From positions 1 through 49,537 of the forward strand of contig JBHLQM010000020.1 in NCBI GenBank assembly GCA_048884785.1: a stretch of DNA of 49,537 nucleotides, in the 5' to 3' direction. Both the position numbers and the translations under genes were made by a program. The notes below the pieces were generated by a model that saw nothing but the letters and a program-made list of their open reading frames with translations, was not told the DNA's origin and searched no databases. Origin of the DNA: Candidatus Thorarchaeota archaeon (lineage in GTDB: Archaea > Asgardarchaeota > Thorarchaeia > Thorarchaeales > Thorarchaeaceae). The stretch's first letter is position 1. Each line of letters opens with the position of its first letter. This document shows, piece after piece, positions 1 through 49,537 of this stretch.

Positions 1-2
1 GT

Positions 3-1295
3 ACAGGTGGTTTTGAAATAGCTATTGAATTTTCCAGAACTGGATTTGTTAGCCAAGTGACACTCTTATCATTCAATGTTGAACCTGTCAGGATTTCAGT
101 TGTGGATATCCAAGGTTTGACAGGCCTTGAGGGGCAGTTAGCAACGCTTAGTCTCCGATTGGTGGAAGCGGATACTGGGAATCCTGTTTCAGGAGCTACT
201 ATTGCTTATCAGCTCATTGTAGATCTCGTTCCCGGTAGTACCGATCTCCTACTTGAGTCGGAGTTCACGAATGGACAATACGGTGCTAGCTTTGCAATGC
301 CAGGCGCTGATTCAGAAATCAAAATTCGAATCTATATTGAACTTCAAAGTCATGTTCTAGCCGATAACTCCGAATTCTTCGAAGCAGATGTAAACCCCAC
401 AGTTAGTGAGATAACTGCACTAACAAGAACGCTCGAGCAGTACATGCCGTTTATACTTCTTGCAGGTGCTGTGTCTGTCAGCTATGCGGGACGAAAATCA
501 TACATTCGCAAGAAACGAAAGGAGAATATTGAGGCACTGGCCATCAAGCGACGTTTTGATGATGTAAGGAATATGTTAGGAGTTGTGGTTCTACACAGGG
601 TGAGCGGAATACCCGTGTATTCAAGGATGATAAGAGGAGGATTCGATGATTCTCTAATTTCAGCATTCATTACAGCTATCTCTCAATTCCGAAGGGAGTT
701 TGATGTTGACCAGAAAGAATGGGTCATAACGCCTATTTCAGACATCATAATGGCTGTTAGAACTCAGAACCTTGTTTGTGCTTTCATAACTCTTGGCAGT
801 CCAACTCCGACACAAGAGGAGAGGATGATACAGTTCGCAAGAGCTGTCGGATTTGTCTTTGACAGCGACTTTGAGGATGCACCTATCCTCACAATCGATG
901 AATTATCAGAGAAGCGCTTTGACGATCTATTCAATGAAATGCTTGATATGCACCTTCACAGAAGGCACAAGATTGTGAGTACTGGCAAGATTCCAAAGGG
1001 ACCTCGTTGCCTTTCAAAAGCTATTGATGAGCTTAAGAAGATTGGTGCATTTAATCTTGAAGAGATGGCTAACAGGATGGCCACCTGTGGTATTGAAGAA
1101 GCAAGAGTCTACAAGATCATCATGGATGCCATCGAGCACAAGGATTTGATACCGGTTGATGATATTGATTCAATTCCGGATGATAAAAGCTCACCAAGTA
1201 TGGACGCTCTTATCGATGGAGTTACCGAACCAACTGATAAGGATGAAATGAAATCATCAGATATCGATGATTTGTCCAAGCGTGACATTGAATAG
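3..1295 (+). CDS. C-terminal part (5'-truncated) of a large single-pass membrane protein: extracellular beta-rich domain, TM helix, cytoplasmic longin-like domain, wHTH-like C-terminal region
   Basis: The frame is open back to position 3 (TGGFEIAIEFSRTGF...), so the start lies upstream of the window. TM segment MPFILLAGAVSVSYA is followed by basic RKSYIRKKRK. The cytoplasmic part MLGVVVLHRVSGIPVYSR...DDSLISAFITAISQF has the longin-type pattern (strand-strand-G-x-P-hydrophobic, then helix). Confidence 0.7.
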   Translation, partial: TGGFEIAIEFSRTGFVSQVTLLSFNVEPVRISVVDIQGLTGLEGQLATLSLRLVEADTGNPVSGATIAYQLIVDLVPGSTDLLLESEFTNGQYGASFAMPGADSEIKIRIYIELQSHVLADNSEFFEADVNPTVSEITALTRTLEQYMPFILLAGAVSVSYAGRKSYIRKKRKENIEALAIKRRFDDVRNMLGVVVLHRVSGIPVYSRMIRGGFDDSLISAFITAISQFRREFDVDQKEWVITPISDIIMAVRTQNLVCAFITLGSPTPTQEERMIQFARAVGFVFDSDFEDAPILTIDELSEKRFDDLFNEMLDMHLHRRHKIVSTGKIPKGPRCLSKAIDELKKIGAFNLEEMANRMATCGIEEARVYKIIMDAIEHKDLIPVDDIDSIPDDKSSPSMDALIDGVTEPTDKDEMKSSDIDDLSKRDIE

Positions 1296-1335
1296 TAGGC
1301 AACTTACCAGTCAGGATACTCAATCCGGAGGATCT

Positions 1336-2040
1336 ATGTTGGGTACAAAGAATGAGTGGGAAACAAAAGACTGGCTTCATAGTGCAAGAAAACTGGTTGA
1401 ATGGGCTTCAGAAACACAGACGGATAGTCGAATCATGCTTTTAGTAAGACATTCACATAGAGAAGAGATTGAAGATCATTCGGCTCAGTTAAGTACTGAG
1501 CTTACACCTCTTGGAATCCTTATGTCCACAGAGATGGGCAGAAGATTACCTGCCGGGAGGAAGACTCACATCTTCTTTAGTTTCGTTTCGAGGTGCTATC
1601 AGACAGCGGAGGAGATTGGGAACGGAATAGTCGAGAAAGGTGGGAGGATAGATGAAATGGACTATCTGCCTGTATTGTCGAGTCCAATGGTAAATGATGA
1701 CAGGTTTTGGAATGGACTTCAGCCTGATGGCAAGAATATCACTGATTTTGTAAATAACTGGGGCCAGGGAGTTTATGGAGAATATGTTGAACCATTTGAT
1801 GCCTATGGAATGAGACTCTTGAATGACACAATAGAGCGTCTCCGAGGGGCAGCACCGGGCACGATGCACATTCATATCACACATGATCTCGCACTTATGG
1901 CAGCGAAAAGGATACTGCTTGGCAGAGCGGTTGGATCGCAAGATAGGGAACCGTTTCTTGGTGGTATAGGCATTATCATCACCGGGAATCAAACACAGAT
2001 GTATAATGCGGGAAGCGTTCACGATCTTGATTCTATTTGA
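1336..2040 (+). CDS. Histidine phosphatase (phosphoglycerate mutase-like) family protein
   Basis: LLVRHS catalytic motif, RCYQTA, and distal HITHD. GGAGG RBS precedes the ATG at 1336. Confidence 0.75.
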   Translation: MLGTKNEWETKDWLHSARKLVEWASETQTDSRIMLLVRHSHREEIEDHSAQLSTELTPLGILMSTEMGRRLPAGRKTHIFFSFVSRCYQTAEEIGNGIVEKGGRIDEMDYLPVLSSPMVNDDRFWNGLQPDGKNITDFVNNWGQGVYGEYVEPFDAYGMRLLNDTIERLRGAAPGTMHIHITHDLALMAAKRILLGRAVGSQDREPFLGGIGIIITGNQTQMYNAGSVHDLDSI

Positions 2041-2156
2041 ATCGGAATTCTAGCAATCATGCAATACCTTGTTTCATCGATGATCTTGCACTCTATTTCT
2101 GACTGCATATGCATACTGGGTGTGTACATACCCAATGAATAATAATTGGAAATGTA

Positions 2157-2639
2157 ATGGCATCGCGAATGAGTGAAATGAGTCTTCTTCAGGACCTCAA
2201 GAGCTGGCTATGGATTGGCAAATACTGGATTCCAATCTATGGATTACTCTTACTATTCGGTATTGTAGTTGGAACTGCATTAGAACCTTTCATGTACTGG
2301 TGGGTATTTCTTTTGGGCGTACCTCTTCTGGTGATACCAGTTACCTATCGCAATTTAGTGGGCGGCGGATGCAACCTGAAGTATCAGATTTGTGCACTTG
2401 TAAAAGGTGCTATGGCGGGGCTTGTCCTTCTTACACTGACAATATTGATGGATGCTTATGTCTGGTCGTTTCTTCAATCGATTGTGGGCTGGAATCCAGT
2501 GAATTTGGGAGGAGTTTCATTGGCTTTCTATCAAATCTGGTTCTATTCTGGATTGATTGGCGGTTTTGGAGCTCGCATTGTGGAAGTCAAATCAATGAAA
2601 CAAGTCAACATTGCAATAGCTGGATTTGAGGAACAATGA
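2157..2639 (+). CDS. Hypothetical membrane protein (about 4 TM)
   Basis: Hydrophobic segments; stop overlaps the next start (ATGA). Confidence 0.6.
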   Translation: MASRMSEMSLLQDLKSWLWIGKYWIPIYGLLLLFGIVVGTALEPFMYWWVFLLGVPLLVIPVTYRNLVGGGCNLKYQICALVKGAMAGLVLLTLTILMDAYVWSFLQSIVGWNPVNLGGVSLAFYQIWFYSGLIGGFGARIVEVKSMKQVNIAIAGFEEQ

Positions 2640-3145
2640 AGACCGTGGTAGTGTTGGCAATGCATGGGACACCTCCAAAAGGGTTTCCTGAAGATGAAAT
2701 TTCCGAGCTGTTTCGCCTCCATTCTGCTATTGAGCGTATGCCATTGGATGCAGACAATCCTATGAAAGCCCGCTATCAAGAGCTTGATTCAAAAATACGA
2801 AGTTTCAAACGAACTCCAAGCAACGATCCATATTGGGATGCATCCAGTAGGTTGGCGGAAGCTCTATCGAAATCCTTGAGATGGGAAGTCATAGTCGGTT
2901 TCAATGAGTTCTGTGCACCATCAATTGAAACAGCTCTTGATGAGGCTGCGAGCGGCAATCCAGACAGAATCATTGTTGTAACTCCGATGATGACTCCTGG
3001 CGGTGAGCATTCAGAGATTGATATACCTAAGGCCATAGAGAAATCTAAAGAGAGGAGTCCCAACATAGACATCATCTACGCATGGCCATTTGACGTGAGT
3101 CAGGTTGCCGATTTTCTCGCACTTCAGATAAAGAACCATCTCTGA
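2636..3145 (+). CDS. cbiX: Sirohydrochlorin chelatase CbiX/SirB family (short form)
   Basis: VVLAMHG, GFNEFCAPSI and PMMTPGGEHSEIDIP motifs. Confidence 0.8.
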   Translation: MKTVVVLAMHGTPPKGFPEDEISELFRLHSAIERMPLDADNPMKARYQELDSKIRSFKRTPSNDPYWDASSRLAEALSKSLRWEVIVGFNEFCAPSIETALDEAASGNPDRIIVVTPMMTPGGEHSEIDIPKAIEKSKERSPNIDIIYAWPFDVSQVADFLALQIKNHL

Positions 3146-3159
3146 TGCATGCGCGATGC

Positions 3160-5793
3160 CTACCTCCCTTGGGAGTCTAATAATGCCTTTAGGTTATCCC
3201 TAGCCTTCGTATTGTTCCTATCGTGTTGAATTGCGGTTAGGAAAGCATCTTCGGCCTCAGAGAGATTTCCTAGAATAGTCAATATCTCACCAAGATTGCA
3301 CCATGCCTCAGAGTAGTCTATCTTCTGTTGGATGGCAGTTCTAAACGCCTCTTCAGCCTCCTTATGGCTGCCCATTTGTACTAGAGTTTCACCAAGATCA
3401 TTCCACCCAACTGGATTATTCGGGCTTAGGTTTACGGCCATGCGCAGAGCCTCATACGCTTCCTTCATCATGCCCATTTCTTTCTGAAGATATCCTAGCT
3501 TAATCCAAGCCTCTGAGGAGTTTGGATCCCTTTCGGTTGCGGATTTGTAGGCTTTCGCAGCATCTTTGGCTCTTCCAAGATGCTCAAGCAAAGTACCAAG
3601 TTCAAACCAAATTGTGTGGTCATCAGGTCGAAGCTCAATTGCTTTTCGAATTGCACTTTCTGCCTCATCAACCCGACCAAGGTCTTCCAATACTTCTCCA
3701 AGAAGAATCCAAGTCTTCACCACATGCGGGGATCCCTCTAGGGCTTTCCTGAAGGCCTTTTCGGCCTCCTCAAGATTACCCCTCATCTTCAGAAGAATTC
3801 CAAGATTGCCCCAAGCAAGTGGATAATTTTCTCGGAGCTCAATTGCAGTTCTCAAGGCCTTTTCGCCCTCATCATGTTTGTCAACTTGAATAAGCAAGGC
3901 TCCTAGATTACACCAAGCCTCGGGATTTGATGCTCCGTGGTGGGTTGATTCTCTTAATGCATCTTCGGCCTCTTTTAGTCGGCCTTGACTCAAAAATAGA
4001 GATCCCAATCTTCTCCATGCCTTTGCATTATTAGGGTCGATTCTCACGGCCGAGCGAAGCACCTTTAGGGCTTCATCTAACCTATCTGATTTTGCCAGTA
4101 ATGTTCCAAGATTGGACCATGCAACACCAAGTGCAGGATCGAGTTCGATAGATTTTCTAAAGGCTTTCTCAGCGTCTTCAACTCGGCCCATCTCTTGAAA
4201 TGTTAACCCGAGCTTATCCCATACTTCCGCGTAGTCAGGGTTCAAATTGAGAGCTTTCTGGATTGCCTCTTTGCTTTCCTTCATTCTCCCAAGTCGGTAG
4301 AGCACTACAGCAAGATTTGACCAAGCCTCAATTGAGCTAGGATTGAAATCAATCGCTCTTCGAATAGTCTTCTCTGCCTTATCATAGGCGCCTTGTTTTA
4401 ACAGAACCGTCCCTAAGAGAATCCACGCATCTGAGTATTCAGGTTGTGCTTTGATTGCTGCTCTTAATGCAGACTCAGCCTCATGCATATGTCCAAGTTC
4501 TTCTAGAAGCATGCCCCATGTGTACTGGATTGCTTCTGAGTCTGGAAATTCATTTGCTGCGATTCTTAGCTTTTCTTCCGCACCAACTAGATTGCCCATT
4601 CGAACAAGTAGCATGGCAAGTCTGCTAATGGCGATTTGATGACCGGGTCTTTGCTCAAGCGCTCGTTCATAGGATTCTTCTGCCTCTCTCAGAAACCCAT
4701 CCTGTTCTTGAAGAGTACCAATTAATGCCCAAGAATCTGCATCATCTGGAATCAGATCTACTGCTCGTTTGAATGCTCTCATAGCTTTGTCGCTTCTGCC
4801 AACCTCGATTAATAGTGACCCCAAACTCTTCCATGTTTCTGCGTCCGACGGATCGAGTTTAACAGCATTTGTGTACGAGTTCGCGGATTCCTTTCTTCGC
4901 CCAGTCAACCTGAGCAAATCGCCTAGCACTCGATGCGCCTTTGAATAGATCGGGTTGCTTTTGAGCGCGGTTTTAAGTGCAGATTCACTTTCCTCATGTT
5001 TTCCTTGTTTCATAAGGAGGAGACCATATGCTGTCCATGCTTCAGCTGAATTCTGATTGGTGGATATTGCTCTCTTGATTGCCTTCTCAGCTTCAGTAAA
5101 ACCACCACTTCGCTCTAGTATCAGTCCAAGCTCACTCCAATAAACTGGGTGGTTGGGATTGATTGAAATGGATCTTCGTATTGCATCTTCCGCGTTGTCC
5201 AGTTGACCAAGCATTCGAAATATCATTCCGCTTTCAAACCATAATCGAGCATCGTCATCACCCTGAGAGTCCTCATCAGCGTTAATGGCAGATCTGTACG
5301 CATTAAGAGCGTCTTCTAAATGCCCGGATTGCTTGTAGACTTCACCCAGTGCTATCCATGCATCCGTATCTGATTCCTGAAATGATGTTGCTTTCTTCAA
5401 TACATCAATTGCATCCTTAAAACGGAGACATGCTGTTAGGGCTCGTCCAAGAGATACGAGAATTTCAAACTCATCAGGATCCAGTTTCGCAGCTTCTTCA
5501 AATGCTTCAACTGCCCCAGTATGACTGCCAATACGATACAGCAATTTCCCGAGACTGCACCAAGTCGATACATCAGAAGGATTTAGCTCCAAGATTTTCC
5601 TAAGAACAGGTTCAGTTTCATCCACACGACCCAGAGCATGAAGTACTGTCGCCAATTGGTTCCAAGCTTCAAGATAATCAGGTTTGAGACGAACCGCCTT
5701 CCTAAATGCACCTTCAGCTGCCGCGGCATCTCCACTTCTTAGTAATTCTTTGCCCTTCTCAAACCATTCATCAACAGAGTTGGGAGTAGTCAT
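3160..5793 (-). CDS. Long all-TPR protein (about 25 repeats)
   Basis: Continuous 34-aa repeats, e.g. AWxNLGxxLxxxGRxxEAExAFRKAIELxP; no catalytic domain. Confidence 0.95.
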   Translation of the reverse strand: MTTPNSVDEWFEKGKELLRSGDAAAAEGAFRKAVRLKPDYLEAWNQLATVLHALGRVDETEPVLRKILELNPSDVSTWCSLGKLLYRIGSHTGAVEAFEEAAKLDPDEFEILVSLGRALTACLRFKDAIDVLKKATSFQESDTDAWIALGEVYKQSGHLEDALNAYRSAINADEDSQGDDDARLWFESGMIFRMLGQLDNAEDAIRRSISINPNHPVYWSELGLILERSGGFTEAEKAIKRAISTNQNSAEAWTAYGLLLMKQGKHEESESALKTALKSNPIYSKAHRVLGDLLRLTGRRKESANSYTNAVKLDPSDAETWKSLGSLLIEVGRSDKAMRAFKRAVDLIPDDADSWALIGTLQEQDGFLREAEESYERALEQRPGHQIAISRLAMLLVRMGNLVGAEEKLRIAANEFPDSEAIQYTWGMLLEELGHMHEAESALRAAIKAQPEYSDAWILLGTVLLKQGAYDKAEKTIRRAIDFNPSSIEAWSNLAVVLYRLGRMKESKEAIQKALNLNPDYAEVWDKLGLTFQEMGRVEDAEKAFRKSIELDPALGVAWSNLGTLLAKSDRLDEALKVLRSAVRIDPNNAKAWRRLGSLFLSQGRLKEAEDALRESTHHGASNPEAWCNLGALLIQVDKHDEGEKALRTAIELRENYPLAWGNLGILLKMRGNLEEAEKAFRKALEGSPHVVKTWILLGEVLEDLGRVDEAESAIRKAIELRPDDHTIWFELGTLLEHLGRAKDAAKAYKSATERDPNSSEAWIKLGYLQKEMGMMKEAYEALRMAVNLSPNNPVGWNDLGETLVQMGSHKEAEEAFRTAIQQKIDYSEAWCNLGEILTILGNLSEAEDAFLTAIQHDRNNTKARDNLKALLDSQGR

Positions 5794-5981
5794 TGTAAAG
5801 CCCTCATGCCTCTCTCGGAGTAGTGAAATAACACATTCTTAGATGTTTGCCTTCCCTAAATCAAGCTTATATCAGTCAAAGAATAACAAAAAATGGACGA
5901 AGATTTCACTTCACTGTAAAACACAGGATTCCCAATCAATATGCTGTTGGTTGACGAAATCTTTGATGAGAGTTGATATTG

Positions 5982-7145
5982 ATGCCCACTATTTCACCAA
6001 CCTGTATTAGACTTAATCAGTGGAGGAAACAAGGGTATCTTGATCAAAAATTCAAGGATTTCTACGAGGTCACCAAAAACGCAATTGGGTTGCATTCCAC
6101 AGACTATTGGACGCCTTACCTTTCTGTTTGGTCACGTATAGGAGATTATGATGCAAAAAGTGTTTTTGAAGCATTAAATACTGGAAAAAGGATTGTCCGA
6201 TCCAGAGCATTTCGAAATACTCAGCATGTAGTCCTGATAGAGGATTTTGTGTTGATCACACGGGCATTAGGTCCACAGCTAGAAAGGTCAATGATTCCGG
6301 CACCACCCATCAAGAAGCTCGAAGAGCCAGAGCGAGAGAAACTGCTGAATGAACTTCTAAGTGCATTTGAAGAAGGACCAATGACTATGCAGGGACTGAA
6401 GCAAGCCTTACCACATGTAGGCGAAATGATGAGATGGCTTCTGCTCATCTTGATGGGAAGAGGGCAAGTTATACGCACTTCGGCCACTCATGCAAGGAGT
6501 ACGATACAAATGTACGACCTGACAGCCAGATGGCTCCCACGATTTTCACTCACGGATATTTCTGAAGAAGATGCAAGAGCCGAGATTCTTTTCAAATACA
6601 TCGTATCATTTGGACCTGTTACATTGGAAGATATATCATGGTGGTTACCATGCAAAAAAACTGAAGCTAAATCCCATATTGAATCACTAGATGAGAAACT
6701 GATTGTAGTAAAGATGGATGGACATACAGCATACATGAGTTCTGATGATTATGAGATGGCAACGTCAATAGATGAAAGCGTACGTCCTGGAATCACGTTA
6801 ACACCATATGAGGACTTCTTCCCCAAGGCCTACTCACACAGGCACTGGTATCTCAGCAGTCAAATGAAGGAAATTGTCTTTCCAAGAAGACCCGAGCACT
6901 ACTGGCCACCAGAAATGAAACCCCCTCCGCCAGGGCCTCCAAAAGGAATGAATGCATCTGGAGAAATGAGACCATCAATATGGGTAAATGGGAAAGTCGC
7001 AGGTCGTTGGGAGATTGAGAGAGATGGACATGTTAGTTTCGGTCTTGTTTCCAAGGTATCGCCAGATGAAAGAATGGAACTCGAAGAAAAGCGCGATAGT
7101 CTTGAAGAGTTTCTCCAGAGCAGATTGATGCCAATTTCCCAATAG
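5982..7145 (+). CDS. AlkZ/YcaQ-like (HTH_42) winged-helix DNA glycosylase family protein
   Basis: GLHSTDYWTPYLSVWSRI, FRNTQH, YIVSFGPVTLEDISWW, LTPYED and WVNGKVAGRW match the HTH_42 family layout. Confidence 0.8.
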   Translation: MPTISPTCIRLNQWRKQGYLDQKFKDFYEVTKNAIGLHSTDYWTPYLSVWSRIGDYDAKSVFEALNTGKRIVRSRAFRNTQHVVLIEDFVLITRALGPQLERSMIPAPPIKKLEEPEREKLLNELLSAFEEGPMTMQGLKQALPHVGEMMRWLLLILMGRGQVIRTSATHARSTIQMYDLTARWLPRFSLTDISEEDARAEILFKYIVSFGPVTLEDISWWLPCKKTEAKSHIESLDEKLIVVKMDGHTAYMSSDDYEMATSIDESVRPGITLTPYEDFFPKAYSHRHWYLSSQMKEIVFPRRPEHYWPPEMKPPPPGPPKGMNASGEMRPSIWVNGKVAGRWEIERDGHVSFGLVSKVSPDERMELEEKRDSLEEFLQSRLMPISQ

Positions 7146-7253
7146 CAAGTGAATCTCAGATTCTCTCCTATTGCATAGAATCAGAAGGCAATCTCTTTAG
7201 GTCGATGTGCATGAAAATATGACAGAGTTCTACTAAACAGTAATCGGAGGGCG

Positions 7254-7886
7254 ATGCGACTGGAAATCTTGTTTATTGTTTCTCTGACGGGCGCGCTGAT
7301 ACTGGTTCCATTTCACTTCTGGTCGGTGGAGCATAGAAGACTAGATGCAAGGTTTGGCTCTGAGAAGGGCCAGAAAATCGGAAAAGTTCTGGGAATAGTA
7401 TCCGGTTGGGGGTATTTCCTATTTCTATTTGGAATATGGCTATCGCCCCAGGCGATTTTCGTAGTTCCACTTCTAGATGATATTCCTGTTTTGACGCTGG
7501 AGTCATCAATCTCAGTATCTCTCGGAGATCTCATACTGGGAACACCTTTTCTTTTTCTAGGAATTTGGTTCGGTATCAAAGGTGTGCGAGACCTGGGACT
7601 TGAGGTTTCGGAAACTCATAGGGCTAAATCAGTTGTAACAACAGGGATCTATTCCAAAGTTCGGCACCCTCAGTACCTTGGAGCAATATTTTCGCATATC
7701 GGAATATCGCTCCTGCTCTCAGCATTCTATTCACTTCTTGTAACCCCAGTTCTAATTCTCAGAGACTTCATAGTGTCCAGAAAGGAAGAACAGCAAATGG
7801 AGCTTGAGTTTGGCGAGGAGTATGCAATGTATAAGAGAGAGGTCCCAATGCTGATTCCGAGGGTGCGAGTAAGTCAGAAGAGATAA
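7254..7886 (+). CDS. Isoprenylcysteine carboxyl methyltransferase/PEMT family membrane methyltransferase
   Basis: VVTTGIYSKVRHPQYLG and EE...FGEEY..YK..VP motifs. Confidence 0.85.
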   Translation: MRLEILFIVSLTGALILVPFHFWSVEHRRLDARFGSEKGQKIGKVLGIVSGWGYFLFLFGIWLSPQAIFVVPLLDDIPVLTLESSISVSLGDLILGTPFLFLGIWFGIKGVRDLGLEVSETHRAKSVVTTGIYSKVRHPQYLGAIFSHIGISLLLSAFYSLLVTPVLILRDFIVSRKEEQQMELEFGEEYAMYKREVPMLIPRVRVSQKR

Positions 7887-8128
7887 TGAAAAGGTAGCAG
7901 ACCAAGAAAAGCAAAGACTACACCAAGAACGCTGAATTTGGTTCTTTGGAACTCTCGGCCTAATGCCAAGAGAGAGCCACCAACACCTACCATCACAGAG
8001 AGTAAAACATACAGCCAAATCATTTCAATACTGGGTATTCCATATATCATGAATCTAAGTCCAAAACCTAGTGCTGAGAATATGGTTAGGTTGCGAACAA
8101 TAAAGGCTTCAATATCCGGCTTGGTCAT
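7874..8128 (-). CDS. Small hypothetical membrane protein (3 TM)
   Basis: 84-aa hydrophobic ORF that fills the intergenic gap. Confidence 0.5.
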   Translation of the reverse strand: MTKPDIEAFIVRNLTIFSALGFGLRFMIYGIPSIEMIWLYVLLSVMVGVGGSLLALGREFQRTKFSVLGVVFAFLGLLPFHYLF

Positions 8129-8236
8129 GATTCATAATTCGCTGAAATATTCCTCTTATTAGTATGGTTTGGCAGAAAATTGCTATAGAGCAATGTTTTT
8201 CCTATTCCAGAAATCCCTTCTCACTGGTGTTTTCTA

Positions 8237-9028
8237 ATGGATTTGCCTGTTGAGTCGTGGTATAAAGCCATCTTCCAGCGTCGTTCACGAAGGAAGTATA
8301 CAGGAGAAACCATTTCCGATGATATACTAAGAAGACTACAGATGGTTATTGACTCATTTAGACCCTATGCAGGAGCTAGATGTGTCCGAATTGACTCACC
8401 AGCAGAGTCCATATTCACAGGTGCATTAGGGTCATATGGAGCGGTCAGAGGTGCACCACATCTGGTTGCATTCATTGGTGAGATGGGCAATCCACATGTT
8501 CAGGCTGCAGTTGGCTATCTTGGAGAGGGCGTGATCTTAGAAGCGACCGCAAATGATGTGCAAACATGCTGGGTTGGAGGCTTCTTCAGGAAAAATCAGA
8601 TTGAAAAAGAGATTGCGTTGCATGAAGGTGAACAAGTTTTGGGAATTTCACCTTTGGGTTACGCTACGGAATCCAAAACCAAAATTGAGAGCGCAATGAG
8701 TAGAGTGCTGGGAAGCCAGAGAAGAAAGGAGATTAGTCAAATCCTACTCTTGGGCTCTGAACAACCAACTGGGAAACTCTATAGAGCAATTGAAGCGGCA
8801 AAATTGGCACCTTCTGCAGCCAACCGACAGCCATGGAGATTTATGATTGACGGCGATTCCGTGACTCTCTCAACGAAGAAGCGAAACACAATGGGCATCT
8901 CATCGAGATTAGATTGCGGAATTGCCATGCTGCACTTCGAGTTGGGTGCCAAGTATCATGGGTTAGATGGTTCATGGAGCCTAATCGATGACCCAGATAA
9001 TGTTGCTGAGTTTAGAATCAAGAGGTAA
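8237..9028 (+). CDS. Nitroreductase family protein (two-domain, TM1586-like)
   Basis: IFQRRSRRKY, TCWVGG, APSAANRQPW and DCGIAMLHF motifs. Confidence 0.85.
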   Translation: MDLPVESWYKAIFQRRSRRKYTGETISDDILRRLQMVIDSFRPYAGARCVRIDSPAESIFTGALGSYGAVRGAPHLVAFIGEMGNPHVQAAVGYLGEGVILEATANDVQTCWVGGFFRKNQIEKEIALHEGEQVLGISPLGYATESKTKIESAMSRVLGSQRRKEISQILLLGSEQPTGKLYRAIEAAKLAPSAANRQPWRFMIDGDSVTLSTKKRNTMGISSRLDCGIAMLHFELGAKYHGLDGSWSLIDDPDNVAEFRIKR

Positions 9029-9058
9029 TCAGCTAGAGCAGGTCGAGAGTAAAAAGAA

Positions 9059-9077
9059 GGGGAATGGAATATTCCCC
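9059..9077 (-). terminator. Hairpin + U-tract terminator of the 9085-9879 gene
   Basis: GGGGAAT/ATTCCCC stem, followed on the minus strand by TTCTTTTT. Confidence 0.55.
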
Positions 9078-9084
9078 ATCAAGA

Positions 9085-9879
9085 TTAGTTTTTAGCTAGG
9101 TAGAAGTCTTTCGGATTCTTCTTCATTATGAAGGGCAATAGAAGGATTGCCAAGATGATCACAATGACTGCCCCTAGAGCTGTCATATAGATGATTGAAT
9201 ATGCTGCTTGTTTCGTAGCAATACCAACCGAGGCCCAAATGACCACTAGACCATAGGCAACATCCCTTCGCTTGACAAGCATCAGCATTGTAAGAACAAG
9301 AGCGACAACAATTATCAGAGCTGTCCATAATGCCTGTGTGTCAAGAGGAATTCCAGAGAATATGATGTTGAGAGCCGATGCAATATTGGCAATTGTAGCC
9401 AATGAAATCCAACCTAGGTACACGCTTAGTGGAAGATGTACCGCAAGCTTCTCACCACGTGGCACTTCTGCGGTGCCAATTCCAACCCGAATGTATGTCC
9501 ATAATAGGATTACCAAAAACAGTCCAATCATAACAGGGGTCACTAGGAATAGAGTTGGATTACCATAAGAGAAGTGGAATAGAATTAGCCATGCGATGTT
9601 AACTATTGCACCTATGAGATATAGTGGGCCAATTGCATGCAGGTAAGATTTCTCTCTCTGACTTGATCTGACTTGGTATACCATAAAAGCAAAGATCAGT
9701 GTGTATATTGCACCCCAAATCGCAAAAACATAGCCGGGTGGTGTGAATAGATTCGGATATGCGTCTGACACTTGTCCGGTATTCACATTGTTAAATGGGA
9801 TGATATTAGCCATTGCATTGAGCAGTATTGTTCCTAAAACTGCTATCACATTCATTAACTGAAGTAGTTTAGAATTCAT
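9085..9879 (-). CDS. TspO-like (tryptophan-rich sensory) membrane protein
   Basis: VSDAYPNLFTPPGYVFAIWGAIY and SVYLGWISLATIAN motifs; about 8 TM. Confidence 0.7.
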   Translation of the reverse strand: MNSKLLQLMNVIAVLGTILLNAMANIIPFNNVNTGQVSDAYPNLFTPPGYVFAIWGAIYTLIFAFMVYQVRSSQREKSYLHAIGPLYLIGAIVNIAWLILFHFSYGNPTLFLVTPVMIGLFLVILLWTYIRVGIGTAEVPRGEKLAVHLPLSVYLGWISLATIANIASALNIIFSGIPLDTQALWTALIIVVALVLTMLMLVKRRDVAYGLVVIWASVGIATKQAAYSIIYMTALGAVIVIILAILLLPFIMKKNPKDFYLAKN

Positions 9880-10009
9880 TATAGAAACTCCCTACAAAGA
9901 TTAAAAATCAGTACTATAACCGATTGGTTTAACTATTGTTAATAAGTATATAAGCGTTACTGTGGGCGGGTTTCTAAAAAGAGAAGAAAGGGAAGAGTCA
10001 TCTCTCCCC

Positions 10010-11812
10010 CTATTGCATTCTTCTGAGATTGATGTTGCGAACAATGACTATGGATAAGACTGCGAGACCTCCAATCCCCAATATCCATGACGCTGTGAGA
10101 ATTCCAGCCATAATACTTGAAACACTCCCGGGAGCTATCATTGGATATACCGCATATACTGGGTCGTGAATGATCTCATAACCATCCCAATTAGAATAGC
10201 ATGAGCTATAATAGAAGGTGCTATAGGACCAGCCAATGTCTTGCGAAGAAGCACTTGCAGAATCAAGGGTTCCCTCAAAACATGGGTAGCGGTAGTTGTA
10301 GTTTGGAAGAATAACAGTACCTACTTCATAGGTTGCACCATCATATCCCCAAACATACGTTCCTCCGAAGCTTATAGACATGAAGTCAGATGAATTCTGA
10401 ACGAATTCCAGACCACCTCCAGGGGCAGGTTCCGCGTTGTAGACGCCAGTGTAATCAACGGGTCCTTCCATTGTTTCGGGAACAATTCCAGAACTAGAGA
10501 ATGAACTCCAGTAGTTCATTGAAAGGCCTAATCCTTGGATCTCCATGATTGCCTCGTCAGTTAGAGGGTCATTGAAATCACCAATGAGTTGATCAATTTT
10601 TACAATAGCTGCTTCATCTGTGACCTCGAATCGATAGACCATTTCTAGGTATTCCACCTCCGCAGGAACAGATTCAGGTTCGACAAAGGAACCGGTGTCA
10701 GTGAATGTGTTTTCCAGCACGAATACATCGTAGGGTGTGTATGTCCAGAAATCACCCTTGATGTTAGTGACCTCGGCACCCCATTCAATCTGACCATTAT
10801 CATTGACCTTGGGGAGGCTCACATCACCGAGAGCTGCCTGATAAGAATAGAATTCATAGACCTTCTCTGAGTCCTCTGTATCTATTGTATAGGTGGTCCA
10901 ATCCACAATTCCATCCTCATTGAAATCGTATTCCACTTGTTGGTAGACTATGTCCATTATTCCATTGCCATTGGTGTCATTGTATGTACTCATTCCTGAA
11001 TAGTAATGATTCATCCATTCAATCTGATCGTTTACCCTAGTCATCTCGGAGATATCATAGCCAAATCCGTAGTAGGACCATTCTTCATCATAGAGCCAGG
11101 ATTCATTATACCAAGCTGCCCACATATACTCCTCGGCGAGATTGGGTATAACATCATTGGGATTCACTTCCTGCATGTTCTCATCATACCATGTGTAGTT
11201 TGTTTCATAATAGATGTCAGAGTATGAATAACTGAAGTAGAATGAAGAATACACAAAGACTTCATCTCCATTCATTGCTTGAATGGGTGGATTCCAGAAT
11301 AATGTCCAAAGGTCGTATGTGATATCAGTATCATTGTTGACAATCGGATAGTTGGCATCATCAGCGCCAGTAGCATTAACGGGTTCACCCGGAGTGCTTG
11401 GGTCCGTGGGATACGTTGGATAGGGGTTTGTCCAATCATTCGCAGATAGCCATGACATCACAGAAGCATCCGGATCAAGAATAATCACTACAAGGAGATT
11501 GGTGAATTCCCATTCATCATAGATATCGTATATACTACTGTCGAGAATCCAGTATACATCGCCATCGGCATCTTCAACATAGTGATAATACTCGTAGGTT
11601 CCAGTATTTGTATAGAATCGCCAGTCATCAGATGACTGATTCCACCACTGAGTTGCCACATATACACCGGTCATCATTTCTTCAAAGGGCTCAGCAACTT
11701 GTGCAGGAGCAAACGTTCTGATCGGAGTTCCCGCAACAGGCTGGATTCCTACAAGAAATACTCCAAGAAGAAGTAGTGCAACTGCGTGTCTTGAATTCAG
11801 ATTCATCAACAT
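10010..11812 (-). CDS. Secreted, C-terminally anchored acidic/aromatic-rich surface protein
   Basis: Signal peptide (RHAVALLLLGVFLVGIQPVAG); D/E/Y/W-rich body with DxNxNG/DxNxDG loops; C-terminal TM followed by a basic tail. Start is uncertain (11812 or 11857). Confidence 0.7.
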   Translation of the reverse strand: MLMNLNSRHAVALLLLGVFLVGIQPVAGTPIRTFAPAQVAEPFEEMMTGVYVATQWWNQSSDDWRFYTNTGTYEYYHYVEDADGDVYWILDSSIYDIYDEWEFTNLLVVIILDPDASVMSWLSANDWTNPYPTYPTDPSTPGEPVNATGADDANYPIVNNDTDITYDLWTLFWNPPIQAMNGDEVFVYSSFYFSYSYSDIYYETNYTWYDENMQEVNPNDVIPNLAEEYMWAAWYNESWLYDEEWSYYGFGYDISEMTRVNDQIEWMNHYYSGMSTYNDTNGNGIMDIVYQQVEYDFNEDGIVDWTTYTIDTEDSEKVYEFYSYQAALGDVSLPKVNDNGQIEWGAEVTNIKGDFWTYTPYDVFVLENTFTDTGSFVEPESVPAEVEYLEMVYRFEVTDEAAIVKIDQLIGDFNDPLTDEAIMEIQGLGLSMNYWSSFSSSGIVPETMEGPVDYTGVYNAEPAPGGGLEFVQNSSDFMSISFGGTYVWGYDGATYEVGTVILPNYNYRYPCFEGTLDSASASSQDIGWSYSTFYYSSCYSNWDGYEIIHDPVYAVYPMIAPGSVSSIMAGILTASWILGIGGLAVLSIVIVRNINLRRMQ

Positions 11813-11891
11813 TATGCCTCGCTTGAAATCATTATGAGGATTCTTTTGCAAATCCATTAATAGATAGTATCTGTGAACGGTTCAGTCGTGT

Positions 11892-12404
11892 TCATTTGGG
11901 AATACTCCTCTCAAGATGTATGAGCTTCGTTCGTCCAAGTGTTTCCCTCGTAATTATCGTTTTGCGTTCCAGTCCGTTTAATGTAACACTTAGCGTGGAT
12001 TTGCTTAATCCGGTTGCTCGTCGTAGCTCATCCTGAGTCATAGTGCCTCCATTCTCTTCCAGTCTGTTGAGGACACGACGCTCAATATTCGTGAGTGTGA
12101 TGACAAGAATCTCTGGTGGCTCTTCTTCTTCTTTGCGAGGTTGTTCGCCAGCTATTAGACTCTCTAAATGACTGACTCTCTGCTGAAGCCTCAAAAGAAC
12201 AAGTACAGCAACATTCACCACCAAAACCAGAGCGACAACAAGAGCTATTGTTGCAGCTAGAAAGACTACTTCTCGCGCTACAGGCATCGCAAGAATCCAA
12301 ATCCATACCGATCCAGTTAGAATTATGATTGTGAGAAGAACCAGAAGTAAATCTATTCTCTTCCATGTCCTTTCAGTCACTCTGTTCAGAGCACTCATCT
12401 CCAC
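11892..12404 (-). CDS. Membrane-anchored winged-HTH (MarR-like) transcriptional regulator
   Basis: Two N-terminal TM helices; C-terminal LTNIERRVL...MTQDELRRATGLSKSTLSVTLNGLERKTII...GRTKLI wHTH. Confidence 0.8.
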   Translation of the reverse strand: MEMSALNRVTERTWKRIDLLLVLLTIIILTGSVWIWILAMPVAREVVFLAATIALVVALVLVVNVAVLVLLRLQQRVSHLESLIAGEQPRKEEEEPPEILVITLTNIERRVLNRLEENGGTMTQDELRRATGLSKSTLSVTLNGLERKTIITRETLGRTKLIHLERSIPK

Positions 12405-12412
12405 TGTATCAG

Positions 12413-12931
12413 CTAAATGTGAATGCTTCTCTTTGTGAGTATATCACCTTTTATTGCGGATAGGTGGCCATTATGATGATTGAGATGGGCAAACATGTAG
12501 GAGATTACTTCGCGGACAGTCATTCCTCGGAAGAATTTCGGTATGTCATCGCTATCAATGACGCGATCAAACTCTGATGGCGCAGCATTCTCAATCCAAG
12601 TGATGAATGCGCCTTCACAAAGATCATAGTACTGATACATCTCTTCCAGGGGAGTACCTAGCCATTCTCCAGAGGTCCCTGGGAGATGATCCTTGAAGAG
12701 TTTTGGATTGAGAGGTGACGCTGATTGTATTAGACGGTTCAAACTAAAATCATACACCGCTGCTTGATGGGCGATGAGCCAGCCAAGGCTTGACATGCCT
12801 GTTGAAGGACGGTAAGCCAAATCCATCCTTCCCGTATCCTCAATCTCCTGCAAAATTCGATCGCGCCACTTTCGAGTTGTCAGAGCCATCTGCTTAATCA
12901 TTCGTTTCTCTTCCATTGCATGCACATCCAT
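12413..12931 (-). CDS. DinB/YfiT family protein
   Basis: SLGWLIAH near the N-terminus and the C-terminal HLNHHNGHL metal-binding pattern. Confidence 0.8.
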   Translation of the reverse strand: MDVHAMEEKRMIKQMALTTRKWRDRILQEIEDTGRMDLAYRPSTGMSSLGWLIAHQAAVYDFSLNRLIQSASPLNPKLFKDHLPGTSGEWLGTPLEEMYQYYDLCEGAFITWIENAAPSEFDRVIDSDDIPKFFRGMTVREVISYMFAHLNHHNGHLSAIKGDILTKRSIHI

Positions 12932-13043
12932 AGAGTGTGATATGACTCCTTGATTTTAAGTTAATGTCGAAAACTTGCTGTCACAAAGAATAAAACACGC
13001 TAGCCTATTGTCAAACCCAGTATCCTCAGTAGGCTGAAAGAAT

Positions 13044-14075
13044 ATGCTGAAGGAAGTCTTTCTGATTGAGCAGGGAATTCTACAGTTTCACTACAGTAAG
13101 GATATGACTACTGATGAAAGCGATCAGGCTCTCCTTTCTTCAGGCCTTCTTACTGCCATTCGTGATTTCAGCCAGCATGCACGTTCTGATGTTCTCGAGT
13201 CGTTTTCCACTGAGAATGAGTACTTCCTCTTCACAGCGTGTCCCGATTCTCAGAGAATCCTTGTAGGCGTATTTGATCGGAAGGCACCGACTCAAGTTGC
13301 GAGAGAAGCCCTTCAGAGAATAGCAAAGATAATACAAGATGCCAATATCCCGGAATATACAGGAGAGGTTCTAAATATTGAAAAAAGACTGGAAATCAGG
13401 GAGAGAATTGATAGAATCGCAACCCAGCTTTTTGGCAGAGATATGCTTGCGAAGTATATAGAGGAGATGCTCTCAGAAAGGACAGACATACCATTGGCTT
13501 TCATGGTAGACGCCTACGACAAAACGCTCTTAGCCCATTTTGCCAGACCAAGGCCTCTTTTTAAAGAAAGTCAGGTCCAAGACTTTCTATTACTGCATTC
13601 CACAATTCTTTCATCCATTCCAAAGCTTGGACTTGATTCCGAGTATCAATCTTTTCGAGTTGAGTCAGCAGATTATGTTGTGGCTGCTTGCAGAGCTGGG
13701 AGATTAATCAGCATTGCAAGTGGGGCAATGAGAACTCCTGCTGAAGCTGTTGAGTCTGCTACATACCAAATGTGCTACGATTTGGATGCATCGCATGTTC
13801 GAGAAGAAGAAGGCGAAAAGATTGGTAAGACAATCTTAAAGGCTGCATTGCACGAAGATGGCTCTGAGAGAGTCCTGTCAGGAGGGGCACTCCCGACCGG
13901 TGCAAGAGTTTTCGTTTCAAATCTGGTTAAGAATATAGATTCGTTCTTCCGGGGACTCACTAGAAGGCAATTCAGTCTATTTAAGATTCGATCTGGAAAG
14001 GACATCATCAGAGAACTGGTAATCACTAAGGATGACGGAAGCAAAACCATAACGATTGAATTCCTGGAGTTTTAG
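13044..14075 (+). CDS. Longin-like domain protein, with a further longin/roadblock-like domain
   Basis: MLKEVFLIEQGILQFHYS...DQALLSSGLLTAIRDFSQ is a typical longin-like N-terminus. The second domain PLAFMVDAYDKTLLAHF has the same strand-strand-helix pattern. Confidence 0.65.
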   Translation: MLKEVFLIEQGILQFHYSKDMTTDESDQALLSSGLLTAIRDFSQHARSDVLESFSTENEYFLFTACPDSQRILVGVFDRKAPTQVAREALQRIAKIIQDANIPEYTGEVLNIEKRLEIRERIDRIATQLFGRDMLAKYIEEMLSERTDIPLAFMVDAYDKTLLAHFARPRPLFKESQVQDFLLLHSTILSSIPKLGLDSEYQSFRVESADYVVAACRAGRLISIASGAMRTPAEAVESATYQMCYDLDASHVREEEGEKIGKTILKAALHEDGSERVLSGGALPTGARVFVSNLVKNIDSFFRGLTRRQFSLFKIRSGKDIIRELVITKDDGSKTITIEFLEF

Positions 14076-14150
14076 GCAATCCTGAAGAATCAACGGGTTT
14101 TTTAAAGAGAGAACAAAGCCATCATAAGTAGAACCTGAAGAGTGTGTACT

Positions 14151-14864
14151 ATGTCAGATAGCGGCGCACAACTCGATGCTGTGTTCCTGTATATGGGAAT
14201 CTTGGATGCATACGAGGCTGTAGGCATTGAATTGATAGGTGCCAATGTGTTGGATGAACATGTATTACCTCGGATGGTCTACTATGTCAAGGAGTTTCTC
14301 CCCGAAATATTCTCTATACGAGCTGACAGCACTGAGCTTGTTGGAGAATTGAAGTCATTCATGCTAGACTTCAGTTCTCGTGTTCATGAGGCTCAGTCAA
14401 GAAAATCAGGAAGAGAGTTCACAATGGAGGAAATCTGGAAACTTCGCGCAGCTATATTTGGCTATGAGAGTGTCTTTATTGAAATTTTAGGCGAAACTGC
14501 AATCAAGGATTATGTATTTACTAGAATGTCAGATATCCTCTCTTCGTACCTTCCGGAAAACATGATGGATCCGAATATGCCATTAACAGAAAAACTTGAA
14601 GCCTATGCCGAATTCATAAAAGAGCATGGATTTGTCGAATATGCAAGAGTAAAGGTAGGCAAGAGTGAAATTACTGTTGCTACGAACAGGTGTGCATTTG
14701 CCAAGATACATGATTCTGAGGCTTATACGAATCTCAATGTAAGATTCTGTCCATGGGGGATGATAGCTTCAGCTATTATTGCAGGACACGAAGGTCGTGA
14801 GGCTTTGCTAAAATCAAGTACATTCACTACTCGAGGAAGTGTGAGTGAGATTCAAGGGAAATAA
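14151..14864 (+). CDS. V4R/HNOB/Bet3-like (methanogen output domain-like) protein with an internal duplication
   Basis: C-terminal ITVATNRCAFAKIH...FCPWGMIASAII has the C-x-F...C-P ligand pattern. N-terminal repeats are YEAVGIELIG...VLPRM...FLPE and YESVFIEILG...VFTRM...YLPE. Confidence 0.55.
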   Translation: MSDSGAQLDAVFLYMGILDAYEAVGIELIGANVLDEHVLPRMVYYVKEFLPEIFSIRADSTELVGELKSFMLDFSSRVHEAQSRKSGREFTMEEIWKLRAAIFGYESVFIEILGETAIKDYVFTRMSDILSSYLPENMMDPNMPLTEKLEAYAEFIKEHGFVEYARVKVGKSEITVATNRCAFAKIHDSEAYTNLNVRFCPWGMIASAIIAGHEGREALLKSSTFTTRGSVSEIQGK

Positions 14865-14870
14865 CAGGAG

Positions 14871-15317
14871 GTGTTCAGTGTGCAAATAGCGTTAGATTAT
14901 GGAATGATTGCATTTGTAATCATGATTACCGAAACCGTGCTTCTCAGTGCATTAATAATAGGATGGCTCTACGGTGCAAGAAGAATGGACCTTAAACTTC
15001 ATCATCGGGTAGTATATCCGGTAGTTCTTGTTCATTTTCTAACAGTTGGCCTGTGGATGATACCAATAGCACTAGGACGAGTGTCAATAATGCTAGCTGA
15101 CCCAATCGGAAATCTGTATCAAATCATCCATGACACCCTAGGGATTCTTGGGATAGGACTAGGAATTGTGCTTACTATCATGTTTGCATTCAAGAGGGAC
15201 ATGCCTATTAAACTGCTTAAGAAAGCCCGGCCTCTGATGTTTCTAACAATTGGGGTTTGGATACTAGCTTTCATCCTAGGAGCCTATTGGTATCTAGTTG
15301 GACATGTGCTAGTATGA
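14871..15317 (+). CDS. 4-TM membrane protein with His residues in TM helices (DUF420/cytochrome b-like)
   Basis: LKLHHRVV...VH and IIHDTLG; four hydrophobic helices; GGAG RBS. Confidence 0.55.
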   Translation: MFSVQIALDYGMIAFVIMITETVLLSALIIGWLYGARRMDLKLHHRVVYPVVLVHFLTVGLWMIPIALGRVSIMLADPIGNLYQIIHDTLGILGIGLGIVLTIMFAFKRDMPIKLLKKARPLMFLTIGVWILAFILGAYWYLVGHVLV

Positions 15318-15389
15318 GGAAGAAACGTTCATAGTACAGTATTCGATACTCCGAAAACTGTATAATGGTTCAGTCGACCGTTTGGTGAA

Positions 15390-15755
15390 GTGATAGGGAT
15401 GTCCGAGGCATCAATCAATCAATTATCACAGAGGGAGCTACAAGCTCTAAGACGATTGAGAATTGTTAAGGAGGCCTTGGATGAACTCAAGAGAAAAGGT
15501 ATCTACGCAGATATCCCGATCTGCCCTGTCTGCAAGAGCTGGAAACTCGTTGAGCTGACTTCCTTTTTCGATTTAGGATACATCGGAAGTTTCCAACCGG
15601 CGCTTTACTGCACTGATTGTGGATGGTATGGACGCATCAATATAAACATGACAAACAAACCCGAGGACGACGCCATTCTTGAAGACCTAAGAGGTGCCTT
15701 CACAGAACTTATGGACCCAAATGAAGACCCAACTCCTCAAGAAGATACCGAATGA
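15390..15755 (+). CDS. Zinc-ribbon hypothetical protein
   Basis: CPVC...CTDCGW. Confidence 0.65.
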   Translation: MIGMSEASINQLSQRELQALRRLRIVKEALDELKRKGIYADIPICPVCKSWKLVELTSFFDLGYIGSFQPALYCTDCGWYGRININMTNKPEDDAILEDLRGAFTELMDPNEDPTPQEDTE

Positions 15756-15765
15756 CGTTTGCTGG

Positions 15766-16059
15766 CTATTTAGAATCTACTCTAACAACTTCAAACATTA
15801 CAGGATTAAAGCCATCTGGGCAAACATGTGTGGATACGCATTGGTTTTTCAACCATGGGAATCTTGCATTATACATCATTGCATACACTTTTGGAAGCAT
15901 TGAATACATTGCACTCATGCAAATTTTGCCCTTGACTTCTTCACCAGTGAAGATAACCTCGTCTCCAATCTTATGTCCAGCCGCACAGGTCCCTTCCTGT
16001 TTGATCACTCGGCAGACTATCTGCCAGGGTTCATTACGGATACAGTCTGAGTTTGTCAT
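15766..16059 (-). CDS. TIGR04076 family small Cys-containing protein
   Basis: GTCAAGHKIGD, IC..A...P and CPDGFNPVMFEVVR motifs. Confidence 0.8.
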   Translation of the reverse strand: MTNSDCIRNEPWQIVCRVIKQEGTCAAGHKIGDEVIFTGEEVKGKICMSAMYSMLPKVYAMMYNARFPWLKNQCVSTHVCPDGFNPVMFEVVRVDSK

Positions 16060-16096
16060 AGGTATGAAATGTAATCTTAGCTAAAAAAGTAACCCG

Positions 16097-17404
16097 TCAT
16101 TCATTGGGTGATTCGTCTTCGCCTTCATTCTCAGAAACAGGATTTGCATTGGCCGTGACTGATGGGCCTTCTTCAGAGGCAGAAATCAACGATTTTCCAA
16201 GTTCCTCTGGAGTTTCTCCTGCCCTTGCAAGGGCAATTTTAGCAGAAATCGGACCAAATACCTGCAGAATCATAGTTGTAAGTGCTACTACGTTGAGTAT
16301 CAATACGCCTGCGAGAGTTGCTTCAGGATTATTCAGTGCTAGAAAACTACGCTCCACAATCAGTGTCAGTCCAACGGCAACTCCTGCCTGTGACATTAGG
16401 CAAAGACCAACATACTTGCGAGTAGGCTCCGCGGTACCAGAGATTTTGGCCCCCGCGAATGCACCAAAATACTTAGCGAAACTTCGGCCAACGACATATG
16501 CAATAGCAAGCACTATGACCGCTGTACTAGCAAGAATCGAAAGATCAATTGAAGCGCCTACAAATACAAAGAATATCATTACTATAGGAGTCATTACGGT
16601 TTTCAGAGTATGGTTGACAGGATCCTTCTCTGGATCAACCCAGTTACCGACAACATATCCGAAAACCATGCAGGCTAGAATTGGACTTATTTCGAGGAAT
16701 AGCATAGCGCCGACAAGGAGAATGATTACTCCGAGCTCGAGTTCGAGCAATCTACTCCTGTCTTTCTCGGCATTGATGAATTGCACCATTGCAAACCCTG
16801 CTACTCCACCAAGAATTGCTGATAATCCCAAATCCCACATGGTCATAAGAATAGCATCAAGAATTGTCAAAGTACCAGGTACTGCATAAAAAATCACTGC
16901 TAAAGCGATTGATGCATTTGCCAGCAGAATTGCCACAACATCATCAAGTGCTAAAACAAACATCAGTGTATCAGTCATGTTTCCCCTGCAGCGATTTTCC
17001 CAAATTACCATGACAGTTGATGCAGGATCAGTCGCACTTGCCACAGCCCCAAACACCATGGCAATGTGAACTTGCTGCGTAACCCAATATGCAAGCAGAG
17101 ATACTATCAAGAAGGTTAGCGCGGATTCCAGGAATAGAATTGTGCCCATCTGACGTGTTTTGCCACGAAAGACATCCTTTCTAATTTCAAGTCCTATATT
17201 GTATCCGATTAGTCCTAACGCAAGATCCACAATTGGATAGAAAGACTGTCGAGTCCCACTATCAAAAAGACCAGATACCGCAAGAATCACTCCAGCAAGC
17301 ATAAAACCTAGAATCTGAGGGATGCCTACTCTCTTCATAACGTGTGCGCCAACAAAAGACAACACTAATGCGGCACCTATGATTAAGAGAGGTCCAACTA
17401 CCAC
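16097..17404 (-). CDS. Cation:proton antiporter (CPA2/NhaP-type)
   Basis: About 12 TM; SATDPA, LALDD, FFVFVGA and SQAGVAVGL motifs. Confidence 0.9.
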   Translation of the reverse strand: MVVGPLLIIGAALVLSFVGAHVMKRVGIPQILGFMLAGVILAVSGLFDSGTRQSFYPIVDLALGLIGYNIGLEIRKDVFRGKTRQMGTILFLESALTFLIVSLLAYWVTQQVHIAMVFGAVASATDPASTVMVIWENRCRGNMTDTLMFVLALDDVVAILLANASIALAVIFYAVPGTLTILDAILMTMWDLGLSAILGGVAGFAMVQFINAEKDRSRLLELELGVIILLVGAMLFLEISPILACMVFGYVVGNWVDPEKDPVNHTLKTVMTPIVMIFFVFVGASIDLSILASTAVIVLAIAYVVGRSFAKYFGAFAGAKISGTAEPTRKYVGLCLMSQAGVAVGLTLIVERSFLALNNPEATLAGVLILNVVALTTMILQVFGPISAKIALARAGETPEELGKSLISASEEGPSVTANANPVSENEGEDESPNE

Positions 17405-17501
17405 TATCTCACATTCTTTGTATCAATGACTAGTTATGATAATTCAGCTGCTTTAGATGTTCCTATCGATTGTCTAATTGTAGTTTAGGCAAACATTTAT
17501 T

Positions 17502-18188
17502 TCAAGAGACATTCGCCAATCTGAAAAAATCGCAGATTTCGTTTAGAAAGCAAATACTGCACTTTGGATTGATAGCCTTGCATATCTCACGTCCATGTTG
17601 GATGAGATTGTGATTCATAGAATAAACACAGCTCTTTGGCACGATTTCCTCGAGGAGGGCCTGTGTTTTTTCTCGCGAAGTTCCATCTGGAACAAGTCCA
17701 AGTCTCTTGCTGAGTCTCCAGACATGCGTATCCACAGGGAGTGTGGCTTTACCAAAGCAAAAGAGAAGAACAATCGACGCCGTCTTTGGTCCAACTCCAT
17801 GAAGAGATGTGAGCCATGCTGTAGCATCTTCAATAGTCATCTCGTCTAAAAGGTTCAGATCAAGTTTGCCTACTCTCTCCAGTATTTCTCGAAGGGTTGC
17901 CTTAATCCTCTTTGCCTTTACTCTGAAGAACCCGGAGGATCTGATGACTTCTCCAAGCTCCTCTTCGGATGCATTCAGTACTTCGCTCCAAGTTGGAAAT
18001 CTATCTTTTAGATTGTCATAGGCACGGAACATATTCACATCATTTGTATTCTGACTCAGAATGGTCATTACCAGCTCGTCTATCGGGTCTAGCTTTCTTT
18101 CTACAACAATCGAACCGTAATTTTCAATGAGTTTCATGCAGACCTGATTAGCTTTTGACGAAGGACCACTCAATGATTTGATCTCCAT
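17502..18188 (-). CDS. nth: Endonuclease III family DNA glycosylase (HhH-GPD, 4Fe-4S)
   Basis: ILSQNT, HGVGPKTA, PVDTHV and C-x6-C-x2-C-x5-C cluster motif. Start placed at MEIK to avoid overlapping the divergent gene. Confidence 0.9.
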   Translation of the reverse strand: MEIKSLSGPSSKANQVCMKLIENYGSIVVERKLDPIDELVMTILSQNTNDVNMFRAYDNLKDRFPTWSEVLNASEEELGEVIRSSGFFRVKAKRIKATLREILERVGKLDLNLLDEMTIEDATAWLTSLHGVGPKTASIVLLFCFGKATLPVDTHVWRLSKRLGLVPDGTSREKTQALLEEIVPKSCVYSMNHNLIQHGREICKAINPKCSICFLNEICDFFRLANVS

Positions 18189-18252
18189 TGCTGTAGAGGA
18201 GACCATTCCGGTAGTCTTTAGTTCTTCTATGTGACCCACAAGATGAGCTACC

Positions 18253-18669
18253 ATGAAGGTTATGATTATTTATGAGAGCACGCGTGGCCGCACAAAGGTC
18301 ATGGCGGATGCAATTTGCGAGGGCGTTGTATCCAATGGCAAAGAGTGTGAAGTGGTAGACGCCAAAGACTTCAACGGGATAGGCGATTCATGCGCAATAG
18401 CTGTCGGAAGTTCAACGCGCATGAAGAGAACACTTCCGAAAACTCGCCAAATCCTTGCTGAATTGCAGCCTCTAGATGGACTTCCTGCTGCAGCCTTTGG
18501 TTCATATGGGTGGAGTGGAGAGGCACCCGGAGAGATTTCAACTGAGCTTCAGAATAGGGGAGCAAAGATGGTGGGTAACCAACCACTCAGAGTAAAGGAC
18601 TATCCTTCTGAAGAGGATATGGAAAAATGCAGGGAGCTTGGCCGAGCTCTCGCCGGCTCATGTGTCTAG
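18253..18669 (+). CDS. Flavodoxin (FprA C-terminal-like)
   Basis: IIYESTRGRTKVMA and AAAFGSYGWSGEA motifs. Confidence 0.85.
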   Translation: MKVMIIYESTRGRTKVMADAICEGVVSNGKECEVVDAKDFNGIGDSCAIAVGSSTRMKRTLPKTRQILAELQPLDGLPAAAFGSYGWSGEAPGEISTELQNRGAKMVGNQPLRVKDYPSEEDMEKCRELGRALAGSCV

Positions 18670-18729
18670 ACTGGCAAATTGCGCAAACCTTATCATTAGC
18701 AGCCAGATGGCATTTTCAGGGGTGACAGT

Positions 18730-20625
18730 ATGGGATACATGGCAAGACTAACAGGATACTCTCTTAGACATAAGAGACTATTCTTTGGATTTCTTGCCGC
18801 AGCAGGAATAGGAACTGCATTCAACTTACTGACACCATTAGTTCTTGTCAATATAATCGATGGTGTCATCTATGGCGGTCAATACGACCAGCTCATCCCA
18901 ATGGTATTACTCTATATCTCGCTCAGTGGACTCTATGCCATATTCGATATAATTGGCAGATATGGCGCGGCGATTATGACTCAGAAAGTTATCTACGACC
19001 TCAGGAAAGAACTCTACGACTCCCTCATGGACAAAGACCTCGCCTTTTACGATCAAGAAGAAACGGGTCAATTGCTTGCAAGAGTGACAACTGATGTCAC
19101 CCAGATTCGTGAGTTCGAGTTTTGGGGCTACCGTGTCCTGTTTATCGGATTTGCCATGACGGTCGGCGTTTATGTTGCAATGTTCTCATTAGATTTCATA
19201 ATTGCATTGTATATGCTAGTCTTGTTGCCGCTCATGGCTGTTTTCATTATAACATTCGCAAGGAGAGTTCGCCCAGTATTTGTTGAAGCTCGTGAGCAAT
19301 ATGGCGAACTGAGCTCGGTTCTAGCAGAGAACATAGTTGGAATGAAGGTGATAAAATCATACTCAGCTGGGAATAGAGAACTAGAAAGAGTTGAACGGGA
19401 AAACAAGAAGTTTACAGATCTTAGAATTGAAGCATTTCGGTTGTTTGCACTATATCGGCCTCTTCTTCCAACCCTCTTTGGAATAGTCACTGGTGCATTG
19501 ATTTACATTGGAGGATATTCTTATGTTTTCGGAAACGTGTCCATTGGAGTCTTCGTAGGATTTGTCACTCTAATTGGAATGCTCATGCTACCAGGACGAT
19601 TTCTTTCATGGGGTGTCGGGATGTACGAACGCGCCTCAGCATCAGCTGAACGCACGTTCTACATTTTGGATCATAAAGAAGAGGTCAACAATCCCGATAC
19701 ACCTGTCGACCACAATATCGAGGGAAAAGTCACTTTTCAGAATGTATACTTTAGCTATAGAGGCTCTGATTATATCCTGAAAGACATCAATATGGAGGTG
19801 AAACCAGGACAGGTTGTTGCCCTTCTTGGTGGAACGGGTTCAGGAAAAACAAGTTTGGTCAATCTCATTCCGCGATTCTATGATGCTGATATAAACAGAG
19901 TAGTTTTGTATAAAGGTAGGGCACACCGTGTGAGCTCAGACGGAAATCTTCGGATTGGAGATAAAGATTACAAGGTAGAAAATGGCACTGCGATTATTGA
20001 TGAAACGGAGGTTTTGGTTAGTATACCCGGTAGAGTTTACATTGATGACATCGATGTTCGGTATTATGACATCAGTAGCCTTCGTGGTCATATTGGAATG
20101 GTACACCAAGATCCGTTCCTCTTTTCAGCATCCATACAGGAAAACATTGCATTCGCGCGTCCGGATGCTCCGCTTGAAAAGGTGATAGATGCAGCAAAAG
20201 CCGCCAACATTCATGATTTTATCATGACTCTTGAAAATGGGTACGAGTCTATCATTGGCGAGAGAGGCGTAACTCTCAGCGGTGGTCAAAAGCAAAGAAT
20301 AGCAATTGCTCGAGCCTTGCTTGCCGATCCCCGGATTCTCATCCTTGATGATTCTACAAGCTCAGTCGATGCCAAGACCGAGATGTTAATTCAGGAAGCT
20401 TTGGAGAATCTTATGGTTGGTAGAACCACATTCATCATAACTCATAGGCTGAGCACTGTAAGAAATGCAGACCTCATAGTCATGATGGAGAAGGGTAGGA
20501 TTAGAGAGATGGGCTCACATGATACACTCTTGCAGCAGGGAGGTCTCTATGCGGGAATCTATCGGACCTTGGAAGAAATGGAACTCGCTGCACTTGTAAG
20601 ACCAAGGGGCGGTGCAAATGAGTAG
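18730..20625 (+). CDS. ABC exporter, fused TMD-NBD (heterodimer subunit 1)
   Basis: GGTGSGKT, LSGGQKQR and ILILDD (degenerate Walker B). Carries an insertion of about 45 aa in the NBD. Confidence 0.95.
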   Translation: MGYMARLTGYSLRHKRLFFGFLAAAGIGTAFNLLTPLVLVNIIDGVIYGGQYDQLIPMVLLYISLSGLYAIFDIIGRYGAAIMTQKVIYDLRKELYDSLMDKDLAFYDQEETGQLLARVTTDVTQIREFEFWGYRVLFIGFAMTVGVYVAMFSLDFIIALYMLVLLPLMAVFIITFARRVRPVFVEAREQYGELSSVLAENIVGMKVIKSYSAGNRELERVERENKKFTDLRIEAFRLFALYRPLLPTLFGIVTGALIYIGGYSYVFGNVSIGVFVGFVTLIGMLMLPGRFLSWGVGMYERASASAERTFYILDHKEEVNNPDTPVDHNIEGKVTFQNVYFSYRGSDYILKDINMEVKPGQVVALLGGTGSGKTSLVNLIPRFYDADINRVVLYKGRAHRVSSDGNLRIGDKDYKVENGTAIIDETEVLVSIPGRVYIDDIDVRYYDISSLRGHIGMVHQDPFLFSASIQENIAFARPDAPLEKVIDAAKAANIHDFIMTLENGYESIIGERGVTLSGGQKQRIAIARALLADPRILILDDSTSSVDAKTEMLIQEALENLMVGRTTFIITHRLSTVRNADLIVMMEKGRIREMGSHDTLLQQGGLYAGIYRTLEEMELAALVRPRGGANE

Positions 20626-22435
20626 TGGACTGAATCTGGAGGACGATCCAGATGCCCGTACCTATCTATACAGTGATTCCCAGCTACTAGGCAGAATGGT
20701 TCGGTACCTTCTGAGCTATAGAAAACTGTTCGTAGCAGTGACTTTTCTTGTGGCTTTTGGGATTATCCTAGAGATTCTATTGCCATTTATACTTCAGCAT
20801 GCTATCGATGTGGATTTCGTAAGTGGCAATTTACAGGCGCTTCTTTACACAACGCTGCTCTACATTGTGCTTCAGCTTATCCAATGGGTCACTGCGTATG
20901 GCACAGAATATCTAACAACCCAGATGGGACAGGGGTCAATCTACGATATCAGACAACAGCTGTACTCTCGACTTCAAGTCATGTCGCAGGATTTCTATGA
21001 TAAATCTGCATCAGGTCGCATCATTAGTCGAATTACCAGCGATATCGATAGGATGAGTGAGTTGATGAGTGGAGGTCTTATCGGCACATTTGCCCAAGTC
21101 TTCGTCGTCGTGGGAATAGGATTCATCATCTTCACAGTGGATATCCAGCTTGCAATAGCCTCACTGGCAATAGCACCTCTATTGCTGATTGCAACCATCT
21201 ATTTCAGGCGGCGACTGAGAGATGCATATAGAAGCACACGCAAAACCATATCGAGTGTTACCGCCAATCTTGCTGAGAGCATCTCTGGAGCAAAAGTGAC
21301 CAAGAGCTTTGCAAGAGAGAGAATCAACATTGAAAACTTCGATGAGGTCAATAGGGCGGATTATCAGTCTAATATCGATGCGGGAAAAGCACAGGCTACA
21401 TTCTTTCCAAGCATTCGTTTCATTGGTGGTATTGGAGTCTTCCTAATAATCTGGCTCGGTGGTGCTAGATTAATTGAAGGAACGATTACGTTGGGTATTG
21501 TGATCTTATTCATTCAATTCAGTGATAGGTTCTTCAGACCCATCCTAATAATAGCTGATTTCTACACCTCAGTGCAGAGCGCATTCGCAGGTGCAGAACG
21601 TGTGTTCAGTATTATGGACGAAACCCCTACAATACTTGATGCTGAGAATACCTATGAAATGCCTGAGATAAGAGGTAAAATCAGTTTTCAGAATGTCACT
21701 TTTGGATATCTTGAAGATACTCCTGTTCTTGTTGATTTTGATTTGGAGATTGCATCCGGCGAAACTGTCGCATTGGTCGGTGATACAGGCGCTGGAAAAA
21801 CAACCGTTGTTAGCCTTTTGAATAGATTCTATGACATCTGGGAGGGGGCAATAAAGATTGATGATATTGATATACGAGATGTTACACAGGAATCGCTCCG
21901 CTCAAAGATAGGGCTTGTTCTTCAGGACGCTTTTCTCTTCATGGGTACAATCAAGGACAACATCAAATATGGAAGACCAGATGCAAGTGATGAGGAGGTC
22001 TATCAAGCCACTGAGGCCATAGGGGCCAGAAGAATATTTGAGAATCTTGAGAAAGGCTTTGATACAGAAGTTGGCGAGAGAGGAGCTAGACTCTCAGAGG
22101 GCGAGCGACAGCTTGTCAGTTTTGCTAGAGCTCTCCTGGCAAACCCAAGTATATTGGTCTTGGATGAAGCAACAAGTTCAGTTGACATTTATACTGAACA
22201 CGCAATCCAAAAGGGTATGAAGGCATTGTTGCGAGGACGGACCTCAGTTGTCATTGCCCACAGACTCTCAACAATAGTAAACGCAGATAGGATTCTTGTT
22301 CTGGAACATGGTAGAATTGTTGAGATTGGCAGACATCATGAACTAATGAAGAAAGGCGGAAAGTATCAGTCGCTCTACGAATTACAGATTCGTCCAAGAG
22401 CAATGCGTACACATACAGGATTGCAAAAAGAGTAG
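20618..22435 (+). CDS. ABC exporter, fused TMD-NBD (heterodimer subunit 2)
   Basis: GDTGAGKT, LSEGERQ (degenerate signature) and LVLDEAT; TM287/288-like pair. Confidence 0.95.
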   Translation: MSSGLNLEDDPDARTYLYSDSQLLGRMVRYLLSYRKLFVAVTFLVAFGIILEILLPFILQHAIDVDFVSGNLQALLYTTLLYIVLQLIQWVTAYGTEYLTTQMGQGSIYDIRQQLYSRLQVMSQDFYDKSASGRIISRITSDIDRMSELMSGGLIGTFAQVFVVVGIGFIIFTVDIQLAIASLAIAPLLLIATIYFRRRLRDAYRSTRKTISSVTANLAESISGAKVTKSFARERINIENFDEVNRADYQSNIDAGKAQATFFPSIRFIGGIGVFLIIWLGGARLIEGTITLGIVILFIQFSDRFFRPILIIADFYTSVQSAFAGAERVFSIMDETPTILDAENTYEMPEIRGKISFQNVTFGYLEDTPVLVDFDLEIASGETVALVGDTGAGKTTVVSLLNRFYDIWEGAIKIDDIDIRDVTQESLRSKIGLVLQDAFLFMGTIKDNIKYGRPDASDEEVYQATEAIGARRIFENLEKGFDTEVGERGARLSEGERQLVSFARALLANPSILVLDEATSSVDIYTEHAIQKGMKALLRGRTSVVIAHRLSTIVNADRILVLEHGRIVEIGRHHELMKKGGKYQSLYELQIRPRAMRTHTGLQKE

Positions 22436-22467
22436 CCAACCCCTGTCCTGTCAAACAGGGATTGGCT
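22434..22467 (-). terminator. Hairpin terminator between convergent genes
   Basis: 13-bp stem AGCCAACCCCTGT/ACAGGGATTGGCT. Its single C-A mismatch is a G-U pair on the minus strand, where the stem is followed by ACTCTTTTT. Confidence 0.6.
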
Positions 22468-22493
22468 TGGGATATGGAGATAGTTGCAATTTA

Positions 22494-23273
22494 TCAGTCA
22501 TCCCAATCAAAGGTGTTTACGTCATCATAGGCTTGATACCTTGAGTGCCCATGTCGTCGATACCTCTGATGAGAGTCTGAGCAAGCATGCAAGTCACGAG
22601 CGGCGCGTCCTATTCCTCTAACAGCAGAAGATACTGCCTGGCCTATCATAGGCCCTAGATTCTCAAGTTCATCAAGGCCAGAGATTCCATCCTTATCTAT
22701 AATGATGGTTCTCCCATCGCGGCCGCCAATGTACACACCATCTTTAGTCACTGAAACCATTTTTTCGTCATTCAAGACAAACACTCTCTTTCCATAGGTT
22801 AATACACAATTATCATGTTTTGCCACAAGGATGACCTTCTCTGATGCATCCTCACCAAGAAGAATACCGCCATCTCCTCTAATGTCAATCTTGTCACCAT
22901 CACTCATTCTTTTGGCGGTGAATTTATCATCTGCAGCCTGCACAAAGGCCTCGGCATTCGAATATCCATTGGCAATTAGATCCTCGTTAGATGCTGCGCG
23001 GGATGCTTCCTCAATGCTGATGCTGCCAAGATAGAATTGAATTCCAACTAGCTCGCCTGTTATTGGTTTGCCATATGCACCTCCATCAGTTTCGATTATT
23101 GCATCAACTGCAAATCGAGCGGGCCCGTGAAATGCAATTCCAACGATTGCTTCATCCTGCCTCAGGTATGTCCAGATCGTACCAGGCATTAGTGATACAA
23201 CCGCTTTCTCTGCACGAATAAGTTGATAGTCACTTGTAATTGCCATCAGGTTGGTGTCGAATGTGAAGCTCAT
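22494..23273 (-). CDS. Hypothetical beta-rich protein ending in an acidic FDWDD motif
   Basis: 259-aa ORF; start overlaps the upstream stop (TAATG). Confidence 0.7.
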   Translation of the reverse strand: MSFTFDTNLMAITSDYQLIRAEKAVVSLMPGTIWTYLRQDEAIVGIAFHGPARFAVDAIIETDGGAYGKPITGELVGIQFYLGSISIEEASRAASNEDLIANGYSNAEAFVQAADDKFTAKRMSDGDKIDIRGDGGILLGEDASEKVILVAKHDNCVLTYGKRVFVLNDEKMVSVTKDGVYIGGRDGRTIIIDKDGISGLDELENLGPMIGQAVSSAVRGIGRAARDLHACSDSHQRYRRHGHSRYQAYDDVNTFDWDD

Positions 23274-24241
23274 TAGACATCCTCCTCTTCATCTTCATCT
23301 TCATCTATATGGACCACTACCTCACAATCGCCTTCATCAGTTTCAAGGTCCTGGGAACCCTCATTGGTGTTCTTCTTGTCTGAAGCCACCAAAGCTTCCT
23401 CTAGTCTGTTGGTGAGCCATTGAGCAAGTCGATATGCCAATCGTCCTTCAACAGTTACATAGTAGGTGCCCCTAACCTCGCCTTTGATAACATAACCTGC
23501 ATCAACAAGAGGGGTGAGGTGATGCGTCAGGGAGCTTCCAGTTTTTCCTGTTTGCTGCTCCAGATCATTGAAAGTCTTACCGCCCTCTTTGAGAAAATCA
23601 AGAATCTTCAACCGTTCCTCACTCCCGAGCGGCCCAATGACACGAGCTACGCGTTCAGGGGAGATTTTCTCATAGTTTTTGGATCTCCTAGATCCTTTGC
23701 GCCTCGCCTTCTTGCTGAAACGCATATGCGGAATCTTGATGTTTTCAACATTCTTGAGCGCCATCTCTAGTTGTTCACCAAGCCCTTCCATCATATCTTC
23801 AAGGTCCTCAGTCAATGGTGAGAAGTCAACAATAGCTGCACGGCGTGGAGCCCTCGGCACCTTTGGAGGACGGGGCGGAGGAGGCGGTCTTGGAATTCCA
23901 GATTCATGTAGACGCTGTCCTCTTCGAAAACGCTCTTCCTTGAATCTACGTGCATCCTGAATCTCACGCCTGAGCTCCTCCTTCATGCGGCGAAATTCCT
24001 CCAATTCATGTCGCATTTCGGCTATTTCCTGAAGCTTCTCACGCATTTCGTCCTTCGTCTCGTCTACAGTTTCTCTTGTTTCTTTGATGCTGTCGTGAAG
24101 TTCGTCCTCGAGATCTGAGAGTTCATCTTCCTTGTCAGACAGCTCGTCTTCAAGATCTTCCAGCTTCTCACTATCAGGATCTTCATCATCGGAATCGAAC
24201 TCATCTTCATCCCAATCGAAATCATCTATGTCGTCGAACAT
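23273..24241 (-). CDS. ArsR-type wHTH regulator with acidic N-terminus, coiled coil and Pro-rich linker
   Basis: LGSEERLKILDFL...TFNDL...SSLTHHLTPLVDAGYV...YYVTVEG. Confidence 0.8.
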   Translation of the reverse strand: MFDDIDDFDWDEDEFDSDDEDPDSEKLEDLEDELSDKEDELSDLEDELHDSIKETRETVDETKDEMREKLQEIAEMRHELEEFRRMKEELRREIQDARRFKEERFRRGQRLHESGIPRPPPPPRPPKVPRAPRRAAIVDFSPLTEDLEDMMEGLGEQLEMALKNVENIKIPHMRFSKKARRKGSRRSKNYEKISPERVARVIGPLGSEERLKILDFLKEGGKTFNDLEQQTGKTGSSLTHHLTPLVDAGYVIKGEVRGTYYVTVEGRLAYRLAQWLTNRLEEALVASDKKNTNEGSQDLETDEGDCEVVVHIDEDEDEEEDV

Positions 24242-24264
24242 TGTCTTTCACATATAATGTAATT

Positions 24265-24326
24265 TATTACAGTATTCTTACTGTAATATTATACATATAA
24301 ACTTACTGTAATACGCTACAGTATTC
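24265..24326. promoter_or_regulatory. Clustered TACTGTA/TACAGTA operator repeats upstream of the wHTH regulator
   Basis: Perfect inverted repeat TATTACAGTA-N4-TACTGTAATA (24265-24288). CTTACTGTAATA recurs at 24302-24313, and TACTGTA-N6-TACAGTA lies at 24304-24323. Confidence 0.6.
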
Positions 24327-24531
24327 AATTCGTTTGCCAGACCGTTAACTATATTAAAGTTTTTTTGCAAATTGGCATTTGGACTGCAATAAATGGCGCA
24401 AAAAGCCATTTCGTGCAGAATACCCTTATTAATGAGTTAGCTACCGTTAACTCCTCGATTATCGAGGGGTGTGCACCTGCATTGTACTAATGCATTGTAG
24501 GGTGTTCGTCCAAATATGAGGTGTAAAAGAA

Positions 24532-24732
24532 TTGGCTAAAAAGAAAGCACCAGTTAAGCTACCAACCTTCGTTGTCAAATCGGCAATCAAGGAGTTCGCG
24601 AAGACAAATGACATGATGGTGGGCTCTGACGCCTATGATGCCATCAATGTGAGAATCGGTGAGATGCTCATGGCAGCAGCTGGCCGATGCAAAGAGAATA
24701 AGAGAAAGACCTTGAAGGCCTACGATCTCTAA
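24532..24732 (+). CDS. Short histone-fold protein (truncated alpha3) with a Lys-rich N-terminus
   Basis: FVVKSAIKEFAK...MMVGSDAYDAI...AAGRCKENKRKTLKAYDL carries the histone R(K)T...D motif. GAGGTG RBS and TTG start. Confidence 0.85.
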   Translation: MAKKKAPVKLPTFVVKSAIKEFAKTNDMMVGSDAYDAINVRIGEMLMAAAGRCKENKRKTLKAYDL

Positions 24733-24758
24733 ATCTCTCAATCATAAATAGTGCATAT

Positions 24759-24803
24759 GGGGAGGGCGGTGCAACTGTCCTCCCCCATCACTACATCTTT
24801 TTC
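24759..24803 (+). terminator. Hairpin + U-tract terminator of the histone gene
   Basis: GGGGAGGGCGGT/ACTGTCCTCCCC 12-bp stem with two G-U pairs, then TCTTTTT. Confidence 0.65.
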
Positions 24804-24853
24804 TGTGAACACACTGTTCATATTCAAGTGCAGTATACAAATTTGGAAAGAGT

Positions 24854-25126
24854 ATGACTAACGAGAATCATAGCAAGAAAAAATCCTGGAAATATTATGC
24901 AGCCTATTTGGTGGTGCTTCTTCCAATCTATGCATTCTTCGCTCTTCCACTTGCACAGATTCCTCTTGCCTACTGGCCTTCAGCATTATTCTTTGCATTT
25001 CTGGCCACCTTCATATTGATTGGATGTAGTATTGGTGGTGGCTATGACGCGGGGTGTATCTGGCACTACCATGGCACGCCTGAATGCATCCATAGACCTG
25101 ATGTAGAAAGCATGAGGAAGGACTGA
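24854..25126 (+). CDS. Small 2-TM hypothetical protein with Cys/His-containing C-terminus
   Basis: Two hydrophobic helices; CIWHYHG...CIH. Confidence 0.55.
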   Translation: MTNENHSKKKSWKYYAAYLVVLLPIYAFFALPLAQIPLAYWPSALFFAFLATFILIGCSIGGGYDAGCIWHYHGTPECIHRPDVESMRKD

Positions 25127-26029
25127 TTATCGATTCTCCCATTGCTCGAATAGGTAATCAAGTACGCTTTTCCAAATCTTGCCTTCAACATACTTGTTTT
25201 CAAAGTTTTCAGTGTTTGTCCATTTCTGCAAAGCAGCCTGTGCCTCAGGGGTCCAGTCCTTGGTCAATGAAACTTTGTCCAGATAGCCGAGACTCACTAG
25301 TGCCTCTTGTATTTTTGTCGCAATAGAACCTCCAATTTGATAGAGATTCGATGGGTCTTCGCGGCTGAGGAGCGTCATATCGTAAATCTTGAAGATACGT
25401 TCGAGTTCGTCAATTGGCCTAGGATGGTCATCAACACGAACATCCACATATCTATCATTCCCACCCTCATATCCTCCGCCTTCACGCACCACCAGTATTG
25501 CTGCAGACTGCATTCCTCTTCGATCCCCACCTGCAGCCTGACCAGCTTTCAGAGCAGCAAAGAGCTTGTCAATAAGATCACCTTCAGTCTTCTCATACGA
25601 CTCTGCCATATCCACAACAACAGCTTCTCCTGCAAGAATATTGCCTTGACATGTATAGCCATCTCCTGCCACATGACCAGCCCAATCCATACAATCCCTT
25701 CCCGTATGTGTTGCTACTCTCCCCTTTGCGTCAACTATACCAACCTGTCTATGAGCTTCTCCTTCATCACTTGAAACTAATTCTCTTAATGTTCTGGAGG
25801 CTGATTTTCCCTCTTTCATCATTTCTAAACCTCGATGTCCATAGGAGATGTTTGCCCAAGCCTGAGTAGCTATTGCCCCCACCTCGGCAACAGCCCAAGG
25901 AACAAGTGCCCCCACTGCAGGAAATTTGGACTGCACAATTACTCCAAGGTCGCCGTTACTAGGGTCTCTAGCTACCACCGAAAAAGTACTAGGATTAGAT
26001 AGCTTACGTATGGATGGGTTTGACATCAT
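25127..26029 (-). CDS. DUF1028 family Ntn-hydrolase with a C-terminal putative peptidoglycan-binding-like domain
   Basis: STFSVVARD, GAIATQA, RQVGIVD, QGNILAG, AGGDRRG.QSAA and DVRVDDH motifs. Confidence 0.9.
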   Translation of the reverse strand: MMSNPSIRKLSNPSTFSVVARDPSNGDLGVIVQSKFPAVGALVPWAVAEVGAIATQAWANISYGHRGLEMMKEGKSASRTLRELVSSDEGEAHRQVGIVDAKGRVATHTGRDCMDWAGHVAGDGYTCQGNILAGEAVVVDMAESYEKTEGDLIDKLFAALKAGQAAGGDRRGMQSAAILVVREGGGYEGGNDRYVDVRVDDHPRPIDELERIFKIYDMTLLSREDPSNLYQIGGSIATKIQEALVSLGYLDKVSLTKDWTPEAQAALQKWTNTENFENKYVEGKIWKSVLDYLFEQWENR

Positions 26030-26122
26030 TATAGCTCCTTGGTACAGGTAAGGCAATCTGACCAATATGACTGTCGGTTTCACGCCAGTCTTCTACCCAT
26101 GGCGTCGGCTCCTATGATTCTT

Positions 26123-26593
26123 CTATTGACAGGTAAAAGCCTTGGAGCAGTTTTGACAGGTTATCTCATCCGGTAGAAGAGAATAATGGTATCTGGCTCC
26201 ACAATGTGGACATATAACAAGACGAAGGCCCGATATGAATCTTGAAGGGGAAGAGTCATCGCCCAGAAGTCTGCGGATAGCTTTCACTGCCATGTCCTCG
26301 ATTTTGCCAGGACTCATTCTAATAGGCGATCCAAAAGTGGCCTTTCCATCAACAATAAGGGCACCCTCTTCAGCAGGCTCGCTGTATTCAAGACTGATTA
26401 CGACAACGCCAAACTGGCCAACTGAAAAAACTGCGAAGGCATGAGTTTCTACAGGCGCTGGCCATATCTTGAAGGAAAGCAGGTTAAGACTTCCCCAGTG
26501 CCATGGCTTAACTTCATACCATGATTCTTGAATGCGCCTGAACAAAGAGGAAACATTACTCGTATCAAGACTACGAACTGTGATTTCTTGCAT
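26123..26593 (-). CDS. Hypothetical protein with a C-terminal zinc ribbon
   Basis: CPHCG...CQNCSK. Confidence 0.6.
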   Translation of the reverse strand: MQEITVRSLDTSNVSSLFRRIQESWYEVKPWHWGSLNLLSFKIWPAPVETHAFAVFSVGQFGVVVISLEYSEPAEEGALIVDGKATFGSPIRMSPGKIEDMAVKAIRRLLGDDSSPSRFISGLRLVICPHCGARYHYSLLPDEITCQNCSKAFTCQ

Positions 26594-26689
26594 TACAATT
26601 AGTGATTAACAAGAAACCGCATTAACATTTCCTAGCAGTATCTGCGGAAGAGGCATTAGATCCAAAAGATAAAAGAAAGAAAAAGAAGT

Positions 26690-26713
26690 GGCGTCGGCGT
26701 ATTACTCGACGCC
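26690..26713 (-). terminator. Hairpin terminator of the 26734-26931 gene
   Basis: GGCGTCG/CGACGCC stem; a long T-rich tract follows on the minus strand. Confidence 0.6.
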
Positions 26714-26733
26714 CAGAGTAGTGAACCCCAGAA

Positions 26734-26931
26734 TTATTTGGTCTTCTTGACTTTTGCTTTTGCCTTCGCTTTCTCAGCATCCAGCATCGCTTTGAACTGT
26801 GCATCATATTTTGTAGTCATAGCGGCCTTTTCTTCAACTGTGATCAGTTTATACTTAGCAATTGCAGCCACACCAGCCTTCCAGGCTTTTTGGTCTGCCT
26901 TTATTTTATCACTCTTTGTTGGTACAGACAA
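26734..26931 (-). CDS. Small Lys/Ala-rich basic protein (65 aa)
   Basis: GAGGGA RBS, TTG start, own terminator; KAKAKAKVKKTK tail. Confidence 0.7.
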   Translation of the reverse strand: MSVPTKSDKIKADQKAWKAGVAAIAKYKLITVEEKAAMTTKYDAQFKAMLDAEKAKAKAKVKKTK

Positions 26932-27112
26932 TTTTTTTGCATCCCTCTAACAGAGACCCGAATACGCATTAGTCACGATGATATAATGCATTATTCAGTA
27001 TCACAACCTTGTGCTAACTTGAATATGAACTATTCTCTACTCAACATAAGTGTATGATTCAAATCAGAGTAAGAGTCAGGGGATAATATTTGAAAAATAG
27101 TCAGGAGCGCAC

Positions 27113-27223
27113 TCACGTCGCTTCCAACGCGAGTACCTCCGTTATTGTAAGATAATCACGACGCCGAAGGCTCTCCTCATCGGCATTGCTTTTAGAAACA
27201 CAACAGAAATTATCATCTGTCAT
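27113..27223 (-). CDS. Microprotein D, 36 aa (MTDDNFCCVSKSNADEESLRRRDYLTITEVLALEAT)
   Basis: Hand-translated. ATG lies 10 nt after the stop of ORF C, with AGGA upstream; a T-tract follows. Confidence 0.5.
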   Translation of the reverse strand: MTDDNFCCVSKSNADEESLRRRDYLTITEVLALEAT

Positions 27224-27233
27224 GGTTCAATTC

Positions 27234-27332
27234 CTACCGATTGTATATGTAGGCGCGAGCAATTGCTTCACAGCAGATCCTTTTTTGACCGGCTTTACCA
27301 TTGATCTTTCTTTCGTTCTTTTCGATTGCCAA
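27234..27332 (-). CDS. Microprotein C, 32 aa (MAIEKNERKINGKAGQKRICCEAIARAYIYNR)
   Basis: Hand-translated. GGAGGTTGAGGT RBS before TTG; C-terminus paralogous to ORF B. Confidence 0.65.
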   Translation of the reverse strand: MAIEKNERKINGKAGQKRICCEAIARAYIYNR

Positions 27333-27352
27333 GATACCTCAACCTCCTTGCT

Positions 27353-27460
27353 CTATACCTTCTTGAAAAGGAAGGCATGTGCGACAGCATCAGCCACGTG
27401 GACCTTTGCCATCTTTCTGCTCATCTTCACATCATCTGATCCACTCTTTGCAAGAGCCAT
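27353..27460 (-). CDS. Microprotein B, 35 aa (MALAKSGSDDVKMSRKMAKVHVADAVAHAFLFKKV)
   Basis: Hand-translated. GGAGGT RBS; TGATG overlap with ORF A. Confidence 0.65.
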   Translation of the reverse strand: MALAKSGSDDVKMSRKMAKVHVADAVAHAFLFKKV

Positions 27461-27570
27461 CAGTTGCTACCTCCATCGCTGCTAAAGGCCTCAAACAAGT
27501 TCTCGTTTGAATGGAGCCGCTTATTCGAAACCTTCCAACTTGAGAGCTTTCGTCTTTCAAGGTCATCCAT
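27460..27570 (-). CDS. Microprotein A, 36 aa (MDDLERRKLSSWKVSNKRLHSNENLFEAFSSDGGSN)
   Basis: Hand-translated. GGGTG RBS; stop overlaps the ORF B start; TATA-like AAATATATAAG at about 27634-27644. Confidence 0.5.
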   Translation of the reverse strand: MDDLERRKLSSWKVSNKRLHSNENLFEAFSSDGGSN

Positions 27571-27794
27571 TTTGAACACCCGTTTTTTCGCGAGAATTTT
27601 TTCCTCGCATGGTAATAGTATTACCTCTGACATCTTATATATTTATCGTTACTATATTAACGTCAGATATTTTAAGCTTATGATTGAAAACTCATTTGAT
27701 ATCCCTACAAAAGCGTTCGTCGATTTGCACTACACCGAATCATCAGTGCTGAATTCGGACTGGCCGATAATGACTAGGAATTGGAAAGAGATAT

Positions 27795-28766
27795 TTGCAC
27801 CAATTGAGATACGAGATACTCGGTATTCATACTGGCGAGGAGGCCTCGAGTATTTCGAAAAGCAAACCAAAGGAAAGAACAAGTAAAATAACGACAGATT
27901 CGAAGAAATCCCGTCCCAAAAAATCTGAACCAAAGAAGAAAGCCTCAGATATGAAGAAAGCATCAAAGACCACTCCCAAGAAGAAATCCACTCCTGCAAA
28001 GAAGGCTCCTGCAAAAGCCAAGCCGCCAGCCAAACCGAAGAAGAAGCCTGTAGATCCAAAGAAAGAGCTTGAAGAACGGGTAAAACAGAATGAGAATGAC
28101 GCCCAAGCATGGTATGAACTGGGTGAGTATCTACGAGTAAACGAGGAATTCGAACAGGCAGAAGAGGCTTTGAAACAGGCTCTTCGACTGGACCAGACCA
28201 AATCGGAAGCATACAAGAGTCTGGGATTACTATACCTCTCAACTGACAGAATCGAGAAGAGTGACCAGGCCTTTCGGCAATCTGTATCTCTTCAACCAAC
28301 AAAATCCGAGTCACACTTTGAGATAGCACGGGATCTGATGAACAAAGGGGACTATATGGGTGCAATCAATGTGATAAATGATTGCTTAAAATCAAATGGT
28401 GAGGACTGTGAAGCACTAAACATGCTGGCTACAGCTCATCTCAAATCAGATGACCTTGGCAAGGCAGAGAAAGCTGCAAAGAGGGCGGTGCAGGTGAATA
28501 GCTCGTATCATGAGGGGTGGATAACACTAGGACAGGTAATGGGAGAACGTGGAAAGAATAAGGATTCCCTATCTGCCTTCCGAAAGGCAATTGAATTAAA
28601 TCCAGAGAATCCCTCATCCTTTGTCAAAATGGGAATCACCTATGTCAGAATGAAGAACTATGATGATGCGATTTCTTCATTCCAGCAGGCAATCAGACTA
28701 GACCCTGACAATGAGGCAGCGAGAAGAAATCTTGAAGTGATATACAAACATACAGGCCGAAAGTAA
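27795..28766 (+). CDS. TPR protein with a histone H1-like Lys/Pro/Ala-rich N-terminal region
   Basis: KKASKTTPKKKSTPAKKAPAKAKPPAKPKKK followed by about 6-7 TPRs. Start is uncertain. Confidence 0.8.
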   Translation: MHQLRYEILGIHTGEEASSISKSKPKERTSKITTDSKKSRPKKSEPKKKASDMKKASKTTPKKKSTPAKKAPAKAKPPAKPKKKPVDPKKELEERVKQNENDAQAWYELGEYLRVNEEFEQAEEALKQALRLDQTKSEAYKSLGLLYLSTDRIEKSDQAFRQSVSLQPTKSESHFEIARDLMNKGDYMGAINVINDCLKSNGEDCEALNMLATAHLKSDDLGKAEKAAKRAVQVNSSYHEGWITLGQVMGERGKNKDSLSAFRKAIELNPENPSSFVKMGITYVRMKNYDDAISSFQQAIRLDPDNEAARRNLEVIYKHTGRK

Positions 28767-28839
28767 GTACCAATGACGAAATAATACTGACCCATTGGTA
28801 GTGTTGTCATGAATCAGGACAAATCAAAAAGAAGAAGGA

Positions 28840-28862
28840 ACCCAGCCGTTTCCTGGCTGGGT
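28840..28862 (-). terminator. Hairpin terminator after etfA
   Basis: ACCCAGCC/GGCTGGGT stem, followed on the minus strand by TCCTTCTTCTTTTT. Confidence 0.6.
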
Positions 28863-28873
28863 ATTTGGGCTCT

Positions 28874-30073
28874 TTACCTCTCAGCCTGAACTCGCTTGAT
28901 TTCGGCGATGACCTCGGGGATTATTGCGAAGAGATCTCCTACAATCCCATAATCTGCTATCTCGAAAATAGGAGCCTCTGGATCCTTGTTGACTGCAACT
29001 ATCACATCGCTGCTAGACATGCCAGCGCAATGTTGTATTGCGCCAGAGATTCCGAGAGCAAAATAGAGCTTTGGTGAGACAGTTCTTCCAGACTGACCAA
29101 CCTGTTGTGTAGGTGGCAGCCATCCTAGGTCAACAATTGGCCGCGAGCCTCCTATTGCAGCATCAAGAAGCTTAGCAAGCTCCTTTGGAAGCTCAAGATT
29201 TGCAGGGTCTTTGATGCCACGTCCACTGCATACAATGATATCGGCCTCTTCAACAGAGATCATATCATCAGCCACTTCTCTCACTCTCTCCAGAACACGA
29301 GTACGAACCTGCACCGGACTAATGTTTAGATGTACCTTTTCAATCTCGCCTGTTCGTGACGTGTCGCGTTCTGTGGGTTTGAAGACGTTTGGCCGTACTG
29401 TTGCCATCTGGGGCCGGGTATACGGGCACAAAATCTCAGCCATTATGTTTCCACCAAAAGCAGGGCGTGTTTGGACTAGCTGACGTTCCTCATCGATATC
29501 CAACCCAGTGCAATCAGCGGTAAGACCAAGAGCTAGTCTGGCTGCAATTCTAGGGGCAAGGTCTCTGCCATTACCAGTTGCACCATAGAGGACGATAGCG
29601 GGTTTTCTTGGAGTTATCAATGATGTAACAGCGATGGTATATGCATCAGTTGTATAGTCAGCCAAGATCTTATCATCCACTATCAATACCTTGTCCGCCC
29701 CTTGGTGGATAAGCGATGGGGCTAGGCTTTCAATTTCATGGCCAAGCAAGAGTGCAACGACCTTCTCACCCAGCTTGTCTGCCAATTCACGTGCCTTGGT
29801 GACAAGCTCAAAAGATACACTTCTCAGTCTACCTTCATGAGTCTCACAAACAACCCAGACGTTCTTGTACTGTGCAATTGCCTCCTTGTCAATAGTCTGG
29901 CGCTCAATATGAATTGCATCCGCAGGACAGACCTCTTCGCACGATCCACATAGAACACACTTGTCTAGGTCGAATTTTACCTTTTTATCATCCTTCTCTA
30001 TTGCACCAAAGTTGCATGCCTTGGGGCATAGCATACAGCCTGTACAGGCATCTCTATCAAATATCAGACCCAT
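28874..30073 (-). CDS. etfA: Electron transfer flavoprotein alpha subunit with an N-terminal 2x[4Fe-4S] ferredoxin
   Basis: CxxCxxCxxxC twice; GLTADCT, RPAFGGN, QVGQSG and GISGAIQH motifs. Confidence 0.95.
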   Translation of the reverse strand: MGLIFDRDACTGCMLCPKACNFGAIEKDDKKVKFDLDKCVLCGSCEEVCPADAIHIERQTIDKEAIAQYKNVWVVCETHEGRLRSVSFELVTKARELADKLGEKVVALLLGHEIESLAPSLIHQGADKVLIVDDKILADYTTDAYTIAVTSLITPRKPAIVLYGATGNGRDLAPRIAARLALGLTADCTGLDIDEERQLVQTRPAFGGNIMAEILCPYTRPQMATVRPNVFKPTERDTSRTGEIEKVHLNISPVQVRTRVLERVREVADDMISVEEADIIVCSGRGIKDPANLELPKELAKLLDAAIGGSRPIVDLGWLPPTQQVGQSGRTVSPKLYFALGISGAIQHCAGMSSSDVIVAVNKDPEAPIFEIADYGIVGDLFAIIPEVIAEIKRVQAER

Positions 30074-30074
30074 C

Positions 30075-30872
30075 TTAGATTACCCCCTTCTCTAAAAGGA
30101 ATTGAACAAGCTTTTTCGCTGCTTCCTTTGGATCCTGGACCTCGACCTTGATGCCTCCAGATTTCCTAACAGGCGGAAACACCTTTCTGACAGTGGTGGG
30201 AGACCCTTTCAGCCCGAGTTTGTCTGGGGGAACACCCAGAGTAGCCGCATCGACCACTTCTAGCGGCTTCTTCTTTGCCTTCATGATGCCCATGATATTG
30301 GGTAAGCGTGGCTCATTGAGACCCTTTGTGGCGGTGAGAAGTACTGGCATCTTTGCGCGAATTACCTCATATCCATCATCAGTCTCTCTTCGACAGATGA
30401 CATGCTTTCCGCCTTCATCAATCTCCACCTTGCGTACATAGCATATCTGAGGGATTCTAAGAATCTCAGCAATCTCTGGACCTACTTGTGCTGTGTCACC
30501 ATCAATCGCCTGCTTCCCACATATTACAATATCATACTCCATCTTTTTGATCTGTTCAGCAAGCGTTAAAGCTGTCACCCAAGTATCTGCACCCGCAAAG
30601 ACACGGTCAGTCATATGGATAGCCCTGTCTGCGCCCATCGCCATTGCCTTGTAAAGCACATCTACAGCTTGGGGGGGACCCATGGTTATCACAGTAATCT
30701 CACTATCCTCGCCGCCATAGGCCTCCTTCAACCTGATTGCCTCTTCTACGGCAAATTCATCAAAAGGATTCAAGATGCTAGGAACGCCATCTCGAATCAG
30801 AGTTCCTGTTTCGGGGTTGACCTTTACCTCAGCGACTTCAGGGACCTGTTTCACTGGTACTATAATCTTCAA
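30075..30872 (-). CDS. etfB: Electron transfer flavoprotein beta subunit
   Basis: KQVP, NPFDEFAVE, AGADT, GKQAIDGDTAQVG and GLKGSPT motifs. Confidence 0.95.
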   Translation of the reverse strand: MKIIVPVKQVPEVAEVKVNPETGTLIRDGVPSILNPFDEFAVEEAIRLKEAYGGEDSEITVITMGPPQAVDVLYKAMAMGADRAIHMTDRVFAGADTWVTALTLAEQIKKMEYDIVICGKQAIDGDTAQVGPEIAEILRIPQICYVRKVEIDEGGKHVICRRETDDGYEVIRAKMPVLLTATKGLNEPRLPNIMGIMKAKKKPLEVVDAATLGVPPDKLGLKGSPTTVRKVFPPVRKSGGIKVEVQDPKEAAKKLVQFLLEKGVI

Positions 30873-31088
30873 TCGTACACCACCGGATTGGTTACATATC
30901 TCTGCCGTGGACAGCTTGTCCCCATTATAAGCAATACGATGTTATCATAATGGGCGAATCAGAGGCGCATTCGCCATAACATGCACACTCATACACTAGT
31001 GATTGCATTCAGCCCTCGGATGCAAATCTTCTGAGAAGTGCAGCACTAATGCTTTTAACTCCGGAGAATTCCAACGCAATGATGGAAC

Positions 31089-31655
31089 ATGCAACTCGAC
31101 TGGTTATTAGACCCGGCTTGGTGGAGTACTTACCTTTTGAATTCATCATGGTGGATTGTAGGTATTGCTGTTCTGATTTTTTACATATGGGGCGCTCTCA
31201 AGGATAAGGACAAGACTATTCGGGGAGTGAAGAAATCAGGCAAGTTTGTGGTTAAATCAATGCCTCTCTTTTTCTTGGCTGTTTTGTTGATCGGCTTTAT
31301 GAAAGAGGTGTTGTTCCCCGATGAGCAGACTGTGCTGAATATTTTTGGGAATGCAGATATCGGGATTTTCTGGGCCACTTTACTTGGATTTGTATTGCCA
31401 GGACCTCGATATGCAATCTACCCATTAGCGGAGTTTATTCTAATGGCAGGAGGAGGAGTAGGGTCAGTAATGGCCCTTATAGCAGCTCAGCAACTCATCG
31501 ATGTGCCAGAGGGGTGCTTTATTGAGATTAAGTACCTGAGTTCCAAATTCTTCTTGGCACGACTAGTCATAGCAATCTTGACCACGATAGTCGCAGCATA
31601 TCTCGCGATTCTAGTCAATAGCTTCTATCCCCTATGGACAGCTCCACCAGGGTAA
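31089..31655 (+). CDS. Predicted permease (DUF318-like), half-size subunit 1
   Basis: LPGPRYAIYP motif; about 5 TM. Confidence 0.65.
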   Translation: MQLDWLLDPAWWSTYLLNSSWWIVGIAVLIFYIWGALKDKDKTIRGVKKSGKFVVKSMPLFFLAVLLIGFMKEVLFPDEQTVLNIFGNADIGIFWATLLGFVLPGPRYAIYPLAEFILMAGGGVGSVMALIAAQQLIDVPEGCFIEIKYLSSKFFLARLVIAILTTIVAAYLAILVNSFYPLWTAPPG

Positions 31656-32276
31656 ATGAGGTTTGCAGAGATGACTGAAGAGAACCAAGAATCGCCACAG
31701 CTGGCAGTGGCAAAGGAAAAAACAGGTCTTCGGAGAATTCTTGATGCCATTATGGTTGAAGGAATGCTTCTAGTTTTGCTGGTCGTCTTCTTTGTCTGGG
31801 TGGCACTAGCCATCCCAACTAGGATTGGTGATGCAATTGATTTCTCTGTTGAGAATCTTATAGAAACAATTCCGATATTCATAATCGCGAGCTTGCTTGC
31901 AGGCTGGGTAGATGCATGGATAGACAAGGATATTGCTACACGGCTTTTCCGGGAACAGAATCTCCTAGTCAGTATGATAGCAATCACCATCCTCGGAATA
32001 TTCACGCCGGGTCCGATATACTCGATATTTCCAATTGTTTGGGTGCTCCGGAAGAAGGGAATTGGCTCTCATTACTTAATTGCCTACATCACAGGACAGA
32101 CCCTCATGGGTCCAATGAGAATACCTCTCGAGATTTACTATCTGGGAGTGCCATTCTTCCTTTTCAGGGTGTTTTCATCAATCCTTTTGGGTGTGTTTGC
32201 CGGACTATGTGCCTATCCGCTACGAAAGAAACTTGATGTTGCACTTGACCAAGTGCCTCACGAGTTTGAGAGATGA
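31656..32276 (+). CDS. Predicted permease (DUF318-like), half-size subunit 2
   Basis: TPGPIYSIFP and RIPLEIYYLG..F..FR motifs; paralogue of the preceding gene. Confidence 0.7.
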   Translation: MRFAEMTEENQESPQLAVAKEKTGLRRILDAIMVEGMLLVLLVVFFVWVALAIPTRIGDAIDFSVENLIETIPIFIIASLLAGWVDAWIDKDIATRLFREQNLLVSMIAITILGIFTPGPIYSIFPIVWVLRKKGIGSHYLIAYITGQTLMGPMRIPLEIYYLGVPFFLFRVFSSILLGVFAGLCAYPLRKKLDVALDQVPHEFER

Positions 32277-32394
32277 TAAAGCTAATGAGGGGTGTTGCAC
32301 AATGCTTTTATCCTAGCCAATAGTGGTAACGATTCAGTATAACCGACCAGTTGTGGATACAAAGGTAATCCGTAACAAACCAGAGGTTTTGTAA

Positions 32395-32706
32395 ATGGGC
32401 AAGGAAAAAATCATTGGTGCGCTAATATTCATCTTCGCGCTTCTTGTGCTTATCTATTACACCTGGGGCTTGCTATTAATCCAGATATTTCCGGATCTGG
32501 CTAATATTGCTCCAGCAGGATGGGAGTGGCTCTTCGCCCCTGACTGGAAATGGCTGGTCATTCTACCTATCTGGCTTGCCGCAGTTCTTGTTATGGTGAT
32601 AGCCATGTGGATTGGCTGGACCATGTTAACTACTCCTGCACCTGAGCCCCTCGAGGACTTCGATTTTGACGAAGAGTCCATTGAGCCTGAGAAGAAAGAA
32701 GAGTAA
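32395..32706 (+). CDS. Small 2-TM protein, DPM2/PIG-P-like
   Basis: EKIIG...IYYTW...P...VILP...WIGWTM resembles the eukaryotic DPM2 pattern and a conserved archaeal 2-TM family ending TTP.P.P.E. Confidence 0.6.
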   Translation: MGKEKIIGALIFIFALLVLIYYTWGLLLIQIFPDLANIAPAGWEWLFAPDWKWLVILPIWLAAVLVMVIAMWIGWTMLTTPAPEPLEDFDFDEESIEPEKKEE

Positions 32707-32722
32707 TCCATCATAACCCTGA

Positions 32723-32760
32723 GAGAGGGTTTTCGAGCCCTCTCACCAGTTCTCTTTTTA
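32723..32760 (+). terminator. Hairpin (TTCG loop) + U-tract terminator
   Basis: GAGAGGGTT-TTCG-AGCCCTCTC, then TTCTCTTTTT. Confidence 0.6.
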
Positions 32761-32844
32761 GTTTGTATACGGTTCTCATAGTGTGAACTTTCATATCCTG
32801 AGATGTATATGTAATTGGCAGATGCAGTTTACCTGAGGAGGTAG

Positions 32845-33153
32845 GTGTCATTGCAAATCCTTGGAGACCCTGGGCTTCTAGCGGCATGGTCACTTTTAAT
32901 CGGACTTGCATGGCTATTTGTGCGTGAAAAGGGGATTAAAGATAGACAGCTCTGCAGGGCGTGTGTTGCCATATGCACGGCACTTTTAGCAATTTGGACG
33001 GTTGGAACCACGATTTTCCTCATGACACCAGAGGGCACAATCAGATATTACATTCTTTTTGATGGACTCAACATCCTTGTTCTGCTACCTGTTTTTCTTA
33101 TGGTCATGGACCTGCTATGGCAGATTGGCAAGTTGAAACGCAATGATGTCTAG
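32845..33153 (+). CDS. Small hypothetical membrane protein (3 TM)
   Basis: GAGGAGG RBS; hydrophobic helices. Confidence 0.55.
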   Translation: MSLQILGDPGLLAAWSLLIGLAWLFVREKGIKDRQLCRACVAICTALLAIWTVGTTIFLMTPEGTIRYYILFDGLNILVLLPVFLMVMDLLWQIGKLKRNDV

Positions 33154-34508
33154 TTCCCGCTAATGCCATTCTTAATCAGTTCTACACCCTTTTTGCAGAG
33201 TTCATCGGCTTTAATCTGAGTCTTTGCCTCAGCAAAACATCTCCAGAGAGGCTCAGTTCCTGATGGGCGAAGAAGCACCCAACCTTCATCGAGCACCAGT
33301 TTTATGCCATCAAGTGTGATTCTCTCTTCATCTTTGGTCTTTTCAAGCAGAATATCAAGTAGCCTATCCTTCTTTTCAGGAGGGACGTGCACCTTTGTCT
33401 TGGAACTGAAGTATTGCGGAAGTGCTGAAACAAGTTCAGAGAGTTTCTTGCCTTCCTGAGCCATCATATCAACTATCTGCGCAGATGTCATAGCTCCATC
33501 TCGAACTGCTTGGTGATTGGGATAGAATACTCCACCATTCTCTTCACCACCAAGTTCCGCATTTATCTCTTTGACTCTATGGGAAACAACCACACTCCCT
33601 ACTTCTGTCCAGTCAATAATTGCACCAGTTTCCTCTACTACGTCCTCTATGAGCCTGCCACTACTGACAGGAGTGACCAGTGTTGAGTTCGGTTTCTTGC
33701 CAAGAATGAATTTTGCTATAATCGCGAATGATTGGTCACCCCAGAGAATACGACCCGTTTCATCCACAAATGTTGCGCGATCTGCATCTCCATCATGAGC
33801 GATTCCAAGATCAGCTCCAACAGACACAACTGTTTGCGAGAGGTCAGTGAGATTCTCTGGTAGTGGTTCAGGATCCCTTCCAGGAAACATGCCGTCCAAT
33901 TGGGAATTGATTGAGATGACTTTGCATCCAAGTTCACGAAGAAGCAGGGGAGTCACTAAAGATCCAACGCTTGTGGCGCCATCTACGACAACTTTCAGGT
34001 TTCGCTCTTTCAGCGCGGCTTGATTCACATGTGATTTGATTGCCTCGATGTAGCGTCGAATGGCCAGCTCATCAGTTGTCACCGAACCAATTGAATCCCA
34101 AGAAGCTTTCCTGAAATTTCTTGAAACATATACTTCCTCTATCCGGTCTTCAATGGCCCGAGTCACCTCAATTCCATCGGCCCCAATGACTTTGACACCA
34201 TTGAATTGGGGAGGATTATGTGATGCAGTTATCATGATGCCGCCTACGCAGCCAAGAAGCGGTGCATTGAATTGCAGCACGGGAGTTGGTGCAGGTCCAA
34301 TATCAATGACTGAGCAACCAGTTGACAGGAGACCTGCTACGACGGTCTTATTGAACATCACTCCACCCATTCTTGAGTCGCTGGAAACTGCGATTGTTCC
34401 AGGACCAAGCACCGTGCCAGCCGCCCTTGCAAGGTCTAGGGCCAAATCTACGGTGAAATCTTCATTAATGACTCCACGGACACCATTGGTTCCAAAGATC
34501 TTCCCCAT
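33150..34508 (-). CDS. glmM: Phosphohexomutase (phosphoglucosamine mutase / PMM-PGM)
   Basis: FGTNGVRG, ITASHNP (phospho-Ser), HDGDADR, GGEENG and RPSGTEP motifs. Substrate specificity cannot be fixed from motifs alone. Confidence 0.85.
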   Translation of the reverse strand: MGKIFGTNGVRGVINEDFTVDLALDLARAAGTVLGPGTIAVSSDSRMGGVMFNKTVVAGLLSTGCSVIDIGPAPTPVLQFNAPLLGCVGGIMITASHNPPQFNGVKVIGADGIEVTRAIEDRIEEVYVSRNFRKASWDSIGSVTTDELAIRRYIEAIKSHVNQAALKERNLKVVVDGATSVGSLVTPLLLRELGCKVISINSQLDGMFPGRDPEPLPENLTDLSQTVVSVGADLGIAHDGDADRATFVDETGRILWGDQSFAIIAKFILGKKPNSTLVTPVSSGRLIEDVVEETGAIIDWTEVGSVVVSHRVKEINAELGGEENGGVFYPNHQAVRDGAMTSAQIVDMMAQEGKKLSELVSALPQYFSSKTKVHVPPEKKDRLLDILLEKTKDEERITLDGIKLVLDEGWVLLRPSGTEPLWRCFAEAKTQIKADELCKKGVELIKNGISGN

Positions 34509-34585
34509 GCAGATGCACCTTTTTCGATTGTGCAAGGACGTCAGAACTTAAGAGTTGCTACGCGGTCATTAGCAGGAGTATAGAG

Positions 34586-35143
34586 ATGCCAATATTCGAT
34601 CGAAATAAGAACAGGGAGTATGAGAGGGCGGCTCGCCTACTGGCTGAGGGTCAGATTGAGCAGGCAATAGATGCACTCGAAGCAATTATAGAGAAAACTC
34701 CCACTCACACTAATGCATTGACTTCTCTAGGAGTTGCCCTGATACAATCGCTAGGAAAAGAGAATAAGGATGAAACAGTGATTGAGAAGGCTATTAGTTA
34801 TCTAGATCAAGCTGCACAGACAAATCCAACGGATCCTGTGCCAGTCTTCAACAAAGCTGTCTGCTTGAGAGATCTTGGAAGACTGGAGGATGCACTGGCA
34901 GGGTTTGACCGCGTATTGGAAATTGAAGACCGCTTTGCATTGGCAATCCTGCACAAAGCTGAGATAAACTACGAGCTGGAAAACTGGGAAGAAGCAGTTG
35001 ATTTGGCAAGGCTTGCTCTGATACGGGATCCTGGAATGGCATCATCCATGACTTGGGTTAAAGACGCGATGGAGAAGGCAGGGCTTCTTGATGAGGACGG
35101 AAATCCAATTGAGAGACCCCCAAACAAGCCTAGGATGTTCTAG
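34586..35143 (+). CDS. TPR protein
   Basis: About 4 TPR-like repeats. Confidence 0.8.
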   Translation: MPIFDRNKNREYERAARLLAEGQIEQAIDALEAIIEKTPTHTNALTSLGVALIQSLGKENKDETVIEKAISYLDQAAQTNPTDPVPVFNKAVCLRDLGRLEDALAGFDRVLEIEDRFALAILHKAEINYELENWEEAVDLARLALIRDPGMASSMTWVKDAMEKAGLLDEDGNPIERPPNKPRMF

Positions 35144-35248
35144 TAGATTACCTAGGTAGAACCTCAATGTTTAAATTGATACTACGGCGAGTGAGGCCAG
35201 TTTTGGACGGGTGTAACTACCTCCGTCAAGACCATGTCAGGTGATTAG

Positions 35249-35659
35249 ATGTCACAAAAATCCGAACCAATGTACAGAGGAGTACCGCTCTCAGAGCTTG
35301 TCAAGTTGAATATGGACTCGCTTATTGAACTGCTACCAACACGCAGAAGAAGGACTCTCAAGAGAGGACTACCTCCAAGGCAAAAGAAACTTCTCATGAA
35401 GCTAAGAAATGCTCGAAAGGCACAGAGAAAAGGGAAGGAGGTCGTTGTAAGAACACACTGCCGTGACATGGTTATTCTTCCTGAGATGGTGGACCTTACT
35501 ATTGCTGTGCATACTGGAAAAGAGTTTCAGAGAATCAAAATTCTGCCTCAGATGATAGGACATGTGCTTGGCGAGTTTGCCATCCCAACAAGGCGTGTTT
35601 CACACGGCAATCCGGGTATTGGAGCAACTAAGAGCTCCGCTTACGTCCCATTGAAGTAG
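35249..35659 (+). CDS. rps19p: 30S ribosomal protein uS19 (archaeal S19P/eS15-type)
   Basis: YRG, RRRRTLKRG, VRTHCRDMVILPEM, MIGHVLGEF and PGIGATKSSAYVPLK motifs. Confidence 0.97.
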   Translation: MSQKSEPMYRGVPLSELVKLNMDSLIELLPTRRRRTLKRGLPPRQKKLLMKLRNARKAQRKGKEVVVRTHCRDMVILPEMVDLTIAVHTGKEFQRIKILPQMIGHVLGEFAIPTRRVSHGNPGIGATKSSAYVPLK

Positions 35660-35677
35660 AATCGATCTTATTTGTGG

Positions 35678-35702
35678 AAGGGGGATGCTTACACCCCCTT
35701 TT
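35678..35702 (+). terminator. Hairpin terminator after rps19p
   Basis: AAGGGGG/CCCCCTT stem, then T-rich sequence. Confidence 0.5.
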
Positions 35703-35750
35703 CGCACTGTAAATGACCCTACAACTCTTTTTTTCTCTCAGTAAGACATC

Positions 35751-36650
35751 TTATATTCCAAAAACCGTGAGAAGGAAGAGAATGTCTGCAATAGCATGAG
35801 CGATAACTGCGCCCCATATGTTATCCGATCTTTGCATGAGGTATCCCCAACTTAGCCCAAGAGCAAAGGTGATACCCAAGAACATTGAGAAACTGATGAG
35901 ATCGGTATAACCAATTATTGCCTGATGAAAGATAGCGAAGACAACTGATGTAAGCAATAGTGATTGCTTTTCGCCAAAGAGTGAGTTGTATTTCTTCAGG
36001 AATAGACCTCTGACCATCAGCTCCTCCATGAAGGCGTTACTAAATGAGAAAAGGCATAACCATGGAATCCAGCCAATCAAAACGTCTGTGCCAACGGTAA
36101 GAGCGAGTCCGCCTAAAGCTATGAATGGAATCAATCCAATAGGTGATATCAGAACGCTCAGCTTGAGACTCTTCCTTAAATCTCCACCCCTTAAGAATAC
36201 AGATTGGAAATCCTTTTCCACCAACCAAGTACCGACAAGCATTGCTAGTACAATTGGTAGCACCTCTGAGAACTTGGCAATAGCCACACCTTCAACGGTA
36301 TCCAATGAAAGCCCTGGAATCAGGCTATACCATCGTCCGAAGAACCAAGCCAAGAGAAGACCAAATGAAACGACTAGAAACGAAGCTGATATTCTCCAGA
36401 ACCTACCGGTTGTCCCCTCCTTTTGATGAAGAAGAACCGTGGTAATTAGAAGAAGTGCAACTACGATTATCCTTGTCATGAGGGTCATATCAGAAGGAAT
36501 GAATGAATTGTAACCGCCCACATTGTAGGTAAGAAAGCTGTAGCCGATGAGGAGGAGAATGACGGCTCCTTTTTTAGCAGCACTGAATTCAATTCTACTT
36601 TCAGGAGTGCTCCCTGTGCCTGAGAGACTCACGTTTTCTTCATTGTTCAA
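35751..36650 (-). CDS. CPBP (Rce1/Abi, CAAX protease-like) intramembrane metalloprotease
   Basis: EELMVRG, FAIFH and HAIAD motifs. Confidence 0.85.
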   Translation of the reverse strand: MNNEENVSLSGTGSTPESRIEFSAAKKGAVILLLIGYSFLTYNVGGYNSFIPSDMTLMTRIIVVALLLITTVLLHQKEGTTGRFWRISASFLVVSFGLLLAWFFGRWYSLIPGLSLDTVEGVAIAKFSEVLPIVLAMLVGTWLVEKDFQSVFLRGGDLRKSLKLSVLISPIGLIPFIALGGLALTVGTDVLIGWIPWLCLFSFSNAFMEELMVRGLFLKKYNSLFGEKQSLLLTSVVFAIFHQAIIGYTDLISFSMFLGITFALGLSWGYLMQRSDNIWGAVIAHAIADILFLLTVFGI

Positions 36651-36931
36651 TTCTATTCAAGCCTCTAATAGAGTTACAAAAGGGAGAGCTTGCGTATTCC
36701 ATATAACATATTCTCTGTGCAAATTCAGGGAAAGAGGATCTTCAAGTACAAGGCTATTAGTTCACCTGTTGCAGGGGGGTTTCTTATTTTACTTCTTTAC
36801 ACAGCAAGAACACTCCTAATGTCCACTCTCGCACAAGCAGAGCTAGTGTGAACAATGCATGAAATGTTCTATGATGAGTACCTGCAGTTGAAAACAGAAG
36901 CCCTTTATGATATGATTAGTTCTCTAGGAGT

Positions 36932-38077
36932 ATGAAACCGGACTATGAAGGGAATGGAATTGTCAATCTTATGAGTTCCATTATAGATGCTGCAGGGCAT
37001 AAAAGCCCATATGAACCACTCAAAGGCGATGCGCTATCGAATTTGAGCGATTCCAAGAACATTGTTCTCATTATTATTGACGGATTGGGATACAAGTATT
37101 TGAAAGACAAGGGGCGAAAGACTCTACTCAATCGTAAATTGATTGACTCGATGACTTCGGTATTTCTTCCATCAACCGGTCCGGCCATCAGTACCTTCTT
37201 CACAGGCCTTGCCCCCCAGCAACATGCAGTAACAGGTTGGTATGTTCATCTTCAGGAGTTCGGATTAGTAGCAAAGTTCCTCCCTTTTACGACAACGGTG
37301 GACTGGAATGTTCTTCGAACTGACATTTCCAATATGCTAGATGTCACTCCTCTTTTCTCTAAGATACAGCGAGAGTACCATGTAGTATTGGATGAAAGCA
37401 TTAGTGATTCTGTTTTTACAAGATTCATGACAGGAGGGGCTATCAGACATGGATATGCGGGGCTAGACGATTTCTTCATAAAGATGAAATCTGCTGTATT
37501 AAAACCAAAAGAAAGATCGTATACGTATGCCTACTGGGCAGAGCTAGATGCAATCGGGCACATGCTTGGAATGCAGAGTCAAGAAACAACAGAGCATTTG
37601 AACGACTTTGACAGGAAACTTGAGGGTTTCATTGAAGCTATTCAAGGCACAGATACTACATTGATTATCACTGCGGACCATGGATTCAACGATGTCAAAC
37701 CTCACAACAACATATACTCTGGAAACCATCCGAAATTGACAGAGTGTCTGACATTGCCATTGTGTGGAGATTCAAGGACTGCGTTCTGTTATGTAAAACC
37801 ATCCATGGTAAAGCAATTTGAGAAGTATGTGACTGAAACTCTCGGAAATGTCTGTGATATGTTCAGAAGCGAGGAGTTGGTTAATGATGCGTGGTTTGGT
37901 CTGATGAAACCAAGTTCAAAGCTCCGTGGCAGAATTGGAGATTATACTCTGATATTCAAAGATGGCTATGGAGCTCTAAACTCCTTCCCTGGAATATCAC
38001 CTCCAGTGCTTCGGGGGCATCATGGCGGCATAACTGATGATGAGATGAAAGTGCCTCTAGTAGTCATTGATTGCTAG
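36932..38077 (+). CDS. Alkaline phosphatase superfamily / nucleotide pyrophosphatase
   Basis: IIDGLG, PSTGPA, ELDAIGH, ITADHG and GHHGG motifs. Confidence 0.85.
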   Translation: MKPDYEGNGIVNLMSSIIDAAGHKSPYEPLKGDALSNLSDSKNIVLIIIDGLGYKYLKDKGRKTLLNRKLIDSMTSVFLPSTGPAISTFFTGLAPQQHAVTGWYVHLQEFGLVAKFLPFTTTVDWNVLRTDISNMLDVTPLFSKIQREYHVVLDESISDSVFTRFMTGGAIRHGYAGLDDFFIKMKSAVLKPKERSYTYAYWAELDAIGHMLGMQSQETTEHLNDFDRKLEGFIEAIQGTDTTLIITADHGFNDVKPHNNIYSGNHPKLTECLTLPLCGDSRTAFCYVKPSMVKQFEKYVTETLGNVCDMFRSEELVNDAWFGLMKPSSKLRGRIGDYTLIFKDGYGALNSFPGISPPVLRGHHGGITDDEMKVPLVVIDC

Positions 38078-39522
38078 ATAGGAATTTGATTCTTTGAGAT
38101 ATTGTTGCTCTTCAATATCTCAAATAGAACGCGATCAAGCCTTTGAGAGGTGTCTTTGTCAAGTCGTTGAGATGATTGCCTGTCAAGTAATTCTGTCACC
38201 CGCTCCCTTGCTCGGTCCATTATATTTTTGGAGCCAGCTCCAATCCACGAATCAGTAGATAATCTATCGATGATGGAAGATGGCATGTAATGTTCTGTTC
38301 GGAGATTTCTCGCTGTGTGTTTCTGTTTAAGAAAGTCCCCGCCAGGACCCACTGTTTCAATTAGGGAGATAAGATCCTTAGTTTCAGTAGAATAGTCCTC
38401 TCTGATTAGCCTGTAGGCAGCGCCGCATAACTCATTGTCAATGACAAGCTTCTCTAGGGATAGACAGTTGATGTAGGCATACGCTCCGGGACCAGAGATG
38501 ATATTTACACGAGTCAGTGCTCCTAAGGCAATGCCCAGACCCGATTCGAAGCCAGCCTGAGAATCAAGGGTTTTTGAGTCACTGAGACCCAAGTAGGCAT
38601 GGGTAGGTAAACCGAGTCGCTTGCCTACCTCAGCTGATGCACACGCTGCAATGATGGCTTCAATGGCAGCAAAGCGTGGTGTTGCATATCTCATATCAAA
38701 AGAAGCAGGAGCACCTCCGTAGATAATAGGAGTGCCAGGCGAAACCAATTGAGCAAGTGCAATCCCACTTATGATTTCCACATTGGTCTGAATTATCGTC
38801 CCGCGTATGGTCACTGGGCTTGTTGCACCCATGAGTGGTGCAGGGACAATTTCAATGGGGATTTTAGATTCAGCGCAATCCATCAGGTTCTGAGAAGTTG
38901 TGTCGCCCCACATCAGTGGAGATGATGGACAGCAATCAAATATTGCAGGAGGTCTTCTCTCCAGCTCTTCCTCATCCCCAACGACCACTTCCAAAAGCAT
39001 CTTCATATCTTGAATGCCTTCCTTTCGAAAGGCTCCGGTGATAATGGGCTTTCTCGAATCCCGCAGGATGAGATAGAGACGATAGACATCCGTAATGATC
39101 TCAGGAACGTCTGATGGAATCAATGCCGTACTCTGAGCGTGTATGTGTTCTAGCAAATCGACAAGATGAACAATCTCAACCAAATCTCTTGCTGTCCCTT
39201 TCCGCATCTTCTCTGTTAATCTGTCTCTAAAATATGAAACACTCGAGCCAGGATTGTACAAGACATGATCCTCGCCGATAGGGAATGAAGTTTTGCCATC
39301 TGTGGAATACAAATCAAAGGAGTTTGGTGTCCTCCGAATACATTCTTCAATCAACTCCGAATGCATCTTTACGCGACTTGCATCAACCTCGCATCCAGCT
39401 TTTTTGAAGATGTCCCTTGCAACAGGATTCCTAATTTCCACTCCAACTCGGTTCAATATCTCAAGACTTGCAGAGTGAATAGCATCTATATCGCTATTCG
39501 ATAGAAAGCTGATACGTGTCAT
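38074..39522 (-). CDS. MttB-superfamily (trimethylamine-type) corrinoid methyltransferase, non-pyrrolysine
   Basis: IHSASLEIL..VG, GATSPVT..G, SDSKTLDSQAG.E, SLEKLVIDNE and VGPGGDFL...HT motifs; no in-frame TAG. Confidence 0.9.
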   Translation of the reverse strand: MTRISFLSNSDIDAIHSASLEILNRVGVEIRNPVARDIFKKAGCEVDASRVKMHSELIEECIRRTPNSFDLYSTDGKTSFPIGEDHVLYNPGSSVSYFRDRLTEKMRKGTARDLVEIVHLVDLLEHIHAQSTALIPSDVPEIITDVYRLYLILRDSRKPIITGAFRKEGIQDMKMLLEVVVGDEEELERRPPAIFDCCPSSPLMWGDTTSQNLMDCAESKIPIEIVPAPLMGATSPVTIRGTIIQTNVEIISGIALAQLVSPGTPIIYGGAPASFDMRYATPRFAAIEAIIAACASAEVGKRLGLPTHAYLGLSDSKTLDSQAGFESGLGIALGALTRVNIISGPGAYAYINCLSLEKLVIDNELCGAAYRLIREDYSTETKDLISLIETVGPGGDFLKQKHTARNLRTEHYMPSSIIDRLSTDSWIGAGSKNIMDRARERVTELLDRQSSQRLDKDTSQRLDRVLFEILKSNNISKNQIPI

Positions 39523-39638
39523 TGGGAGAGTCCTCAGTGGCCGAAGTCTGGCCTACAGACTAATTGGATTAGGATTTTCTTAGTTAAGTAACTAGCGAAG
39601 ATTAGTTGATATGCCGCAGTTTTGTTCTGCGTAGGTTA

Positions 39639-39923
39639 CTATACAACCTTCATGTAGATTCTGGTCATAGCTCGGACATGATCAAAGTTTATCTGAAGCT
39701 CGCGTATCTTCTCGGGATTGGCACTATAGATTGGCTGACGCATATCAAGCAGATTAGGAATTCGTTTGCATAGCCTCTTGTCCTGCAGCCTTCGAAGAGC
39801 ATCAGATACTGACCTTGGAGAGAGTGTGACTTCACCACGAATTTGTTTTGGAGTCATTGGACCCTTTGAAGCAAGTTTATCCAGCACGATGAGGGCGCTA
39901 ATTGGGAGTCCTGTAAGAGCCAT
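39639..39923 (-). CDS. Small MarR-like wHTH regulator
   Basis: LPISALIVL..L...GPMTPKQI...SPRSVSDALRRL...PNLLDMRQPIY. Confidence 0.75.
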   Translation of the reverse strand: MALTGLPISALIVLDKLASKGPMTPKQIRGEVTLSPRSVSDALRRLQDKRLCKRIPNLLDMRQPIYSANPEKIRELQINFDHVRAMTRIYMKVV

Positions 39924-40048
39924 TATTGAACACCAGCGAGGATTCTTGATACGAATCGGCAAAAATCGTATCAAATTCTTGCCATTAATATACGGCAATC
40001 TATTAAAAGGTCTTTTGCCGTGCGCAACCGTGACTGTTTTCTTGTTGT

Positions 40049-41233
40049 ATGCATATCATAAGAGTGAGAAAACATACCATAGAAACCCTAGGATGTGATT
40101 TCCTGAAAAAGAGATGGTCAATAGACAAGAAGGATCTAAAGATTCTTACAGCTCTAGATAGATTAGGAGGAAATGCATCGGCTCAGCAAATCAGTGACTA
40201 TATACATGATAATATGCAGGAAAAGAAACAGACAGAGCCTATCCCAGCTAGAACGATTCGATACCGATTATCCACGTTGATAGAACGCGGCTTGCTCTTG
40301 CCATCCTATCTTCAAACAGATGAGCGAAGGGTTGGACTTGGTGAGGGAGTTCTACTTCTTCAAGAAGGATCAGGAATGAGCCAAATCTTGGAAAAACTGA
40401 TTCAGAGTATCCCAATTTTCTATTGGTATGTACCCACCCATGGAAAGTACGATGGATATCTTGTGCATACTGTGTTTGATATTAAGAAGCCAGAGATGAT
40501 ATTGAAAATCACCAAGGCCATGAAGGAGAAGGGCATAATCAAGGATTTTGCATTCTTTGATATTGTGGACAACGCATCCAAGAAGATTGATTTCACCAAA
40601 TTCAGGCCTAATGGTAGCTGGGTCTGCGATTGGAATGAATGGATGAGTACGATTGAAAGCAATCTAACTGAAACAAAGGTGGCACCATTTAATCTGAAGG
40701 AAGATCATTCTGTAATAGAATATGACTGGAGTGACATAATGATTCTTCGAGTACTCAAGAATGATGCTGACTCAACGATGAATAGCTTGGCGAGTATTAC
40801 AGGTTTGCCAATTCAACACGTGAGAGAAAGAGTTCAGAAACTCCGAGAAAAGGGAGTAATTAAAGGATATGCAAGAGCCTATGGATTTGTGGGGGATCTT
40901 CTCTGGTTCTCATGCTTTATGAGAATTAGACAGCATGCGGATGGCATTTTAAAGTGCATCCAAGACTTGCCCTTTCCTGGTGTAGTGCTTATGGAAAATC
41001 GTCATAACTATTGTGTTAGATTTGGTTTGACGACATCTAATTTGAAGAGGTTCCTTGACGGATTTCGATTTTTTAGGCCACACCTTGAATATTACTACTT
41101 CCAGTTTCACCTGCCGGATATAGTGGAATCAAAATATGAGGCTGTATTTGACATGTTCGACAGAGATACGGACTCCTGGAAAATACCCGTGGATGATTAT
41201 GCTTCACTCATTCGCAAATATAAGATAGAATAG
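40049..41233 (+). CDS. Tandem Lrp/AsnC-type wHTH transcriptional regulator
   Basis: IDKKDLKIL...RTIRYRL and DWSDIMIL...LASITG...VRERVQKLREKGVIKGY. Start is uncertain. Confidence 0.75.
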   Translation: MHIIRVRKHTIETLGCDFLKKRWSIDKKDLKILTALDRLGGNASAQQISDYIHDNMQEKKQTEPIPARTIRYRLSTLIERGLLLPSYLQTDERRVGLGEGVLLLQEGSGMSQILEKLIQSIPIFYWYVPTHGKYDGYLVHTVFDIKKPEMILKITKAMKEKGIIKDFAFFDIVDNASKKIDFTKFRPNGSWVCDWNEWMSTIESNLTETKVAPFNLKEDHSVIEYDWSDIMILRVLKNDADSTMNSLASITGLPIQHVRERVQKLREKGVIKGYARAYGFVGDLLWFSCFMRIRQHADGILKCIQDLPFPGVVLMENRHNYCVRFGLTTSNLKRFLDGFRFFRPHLEYYYFQFHLPDIVESKYEAVFDMFDRDTDSWKIPVDDYASLIRKYKIE

Positions 41234-41384
41234 AAGACTTCAACACATTCGTCTATTTCGCTATTCTCTGGACACAGACTTTGTTGAATCCTTCTCTTGA
41301 ATCGATTATTCATGTATTAAGGAGAGCAACCTTCATCAGCAAGGTTGCGTACCCATTAATATCATTTCAAAGAGGAGCCTATGC

Positions 41385-42440
41385 ATGCCTGTTTTTAATA
41401 CACTTACAATTCTACGGGATCTTGTCTTGGTGTTTGATGCAGGAGTTGTATTCTATTCTCTTCTATTCGTGTCAACGTTGCTTGGACAATGGCTGAAAGG
41501 CCCTATTCGAAAGTGGAATGATGTTCGTCTTGCTTGGGCGGTCTTTATGTTGGGAATGGCATCCAATACATTCTCTTTCGTTATGTCAGATTTTTATTTC
41601 ACAGGATTTGTTGAATCATTTCTTTGGGTCAAGACAGGATATGTTTCCATGATGATTGCCCTCATTGGGTTCTTTGTTGCAATGGAGCAGATACTTCCTT
41701 TCAAGACGCGCCACATGTTCACAATATCGGGTCTTATTGTGACAGGCATAACAGTCATAGCTCCACGAGAATGGATGACTGCCTTGGCTCTAACAGCAAG
41801 CCTCTTTGCATTTGGAATCTTGATTTTATTCTTCATCTATTATTTGCGAACAACTGCAGGAGAGGTCAGAAGTAGTATACGACTGATACTGCTTGGCTTT
41901 CTCATTGGATTTGTGGGATATCTGCTCAGAAGTGATTTTGTCTACAGTAGCCTTGGAGAAAATGTGTATCTGATGGGAGCATTCATGCTATTCGTGGGTC
42001 TCCTAGTTCTTGGAGTTGCTGTGTTTGGGTCTCCTGCTTTGGATGAATTAGATTGGACCACTCACATGCTGGAATTGTATGTAATTCATGAGAGCGGCGT
42101 TCTCCTGTTTCATCATAAATTCGTGCCAACTGTGAATATGGATGAGCATCTCGCTGCCGCAGGAATTGCAGGAATTCAATCGCTTCTGGAGGAAATTACT
42201 GACAGTGCAACAGGATTGAACAATCTCTCCATCGGAGAACTCAACATCCTCTTTGCCCATGGAGAGAGCTTCACTGGGGTATTGATTGGAAAACGGGCGT
42301 ATCGCGTTCTACTAGCCAAAGTTCAAGACTTTGTAAACAAGTTTCAACTAGTCTTTGGAAGATATGTTCATGAAACTCCAAATGTACCCCTTCAATTTGA
42401 GGACGTCAAGGATCTTATCGCCGCAGTATTTGAGGCCTAG
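41385..42440 (+). CDS. 7-TM membrane protein with a C-terminal longin-like domain
   Basis: Seven hydrophobic helices, then ELYVIHESGVLLFHHKF...DEHLAAAGIAGIQSLLEEI. Confidence 0.7.
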   Translation: MPVFNTLTILRDLVLVFDAGVVFYSLLFVSTLLGQWLKGPIRKWNDVRLAWAVFMLGMASNTFSFVMSDFYFTGFVESFLWVKTGYVSMMIALIGFFVAMEQILPFKTRHMFTISGLIVTGITVIAPREWMTALALTASLFAFGILILFFIYYLRTTAGEVRSSIRLILLGFLIGFVGYLLRSDFVYSSLGENVYLMGAFMLFVGLLVLGVAVFGSPALDELDWTTHMLELYVIHESGVLLFHHKFVPTVNMDEHLAAAGIAGIQSLLEEITDSATGLNNLSIGELNILFAHGESFTGVLIGKRAYRVLLAKVQDFVNKFQLVFGRYVHETPNVPLQFEDVKDLIAAVFEA

Positions 42441-42500
42441 AAATCATTATTATCATTGGTTGATATGGCAATTACACATCAATTTGAGGTATGATTATTA

Positions 42501-42659
42501 TTGGCAAAAAAGAAATCTTTCAAAGAAGACTTTGTGGATGCCAAGATGAAACGAAGCTGGATTGTTTCAATGCTGCCAAAGCTGACCTATGAACAGATTG
42601 ACCTACTGTCCAGCATGATTAGTAGATGGATAAAAGAAGAAGAGGCATCAAGAAAGTAA
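42501..42659 (+). CDS. Small hypothetical protein, 52 aa (MAKKKSFKEDFVDAKMKRSWIVSMLPKLTYEQIDLLSSMISRWIKEEEASRK)
   Basis: Hand-translated; GAGGT RBS, TTG start; fills the gap immediately before the flavodoxin gene. Confidence 0.55.
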   Translation: MAKKKSFKEDFVDAKMKRSWIVSMLPKLTYEQIDLLSSMISRWIKEEEASRK

Positions 42660-42692
42660 TAAGTGGACACAGAAAGAGAGGTAAGGATAGCA

Positions 42693-43154
42693 ATGAAGCG
42701 TGCTATAATTGTGTATGAGAGTGTCTATGGGAATACAAAGAAAGTGGCAGAGGCAATCGCAGATGGCATCCGTTCTGTCCCGAATATCGAATGCAAAGTG
42801 GCAAAAACAGGAGAGATTCACACAGACGAGATTTGCGATTATGATCTACTGGTTTTTGGCGCACCCAATCACAATCAAGGTCCTGCCTTGAACATGATAA
42901 AATTCCTTGAAAGAGCTGCAATTGTACATGTGGAAGGAAAAATGGGAGGGGTATTCGATACGTATACCGGAGGCAACAAGGGAATTGCAGTTGCAAAATT
43001 AAGCGCAATTGTGAAGGAGAAGTATCCAGGAATACAGCTTGTAGAAAATGGAATTTCAGCCAAGGTCGAAGGCAGAAAAGGACCGCTTGCCAAAGATGAA
43101 GAGCAAAATGCAAAAAACTTTGGTGAGAAGGTTGCGAAGAAACTACTTGGGTAA
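42693..43154 (+). CDS. Flavodoxin family protein
   Basis: IVYESVYGNTKKVAEAI, FGAPNH and VFDT motifs. Confidence 0.85.
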   Translation: MKRAIIVYESVYGNTKKVAEAIADGIRSVPNIECKVAKTGEIHTDEICDYDLLVFGAPNHNQGPALNMIKFLERAAIVHVEGKMGGVFDTYTGGNKGIAVAKLSAIVKEKYPGIQLVENGISAKVEGRKGPLAKDEEQNAKNFGEKVAKKLLG

Positions 43155-43314
43155 TAGGAAAGTGAGCATATAGTCCATGCAGGGTAGCCCTATAAGCAAA
43201 TATTAAATAATAGAAAATAACAGCATATACTATATCTAGTCTTGTCTGGAAGATATGGACGATGATAGCACGCTGCAATATGTGTGAAGTAAATATGCCG
43301 GGAGAATTCAAAAA

Positions 43315-43650
43315 ATGCGAGTAGATGTGCCAATCTCAGCCACCAGTGAGGTCAAAACCCCTTGTGGAAAACAAGGGTGTGTTGTCTTTTACAAAGGAGA
43401 GCATTGTTTGTTTTGTAGGCCGGCGAATGAGATACTAAAAGAATCTCTCCAGCAATTCGGCGTGCCGGACAATGTGATATGTGAAATTGATGTTGAAGAG
43501 GAAGAAGATATCGCCCGAGAGAGAGGAATTGTTGGACTTCCCACTATTGAGATTTGTGAAGAAACTATTCTGGGTATGCCGGATGAGGGAAGTATTAGGG
43601 ATGCTCTTGTTCGTGCCATCATGCAGGATTGCTTCTGCGAGGGGTGTTGA
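43315..43650 (+). CDS. Thioredoxin-fold protein, Cys-rich
   Basis: CLFC active site, GLPT cis-Pro; extra Cys in CFCEGC. Confidence 0.8.
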   Translation: MRVDVPISATSEVKTPCGKQGCVVFYKGEHCLFCRPANEILKESLQQFGVPDNVICEIDVEEEEDIARERGIVGLPTIEICEETILGMPDEGSIRDALVRAIMQDCFCEGC

Positions 43651-43717
43651 GTAATTCTATAGTTCTCATTGAGAAATGGAGACCGTGCAGTCATCCCAAG
43701 TAAGAAGACTAACTCCT

Positions 43718-44173
43718 CTAGAAATCCAATTGGATTGTTTCCCATCTGACTCGACCAGCTTCAACAGCTTCCTTTATTCTCCTCTCTGTGAGGTTTAACT
43801 TCGCATTTCCTGTCTTGACATCAGCCAGTATGATTGTAATTGGCTCGTCTGAATTACTATCCTTAACTCTAGTATAGCCATCAAAGATTAGATAGTCAAT
43901 AGGAGCTCCAATGAATCTTGCATCTGATGGATCGTATCGAAAGATATCACCCAATAACGGGACCATATGCTCTGCAATCTTACCTTTCAGAACAACTCGA
44001 CTTCTATCGGTGGCATCCTTTCTGATGCCTGCCTTTTGCTCTTCCCAGGCCAATCTGAATTCTGATTCCACCTTGGCAATCCGGTGCCTTAGATTTGCCT
44101 TCATTACCAGATATACTATAATCCCAAAAGCAAGCCCTATGAATAGTCCGAAGAGTGTGTCCTCAAATGCCAT
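43718..44173 (-). CDS. Archaeal Holliday junction resolvase-like endonuclease with an N-terminal TM
   Basis: RSRVVLKGKIAEH, DARFIGAPIDYLIFDG and DVKTG motifs. Confidence 0.85.
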   Translation of the reverse strand: MAFEDTLFGLFIGLAFGIIVYLVMKANLRHRIAKVESEFRLAWEEQKAGIRKDATDRSRVVLKGKIAEHMVPLLGDIFRYDPSDARFIGAPIDYLIFDGYTRVKDSNSDEPITIILADVKTGNAKLNLTERRIKEAVEAGRVRWETIQLDF

Positions 44174-44355
44174 GCTAGTTTACTACCCAGTGTGCAATAT
44201 ATGCTCAGGTAATTCGGGAGTATTCTCTTGGCAACACATGGAAAATCAGTTTTTTAACCATGTGCGTTTCTCAAGAATCTATAGACTCACCCTTGCCTTT
44301 GAAGAAGATTAAAAGAACCTACTATGTTTGATGGAATTCGAGGAGAAGAAGATAG

Positions 44356-45162
44356 ATGAACAAGCGCAATGAAAAGGCATGGGATAAGCTGTCAGAATAC
44401 TATCAAAACTCCCGCAGACTTTCGCTTGATAATTTCCACTATGGTGCCTTTGCGCCAGGGGATAAAGAACTGGGAATCCTTGGAGATGTAAAAGGTCTCG
44501 ATGTGTTGGATGTCGGATGTGGTGGGGGTCAAAACTCCATTGTGCTTGCAAAGATGGGCGCAAAATCCGTCAAAGCAATTGACCAGTCCGAGATGCAATT
44601 AGGCCATGCAAGGAAACTTGCAGAAGAACAGGGAGTATCTATCACCTTTCTAAAGAGAAACATGGAAGAACTTCTGGGTCTAAATGATGCTTCATTTGAT
44701 CTTGTTGTATCTTCTCATGCAATGAACTACGCTTCAGACCTCATCAGGGTATTCAATGAGTGTGCTAGAGTTCTTCGATCAAAAGGTAGAATTGTCATCT
44801 GTCTTAATCATCCATTGTACGTCGTGCTAGGACAGGCACTTGAGGATGATGACTTCTCAAAGATAGTCAATTATTTTGAAGGAATTCGTGATATTTGGGA
44901 TTGGACCAATGCTGACGGAGAGATGATTGCGACCTTTGAATCGAGGTCGTGGCGGTTTGAGCATATTATCAATGGGCTTATTGAAACGGGGTTCGTTGTA
45001 GAACGAGTCGCAGAACCAAGAGGATATACAAAAGAAGAGATGGATGAGCTTCCCCTAGACGCAGTCCCGTATCAGGACATTGGTGTCATAAATGAGGCCT
45101 TCATTCGTACAAATCGAATTATACCAAGCACGATAATCGTATCAGCAATCAAAAAGGAGTAA
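44356..45162 (+). CDS. Class I SAM-dependent methyltransferase
   Basis: VLDVGCGGG, FDLVVS and RVLRSKG motifs. Confidence 0.9.
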   Translation: MNKRNEKAWDKLSEYYQNSRRLSLDNFHYGAFAPGDKELGILGDVKGLDVLDVGCGGGQNSIVLAKMGAKSVKAIDQSEMQLGHARKLAEEQGVSITFLKRNMEELLGLNDASFDLVVSSHAMNYASDLIRVFNECARVLRSKGRIVICLNHPLYVVLGQALEDDDFSKIVNYFEGIRDIWDWTNADGEMIATFESRSWRFEHIINGLIETGFVVERVAEPRGYTKEEMDELPLDAVPYQDIGVINEAFIRTNRIIPSTIIVSAIKKE

Positions 45163-45169
45163 AAACAAA

Positions 45170-45198
45170 TGGACACGGGTAATCAATACCCGAGTCCA
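45170..45198 (-). terminator. Hairpin terminator between the convergent methyltransferase and micropeptide genes
   Basis: TGGAC-CGGGTA/TACCCG-GTCCA stem; TTTGTTTTT follows on the minus strand. Confidence 0.6.
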
Positions 45199-45237
45199 AT
45201 GAATATAGCATGAGTATGCTTTGTGCTCTAAAGAAGA

Positions 45238-45312
45238 CTACTTCTTTCCCTTTTTCTTTGGAGCAGCGGTTTCTTTCTTCTTACCCTTGGCTGCGGGTTT
45301 CTTCTTTGACAA
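45238..45312 (-). CDS. Lys-rich micropeptide, 24 aa (MSKKKPAAKGKKKETAAPKKKGKK)
   Basis: Hand-translated. GAGGAG RBS 8 nt before TTG, TAG stop, downstream terminator. Confidence 0.65.
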   Translation of the reverse strand: MSKKKPAAKGKKKETAAPKKKGKK

Positions 45313-45465
45313 TTAATTTCTCCTCGTTGAAGTCCGGACATTTATTCTGTCCAGAGCACATGCGTTATACTCACCAACCGCGATCAGTGAGGGAGCTCGG
45401 ATGCTGGGCTTACACTGTCCCAAGGGATGTGCCAACACCCTGTCCTCGGCCCAGCTTTATCGCTC
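45313..45465 (-). promoter_or_regulatory. Structured 5' leader of the Lys-rich micropeptide
   Basis: Three stems (45403-45455, 45370-45391, 45333-45355). The G-U wobbles in the latter two form only on the minus strand. AATATAG TATA-like element at about 45486-45492. Confidence 0.5.
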
Positions 45466-45691
45466 TTGATTAAGAACGGAGTCTTCTATATTGCAGTTTG
45501 CATATTCTACCTCAGCTGATTTGAGGACCTAAATAGATTGACTAATTTAAATATAAGATAATGTGCGCTAAATTTCAGAGGGCGCTTTTCGGTTCTATAT
45601 TGAAATTCCAGTTGCTTGATCTTTACATCATTCCCAAATCGAAACATTCGTTTCTCGTGGTGATTAAATACAATTAAACTGGAAGGTATTG

Positions 45692-45982
45692 TGTGAGAGA
45701 GCAGGACTGAGGGCATAGCTATACTCAATCATGTTAGGTCTGTGAATCGGGGGGTTCCAGTCCGTGGTTTAGTTCTATATGTATGCCTTCTTTCTGTATG
45801 GCCCTACCCTAATGAGGGCTCAAGGGTGGGTCGTCTCTCACAGCGATTCGGACTTTATTAGGAATAGCACCAATCCATGATTAAGGAAGTTTCGTACTTC
45901 ATCTCATGGCGGGTGCGTGGGCTAGTTTTCCGTAATATGCCCTCATACGAGACCCCCTCTTACCGATTCCCACGAATCCGCC
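45692..45982 (+). ncRNA. Putative structured non-coding RNA or long cis-regulatory leader (unassigned)
   Basis: At least 6 helices of 7-14 bp with G-U pairs on the + strand; TATA-like ATTAAATA about 25 nt upstream; no credible ORF. Confidence 0.5.
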
Positions 45983-46130
45983 ACCTCTTAACAGGAGAGA
46001 TAATAGTAGGCTCAGCCCTGGTTACTGCAGAGAATTGGAAGAGTTATCCATCCTAGAATACGTCTACCTAGTTGCGTCAATGGCAAAGAAGATAGTTATC
46101 TCCCTGAGATACGAATGAATATCTACGTGA

Positions 46131-47582
46131 GTGGTATCAATGAAGAAGCATCAGCTACTTTCAGGGATATTTATCTTCATGCTAGTTTTGGTTATAGTAC
46201 CTAAAGTGACACCCGGATTCCAGTATGATGCGGCTCAAGCTGGGACTGGCGATGTCATTTCCTTTTCTGAAAACATTCTGCTTTCTACAAGGGATACGCC
46301 CTATGCACATCATGTGGAACCCACTTTGGCAATCTCTGACAATGGCACAATCTTTGCTGGTTGGAAAAACTCTGAAACGCATAATGGGGGTGGGGCAAGA
46401 GTGAGCGTGGTGAAATCAGTCGATGGCGGAGTAACTTGGACAGACCCGTACAATATGGATAAGTTCAATGAATTGAATACACGACAATCAGACCCTTGGC
46501 TGGTTTGGCATGATGATACACTGTATTATGCATATCTTGAGTACACTCTTGCACCTGGCTTTACACAATTGACTGTGGCTCAAAGCAACGACTATGGTGA
46601 GTCCTGGAATCCCGTTCAGGCATCCTATAACCAGTACTTTGCTGATAAGGAGACCATGGTGATAGCTGAAGATGGAACAGTATACCTTGCATACGATGAT
46701 GCGGACGTTTCAACATCTGATGGAAATGTGACACTGAGGGTCTCCCGTTCAACTGATGGAGGACTGTCGTTTGAAGAAGTCGGGACTATTGGCTTGCCAG
46801 ATCCCGGCCACTTGGGACCCTATCTAACCTTCAATTCAGAAGGCGATCTGTTTGTAGCGTGGAGCTGGTTGAATGAGAATTATGAAGGCAATATCTACGT
46901 AGCCAAGAGCACCGATGGCGGCGAGACCTTTGACACTCCTCGTTTAATCAATCCTGAGGGCAATTACTCCTACTTCGAAAATGTGAACGGGTATCCAGGG
47001 AAGAGTACATTGCCAGTAATCCGATTCGATGAGTATGGGCGGATGTATCTGCTCTGGGCGGATAAATACGAACCTGACGCGCATTCCCTTGATGTCTATA
47101 TGCGAATCTCACTTGACGATGGCGAGACATGGACCCAGAGATATCGTGTCAATCCCGAAACTATTGGTGACCAATGGCAACCTGATATGGATATCGATTC
47201 AGAAGGCAGAATACACATTGTATACTACAGTGAAGTGTTTGAAGAGTATCGTCCATTCTATGTTATAGTCAATATGACCGGGGATGAAGGTGACTTTCCA
47301 GTATTTGGAGATCCGATTCCTATTGCTAGTGAAACCACATCAAGCGATTTCACACGTCCAGGAGACTACTTCACAATTAGGCTTGATTCAGCGGATATTC
47401 CCCATGTCGTATGGTCAGATGGCCGGAACGATGAGATGGACATTTACTATGCTCATGGACTACTCACATCCAATCAACCAACGTTTCCACTTTTTGATGC
47501 GATACTGTTAGCTATAGGCACCATTGTGGTAGTCATTGCCGTAGTTGTGTTGGTGTATTTTGCTTGGAAGAGGAGGCGTTAG
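46131..47582 (+). CDS. Membrane-anchored BNR/Asp-box (sialidase-like beta-propeller) surface protein
   Basis: Signal peptide; Asp-boxes SVDGGVTW, SNDYGESW, STDGGLSF, STDGGETF and SLDDGETW; C-terminal TM + KRRR. Confidence 0.85.
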   Translation: MVSMKKHQLLSGIFIFMLVLVIVPKVTPGFQYDAAQAGTGDVISFSENILLSTRDTPYAHHVEPTLAISDNGTIFAGWKNSETHNGGGARVSVVKSVDGGVTWTDPYNMDKFNELNTRQSDPWLVWHDDTLYYAYLEYTLAPGFTQLTVAQSNDYGESWNPVQASYNQYFADKETMVIAEDGTVYLAYDDADVSTSDGNVTLRVSRSTDGGLSFEEVGTIGLPDPGHLGPYLTFNSEGDLFVAWSWLNENYEGNIYVAKSTDGGETFDTPRLINPEGNYSYFENVNGYPGKSTLPVIRFDEYGRMYLLWADKYEPDAHSLDVYMRISLDDGETWTQRYRVNPETIGDQWQPDMDIDSEGRIHIVYYSEVFEEYRPFYVIVNMTGDEGDFPVFGDPIPIASETTSSDFTRPGDYFTIRLDSADIPHVVWSDGRNDEMDIYYAHGLLTSNQPTFPLFDAILLAIGTIVVVIAVVVLVYFAWKRRR

Positions 47583-47687
47583 CTTACTAGGCGTGAGATA
47601 ACGACATTTTGACCATTTCTGAAGAACCGCGAAGTCCCAAAGATACCATCAGAAGGCCGAGGCTACAAGAGGCCTTATGTAGGGAGA

Positions 47688-48758
47688 GTGCAATCAGAAA
47701 GAAGAGGTGTCATATTGTCAGATCGGGTGTTTGAGATACTTAACGAATTAAGCGCCACACCAGGACCTGTTGGCAGGGAAGAACTGGTCCAAGAATATGT
47801 GCGAGAGCATCTCAAGGAATACTGCAATGAAATCAAAACAGACAAGATTGGCAATCTGATTGCTACAATTGAAGGCTCCTCAAGACACTATGCCTTGGTT
47901 GCGCATGCCGATGAGGTTGGGTTTTTTGTAAGCAACATAGATGAAGCAGGTTTTCTCAAGGCAAAGTGGAGCACTCAGTCACATATGCCGGACCTTAGAC
48001 TGCTTCCCGGACAGTGGGTATTGCTAATGACTGAGGAAGGGTTGATTCCTGGTTGCTTCTGCGTAAAAACCGCACATATTGCAGGACCGAAGGGAAAGGC
48101 GACGATACCAAAATGGGAGGAAGTCTTCATTGATATCGGCGTTGAGTCTGCAGAGGAAGTTGAGAGTGTTGGGATCCACATTGGTACTCCGGTGATTTTC
48201 GCTTCGCCCGTTGAACGTGTTGGAAAACACCTAATGGGAAAATCATTTGACAATCGGGTCGGCCTCTCTGAAATGATTGTCCTTGCTGAACGACTCTCTA
48301 AAACTCCAAAGGCTCAAAGACCCACAGTGACTATGGTTTCAACAGTTATGGAGGAGATTGGAGCTAAAGGTGCTTCAGCCATTGCCAGGGATCTCGATGT
48401 CGATGGAGTGATAATCCTTGACATTGGTCTTGCGGATGACTACCCGGGCACTCAGGGAGAAGCCTCAGTTGGACTTGGCAAGGGCCCTGTCATTGTAGTG
48501 AAAGATAGCCAGATCGTCTATTCACACCAGCTGAACAAAAGAATAATCAAAATTGCAGAAGATAGAGCCATAGCCATTCAGAGAGCTGTCTATCACAATT
48601 ACGCTACTGATGGGTATGCTATAGTATCCCGGGGACAGCAGGTTGCAGTAGTCGGAGTTCCATGTAGATACTCACATAGCAGTTTTGAGTCAATCGACCC
48701 GCTTGATGTTGAGAATACCCTGGAGTTAATCTATCATTTTCTGATATCTGAGGTTTAA
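47688..48758 (+). CDS. M42 family metalloaminopeptidase (TET-like)
   Basis: AHADEVG, GKSFDNRVG, MEEIG, LDI, TDG and RYSHS motifs. Confidence 0.9.
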   Translation: MQSERRGVILSDRVFEILNELSATPGPVGREELVQEYVREHLKEYCNEIKTDKIGNLIATIEGSSRHYALVAHADEVGFFVSNIDEAGFLKAKWSTQSHMPDLRLLPGQWVLLMTEEGLIPGCFCVKTAHIAGPKGKATIPKWEEVFIDIGVESAEEVESVGIHIGTPVIFASPVERVGKHLMGKSFDNRVGLSEMIVLAERLSKTPKAQRPTVTMVSTVMEEIGAKGASAIARDLDVDGVIILDIGLADDYPGTQGEASVGLGKGPVIVVKDSQIVYSHQLNKRIIKIAEDRAIAIQRAVYHNYATDGYAIVSRGQQVAVVGVPCRYSHSSFESIDPLDVENTLELIYHFLISEV

Positions 48759-48774
48759 TTATCAGGATTCTCCC

Positions 48775-49161
48775 TCATTGTTCAGGCGAAGGAGCAACTC
48801 GAACCGTCATGCTCTCTCTGGAAATTATCCGGACCTTGGTTCCTGGACTTAATACACCAGCCTCATAACGAGCGTCCCATATCTCCTGGCCAACTTTGAT
48901 CTTTCCAGACCGTGCAGTTACAGATTCCATGACTGTGCCTGTGATTCCCTTCATCTCGTATAGACCATACGACTCGTCAGAAAGGCTAGGATAGACCCAG
49001 TAGTATTTAATGGCCACAAAGACTGCAGCGCCTAGAATACCAATAATGATACTTGGCAAGAATAGTTCCGGAATGAAGTAATACACTAAAACAATTGCAA
49101 TTGGAACTAGCACTAGTTCATCTACAGTTATTGCTATGAATTTCACTTTTGGAGAGACCAC
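48775..49161 (-). CDS. NfeD-like C-terminal domain membrane protein
   Basis: Two TM helices, then G..G.V......GKIKV..EIWDAR...GTKVRI. Confidence 0.8.
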   Translation of the reverse strand: MVSPKVKFIAITVDELVLVPIAIVLVYYFIPELFLPSIIIGILGAAVFVAIKYYWVYPSLSDESYGLYEMKGITGTVMESVTARSGKIKVGQEIWDARYEAGVLSPGTKVRIISRESMTVRVAPSPEQ

Positions 49162-49289
49162 GATAACAACACATCCAATTCCAGTCTGTGCGTAATAATG
49201 ATTGAAGGAACAAAAGGTTTGTTACATGTGCCACACCAGACTGTTAATTAGATGGCTCTGCAGGCAGCCTGTCGCAGTGTGACAAGACT

Positions 49290-49537
49290 TTGAGAACTGA
49301 AATCATCCAGATTATGGCAGGAGCTGCTGTGTTATCAGCTGTTACTTACGTTCCAATTCTGGCGAGGGAAGGCCTTGGAGCAGATGAACTCTATGTCACA
49401 CTCATTGTCGCAGTATATGCAACAGCATCTTTTCTCTCCAGCTATATTTTTGGACGAGCAGGAGACATCTATGGGCGCAGAATTGTTCTTCGATTGGGAA
49501 TCCTTCTCTCAACCATCAGTTTTGGCCTTTTAGTGTT
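49290..49537 (+). CDS. MFS transporter, N-terminal part (3'-truncated)
   Basis: Hand-translated; MFS motif A FGRAGDIYGRR; the ORF runs off the end of the window. Confidence 0.8.
   Translation, partial: MRTEIIQIMAGAAVLSAVTYVPILAREGLGADELYVTLIVAVYATASFLSSYIFGRAGDIYGRRIVLRLGILLSTISFGLLV

Follow-up and report, generated by a model that had tools for sequence, protein, structure and literature searches.

Here, I show that four microprotein genes, A to D, on the minus strand of a Candidatus Thorarchaeota contig (JBHLQM010000020.1 of assembly GCA_048884785.1; the whole stretch analysed, 49,537 nucleotides, is the window) form a rare four-gene offshoot of a multi-copy family of B-C-D microprotein operons, present in Thorarchaeota only. 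The family is undescribed and lineage-restricted, and the cassette in the window is a variant of it that has been re-promotered. The most solid new finding concerns the end of gene D, where peptide coding and RNA coding coincide, which is new: its final codons lie in a hairpin that is under selection as RNA while it encodes a near-invariant VLxLExT tail. The explanation that best accounts for the whole, namely a self-contained microprotein operon whose products would act as partners in trans, is given a probability of about 0.5.

In what follows, G000 is the genome of the window, G002, G003 and G005 belong to the same genus, and G020 belongs to another genus. The elements of the cassette, from promoter to terminator, are these:

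27635 to 27646, minus strand: TATA box, ATAAATATATAA, conserved in the cassettes of G002, G005 and G020 and at the promoter of an AsnC/Lrp-type gene

27611 to 27632, minus strand: operator, TGTCAGAGGTAATACTATTA, which contains the palindrome GGTAAT-ACT-ATTACC (27625-27611)

27590 to 27608, minus strand: hairpin of the 5' leader (GCGAGGA...UCCUCGC type), with compensated stem changes

27577 to 27581, minus strand: Shine-Dalgarno-like GGGTG for gene A, of a GGTG type conserved in relatives

27460 to 27570, minus strand: gene A, 36 aa, hydrophilic and close to neutral, which the four-gene variant has in addition, as its first gene

27353 to 27460, minus strand: gene B, 35 aa, basic (net +4), N-terminus MALAK

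27234 to 27332, minus strand: gene C, 32 aa, TTG start, basic (net +5), a paralogue of B

27113 to 27223, minus strand: gene D, 36 aa, acidic (net -4), tail TEVLALEAT

27104 to 27140, minus strand: terminator-type RNA hairpin, -26.7 kcal/mol, z -5.5

27093 to 27097, minus strand: T5 tract, six bases past the hairpin

The initial annotation had proposed four minus-strand ORFs at 27113-27570, and all four were found at the coordinates listed; its TGATG overlap of A and B and its gaps of 20 and 10 nt are likewise correct. For C, the coordinates stand and the start codon has been corrected from ATG to TTG. The TATA-like element that it placed near 27640 exists, at 27646-27635, and is conserved, as is the operator, in orthologous cassettes. 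The T-tract after D exists too, at 27097-27093, and throughout the family loci D is followed by a pyrimidine/T-rich tail. B, C and D have their ribosome-binding sites in, or just past, the preceding gene; that of B (GGAGGT) is embedded in Gly-Gly codons of A, and that of D is weak in the window. Ahead of A, the sequence GGTGTTC is kept 7-8 nt from the start in G000, G002 and G005, and GGTGTTT in G020 and G342. An in-frame ATG at 27633, upstream of A, falls within the operator, and the extension that it would give lacks conservation elsewhere. The GC content is about 0.45 over the cassette against about 0.33-0.35 in the flanking spacers, with the same purine skew as the other minus-strand genes. 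Rfam covariance models run over 24000-31000 gave no match at E up to 1, and a tRNA search of the region found none.

Comparison with related genomes indicates that A to D are genuine genes. A DNA search of 40 relatives returned syntenic copies with 66-72% nucleotide identity in G002, G003, G005 and G020, the cassette being tandemly duplicated in the last. Every orthologous copy retains four separate ORFs with their own starts and stops, while the relative frames vary: B, C and D share one frame in G005, as do A, C and D in G002. A frameshifted pseudogene of one larger gene is thus excluded, because the relative frames differ among orthologues while each ORF keeps its start and stop. In codon-aligned orthologues, pN/pS is 0.44 for A, 0.41 for B, 0.39 for C and 0.74 for D, as compared with 0.7-1.5 in a shifted-frame control of the same alignments; the N-terminal two thirds of D are nearly neutral. 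Upstream of its hairpin, the D frame runs without a stop for 20 codons or more in 99% of 94 loci (59% and 9% for the other two frames), and about 90% of the B, C and D genes in family cassettes start with ATG. Preserved frames and a dN/dS below 1 were among the checks that the initial annotation had named, and both came out in its favour, with the four ORFs kept and pN/pS values around 0.4 for A-C. Its polycistronic microprotein system is likewise borne out by four tightly packed ORFs that orthologues keep. The Cys-Cys pairs to which it had drawn attention in C and D are not conserved, that of C being a genus-level replacement of a family-wide Ser-Thr. The gene-structure part of the explanation is strongly supported and very probably correct.

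As to distribution, the D tail with its stop, back-translated (VLALEAT-stop), occurs in 47 of the 85 genomes of the archaeal family to which the window belongs and in none of 315 genomes from other families of the phylum; a reversed control also gave none. When up to three mismatches are allowed, the D tail is present in 57/85 genomes and 14/16 genera, and in 0/315 other Asgard genomes. A pattern scan for it over 185,579 species, with one genome per prokaryotic species, produced 55 matches, all in MAGs titled Thorarchaeota, Promethearchaeota, 'uncultured archaeon' or 'archaeon'; no bacterial and no named non-Asgard record matched. Short, highly similar matches elsewhere led to cassettes in which one to three B/C-type peptides are followed by a D-type one, in quite different contexts. 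By a profile search, gene A is present as one copy each in 6/86 genomes, from 3/16 genera. The genome of the window carries seven cassettes, three of which lack D:

window cassette: A-B-C-D

contigs C19, C9 and C62: B-C-D

contigs C1, C5 and C26: B-C, followed by MFS_1/MFS_3 transporters or a membrane protein, without D

The window genes share the defining features of the family: B and C, basic paralogues in tandem, begin with MALA[KT] and end in A-[IL]-x-x-A-[YF]-x-[YF], and D ends in [DE]VLxLExT, encoded by a 12-bp hairpin that a U-tract follows. In Pfam-A and NCBIfam, A, C and D have no match and B has only DUF7185 (E 0.076, 13.5 bits against a cut-off of 27), which agrees with the earlier remark that no described family was known for them. 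A protein atlas search with B gave no usable match, and a 40-aa D-type peptide found itself as the sole match among 5.8 billion predicted proteins; peptides of the D type go practically unreported by gene callers. In the literature, no description of this microprotein operon family was found.

Core cassettes of the family are preceded by a switch composed of a GTCACA-N3-TGTGAC palindrome, GTGACC and a TATA box, TATATATACT. B starts about 34 nt past the TATATATACT box, which makes for a very short leader, and it is without a Shine-Dalgarno sequence in 50 of 56 core cassettes. In G000, the same switch also precedes a bactofilin-domain gene and a 359-aa gene. It is not present at the window cassette, which has a TATA-plus-operator element of another kind, about 45 nt of leader and the extra gene A; for these reasons the window cassette is a variant and not a typical member.

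The operator has two perfect copies in the genome, one here and one upstream of an AsnC/Lrp gene on contig C98, and the block of about 50 nt that comprises TATA box and operator has exactly one other perfect copy, also on contig C98. The product of the C98 gene is a protein of 320 aa with two AsnC-type HTH domains. In four related genomes, the promoter of this regulator gene carries the TATA-plus-operator element with 90-97% identity. The sharing of this element suggests that the operon may be co-regulated with, or regulated by, the AsnC/Lrp-type protein. Judging from the distance to the TATA box, transcription is predicted to start inside the operator. Further downstream, two leader hairpins folded together reach -13.8 kcal/mol (z -3.8), and the stem of the leader hairpin varies in a compensatory manner across four genomes, as GCGAG/CTCGC, GCGAGAA/TTCTCGC, GCGAA/TTCGC and GCGGAATT/AATTCCGC.

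The paralogy of B and C, which had been read from the window, was confirmed, for a profile made from B-type peptides also matches the adjacent C-type ORFs. Family alignments, in which B and C of the window were each aligned with 49 members, give averages of 34 aa, net charge +4.8, pI 10.4 and GRAVY -0.59 for B, and of 30 aa, net charge +5.9, pI 10.7 and GRAVY -0.71 for C. Both follow one pattern, a MALA[KT] start, a variable basic middle and an end of the S-T-x-A-[IL]-x-x-A-[YF]-x-[YF]-R-R type; the C-terminus of gene B is an A-x-x-A-[FY]-x-[FY] helix. AlphaFold2 predicts a single helix for window B, over residues 8-33, with moderate confidence (mean pLDDT 67). On family averages B, C and D are all hydrophilic, and a hydrophobic N-terminal segment is absent from the family alignments of the three. 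The genes follow each other closely (the median intergenic gap in family cassettes is 6 nt), with a strong Shine-Dalgarno sequence before C in 51/56 cassettes and before D in 43/56. Those of C and D fall within the Arg-Arg codons that end the gene before (CGG AGG TAA and similar), so that the Arg-Arg ends of the peptides are in part a consequence of the embedded sites.

D-type peptides average 37 aa, a net charge of -2.6 and a pI of 5.0, and they consist of a Ser-rich, poorly constrained body and a near-invariant end, L-[ST]-L-x-[DE]-V-L-x-L-E-x-T. The hairpin of the family has 12 bp and takes in the last seven codons of D, the stop and the next four bases; its consensus is GUGCUCGCGUUG-GAAG-CAACGUGAGCAC, then a pyrimidine/U-tract, and a pyrimidine/T-rich tail follows it at almost every family locus. 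The window has a longer stem, of 16 pairs, and the hairpin there spans the codon before the last seven, those seven, the stop and nine bases beyond. In a fold of the whole 525-nt transcript, the hairpin remains local.

Across 94 family sequences, 91% of the cells of the stem are paired, and 5 of the 12 pairs change on both sides (41 cells); none of 500 shuffled alignments reached the observed covariation, and slid controls gave 19-48% pairing. The pair formed by the third position of Val and the third base after the stop (GC 52, AU 24, UA 3, GU 11) is free of selection bias, because the partner base lies outside the search pattern. Along the same line, Leu CTC with a TGA stop gives way to CTT with TAA or TAG, and the tail variants VLMLEAT, VLAWEAT and VLALEAA are accompanied by compensating synonymous changes: Ala to Met (GCG to ATG) is paired with ACG to ACA, Leu to Trp (TTG to TGG) with GCA to GCC, and Thr to Ala (ACG to GCG) with TTG to CTG. 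The frequent G-U pairs argue for pairing at the RNA level, on the sense strand, over a DNA palindrome.

The peptide, for its part, is under constraints for which the hairpin does not account. The L-[ST]-L-x-[DE] segment, upstream of the stem, is kept although its codons vary synonymously, and genus g12 retains the D peptide with a weakened stem. In G342, the peptide has decayed (26 codons, tail VLVLATI) and the hairpin is intact, with a GCGA loop. When D-tail variants are set against C-type ends, their co-variation tracks subfamilies, and the window departs from that pattern. A selenocysteine read-through of the TGA of D was also considered and rejected, the sequence after the stop not being conserved in frame and variants with TAA and TAG being in existence.

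The genes that flank the cassettes are heterogeneous across 93 loci: PolX lies upstream in 22 of them, and EamA, amino-acid kinase, alpha/beta hydrolase, flavodoxin, GNAT and LRR genes occur at a few loci each. Such heterogeneity indicates that the cassette is autonomous, and two readings that the initial annotation had offered, ligands of a TPR protein and RiPP precursors, thereby lose their main support.

For the operon as a self-contained unit, the following course of events is proposed. An AsnC/Lrp-type protein, or a factor that also controls the AsnC/Lrp gene, would gate transcription. The hairpin with its U-tract would be the operon terminator and a 3'-end stabiliser, and a ribosome finishing D would have to melt it, so that translation of D and formation of the hairpin would be mutually exclusive. 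B and C would be soluble, basic, single-helix microproteins acting in trans, and their conserved aromatic-basic C-terminal helix may contact an anionic or protein target; the acidic, disordered D would be their partner or antagonist by way of its conserved C-terminal segment. This last part, the trans-acting mechanism of basic and acidic partners, is a best guess only and should be taken as tentative. D cannot neutralise B plus C one to one, given charges of about +10.7 vs about -2.6, and the three D-less cassettes of G000 that run into transporter or membrane genes would fit export or transporter-linked roles at least equally well. A long-range lock, in which the tail of the mRNA would reach back to the first start codon, was considered as well and was not seen, the hairpin being local; the sole 5'-3' contact in the full fold is a weak pairing between an A-run and the U-tract, and the A-run is absent from the G002 leader.

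The alternative that survives best, albeit a rather unlikely one, regards B and C as leaderless cationic peptides with an antimicrobial or signalling function, exported through MFS or EamA carriers, and D as an intracellular antagonist or immunity factor. Two cassettes of G000 run into MFS_1/MFS_3 genes, a third runs into the gene of a putative membrane protein of 245 aa that Pfam does not match, and an EamA transporter lies upstream of six cassettes; the stretches that separate C from the MFS genes showed no structure in common. The promoters are tightly under operator control, and two to four tandem leaderless paralogues of about 30 aa recall the leaderless multi-peptide bacteriocins of Bacillota, such as aureocin A70, garvicin KS and enterocin L50. 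The latter also come as 2-4 tandem paralogous cationic peptides of about 30-35 aa without a leader in one small operon, and transporter genes stand beside some copies of the cassette as well. The likeness is one of properties and ends there: bacteriocins are amphipathic or hydrophobic, whereas B and C are strongly hydrophilic (GRAVY -0.6 and -0.7), with none of the hydrophobic or Trp-rich faces of membrane-active bacteriocins. Moreover, there is no signal peptide, the window holds neither an ABC exporter nor an immunity gene, the host is an archaeon, and an acidic third or fourth peptide is present here. MFS and EamA carriers usually transport small molecules, and no transporter is found near the window cassette. 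The ends of the peptides are near-invariant across genera, unlike those of diversifying pheromones or bacteriocins. Small proteins that modulate transporters are also known, AcrZ, SgrT and the sP36 of M. mazei among them, most being membrane peptides or single genes; the continuation of 3/7 G000 cassettes into MFS or membrane-protein genes is reminiscent of them, and the lack of a transporter at the window cassette is not.

An arrangement of the toxin-antitoxin kind is unlikely, in which the basic B and C would inhibit growth, for instance by binding ribosomes or nucleic acids, and the acidic, disordered D would fold on them and block them. The opposite charges of B and C vs D would suit such a pair, and so would the disordered body and conserved C-terminal segment of D, as in many antitoxins, the repressor-gated promoters, and the multi-copy, autonomous and patchy occurrence of the cassettes in varied contexts. 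However, no toxin fold or family match was obtained, the putative antitoxin is last in the gene order, D-less cassettes exist, and the charge stoichiometry does not fit. Type I systems similar to hok/sok differ further, for the present peptides are hydrophilic and the 3' hairpin is local, with no strong fold-back.

It is also quite improbable that the ORFs act purely in cis, their translation, that of D above all, controlling the terminator hairpin, mRNA stability or read-through. The stop codon of D lies inside the 3' arm of the hairpin, and the hairpin outlives the D peptide in G342. The conserved part of D is just its last ~12 residues, about as many as the ribosomal exit tunnel holds. A known precedent is the attenuation of E. 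coli pyrBI, in which a leader ORF (pyrL) is translated through an intrinsic terminator hairpin; the D ORF, too, runs into a hairpin with a U-tract, so that the position of the ribosome and formation of the hairpin would exclude each other. In PMC5021804, the prevention of terminator hairpin formation by a ribosome appears as a general principle. Unlike pyrL, D is the last gene of its operon and no leader, its peptide tail is itself conserved, and its host is an archaeon. No conserved downstream gene stands under read-through control, the downstream genes being different or on the opposite strand among loci; B-C-D units stand alone, with no consistent downstream gene to regulate, and seven copies of a regulator that regulates nothing would be improbable. 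In addition, A, B and C show clear protein-level selection along their length.

A long shot is that B and C are RNA binders similar to arginine-rich motifs, with the near-invariant GAAG-loop hairpin that ends their own mRNA as the target. In such a peptide-RNA circuit, with equally slim prospects, binding would set termination, 3'-end stability or the translation of D. The model would be the N protein of phage lambda, an arginine-rich motif peptide that pairs with the boxB RNA hairpin. As there, one transcript encodes both a peptide that is short, basic and helical, with an aromatic residue of key importance, and a small conserved hairpin that has a purine-rich loop of the GAAG/GAAA type. The stem of 12 bp vs 5 bp, the tetraloop and the lack of Nus-type machinery set the two apart, which leaves a resemblance only.

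It is highly improbable that the peptides are RiPP precursors whose modifying enzyme has its gene elsewhere in the genome. Multiple dispersed small paralogous genes would be in keeping with them, and ends of the Tyr-x-Tyr-Arg type could in principle serve as cross-linking sites. Yet no maturase is found among the ten largest neighbour clusters from the 93 loci that were scanned with Pfam, in accordance with the earlier statement that no modifying enzyme is adjacent; both ends of B and C are conserved and the middle is variable, the opposite of a conserved leader and variable core, and the embedded Shine-Dalgarno sequence accounts for the Arg-Arg end at least in part. Finally, that the peptides are short-linear-motif ligands of the divergent TPR protein deserves hardly any credence. 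TPR domains can bind C-terminal peptides and a TPR gene does divergently adjoin the cassette in G000, G002 and G005, but this adjacency is genus-level synteny (TPR gene, downstream Lys-rich 65-aa gene and DUF1028 gene, limited to genus g1), and TPR is absent beside the four-gene variants of G020 and G342 and all of more than 90 core B-C-D cassettes. Nor does RRNPP-type signalling fit, which pairs a peptide gene with a TPR receptor across lineages and puts a secretion signal on the precursor: the TPR neighbour is limited to one genus here, and the peptides have no hydrophobic N-terminal segment.

To sum up, the self-contained operon belongs to a clade-wide microprotein family. A single genome can carry as many as seven cassettes, which have operators of their own and genes coupled in translation. 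No closer relatives of eukaryotes are known than the Asgard archaea, yet their small-protein repertoire has hardly been annotated. The dual-coding end of D offers a clean natural case of overlapping constraints, where a peptide tail, a stop codon and a compensatorily evolving hairpin occupy the same bases. Were the peptide-RNA circuit true, it would be an archaeal analogue of lambda N and boxB inside a dual-coding element. Should the peptides turn out to be regulators, toxins or signals, they would constitute a new lineage-specific layer of control in Thorarchaeota; otherwise, the loci would still be useful as a benchmark for small-ORF annotation.

The promoter of an AsnC-type regulator gene of the same genome (G000, contig C98) and that of the window cassette (window 27660-27611) are near-identical over about 50 nt, comprising the TATA box and the operator, and the N-terminal residues of the two products are alike, the 320-aa regulator starting with MDDLD and microprotein A with MDDLE. 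The sequence comparison hints that a duplicated 5' end of the regulator gene was the source of the start and promoter of A. The regulator itself (L011 1490-2539, on C98) carries two AsnC-type HTH domains.

The four-gene variant is also present in a closed Thorarchaeota chromosome (L109 91-560, on G342 contig C1), where the first three genes, A to C, are intact and the operator is the same as that of the window cassette. Only 26 codons of a decayed D remain there, with VLVLATI as the tail; despite this decay, the 12-bp hairpin is still intact, its loop now being a GNRA-type GCGA. In another genus, contig C35 of G020 bears a tandem pair of cassettes (L005/L013) separated by about 700 nt, and in the upstream one a third B/C-like ORF takes the place of A.

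A stem of about 16 bp is predicted inside the A coding region (window 27430-27500, minus strand) when the full-length mRNA is folded. Of the five near-identical cassettes of G014, two (L049, L050) have a D frame without a stop over 134-148 codons upstream; this stretch runs across B and C in a different frame, which is probably incidental.

The window cassette is flanked by two protein genes:

26734-26931, minus strand: 65-aa Lys/Ala-rich protein, just downstream of the cassette
27795-28766, plus strand: TPR protein, with a Lys/Pro/Ala-rich N-terminal tail followed by TPR repeats

The former, with no match in Pfam or NCBIfam, keeps its position in G003 and G005 and is missing from it in G002, all three being same-genus relatives. 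The tail of the latter, about 95 residues long with a very high Lys, Pro and Ala content, resembles a linker-histone tail.

Outside the cassettes, G000 has further copies of the core-cassette operator (GT[CA]ACA-N3-TGTGAC with a TATA box after it):

C59, about 7765, minus strand: operator site (L172)
C3, about 85794, plus strand: operator site (L171)

One of the genes behind these sites encodes a 420-aa bactofilin-domain protein, and the product of the other, 359 aa long, has no Pfam match; the shared upstream sequence suggests a small regulon.

Follow-up and report, generated by a model that had tools for sequence, protein, structure and literature searches.

How can one decide whether an open reading frame of 24 codons, half of them for lysine, is a gene, and what might so simple a peptide do? 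The question is raised by a short stretch of the minus strand in the window, by which we mean the whole 49,537-nt stretch of DNA from a Candidatus Thorarchaeota archaeon that was analysed. An earlier note, made from the sequence, had proposed a stand-alone micropeptide gene here with a structured leader and its own terminator, and had interpreted it as an unannotated chromatin or ribosome peptide under RNA-level control. This interpretation fared unevenly in our analysis: the hidden peptide gene with histone-tail character is supported, whereas control by the leader, a role on the ribosome and a link to a neighboring RNA element are not.

The lysine-rich ORF and its flanking signals

The ORF (hereafter K ORF; Table 1) encodes MSKKKPAAKGKKKETAAPKKKGKK, in which 12 of the 24 residues are Lys and whose net charge is +11. 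Given that the in-frame codon immediately 5' of the TTG is TAA, the TTG is the sole possible start; this start, the Shine-Dalgarno-like (SD) GAGGAG at -7 and the TAG stop are all read in the sequence just as they had been described. ORFs of this composition are scarce. In a six-frame scan of the whole assembly (3.6 Mb in 158 contigs, of which C20 is the window), only two of 62,248 ORFs of 15-60 codons are Lys-rich, with at least 35% Lys and at least 18 residues. One of the two is the window ORF, which is thus more than a chance ORF. The second one, of 31 codons, is MGSKKPTTKKPPAKKAGAKKEAKATEKPKKK on contig C62. The terminator claimed for the K ORF also holds up: none of 200 shuffles matches the stability of the hairpin downstream of the stop (z = -4.15 and -4.51). 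The T-runs that follow it extend into the 3' end of a SAM-methyltransferase gene, which is convergent with the K ORF (44356-45162, plus strand; stop 45160-45162).

Table 1 Features of the K ORF and its surroundings in the window.
Feature	Position	Strand	Remarks
Two T-runs, TTTGTTTTT and CTCCTTTTT	45151..45169	minus	after the terminator-like hairpin
Terminator-like hairpin	45170..45198	minus	GGAC-U-CGGGUA, loop, UACCCG-U-GUCC
K-rich microprotein CDS	45238..45312	minus	TTG start (45312-45310), 24 codons, TAG stop (45238-45240)
Shine-Dalgarno-like GAGGAG	45320..45325	minus	7 nt before the TTG
8-bp leader hairpin, UCUGGACA-GAAUAAA-UGUCCGGA	45333..45355	minus	ends 7 nt before the SD
Remainder of the proposed leader	45356..45492	minus	no significant structure, homologue or acidic ORF remnant

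Upstream of the ORF, a structured leader of about 150 nt containing three hairpins had been proposed, and only one of these elements survives. The proposed leader as a whole (roughly 150-180 nt) does not stand out from shuffled sequence (z = -1.45; 19 of 200 shuffles as stable). Taken singly, the GCTGGGC/GCCCAGC domain (z = +0.30) and the hairpin CTCACTGAT/GTTGGTGAG (z = -1.86) fall short as well; the hairpin TCTGGACA/TGTCCGGA (45355-45333; z = -4.06, 0 of 200 shuffles as stable) is the sole leader hairpin that beats the shuffles, and its loop is the only TATA-like A/T run near the K ORF. A DNA search with 45170-45500 in 60 relatives returned chance purine-tract matches only, and no homologue of the leader was found across 60 relatives. 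Rfam gave nothing relevant, either at the gathering threshold or at E <= 10, and ARAGORN found no tRNA. Given the overall z-score, the lack of a homologue in the relatives and the lack of an Rfam match, a structured cis-regulatory leader, whether a riboswitch, an attenuator or a protein-binding structure, is not supported. RNA-level control through the leader loses its footing for the same reasons, and in relatives it is instead an acidic micro-ORF that precedes the K ORF (see below). That the leader might be a decayed copy of such an acidic ORF was also considered and rejected, as the window leader has no similarity to one and no Asp-rich frame. Taken as a whole, what the earlier note had observed is partly confirmed: the ORF and the terminator stand and the structured leader does not.

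It had also been suggested that the K ORF and an RNA at 45692 form one locus. The conserved part of 45692-45982 is an element of about 88 nt (about 45908-45989, plus strand) that is found in 2-6 copies, at 80-85% identity, in several genomes of the family; this genome has a second copy on contig C41. Its structure comprises a long terminal helix, an inner hairpin and a C-rich stretch that is unpaired and resembles an anti-SD; in the window copy the C-rich stretch has suffered a deletion, and the upstream motif common to the other copies is missing. No K ORF was found at the loci of the other copies. A multi-copy element that was not found beside K ORFs elsewhere lends no support to a single locus.

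Relatives of the K ORF in Thorarchaeaceae

The first true relative emerged from an ORF scan at the locus of one of the purine-tract matches: a 24-codon ORF in another genus, MAKKKPATKKKKAEPKAAPAKKKK, preceded by AAGGAG and starting with ATG. The pattern M-[S/A]-K-K-K-P-A yields 24 matches in 22 of 86 Thorarchaeaceae genomes, and the reversed control yields none. Most of these matches (21 of 24) are ORFs of 19-25 codons, the window ORF included, and those outside the window's genus belong to three other Thorarchaeaceae genera. As defined here, the K family takes in lengths of 19-25 codons, or as many as 33 in divergent subtypes, and its members have a Lys-run immediately before the stop. The ending KKKK(K)-stop, which the pattern does not demand, is found in 19 of the 20 other family ORFs; the deviant C-termini are KKKGKK-TAG in the window ORF and KKKKKTKK in relative L061. 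An SD-like site of the GGAG-, GAGG- or GGATGTGA-type lies 5-10 nt before the start in all family K ORFs, and in 20 of 20 examined the stop is followed by a hairpin and a T-run, the latter starting 44-76 nt past the stop. Between the two conserved ends, the middle segment and the length (19-33 residues) vary freely within a composition of K, P, A and T, with no Arg or aromatic residues.

The substitution pattern is that of a coding sequence. Twice, three genomes have the very same peptide but not the same DNA for it, and all of the differences (2-3 each in the six pairwise comparisons) are synonymous. All four Ala codons (GCA, GCC, GCG and GCT) are used for Ala-2, the Lys codons alternate between AAG (178) and AAA (84), and both TAA and TAG serve as stops.

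The window ORF aligns with the family ORFs start to start and stop to stop, at 66-74% nucleotide identity, and the similarity fades about 10-25 nt upstream of the start, covering the ORF and the SD region. As judged from these alignments, similarity limited in this way would fit selection on the peptide rather than a recent copy. The N-terminus of the window ORF, (TTG)M-S-K-K-K-P-A-A-K, is that of the family; its length and its C-terminus, in the same frame, fall within the family as well, and its SD, hairpin (45198-45170) and T-runs are the family's signals. The earlier note had held that the gene should be doubted if the ORF and its ribosome-binding site were not conserved in relatives. Both are conserved, and this test therefore favors a real gene. 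Together with the synonymous substitutions, this conservation bears out an unannotated, genuine peptide gene, and we consider the window ORF very probably a real member of a conserved coding family.

This family has so far escaped annotation. Neither the K peptide nor its acidic partner, described below, matched a family in Pfam or NCBIfam, and the window ORF had no match in Pfam at E <= 10. Five peptides looked up by exact match were all absent from 15 billion called proteins, and a literature search for Asgard small ORFs brought up nothing relevant.

An acidic partner ORF, separated from the K ORF in this genome

At 19 of the 20 other K-ORF loci, a conserved, divergent gene of about 270 codons starts about 400 nt upstream; the one locus that lacks it is cut by a contig end. 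Between this gene and the K ORF sits an acidic micro-ORF of 25-29 codons with a perfect GAGGTGA SD, whose product has the form M[HYVC]FDDED.W.DDDDD.W.DDDDDDW (also given as MHFDDEDVW.DDDDDDW.DDDDDDW). The acidic pattern has 26 matches in 25 genomes and none in the control; two matches were set aside, one inside a large protein and one at a locus cut by a contig end. When the search is started from the acidic pattern, a K ORF is found 67-98 nt downstream of 20 of the remaining 24 acidic ORFs, an independent confirmation of the K family that makes no use of the K pattern. The net charges are opposite and of similar magnitude: the acidic peptides lie between -17 and -20 and the K peptides mostly between +9 and +13, with +7 in L067, a divergent relative of the C62 type. 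The acidic partner ORF does not appear in the earlier note; it is the most informative context of the K family.

The acid-then-K pair is also present in at least four genomes of a second Asgard family (f5), where the gap is 38-43 nt. In one example, a 39-codon acidic ORF is followed after 43 nt by MSKKKPAKKATPAKKATPAKKATPAKKKPAKK, a K peptide with three KKATPA repeats. The f5 pair adjoins a gene that is unrelated to the 270-codon neighbor in Thorarchaeaceae; given that the pair lies next to unrelated neighbors in the two families, the conserved unit is the peptide pair, not the neighbor. The 270-residue neighbor protein itself has no sequence match in Pfam or the PDB; its AlphaFold2 model (pLDDT 85) has PaaX as the best fold match, a weak one (E = 1e-3, TM-score 0.24). 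We could match the tandem hyper-acidic/hyper-basic microprotein pair of these two Asgard families to no known family or system.

The acidic ORF also occurs alone. The K ORF is missing at 4 of the 24 acidic ORFs in K-bearing genera, and in genera g1, g2, g7, g8 and g9 no K ORF was found at any acidic ORF examined; the acidic peptide can therefore do without the K peptide. With the patterns used, which may miss divergent forms, K micro-ORFs are found in 4 of the 16 genera of the family. The K peptide is thus an accessory partner with a patchy distribution.

In the genome studied here, there are exactly two acidic micro-ORFs, on contigs C1 (27857-27952) and C62, and exactly two K micro-ORFs, in the window and on C62. 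The C1 acidic ORF, for a peptide of 31 residues, has a TTG start and a GAGGTG SD, adjoins a PaaX-like gene that is a paralogue of the 270-codon gene, and is directly followed by a terminator. No acidic ORF was found within 520 nt upstream of the window K ORF, which does not occupy the family position 67-98 nt after an acidic ORF and is a detached member. Contig C62 shows collinearity and 77-85% identity with genomes of another genus (g6), whereas the window contig is only 65-75% identical to anything, its own genus included; the estimated contamination of the assembly is 5.4%. Judging by these figures, C62 is probably a mis-binned contig. Without C62, one acidic ORF and one K ORF are left for the organism, and they are unlinked.

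Comparison within the genus bears on the start codon and on the distribution of the window copy. Acidic ORFs in the window's genus start with TTG or GTG, and a histone-like ORF in the window (24532-24732) likewise starts with TTG. Since TTG and GTG are usual for micro-ORFs in the genus, the TTG start is no mark against the window gene. An acidic ORF lies beside the paralogous 270-codon gene in four of the six other genomes of the genus. No K micro-ORF was found in these six genomes with 2-3 different patterns, and two further pattern searches in the genus matched only Lys tracts inside large proteins. Synteny in the genus includes the thioredoxin, Hjc-like and methyltransferase genes, which are common to the relatives, and nothing in the same-genus genomes aligns to 45163-46130. 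The window K ORF sits in a 968-nt gene-free stretch that also holds the degenerate copy of the multi-copy element. The window K copy is lineage-specific on these comparisons, and it could be dispensable.

Possible roles of the K peptide

One explanation is that the K peptide is a free-standing histone-tail-like or H1-like peptide that binds DNA or chromatin, or acts as a decoy or substrate for tail-modifying enzymes, with the acidic peptide as a chaperone-like antagonist. The resemblance to histone tails, already pointed out in the earlier note, is real at the sequence level. Outside the family, most matches of the K pattern fall in histones of 77-88 residues from Asgard family f9 (24 of 135 f9 genomes have the pattern), where they lie in N-terminal tails, for example MAKKKPAAKKRESYIAKAPIRRLM..., and these tails have the same MAKKKPA(A/P)KK start. 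One f9 tail, MAKKKPAAAKPAKKKAPAAKKGEG, is itself 24 residues long, and its protein, the one checked, matches PF00808 (E = 4.5e-10). Closer to the window ORF, a 67-residue histone-like protein in L039, of the window's family, begins MAKKKPAKKP, and the 66-residue one in the window begins MAKKKAPVK. According to a preprint that does not mention free tail-like peptides, the tails of Asgard histones undergo methylation and acetylation and are acted on by acetyltransferases and sirtuins (bioRxiv 10.64898/2026.07.02.735847). The tails of Asgard tailed histones (such as HLoB in the same preprint) share the opening MAKKKPAAKK or MAKKKPAPKK with K peptides, and both are K/P/A-rich, disordered and of similar length. 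Unlike these histones, however, the K ORF stops after 24 codons with no histone fold, and in relatives the K gene is linked to the acidic micro-ORF and not to histone genes; no histone gene was found linked to any K ORF. The window ORF was accordingly rejected as an archaeal histone (PF00808), with 24 codons in place of a fold of about 65 residues. Given that the K-peptide sequence is of low complexity, convergence could account for some of the similarity, most of all for that to histone tails, and a low-complexity likeness over 7-10 residues is too little for common descent. Moreover, the two Thorarchaeal histone-like ORFs are themselves below the Pfam threshold or unmatched. A free histone tail overlaps with electrostatic pairing rather than excluding it; as the explanation of the window gene, we consider it unlikely. 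It is also conceivable that the family is real and the detached window copy is a decaying or neutral orphan, unexpressed or unneeded. A K ORF in one of seven genomes of the genus, the TTG start, the missing upstream partner, the unconserved flanks and the gene-free surroundings with a degenerate element would all suit such a copy. Yet the ORF is intact and of typical family length, with a good SD at the typical spacing and a strong terminator; the similarity to the family survives inside the ORF only, which is unexpected for an old dead copy; such starts are normal in the genus; and if C62 is foreign, the window ORF is the organism's only K ORF. We find an orphan copy improbable.

The ribosome offers another home for small basic proteins: eL41, bTHX, bS22 and bL37 are about 24-38 residues long, strongly basic and frequently left unannotated, and the K peptides are like them in size and charge. 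These ribosomal proteins, however, are Arg/Lys-rich and have fixed sequences that are universal within clades, whereas the K family is Lys-only and variable in its middle, has a patchy distribution, and is linked in an operon to a polyanion, not to translation genes. Membership in eL41 by clade-wide presence was rejected, given the 4 of 16 genera with the pattern and the acidic ORFs of several genera that have no K ORF beside them. A search with the eL41 profile (PF05162, 25 positions) found nothing at E <= 1 across the genome, although it is an insensitive search in which 0 of 14 control genomes passed either. A ribosome peptide, as the earlier note had suggested, is thus very improbable. The low-complexity K/A/P/T composition is also that of the bacterial nucleoid proteins Hc1, the C-terminal tail of mycobacterial HupB and the Rv3852 family, but these are proteins of 100-200 residues or tails on folded domains, and the sole profile match to them, to the Rv3852 family at E = 0.84, is not significant. 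It might also be the act of translation that matters, with the K ORF sensing the supply of lysine or tRNA-Lys and the acidic ORF sensing Asp or Mg2+. In other organisms, elongation is known to be disturbed by stretches of Lys codons and by stretches of acidic codons, and the spacer between the acidic and K ORFs of genus g6 contains a stem that would mask the SD of the K ORF. There is, however, no downstream gene to regulate, with a terminator immediately after the ORF and a convergent gene next; the M-[A/S] and P-A of the N-terminus are kept through synonymous change; and AAG, not the slippery AAA, is the predominant Lys codon. A regulatory micro-ORF is therefore very improbable.

The reading that we prefer, with a probability of roughly 0.55, is that the window K ORF is a functional gene for a charge-paired microprotein, the basic half of a split micro-operon, the most likely mode of action being electrostatic. 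It would be an unannotated gene for a 24-residue, intrinsically disordered, polycationic microprotein, a member of a conserved family of Asgard K/P/A/T-rich microproteins. The usual setting of such a gene is the second place in a two-gene micro-operon whose first gene encodes a polyanionic Asp/Glu peptide of 25-39 residues with aromatic residues, mostly Trp, throughout. The K peptide may bind and neutralize a polyanion, the first candidate being the co-encoded acidic peptide, and each peptide would then buffer or titrate its partner's binding to that partner's own targets. For the K peptide these targets may be DNA or RNA, with tail-recognizing proteins as an alternative or additional target; for the acidic peptide they may be basic protein surfaces. 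In this genome the pair is split: the acidic ORF adjoins the PaaX-like gene on C1, and the K ORF stands by itself in the window, with an SD, a TTG start and a terminator of its own. We are less sure of the electrostatic pairing of the two peptides itself, which we would place somewhat short of an even chance. A complex prediction for the f5 acidic and K peptides, run without controls, gave a score of 0.02, which we weigh on neither side.

A known pair of this kind is formed in eukaryotes by prothymosin-alpha and linker histone H1, two disordered proteins that make a high-affinity polyelectrolyte pair. Like them, the archaeal pair consists of an extremely acidic and a Lys-rich partner, both disordered and of opposite net charge. 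The archaeal peptides, in contrast, are shorter by a factor of 4-10 and come from adjacent genes of a single operon, the acidic peptide has regularly spaced Trp residues, and binding between the two is only proposed. A bolder version of the charge-pair reading, which we offer tentatively and rate well below an even chance, is a dedicated Asgard two-peptide polyelectrolyte system. In such a system, a poly-Asp/Trp microprotein of roughly 25 residues and a histone-tail-like poly-Lys microprotein of roughly 21-24 residues would bind each other in a complex that is disordered and matched in charge, much like prothymosin-alpha and H1 in miniature. Their binding would control whether lysine-rich tails, or the acidic aromatic motif, can reach chromatin or a shared protein hub. 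The window gene would then encode the basic half of the system and would, in this lineage, no longer be linked to its partner.

Standard gene callers miss genes of such shortness, as the absence of the five peptides from the called proteins illustrates, and here comparative evidence alone marks a 24-codon ORF as a real, selected gene. For the evolution of chromatin, it matters that the basic peptide opens exactly like the lysine-rich tails of Asgard histones. In eukaryotes, acidic segments anchored by aromatic residues bind basic proteins, and the acidic peptide looks like these segments. The pair may thus serve as a small model, testable with synthetic peptides, for tail-like and acidic disordered segments before eukaryotic chromatin. 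Even if the K peptide proves to be merely a counter-ion for the nucleoid or RNA, it would still add a widespread, unannotated gene family to Asgard genomes.

The stretch around the Lys-rich micro-ORF and its multi-copy element

The window's Lys-rich micro-ORF (K ORF) lies in a region without long ORFs (see table). In genomes of the same genus with common upstream synteny (thioredoxin, Hjc-like and methyltransferase genes), we found no sequence that could be aligned with this region. The region also carries a copy of a multi-copy element of about 88 nt that is closed by a long terminal helix, in which GGCGGGUG.CGUGGG pairs with CCCACG.ACCCGCC; there is an inner hairpin, UUUCGUA/UACGAAA, and a C-rich stretch resembling an anti-Shine-Dalgarno sequence, CUCCCCCCUCCUACC, is left unpaired. 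In the window copy, which is degenerate, part of the C-rich stretch is deleted. The element has no match in Rfam and is not a tRNA. It may represent a new small RNA family.

Coordinates of the features discussed
Feature	Location	Strand	Remarks
Region without long ORFs	window 45163-46130		968 nt; between convergent methyltransferase gene and BNR-repeat protein gene
Multi-copy element, ~88 nt	window about 45908-45989	+	80-85% identity across Thorarchaeaceae genomes
Same element, second copy in the assembly	G000:C41:11714-11820
Same element, other loci	loci L022-L032
Histone-like ORF	window 24532-24732	+	66 codons, MAKKKAPVKLPTFVVKSAIKEF..., TTG start
Acidic Asp/Trp micro-ORF	G000:C1:27857-27952 (= L159:1046-1141)	-	31 codons, MFIEKLWFDEDDEDWDDDFDDDWADDDDDDW
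K ORF of a second Asgard family	L094:1501-1599 (genome G144)

A short histone-like ORF

The histone-like ORF elsewhere in the window had no Pfam match at E <= 0.01, and its relative in genome G020 (locus L039) matches PF00808 only weakly (E = 0.004). They belong to a family of short, divergent histone-like proteins that carry a mini Lys tail.

Acidic and Lys-rich micro-ORFs in the assembly and its relatives

The acidic Asp/Trp micro-ORF on contig C1 of the window's assembly has a TTG start and a GAGGTG Shine-Dalgarno site, with relatives at L089-L092, L152, L154, L156 and L157. It is oriented divergently to a basic gene about 270 codons long, which is conserved, belongs to no Pfam family and shows a weak PaaX-like fold match; this two-gene module is found in at least nine genera of Thorarchaeaceae, with or without an accompanying K ORF. 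A complete pair of acidic and K micro-ORFs is present on contig C62 (locus L038, the whole contig). This 21-kb contig is collinear with genomes of another genus (G076 and G084), to which it is 77-85% identical; the window contig shares only 65-75% identity with its own genus. C62 is probably mis-binned in the assembly.

In the second Asgard family, KKATPA occurs in the K ORF in three exact copies, encoded by an 18-nt tandem repeat; K-type genes are therefore able to lengthen by slippage. In the Thorarchaeaceae genus g6 (L066, L073-L079), the spacer that separates the acidic ORF from the K ORF carries a recurring stem, in which AGCAAT.CGTCC pairs with GGATGTGATTGCT. This stem would hide the Shine-Dalgarno site of the K ORF together with the bases just 5' of its start codon, and the predicted structure may control how strongly the basic peptide is translated compared with the acidic one.

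Follow-up and report, generated by a model that had tools for sequence, protein, structure and literature searches.

Overall organization of the locus

The region described here (45692-45982) belongs to a contig of a Candidatus Thorarchaeota archaeon, and all positions refer to the window, by which we mean the whole 49,537-nucleotide stretch of DNA that was analyzed. The region lies between genes for a methyltransferase and an Asp-box/BNR surface protein. It was described in an initial annotation as an ORF-free, GC-enriched, RNA-like element of about 290 nt with a TATA-like box upstream. The GC content of the region was indeed 0.47-0.52, compared with 0.35-0.40 just upstream, and the box at 45663-45670 was present as ATTAAATA. 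The term ORF-free held only in part; no ORF with a Pfam match was found, but two short ORFs (73 aa on the minus strand and 59 aa on the plus strand) overlap the region. Folding of plus-strand positions 45685-45990 gave a z-score of -2.93 relative to dinucleotide shuffles, while the minus strand folded no better than its shuffles (z-score of -0.93). All of the helices listed in the initial annotation were found in the sequence where they had been placed. Nevertheless, the region comprises two structured RNA units side by side and is not a single element of 290 nt. We refer to these units as RNA-A and RNA-B, and they are arranged with their promoter-like boxes as follows:

45663..45670, plus strand: box A, TATA-like, ATTAAATA; putative RNA-A promoter
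45691..45843, plus strand: RNA-A, a G-rich three-way junction whose fold is shared with the orthologue in a congeneric genome
45853..45862, plus strand: box B, CTTTATTAGG; putative RNA-B promoter
45867-45916, plus strand: long hairpin seen in the sequence
45884..45990, plus strand: RNA-B, predicted transcript of a diverged sibling small RNA, with a leader hairpin (45886-45900) followed by the module

The genome of the window (G000) was compared with a congeneric genome (G003), which carries the orthologous locus on contig G003:C117. The initial annotation had emphasized mutually exclusive long helices. Such alternatives are real in the window sequence, but comparative support was found for P1 alone (the 14-bp helix of the module), and its competitor at 45867-45916 was unsupported. 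In particular, the full-length MFE fold of the window formed the hairpin at 45867-45916, which destroys P1. This hairpin was absent from the G003 orthologue, whose MFE fold forms P1, and half of the hairpin would fall before the predicted start of RNA-B. The pairing between 45744-45756 and 45951-45969 was also not retained in G003. The reading of the region as one 290-nt switch is unsupported: the helix competing with P1 is not conserved, the 3' third is a copy of a module that is widespread on its own and has a promoter-like box to itself, and the 5' half is a lineage-specific addition.

Structure and covariation of the RNA-B module

The module of RNA-B consists of a long closing helix (P1), an enclosed hairpin (P2), an unpaired, C-rich joining strand (J) and a 3' tail:

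45908..45921, plus strand: 5' strand of P1, GGCGGGTGCGTGGG, supported by family covariation
45926..45952, plus strand: P2 hairpin, UUUUCCGUA / UACGAGA, with one mismatch or bulge
45935-45945, plus strand: P2 loop, AUAUGCCCUCA
45953..45968, plus strand: J, CCCCCTCTTACCGATT, C-rich and diverged from the CUCCCCCCUCCUACCACGAUU of the family
45969..45982, plus strand: 3' strand of P1, CCCACGAATCCGCC, supported by family covariation
45983..45990, plus strand: 3' tail, ACCTCTTA; family motif GCCACCU, then pyrimidines

A search for covariation among homologues had been suggested for the element, and across 38 copies P1 was found to covary. Compensatory changes were present at 9 of 13 pairs, as determined by RNAalifold and explicit pair counting, and 97.8% of the cells were paired, compared with 36-56% when the 3' partner was slid by 1-3 columns. 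The window P1 pairs at 13 of 14 positions, one of them as a G-U pair, and the G-U pairs fix the orientation of the structure on the plus strand, in agreement with the initial annotation. At the top of P1, the window has a G-C pair where the G003 orthologue has A-U, and the central mismatch of the window is a U-A pair in G003.

The hairpin loop of the family is an invariant AUGCCCUCA enclosed within P1, and the window copy carries this motif at 45937-45945. P2 is UUUCGU/ACGAAA and is invariant in the canonical copies; the diverged P2 helices were compensated, as in G003 (UUUUGAA/UUCGAAA) and in one copy of G006 (UUUGU/ACAAA). P2 of the window copy was weakened and did not appear in the MFE fold of this copy. 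The window J strand has lost the CCUCCU word and kept CCCUC; it is shortened (GACCCCCUCUUACCGAUU, compared with ACUCCCCCCUCCUACCACGAUU in the family) and recognizably homologous, and the whole module still scores 75.7 bits with the family model described below. The sequence CACCU follows P1 in almost all of the high-scoring copies.

When the window copy was compared with the canonical copies, we found that P1, P2 with the AUGCCCUCA loop, a C-rich strand (recognizable in the window, although diverged) and the GCCACCU tail were common to both. The differences were a C-rich strand that reads CCCCCUCUUACC instead of CCCCCCUCCUACCAC, a mismatched P2 preceded by four U residues instead of five, a promoter-like box 54 nt before P1 instead of approximately 75-80 nt, and the 150-nt RNA-A upstream, which the canonical copies do not have. 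A GGGC/GCCC pseudoknot within the module was considered and discarded, as the partner with which GGG covaries is the 3' CCC of P1 (AGG with CCU in one copy).

Distribution and conservation of the module family

A covariance model of the module, R1, was built in this analysis and matches plus-strand positions 45905-45988 at 75.7 bits (E-value of 5e-15). Matches to R1 were present in 25 of the 26 genomes of the window archaeon's family and in the one genome searched from a second family of the order, and none was found in 124 other genomes of the phylum. In this search, the family of RNA-B was confined to the archaeon's own family and order. A DNA search detected the module in 29 of 36 same-family genomes. 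Within the window genome, 45905-45986 is approximately 80% identical to a second locus on the minus strand of contig C41 (C41:11714-11820), which holds the canonical copy:

C41:11728-11819, minus strand: canonical copy of the window genome, 119.5 bits with R1 compared with 75.7 bits for the window copy

Two further siblings were found in this genome, on C117 and C55. The R1 search gave 1-7 copies per genome; these counts are lower bounds, as many copies lie at contig ends, and copy numbers in MAGs are underestimates because the invariant core breaks short-read assemblies. When copies were oriented, an identical core of approximately 55 nt (GGGCUAGUUUUUCGUUACAUGCCCUCAAUUACGAAACUCCCCCCUCCUACCACGAUU) was evident. 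Approximately 55 consecutive nucleotides were identical across at least 13 genera, while the stems covary and hairpin insertions of approximately 30 nt are tolerated. The 14-nt arms flanking the core differ among genera and retain their complementarity, and GCCACCU then follows.

The initial annotation regarded the element as a novel non-coding RNA on the plus strand, and neither the window copy nor the canonical copies belong to an Rfam family. The suggested search of Rfam 15 was carried out and gave no hit at the gathering threshold in the whole window and no relevant hit at E<=10 in 45250-46200. The same two cutoffs, applied to six canonical loci, gave chance matches only; the chance matches for the window and the canonical loci were SpR20 and RAGATH-10. 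A full-text literature search found no paper describing the family, and, being without a match in Rfam 15, the family is not catalogued there.

Promoter-like boxes and 5' leaders

Box A is positioned exactly 30 nt before GUGAGAG (GTGAGAG in the DNA), which forms the 5' strand of the 9-bp helix that closes RNA-A. The G003:C117 orthologue retains this spacing of 30 nt as well as the flanking GTGGTGATTAWATA. A YTTTATTAGG box lies 81-84 nt before ATGCCCTCA in siblings of G003, G012, G035, G036 and the window, which represent three genera. These siblings belong to an old second sibling lineage, in which the box reads YTTTATTAGGRA and is located 54 nt before P1, and in which four U residues precede P2. 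Box B is near-identical between G000 and G003, while the neighboring sequence is only approximately 52% identical. Judging from sequence, boxes A and B are putative promoters. The start of RNA-B is placed at approximately 45884 because archaeal promoter geometry would put it approximately 30 nt after box B, and the starts and ends given here for both units are likewise predicted.

In the canonical copies, a strong BRE/TATA-like box (AAAGGTTAATAAG or AAACTTTAATAAG) is followed by a 5' hairpin, which precedes P1. The G-rich parts of this hairpin, GGUAGG and GAGGG, are complementary to both the loop and the C-rich strand, and the canonical 5' leaders have more complementarity to these two elements than the downstream flanks have. 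A U1-snRNA-like word, ACUUACCU, was noticed in some leaders; it was not conserved beyond the genus, and a local hairpin explains the word.

Structure of RNA-A and conservation of the block

RNA-A is predicted to fold into a three-way junction with the following parts:

45692-45700, plus strand: closing helix, TGTGAGAGA, pairing with TCTCTCACA at 45834-45842
~45702-45797, plus strand: hairpin A, with an apical GAAUC-GGGG-GGUUC at 45744-45757
45709-45717, plus strand: segment with two possible partners; as GAGGGCATA it pairs with TATGCCTTC at 45782-45790 (one G-U), and as TGAGGGCATA with TATGCCCTCA at 45936-45945
~45798-45833, plus strand: hairpin B

The MFE of RNA-A was -66.5 kcal/mol, with a z-score of -5.7 relative to mononucleotide shuffles. 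The G003 sequence has 52% identity and the same three-way junction architecture, in a comparison that comprises these two sequences. As evident from the full-length G003 fold, the MFE structure is modular: the junction is followed by a linker with box B, a leader hairpin, and then P1 and P2. Beyond G000 and G003, no RNA-A was found by a DNA search of 61 same-family genomes or by pattern scans of metagenome and genome contigs, which gave two chance matches.

At this locus, the alignable DNA between G000 and G003 is limited to window positions 45642-45985. The flanking genes differ, encoding a methyltransferase and the BNR protein in G000 and a PPC/C13-like protein and an unknown protein in G003. 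Since a pair of orthologous proteins of the two genomes is only 72% identical, neutral intergenic DNA should be unrecognizable; therefore, the block that remains alignable appears to be under selection. Compensatory differences between G000 and G003 were present in both P1 and P2. The pattern of sequence conservation argues for selection acting on both units and on their linkage.

Complementarity between RNA-A and the module

We found two GAGGGC sites in RNA-A that are complementary to the loop of the family:

45708..45717, plus strand: G-rich site 1, TGAGGGCATA, a perfect complement of the module loop at 45936-45945
45812..45819, plus strand: G-rich site 2, ATGAGGGC, at the apex of hairpin B, a complement of GCCCUCAU in the module loop

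The G003 equivalents are AAATGAGGGC for site 1 and GTGAGGGCAT, in hairpin B, for site 2. Both species have a perfect 10-nt complement, which only 23 of 2000 dinucleotide shuffles attained for the window sequence and 12 of 2000 for G003 (p of approximately 0.01 each). Additionally, site 1 contains GGGCAUA, which matches the loop variant specific to the window, UAUGCCC (ACAUG to AUAUG). In the predicted fold, site 1 is buried in hairpin A, where it is paired with UAUGCCUUC, itself a loop-like word, and site 2 is more exposed than site 1. The whole-duplex energy between RNA-A and the module interior was no better than that of shuffles in the window (288/500). We judged this test to be uninformative because a G-rich RNA pairs with a C-rich RNA whatever the order of its nucleotides, and much of the complementarity of the two RNAs reflects their G-rich and C-rich compositions.

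Genomic neighborhood and excluded candidates

The best-scoring copy usually follows a radical SAM gene and, in most genera, precedes a PhzF-like gene; in the genus of the window archaeon it precedes an HD, TldD or GH3 gene. Among the remaining copies, some are preceded by histidine-kinase genes, some are flanked by convergent genes and some are arranged in tandem. A consistent 5'-UTR position next to functionally coherent genes was not found, as the neighbors were PhzF-like, HD, TldD, GH3, BNR, histidine-kinase and radical SAM genes in either orientation. A cis-acting riboswitch is disfavored because the copies lie in any orientation to their neighbors.

The initial annotation also suggested a riboswitch-like leader of the downstream Asp-box/BNR surface-protein gene (46131/46140), and we consider this extremely improbable. 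The element does lie on the same strand as this gene and 150 nt upstream of it. The suggestion is already contradicted, however: five BNR orthologues of the genus are without the element and have a conserved upstream motif of their own, which is present in the window at approximately 46073-46100, downstream of the element. In addition, the G003 block adjoins unrelated genes, and copies of the family precede, follow or converge on unrelated genes.

Several known classes of RNA were compared with the element. The initial annotation had recognized neither SRP RNA nor RNase P RNA here, and we obtained the same result, with no match to RF01857 or RF00373 in the window; the SRP RNA of this genome is at C19:35561-35871 and its RNase P RNA is at C48:6076-6411. 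The acceptor-like GGCGGGU...ACCCGCC-ACC brought tRNA, tRNA-Sec and tRNA-Pyl into consideration, but ARAGORN was negative at both the window and the canonical locus, and no T-arm adjoined the acceptor-like stem. A Y RNA was rejected, as no TROVE/Ro60 protein (PF05731) was matched in this 91%-complete genome. With regard to a virus or mobile element, the C-rich strand was unmatched in viral contigs and no integrase or TnpB-type gene was adjacent. One reading frame is open across the module. Protein coding was rejected on the basis of 1-nt indels among orthologues at the J/P1 border, a core without synonymous variation and inconsistent start codons.

Proposed function and alternative explanations

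We propose that the locus contains two non-coding units kept as a block, an anti-Shine-Dalgarno-type small RNA (RNA-B) and a sponge-like or masking partner (RNA-A), and we give this proposal an even chance of being correct. RNA-B is a diverged copy, from the old sibling lineage, of a multi-copy small RNA family, and RNA-A is a young, lineage-specific G-rich junction bearing two complements of the RNA-B loop. The CCUC-type words of the family are GCCCUCA in the loop, CCCCCCUCCU in the strand and CACCUC/U in the tail, and those of the window copy are CCCUC (loop of P2), CCCUCUU (strand J) and CACCUCUU (tail). We take the family words to resemble the anti-Shine-Dalgarno end of 16S rRNA. They might control translation, either by pairing with purine-rich Shine-Dalgarno sequences in mRNAs or by acting as mimics of the 16S rRNA 3' end. 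RNA-A, by pairing with the CCUC-type motifs, would mask or titrate them, either within one read-through transcript (in cis) or on separate molecules of RNA-B and the other siblings (in trans). Family membership, the P1 structure, the distribution, the conservation of the block and the complementarity are shown by the sequence comparisons; the transcript ends, the regulatory activity and the sponge or masking role are predicted.

In favor of this proposal, GGAGG, GAGGT and GGTGA were enriched before start codons in the window genome. The rRNA gene is missing from the assembly of this MAG. Against the proposal, the genome contained no extended complement to the C-rich strand apart from the family copies, and no mRNA target emerged. 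At <= -16 kcal/mol, start regions paired with the C-rich strand no better than internal controls did (87 and 80, respectively).

An alternative that we consider somewhat unlikely is that the family is an RNP scaffold or a catalytic or ligand-binding RNA, in which the invariant loop and C-rich strand would form a tertiary core and the G-rich 5' parts, including RNA-A, would be structural partners, for example in kissing loops. It is a serious rival because invariance over approximately 55 nt exceeds what a base-pairing seed needs. Together with covarying stems and tolerated insertions, such invariance is the pattern typical of ribozyme, riboswitch or RNP cores; the genome searches yielded no targets, and the main copy occupies a conserved place after the radical SAM gene, like a vertically inherited housekeeping RNA. 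However, no known ribozyme, riboswitch or RNP family was matched, the genome was without a TROVE/Ro match, no protein gene was consistently adjacent, and the free orientation of copies to their neighbors speaks against a cis-acting riboswitch. We judge it unlikely that a single transcript of approximately 295 nt starts at box A and switches folds, with RNA-A as an enlarged 5' domain and box B as a linker or secondary start. The 5' hairpin of the canonical copies, which complements the loop and C-rich strand of the same transcript, would be a precedent for this arrangement, and the window 5' end, GGTATTGTGTGAGAGAGCA, resembles the leader TGGTAGGTGTGTGAGAGCA of the G001 canonical copy, but this likeness is short. 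The block is inherited as a unit, and read-through from RNA-A into RNA-B is plausible because a long T-run is absent between them. On the other hand, the sequence and register of box B are kept in siblings without RNA-A, and the only competitor of P1 is not conserved in G003, where the MFE fold is modular.

It is also conceivable, although quite improbable, that the locus consists of a decaying paralogue and debris, with RNA-B as a pseudogene and RNA-A as a rearranged remnant, such as inverted sibling fragments. The lower score of the window copy (75.7 compared with 119.5 bits), its weakened P2 and its shortened C-rich strand are in line with this explanation, as are the presence of RNA-A in two genomes only and the module-like words in its reverse complement (GCCCTCA twice, and CCCCC). 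The comparison of the two species points in the other direction: the block alone is alignable between genomes in which the flanking genes differ and an orthologous protein is 72% identical, the differences in P1 and P2 are compensatory, both promoter-like boxes are conserved, and both versions of RNA-A share the same junction fold. The window copy itself may nonetheless be decaying, given its weakened P2 and lost CCUCCU word.

A bolder form of the proposed sRNA and sponge arrangement is a tandem block, in an Asgard archaeon, of a C-rich regulatory sRNA and a dedicated upstream G-rich anti-sRNA, a sponge or lid that would titrate the loop common to all siblings of an order-wide family; more radically, the 55-nt core might be a new ribozyme or RNP core. 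We regard this bolder form as rather unlikely. The Asgard archaea are the archaeal lineage closest to eukaryotes, and to our knowledge almost nothing has been described about their regulatory RNAs. If the proposal is true, an sRNA and its sponge would be paired in tandem within this lineage. The conservation of the family core is above that of most proteins compared here, and this conservation, combined with presence in nearly all sampled genomes of one family, marks the RNA as a strong candidate for an important role, either in the control of translation or as part of an RNP. The locus can be viewed as a natural experiment in which a diverged sibling is fused to a lineage-specific G-rich partner, and it offers mutable sequences with which base pairing by the invariant C-rich loop can be tested. 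The findings specific to the window are the arrangement with two promoter-like boxes, the conservation of the block in G003 and the evidence against a leader of the BNR gene.

Comparison with known small RNA systems

We compared the two units with known small RNAs. In Methanosarcina mazei, sRNA41 is an intergenic small RNA that is proposed to mask ribosome-binding sites and targets the ACDS operons (PMC5867862, a review). Both sRNA41 and the present family are archaeal intergenic small RNAs for which masking of ribosome-binding sites is proposed, here by analogy, and they are not homologous. Whereas sRNA41 has identified targets, genome searches found none for the present family.

The multi-copy Cuckoo/CcsR RNAs (RSs0680) of Alphaproteobacteria are C-rich anti-Shine-Dalgarno small RNAs (PMC4615179). 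Like the present family, they are multi-copy and taxonomically restricted, and both families have covarying stems around a C-rich anti-Shine-Dalgarno-like motif, which is CCUCCUCCC in Cuckoo and CCCCCCUCCU here (PMC4615179). In both, one primary neighborhood is conserved and extra copies are scattered. Cuckoo RNAs are bacterial, however, and have no sequence or structural homology to the archaeal family; they are tandem simple hairpins with little conservation outside the motif, whereas the archaeal family has an invariant core of approximately 55 nt within a long stem.

The closest parallels to RNA-A were RosA of Bacillus subtilis, a G-rich sponge of the C-rich RoxS and FsrA, and RsaI of Staphylococcus (PMC8216469). 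RosA and RsaI are separate RNAs of approximately 150-230 nt with two or three G-rich regions that complement C-rich regions of sRNAs, and RNA-A has its two GAGGGC sites. RosA is encoded elsewhere in the genome, and its binding to and destabilization of RoxS were demonstrated by cross-linking and genetics (PMC8216469). In contrast, the interaction of RNA-A is predicted from sequence, and its site 1 is buried in a predicted stem; RNA-A lies immediately upstream of its partner and may be co-transcribed with it.

Gene neighbourhoods of the module copies

The main, best-scoring copy of the small RNA module was found to have a conserved upstream neighbour, a gene encoding a long radical SAM protein, in which Radical_SAM was the only domain seen.

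L002:1918-3105, minus strand, long radical SAM protein gene (equivalents in approximately 20 loci)

A second conserved neighbourhood of the family is formed by a gene of approximately 304-323 amino acids, which was located on the same strand, 83-99 nt upstream of the low-scoring siblings, in at least two genera. The product of this gene was a PAS-HisKA-HATPase histidine kinase at L085 and L090, the two genes that were domain-scanned.

L085 (genome G007), L090 (G011), L092 (G158) and L100 (G026), low-scoring sibling lineage

Two more diverged siblings were present in the window's own genome, G000. The sibling on contig C55, which was not reported by the covariance model search, retained the invariant loop and the C-rich strand, and the 3' strand of the inner hairpin (P2) was apparently missing.

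G000:C117:168-247, diverged sibling
G000:C55:~15300-15360, diverged sibling

Tandem copies and insertions

Tandem module pairs were observed in G017 and G123, with a spacing of approximately 330-360 nt, and both pairs lay 3' of the radical SAM gene. One of the G123 copies carried an insertion in place of the P2 loop.

L073:1173-1259 and 1501-1591, tandem module pair, G017
L074:1028-1114 and 1393-1537, tandem module pair, G123

In two canonical copies, the C-rich strand, which joins P2 to the 3' strand of the outer stem (P1), was interrupted by 30-nt insertions at differing points; each insert was predicted to form a separate hairpin, leaving P1 and P2 undisturbed.

L019:1501-1616, canonical module copy with insertion, G013
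L023:1437-1552, minus strand, canonical module copy with insertion, G021

Copies at contig ends

Module copies were frequently situated at contig extremities, as was evident at many loci. The invariant core of the module probably breaks short-read assemblies, and the copy numbers in these metagenome-assembled genomes are therefore too low.

G006:C395:2-83, G158:C13:1-67, G165:C7:1-67 and G132:C224:2-91, examples of module copies at contig ends

Motif upstream of the BNR genes

The Asp-box/BNR surface-protein genes of the genus shared a motif of the form GCATTGCGYCAACAGCAAAGRCAATACCCTT, positioned approximately 60-90 nt 5' of the start codon, and the version in the window was diverged. This motif is probably the promoter or operator region of the BNR gene itself.

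Window 46073-46100, and the sequence immediately 5' of the BNR orthologues at L105-L109, conserved motif
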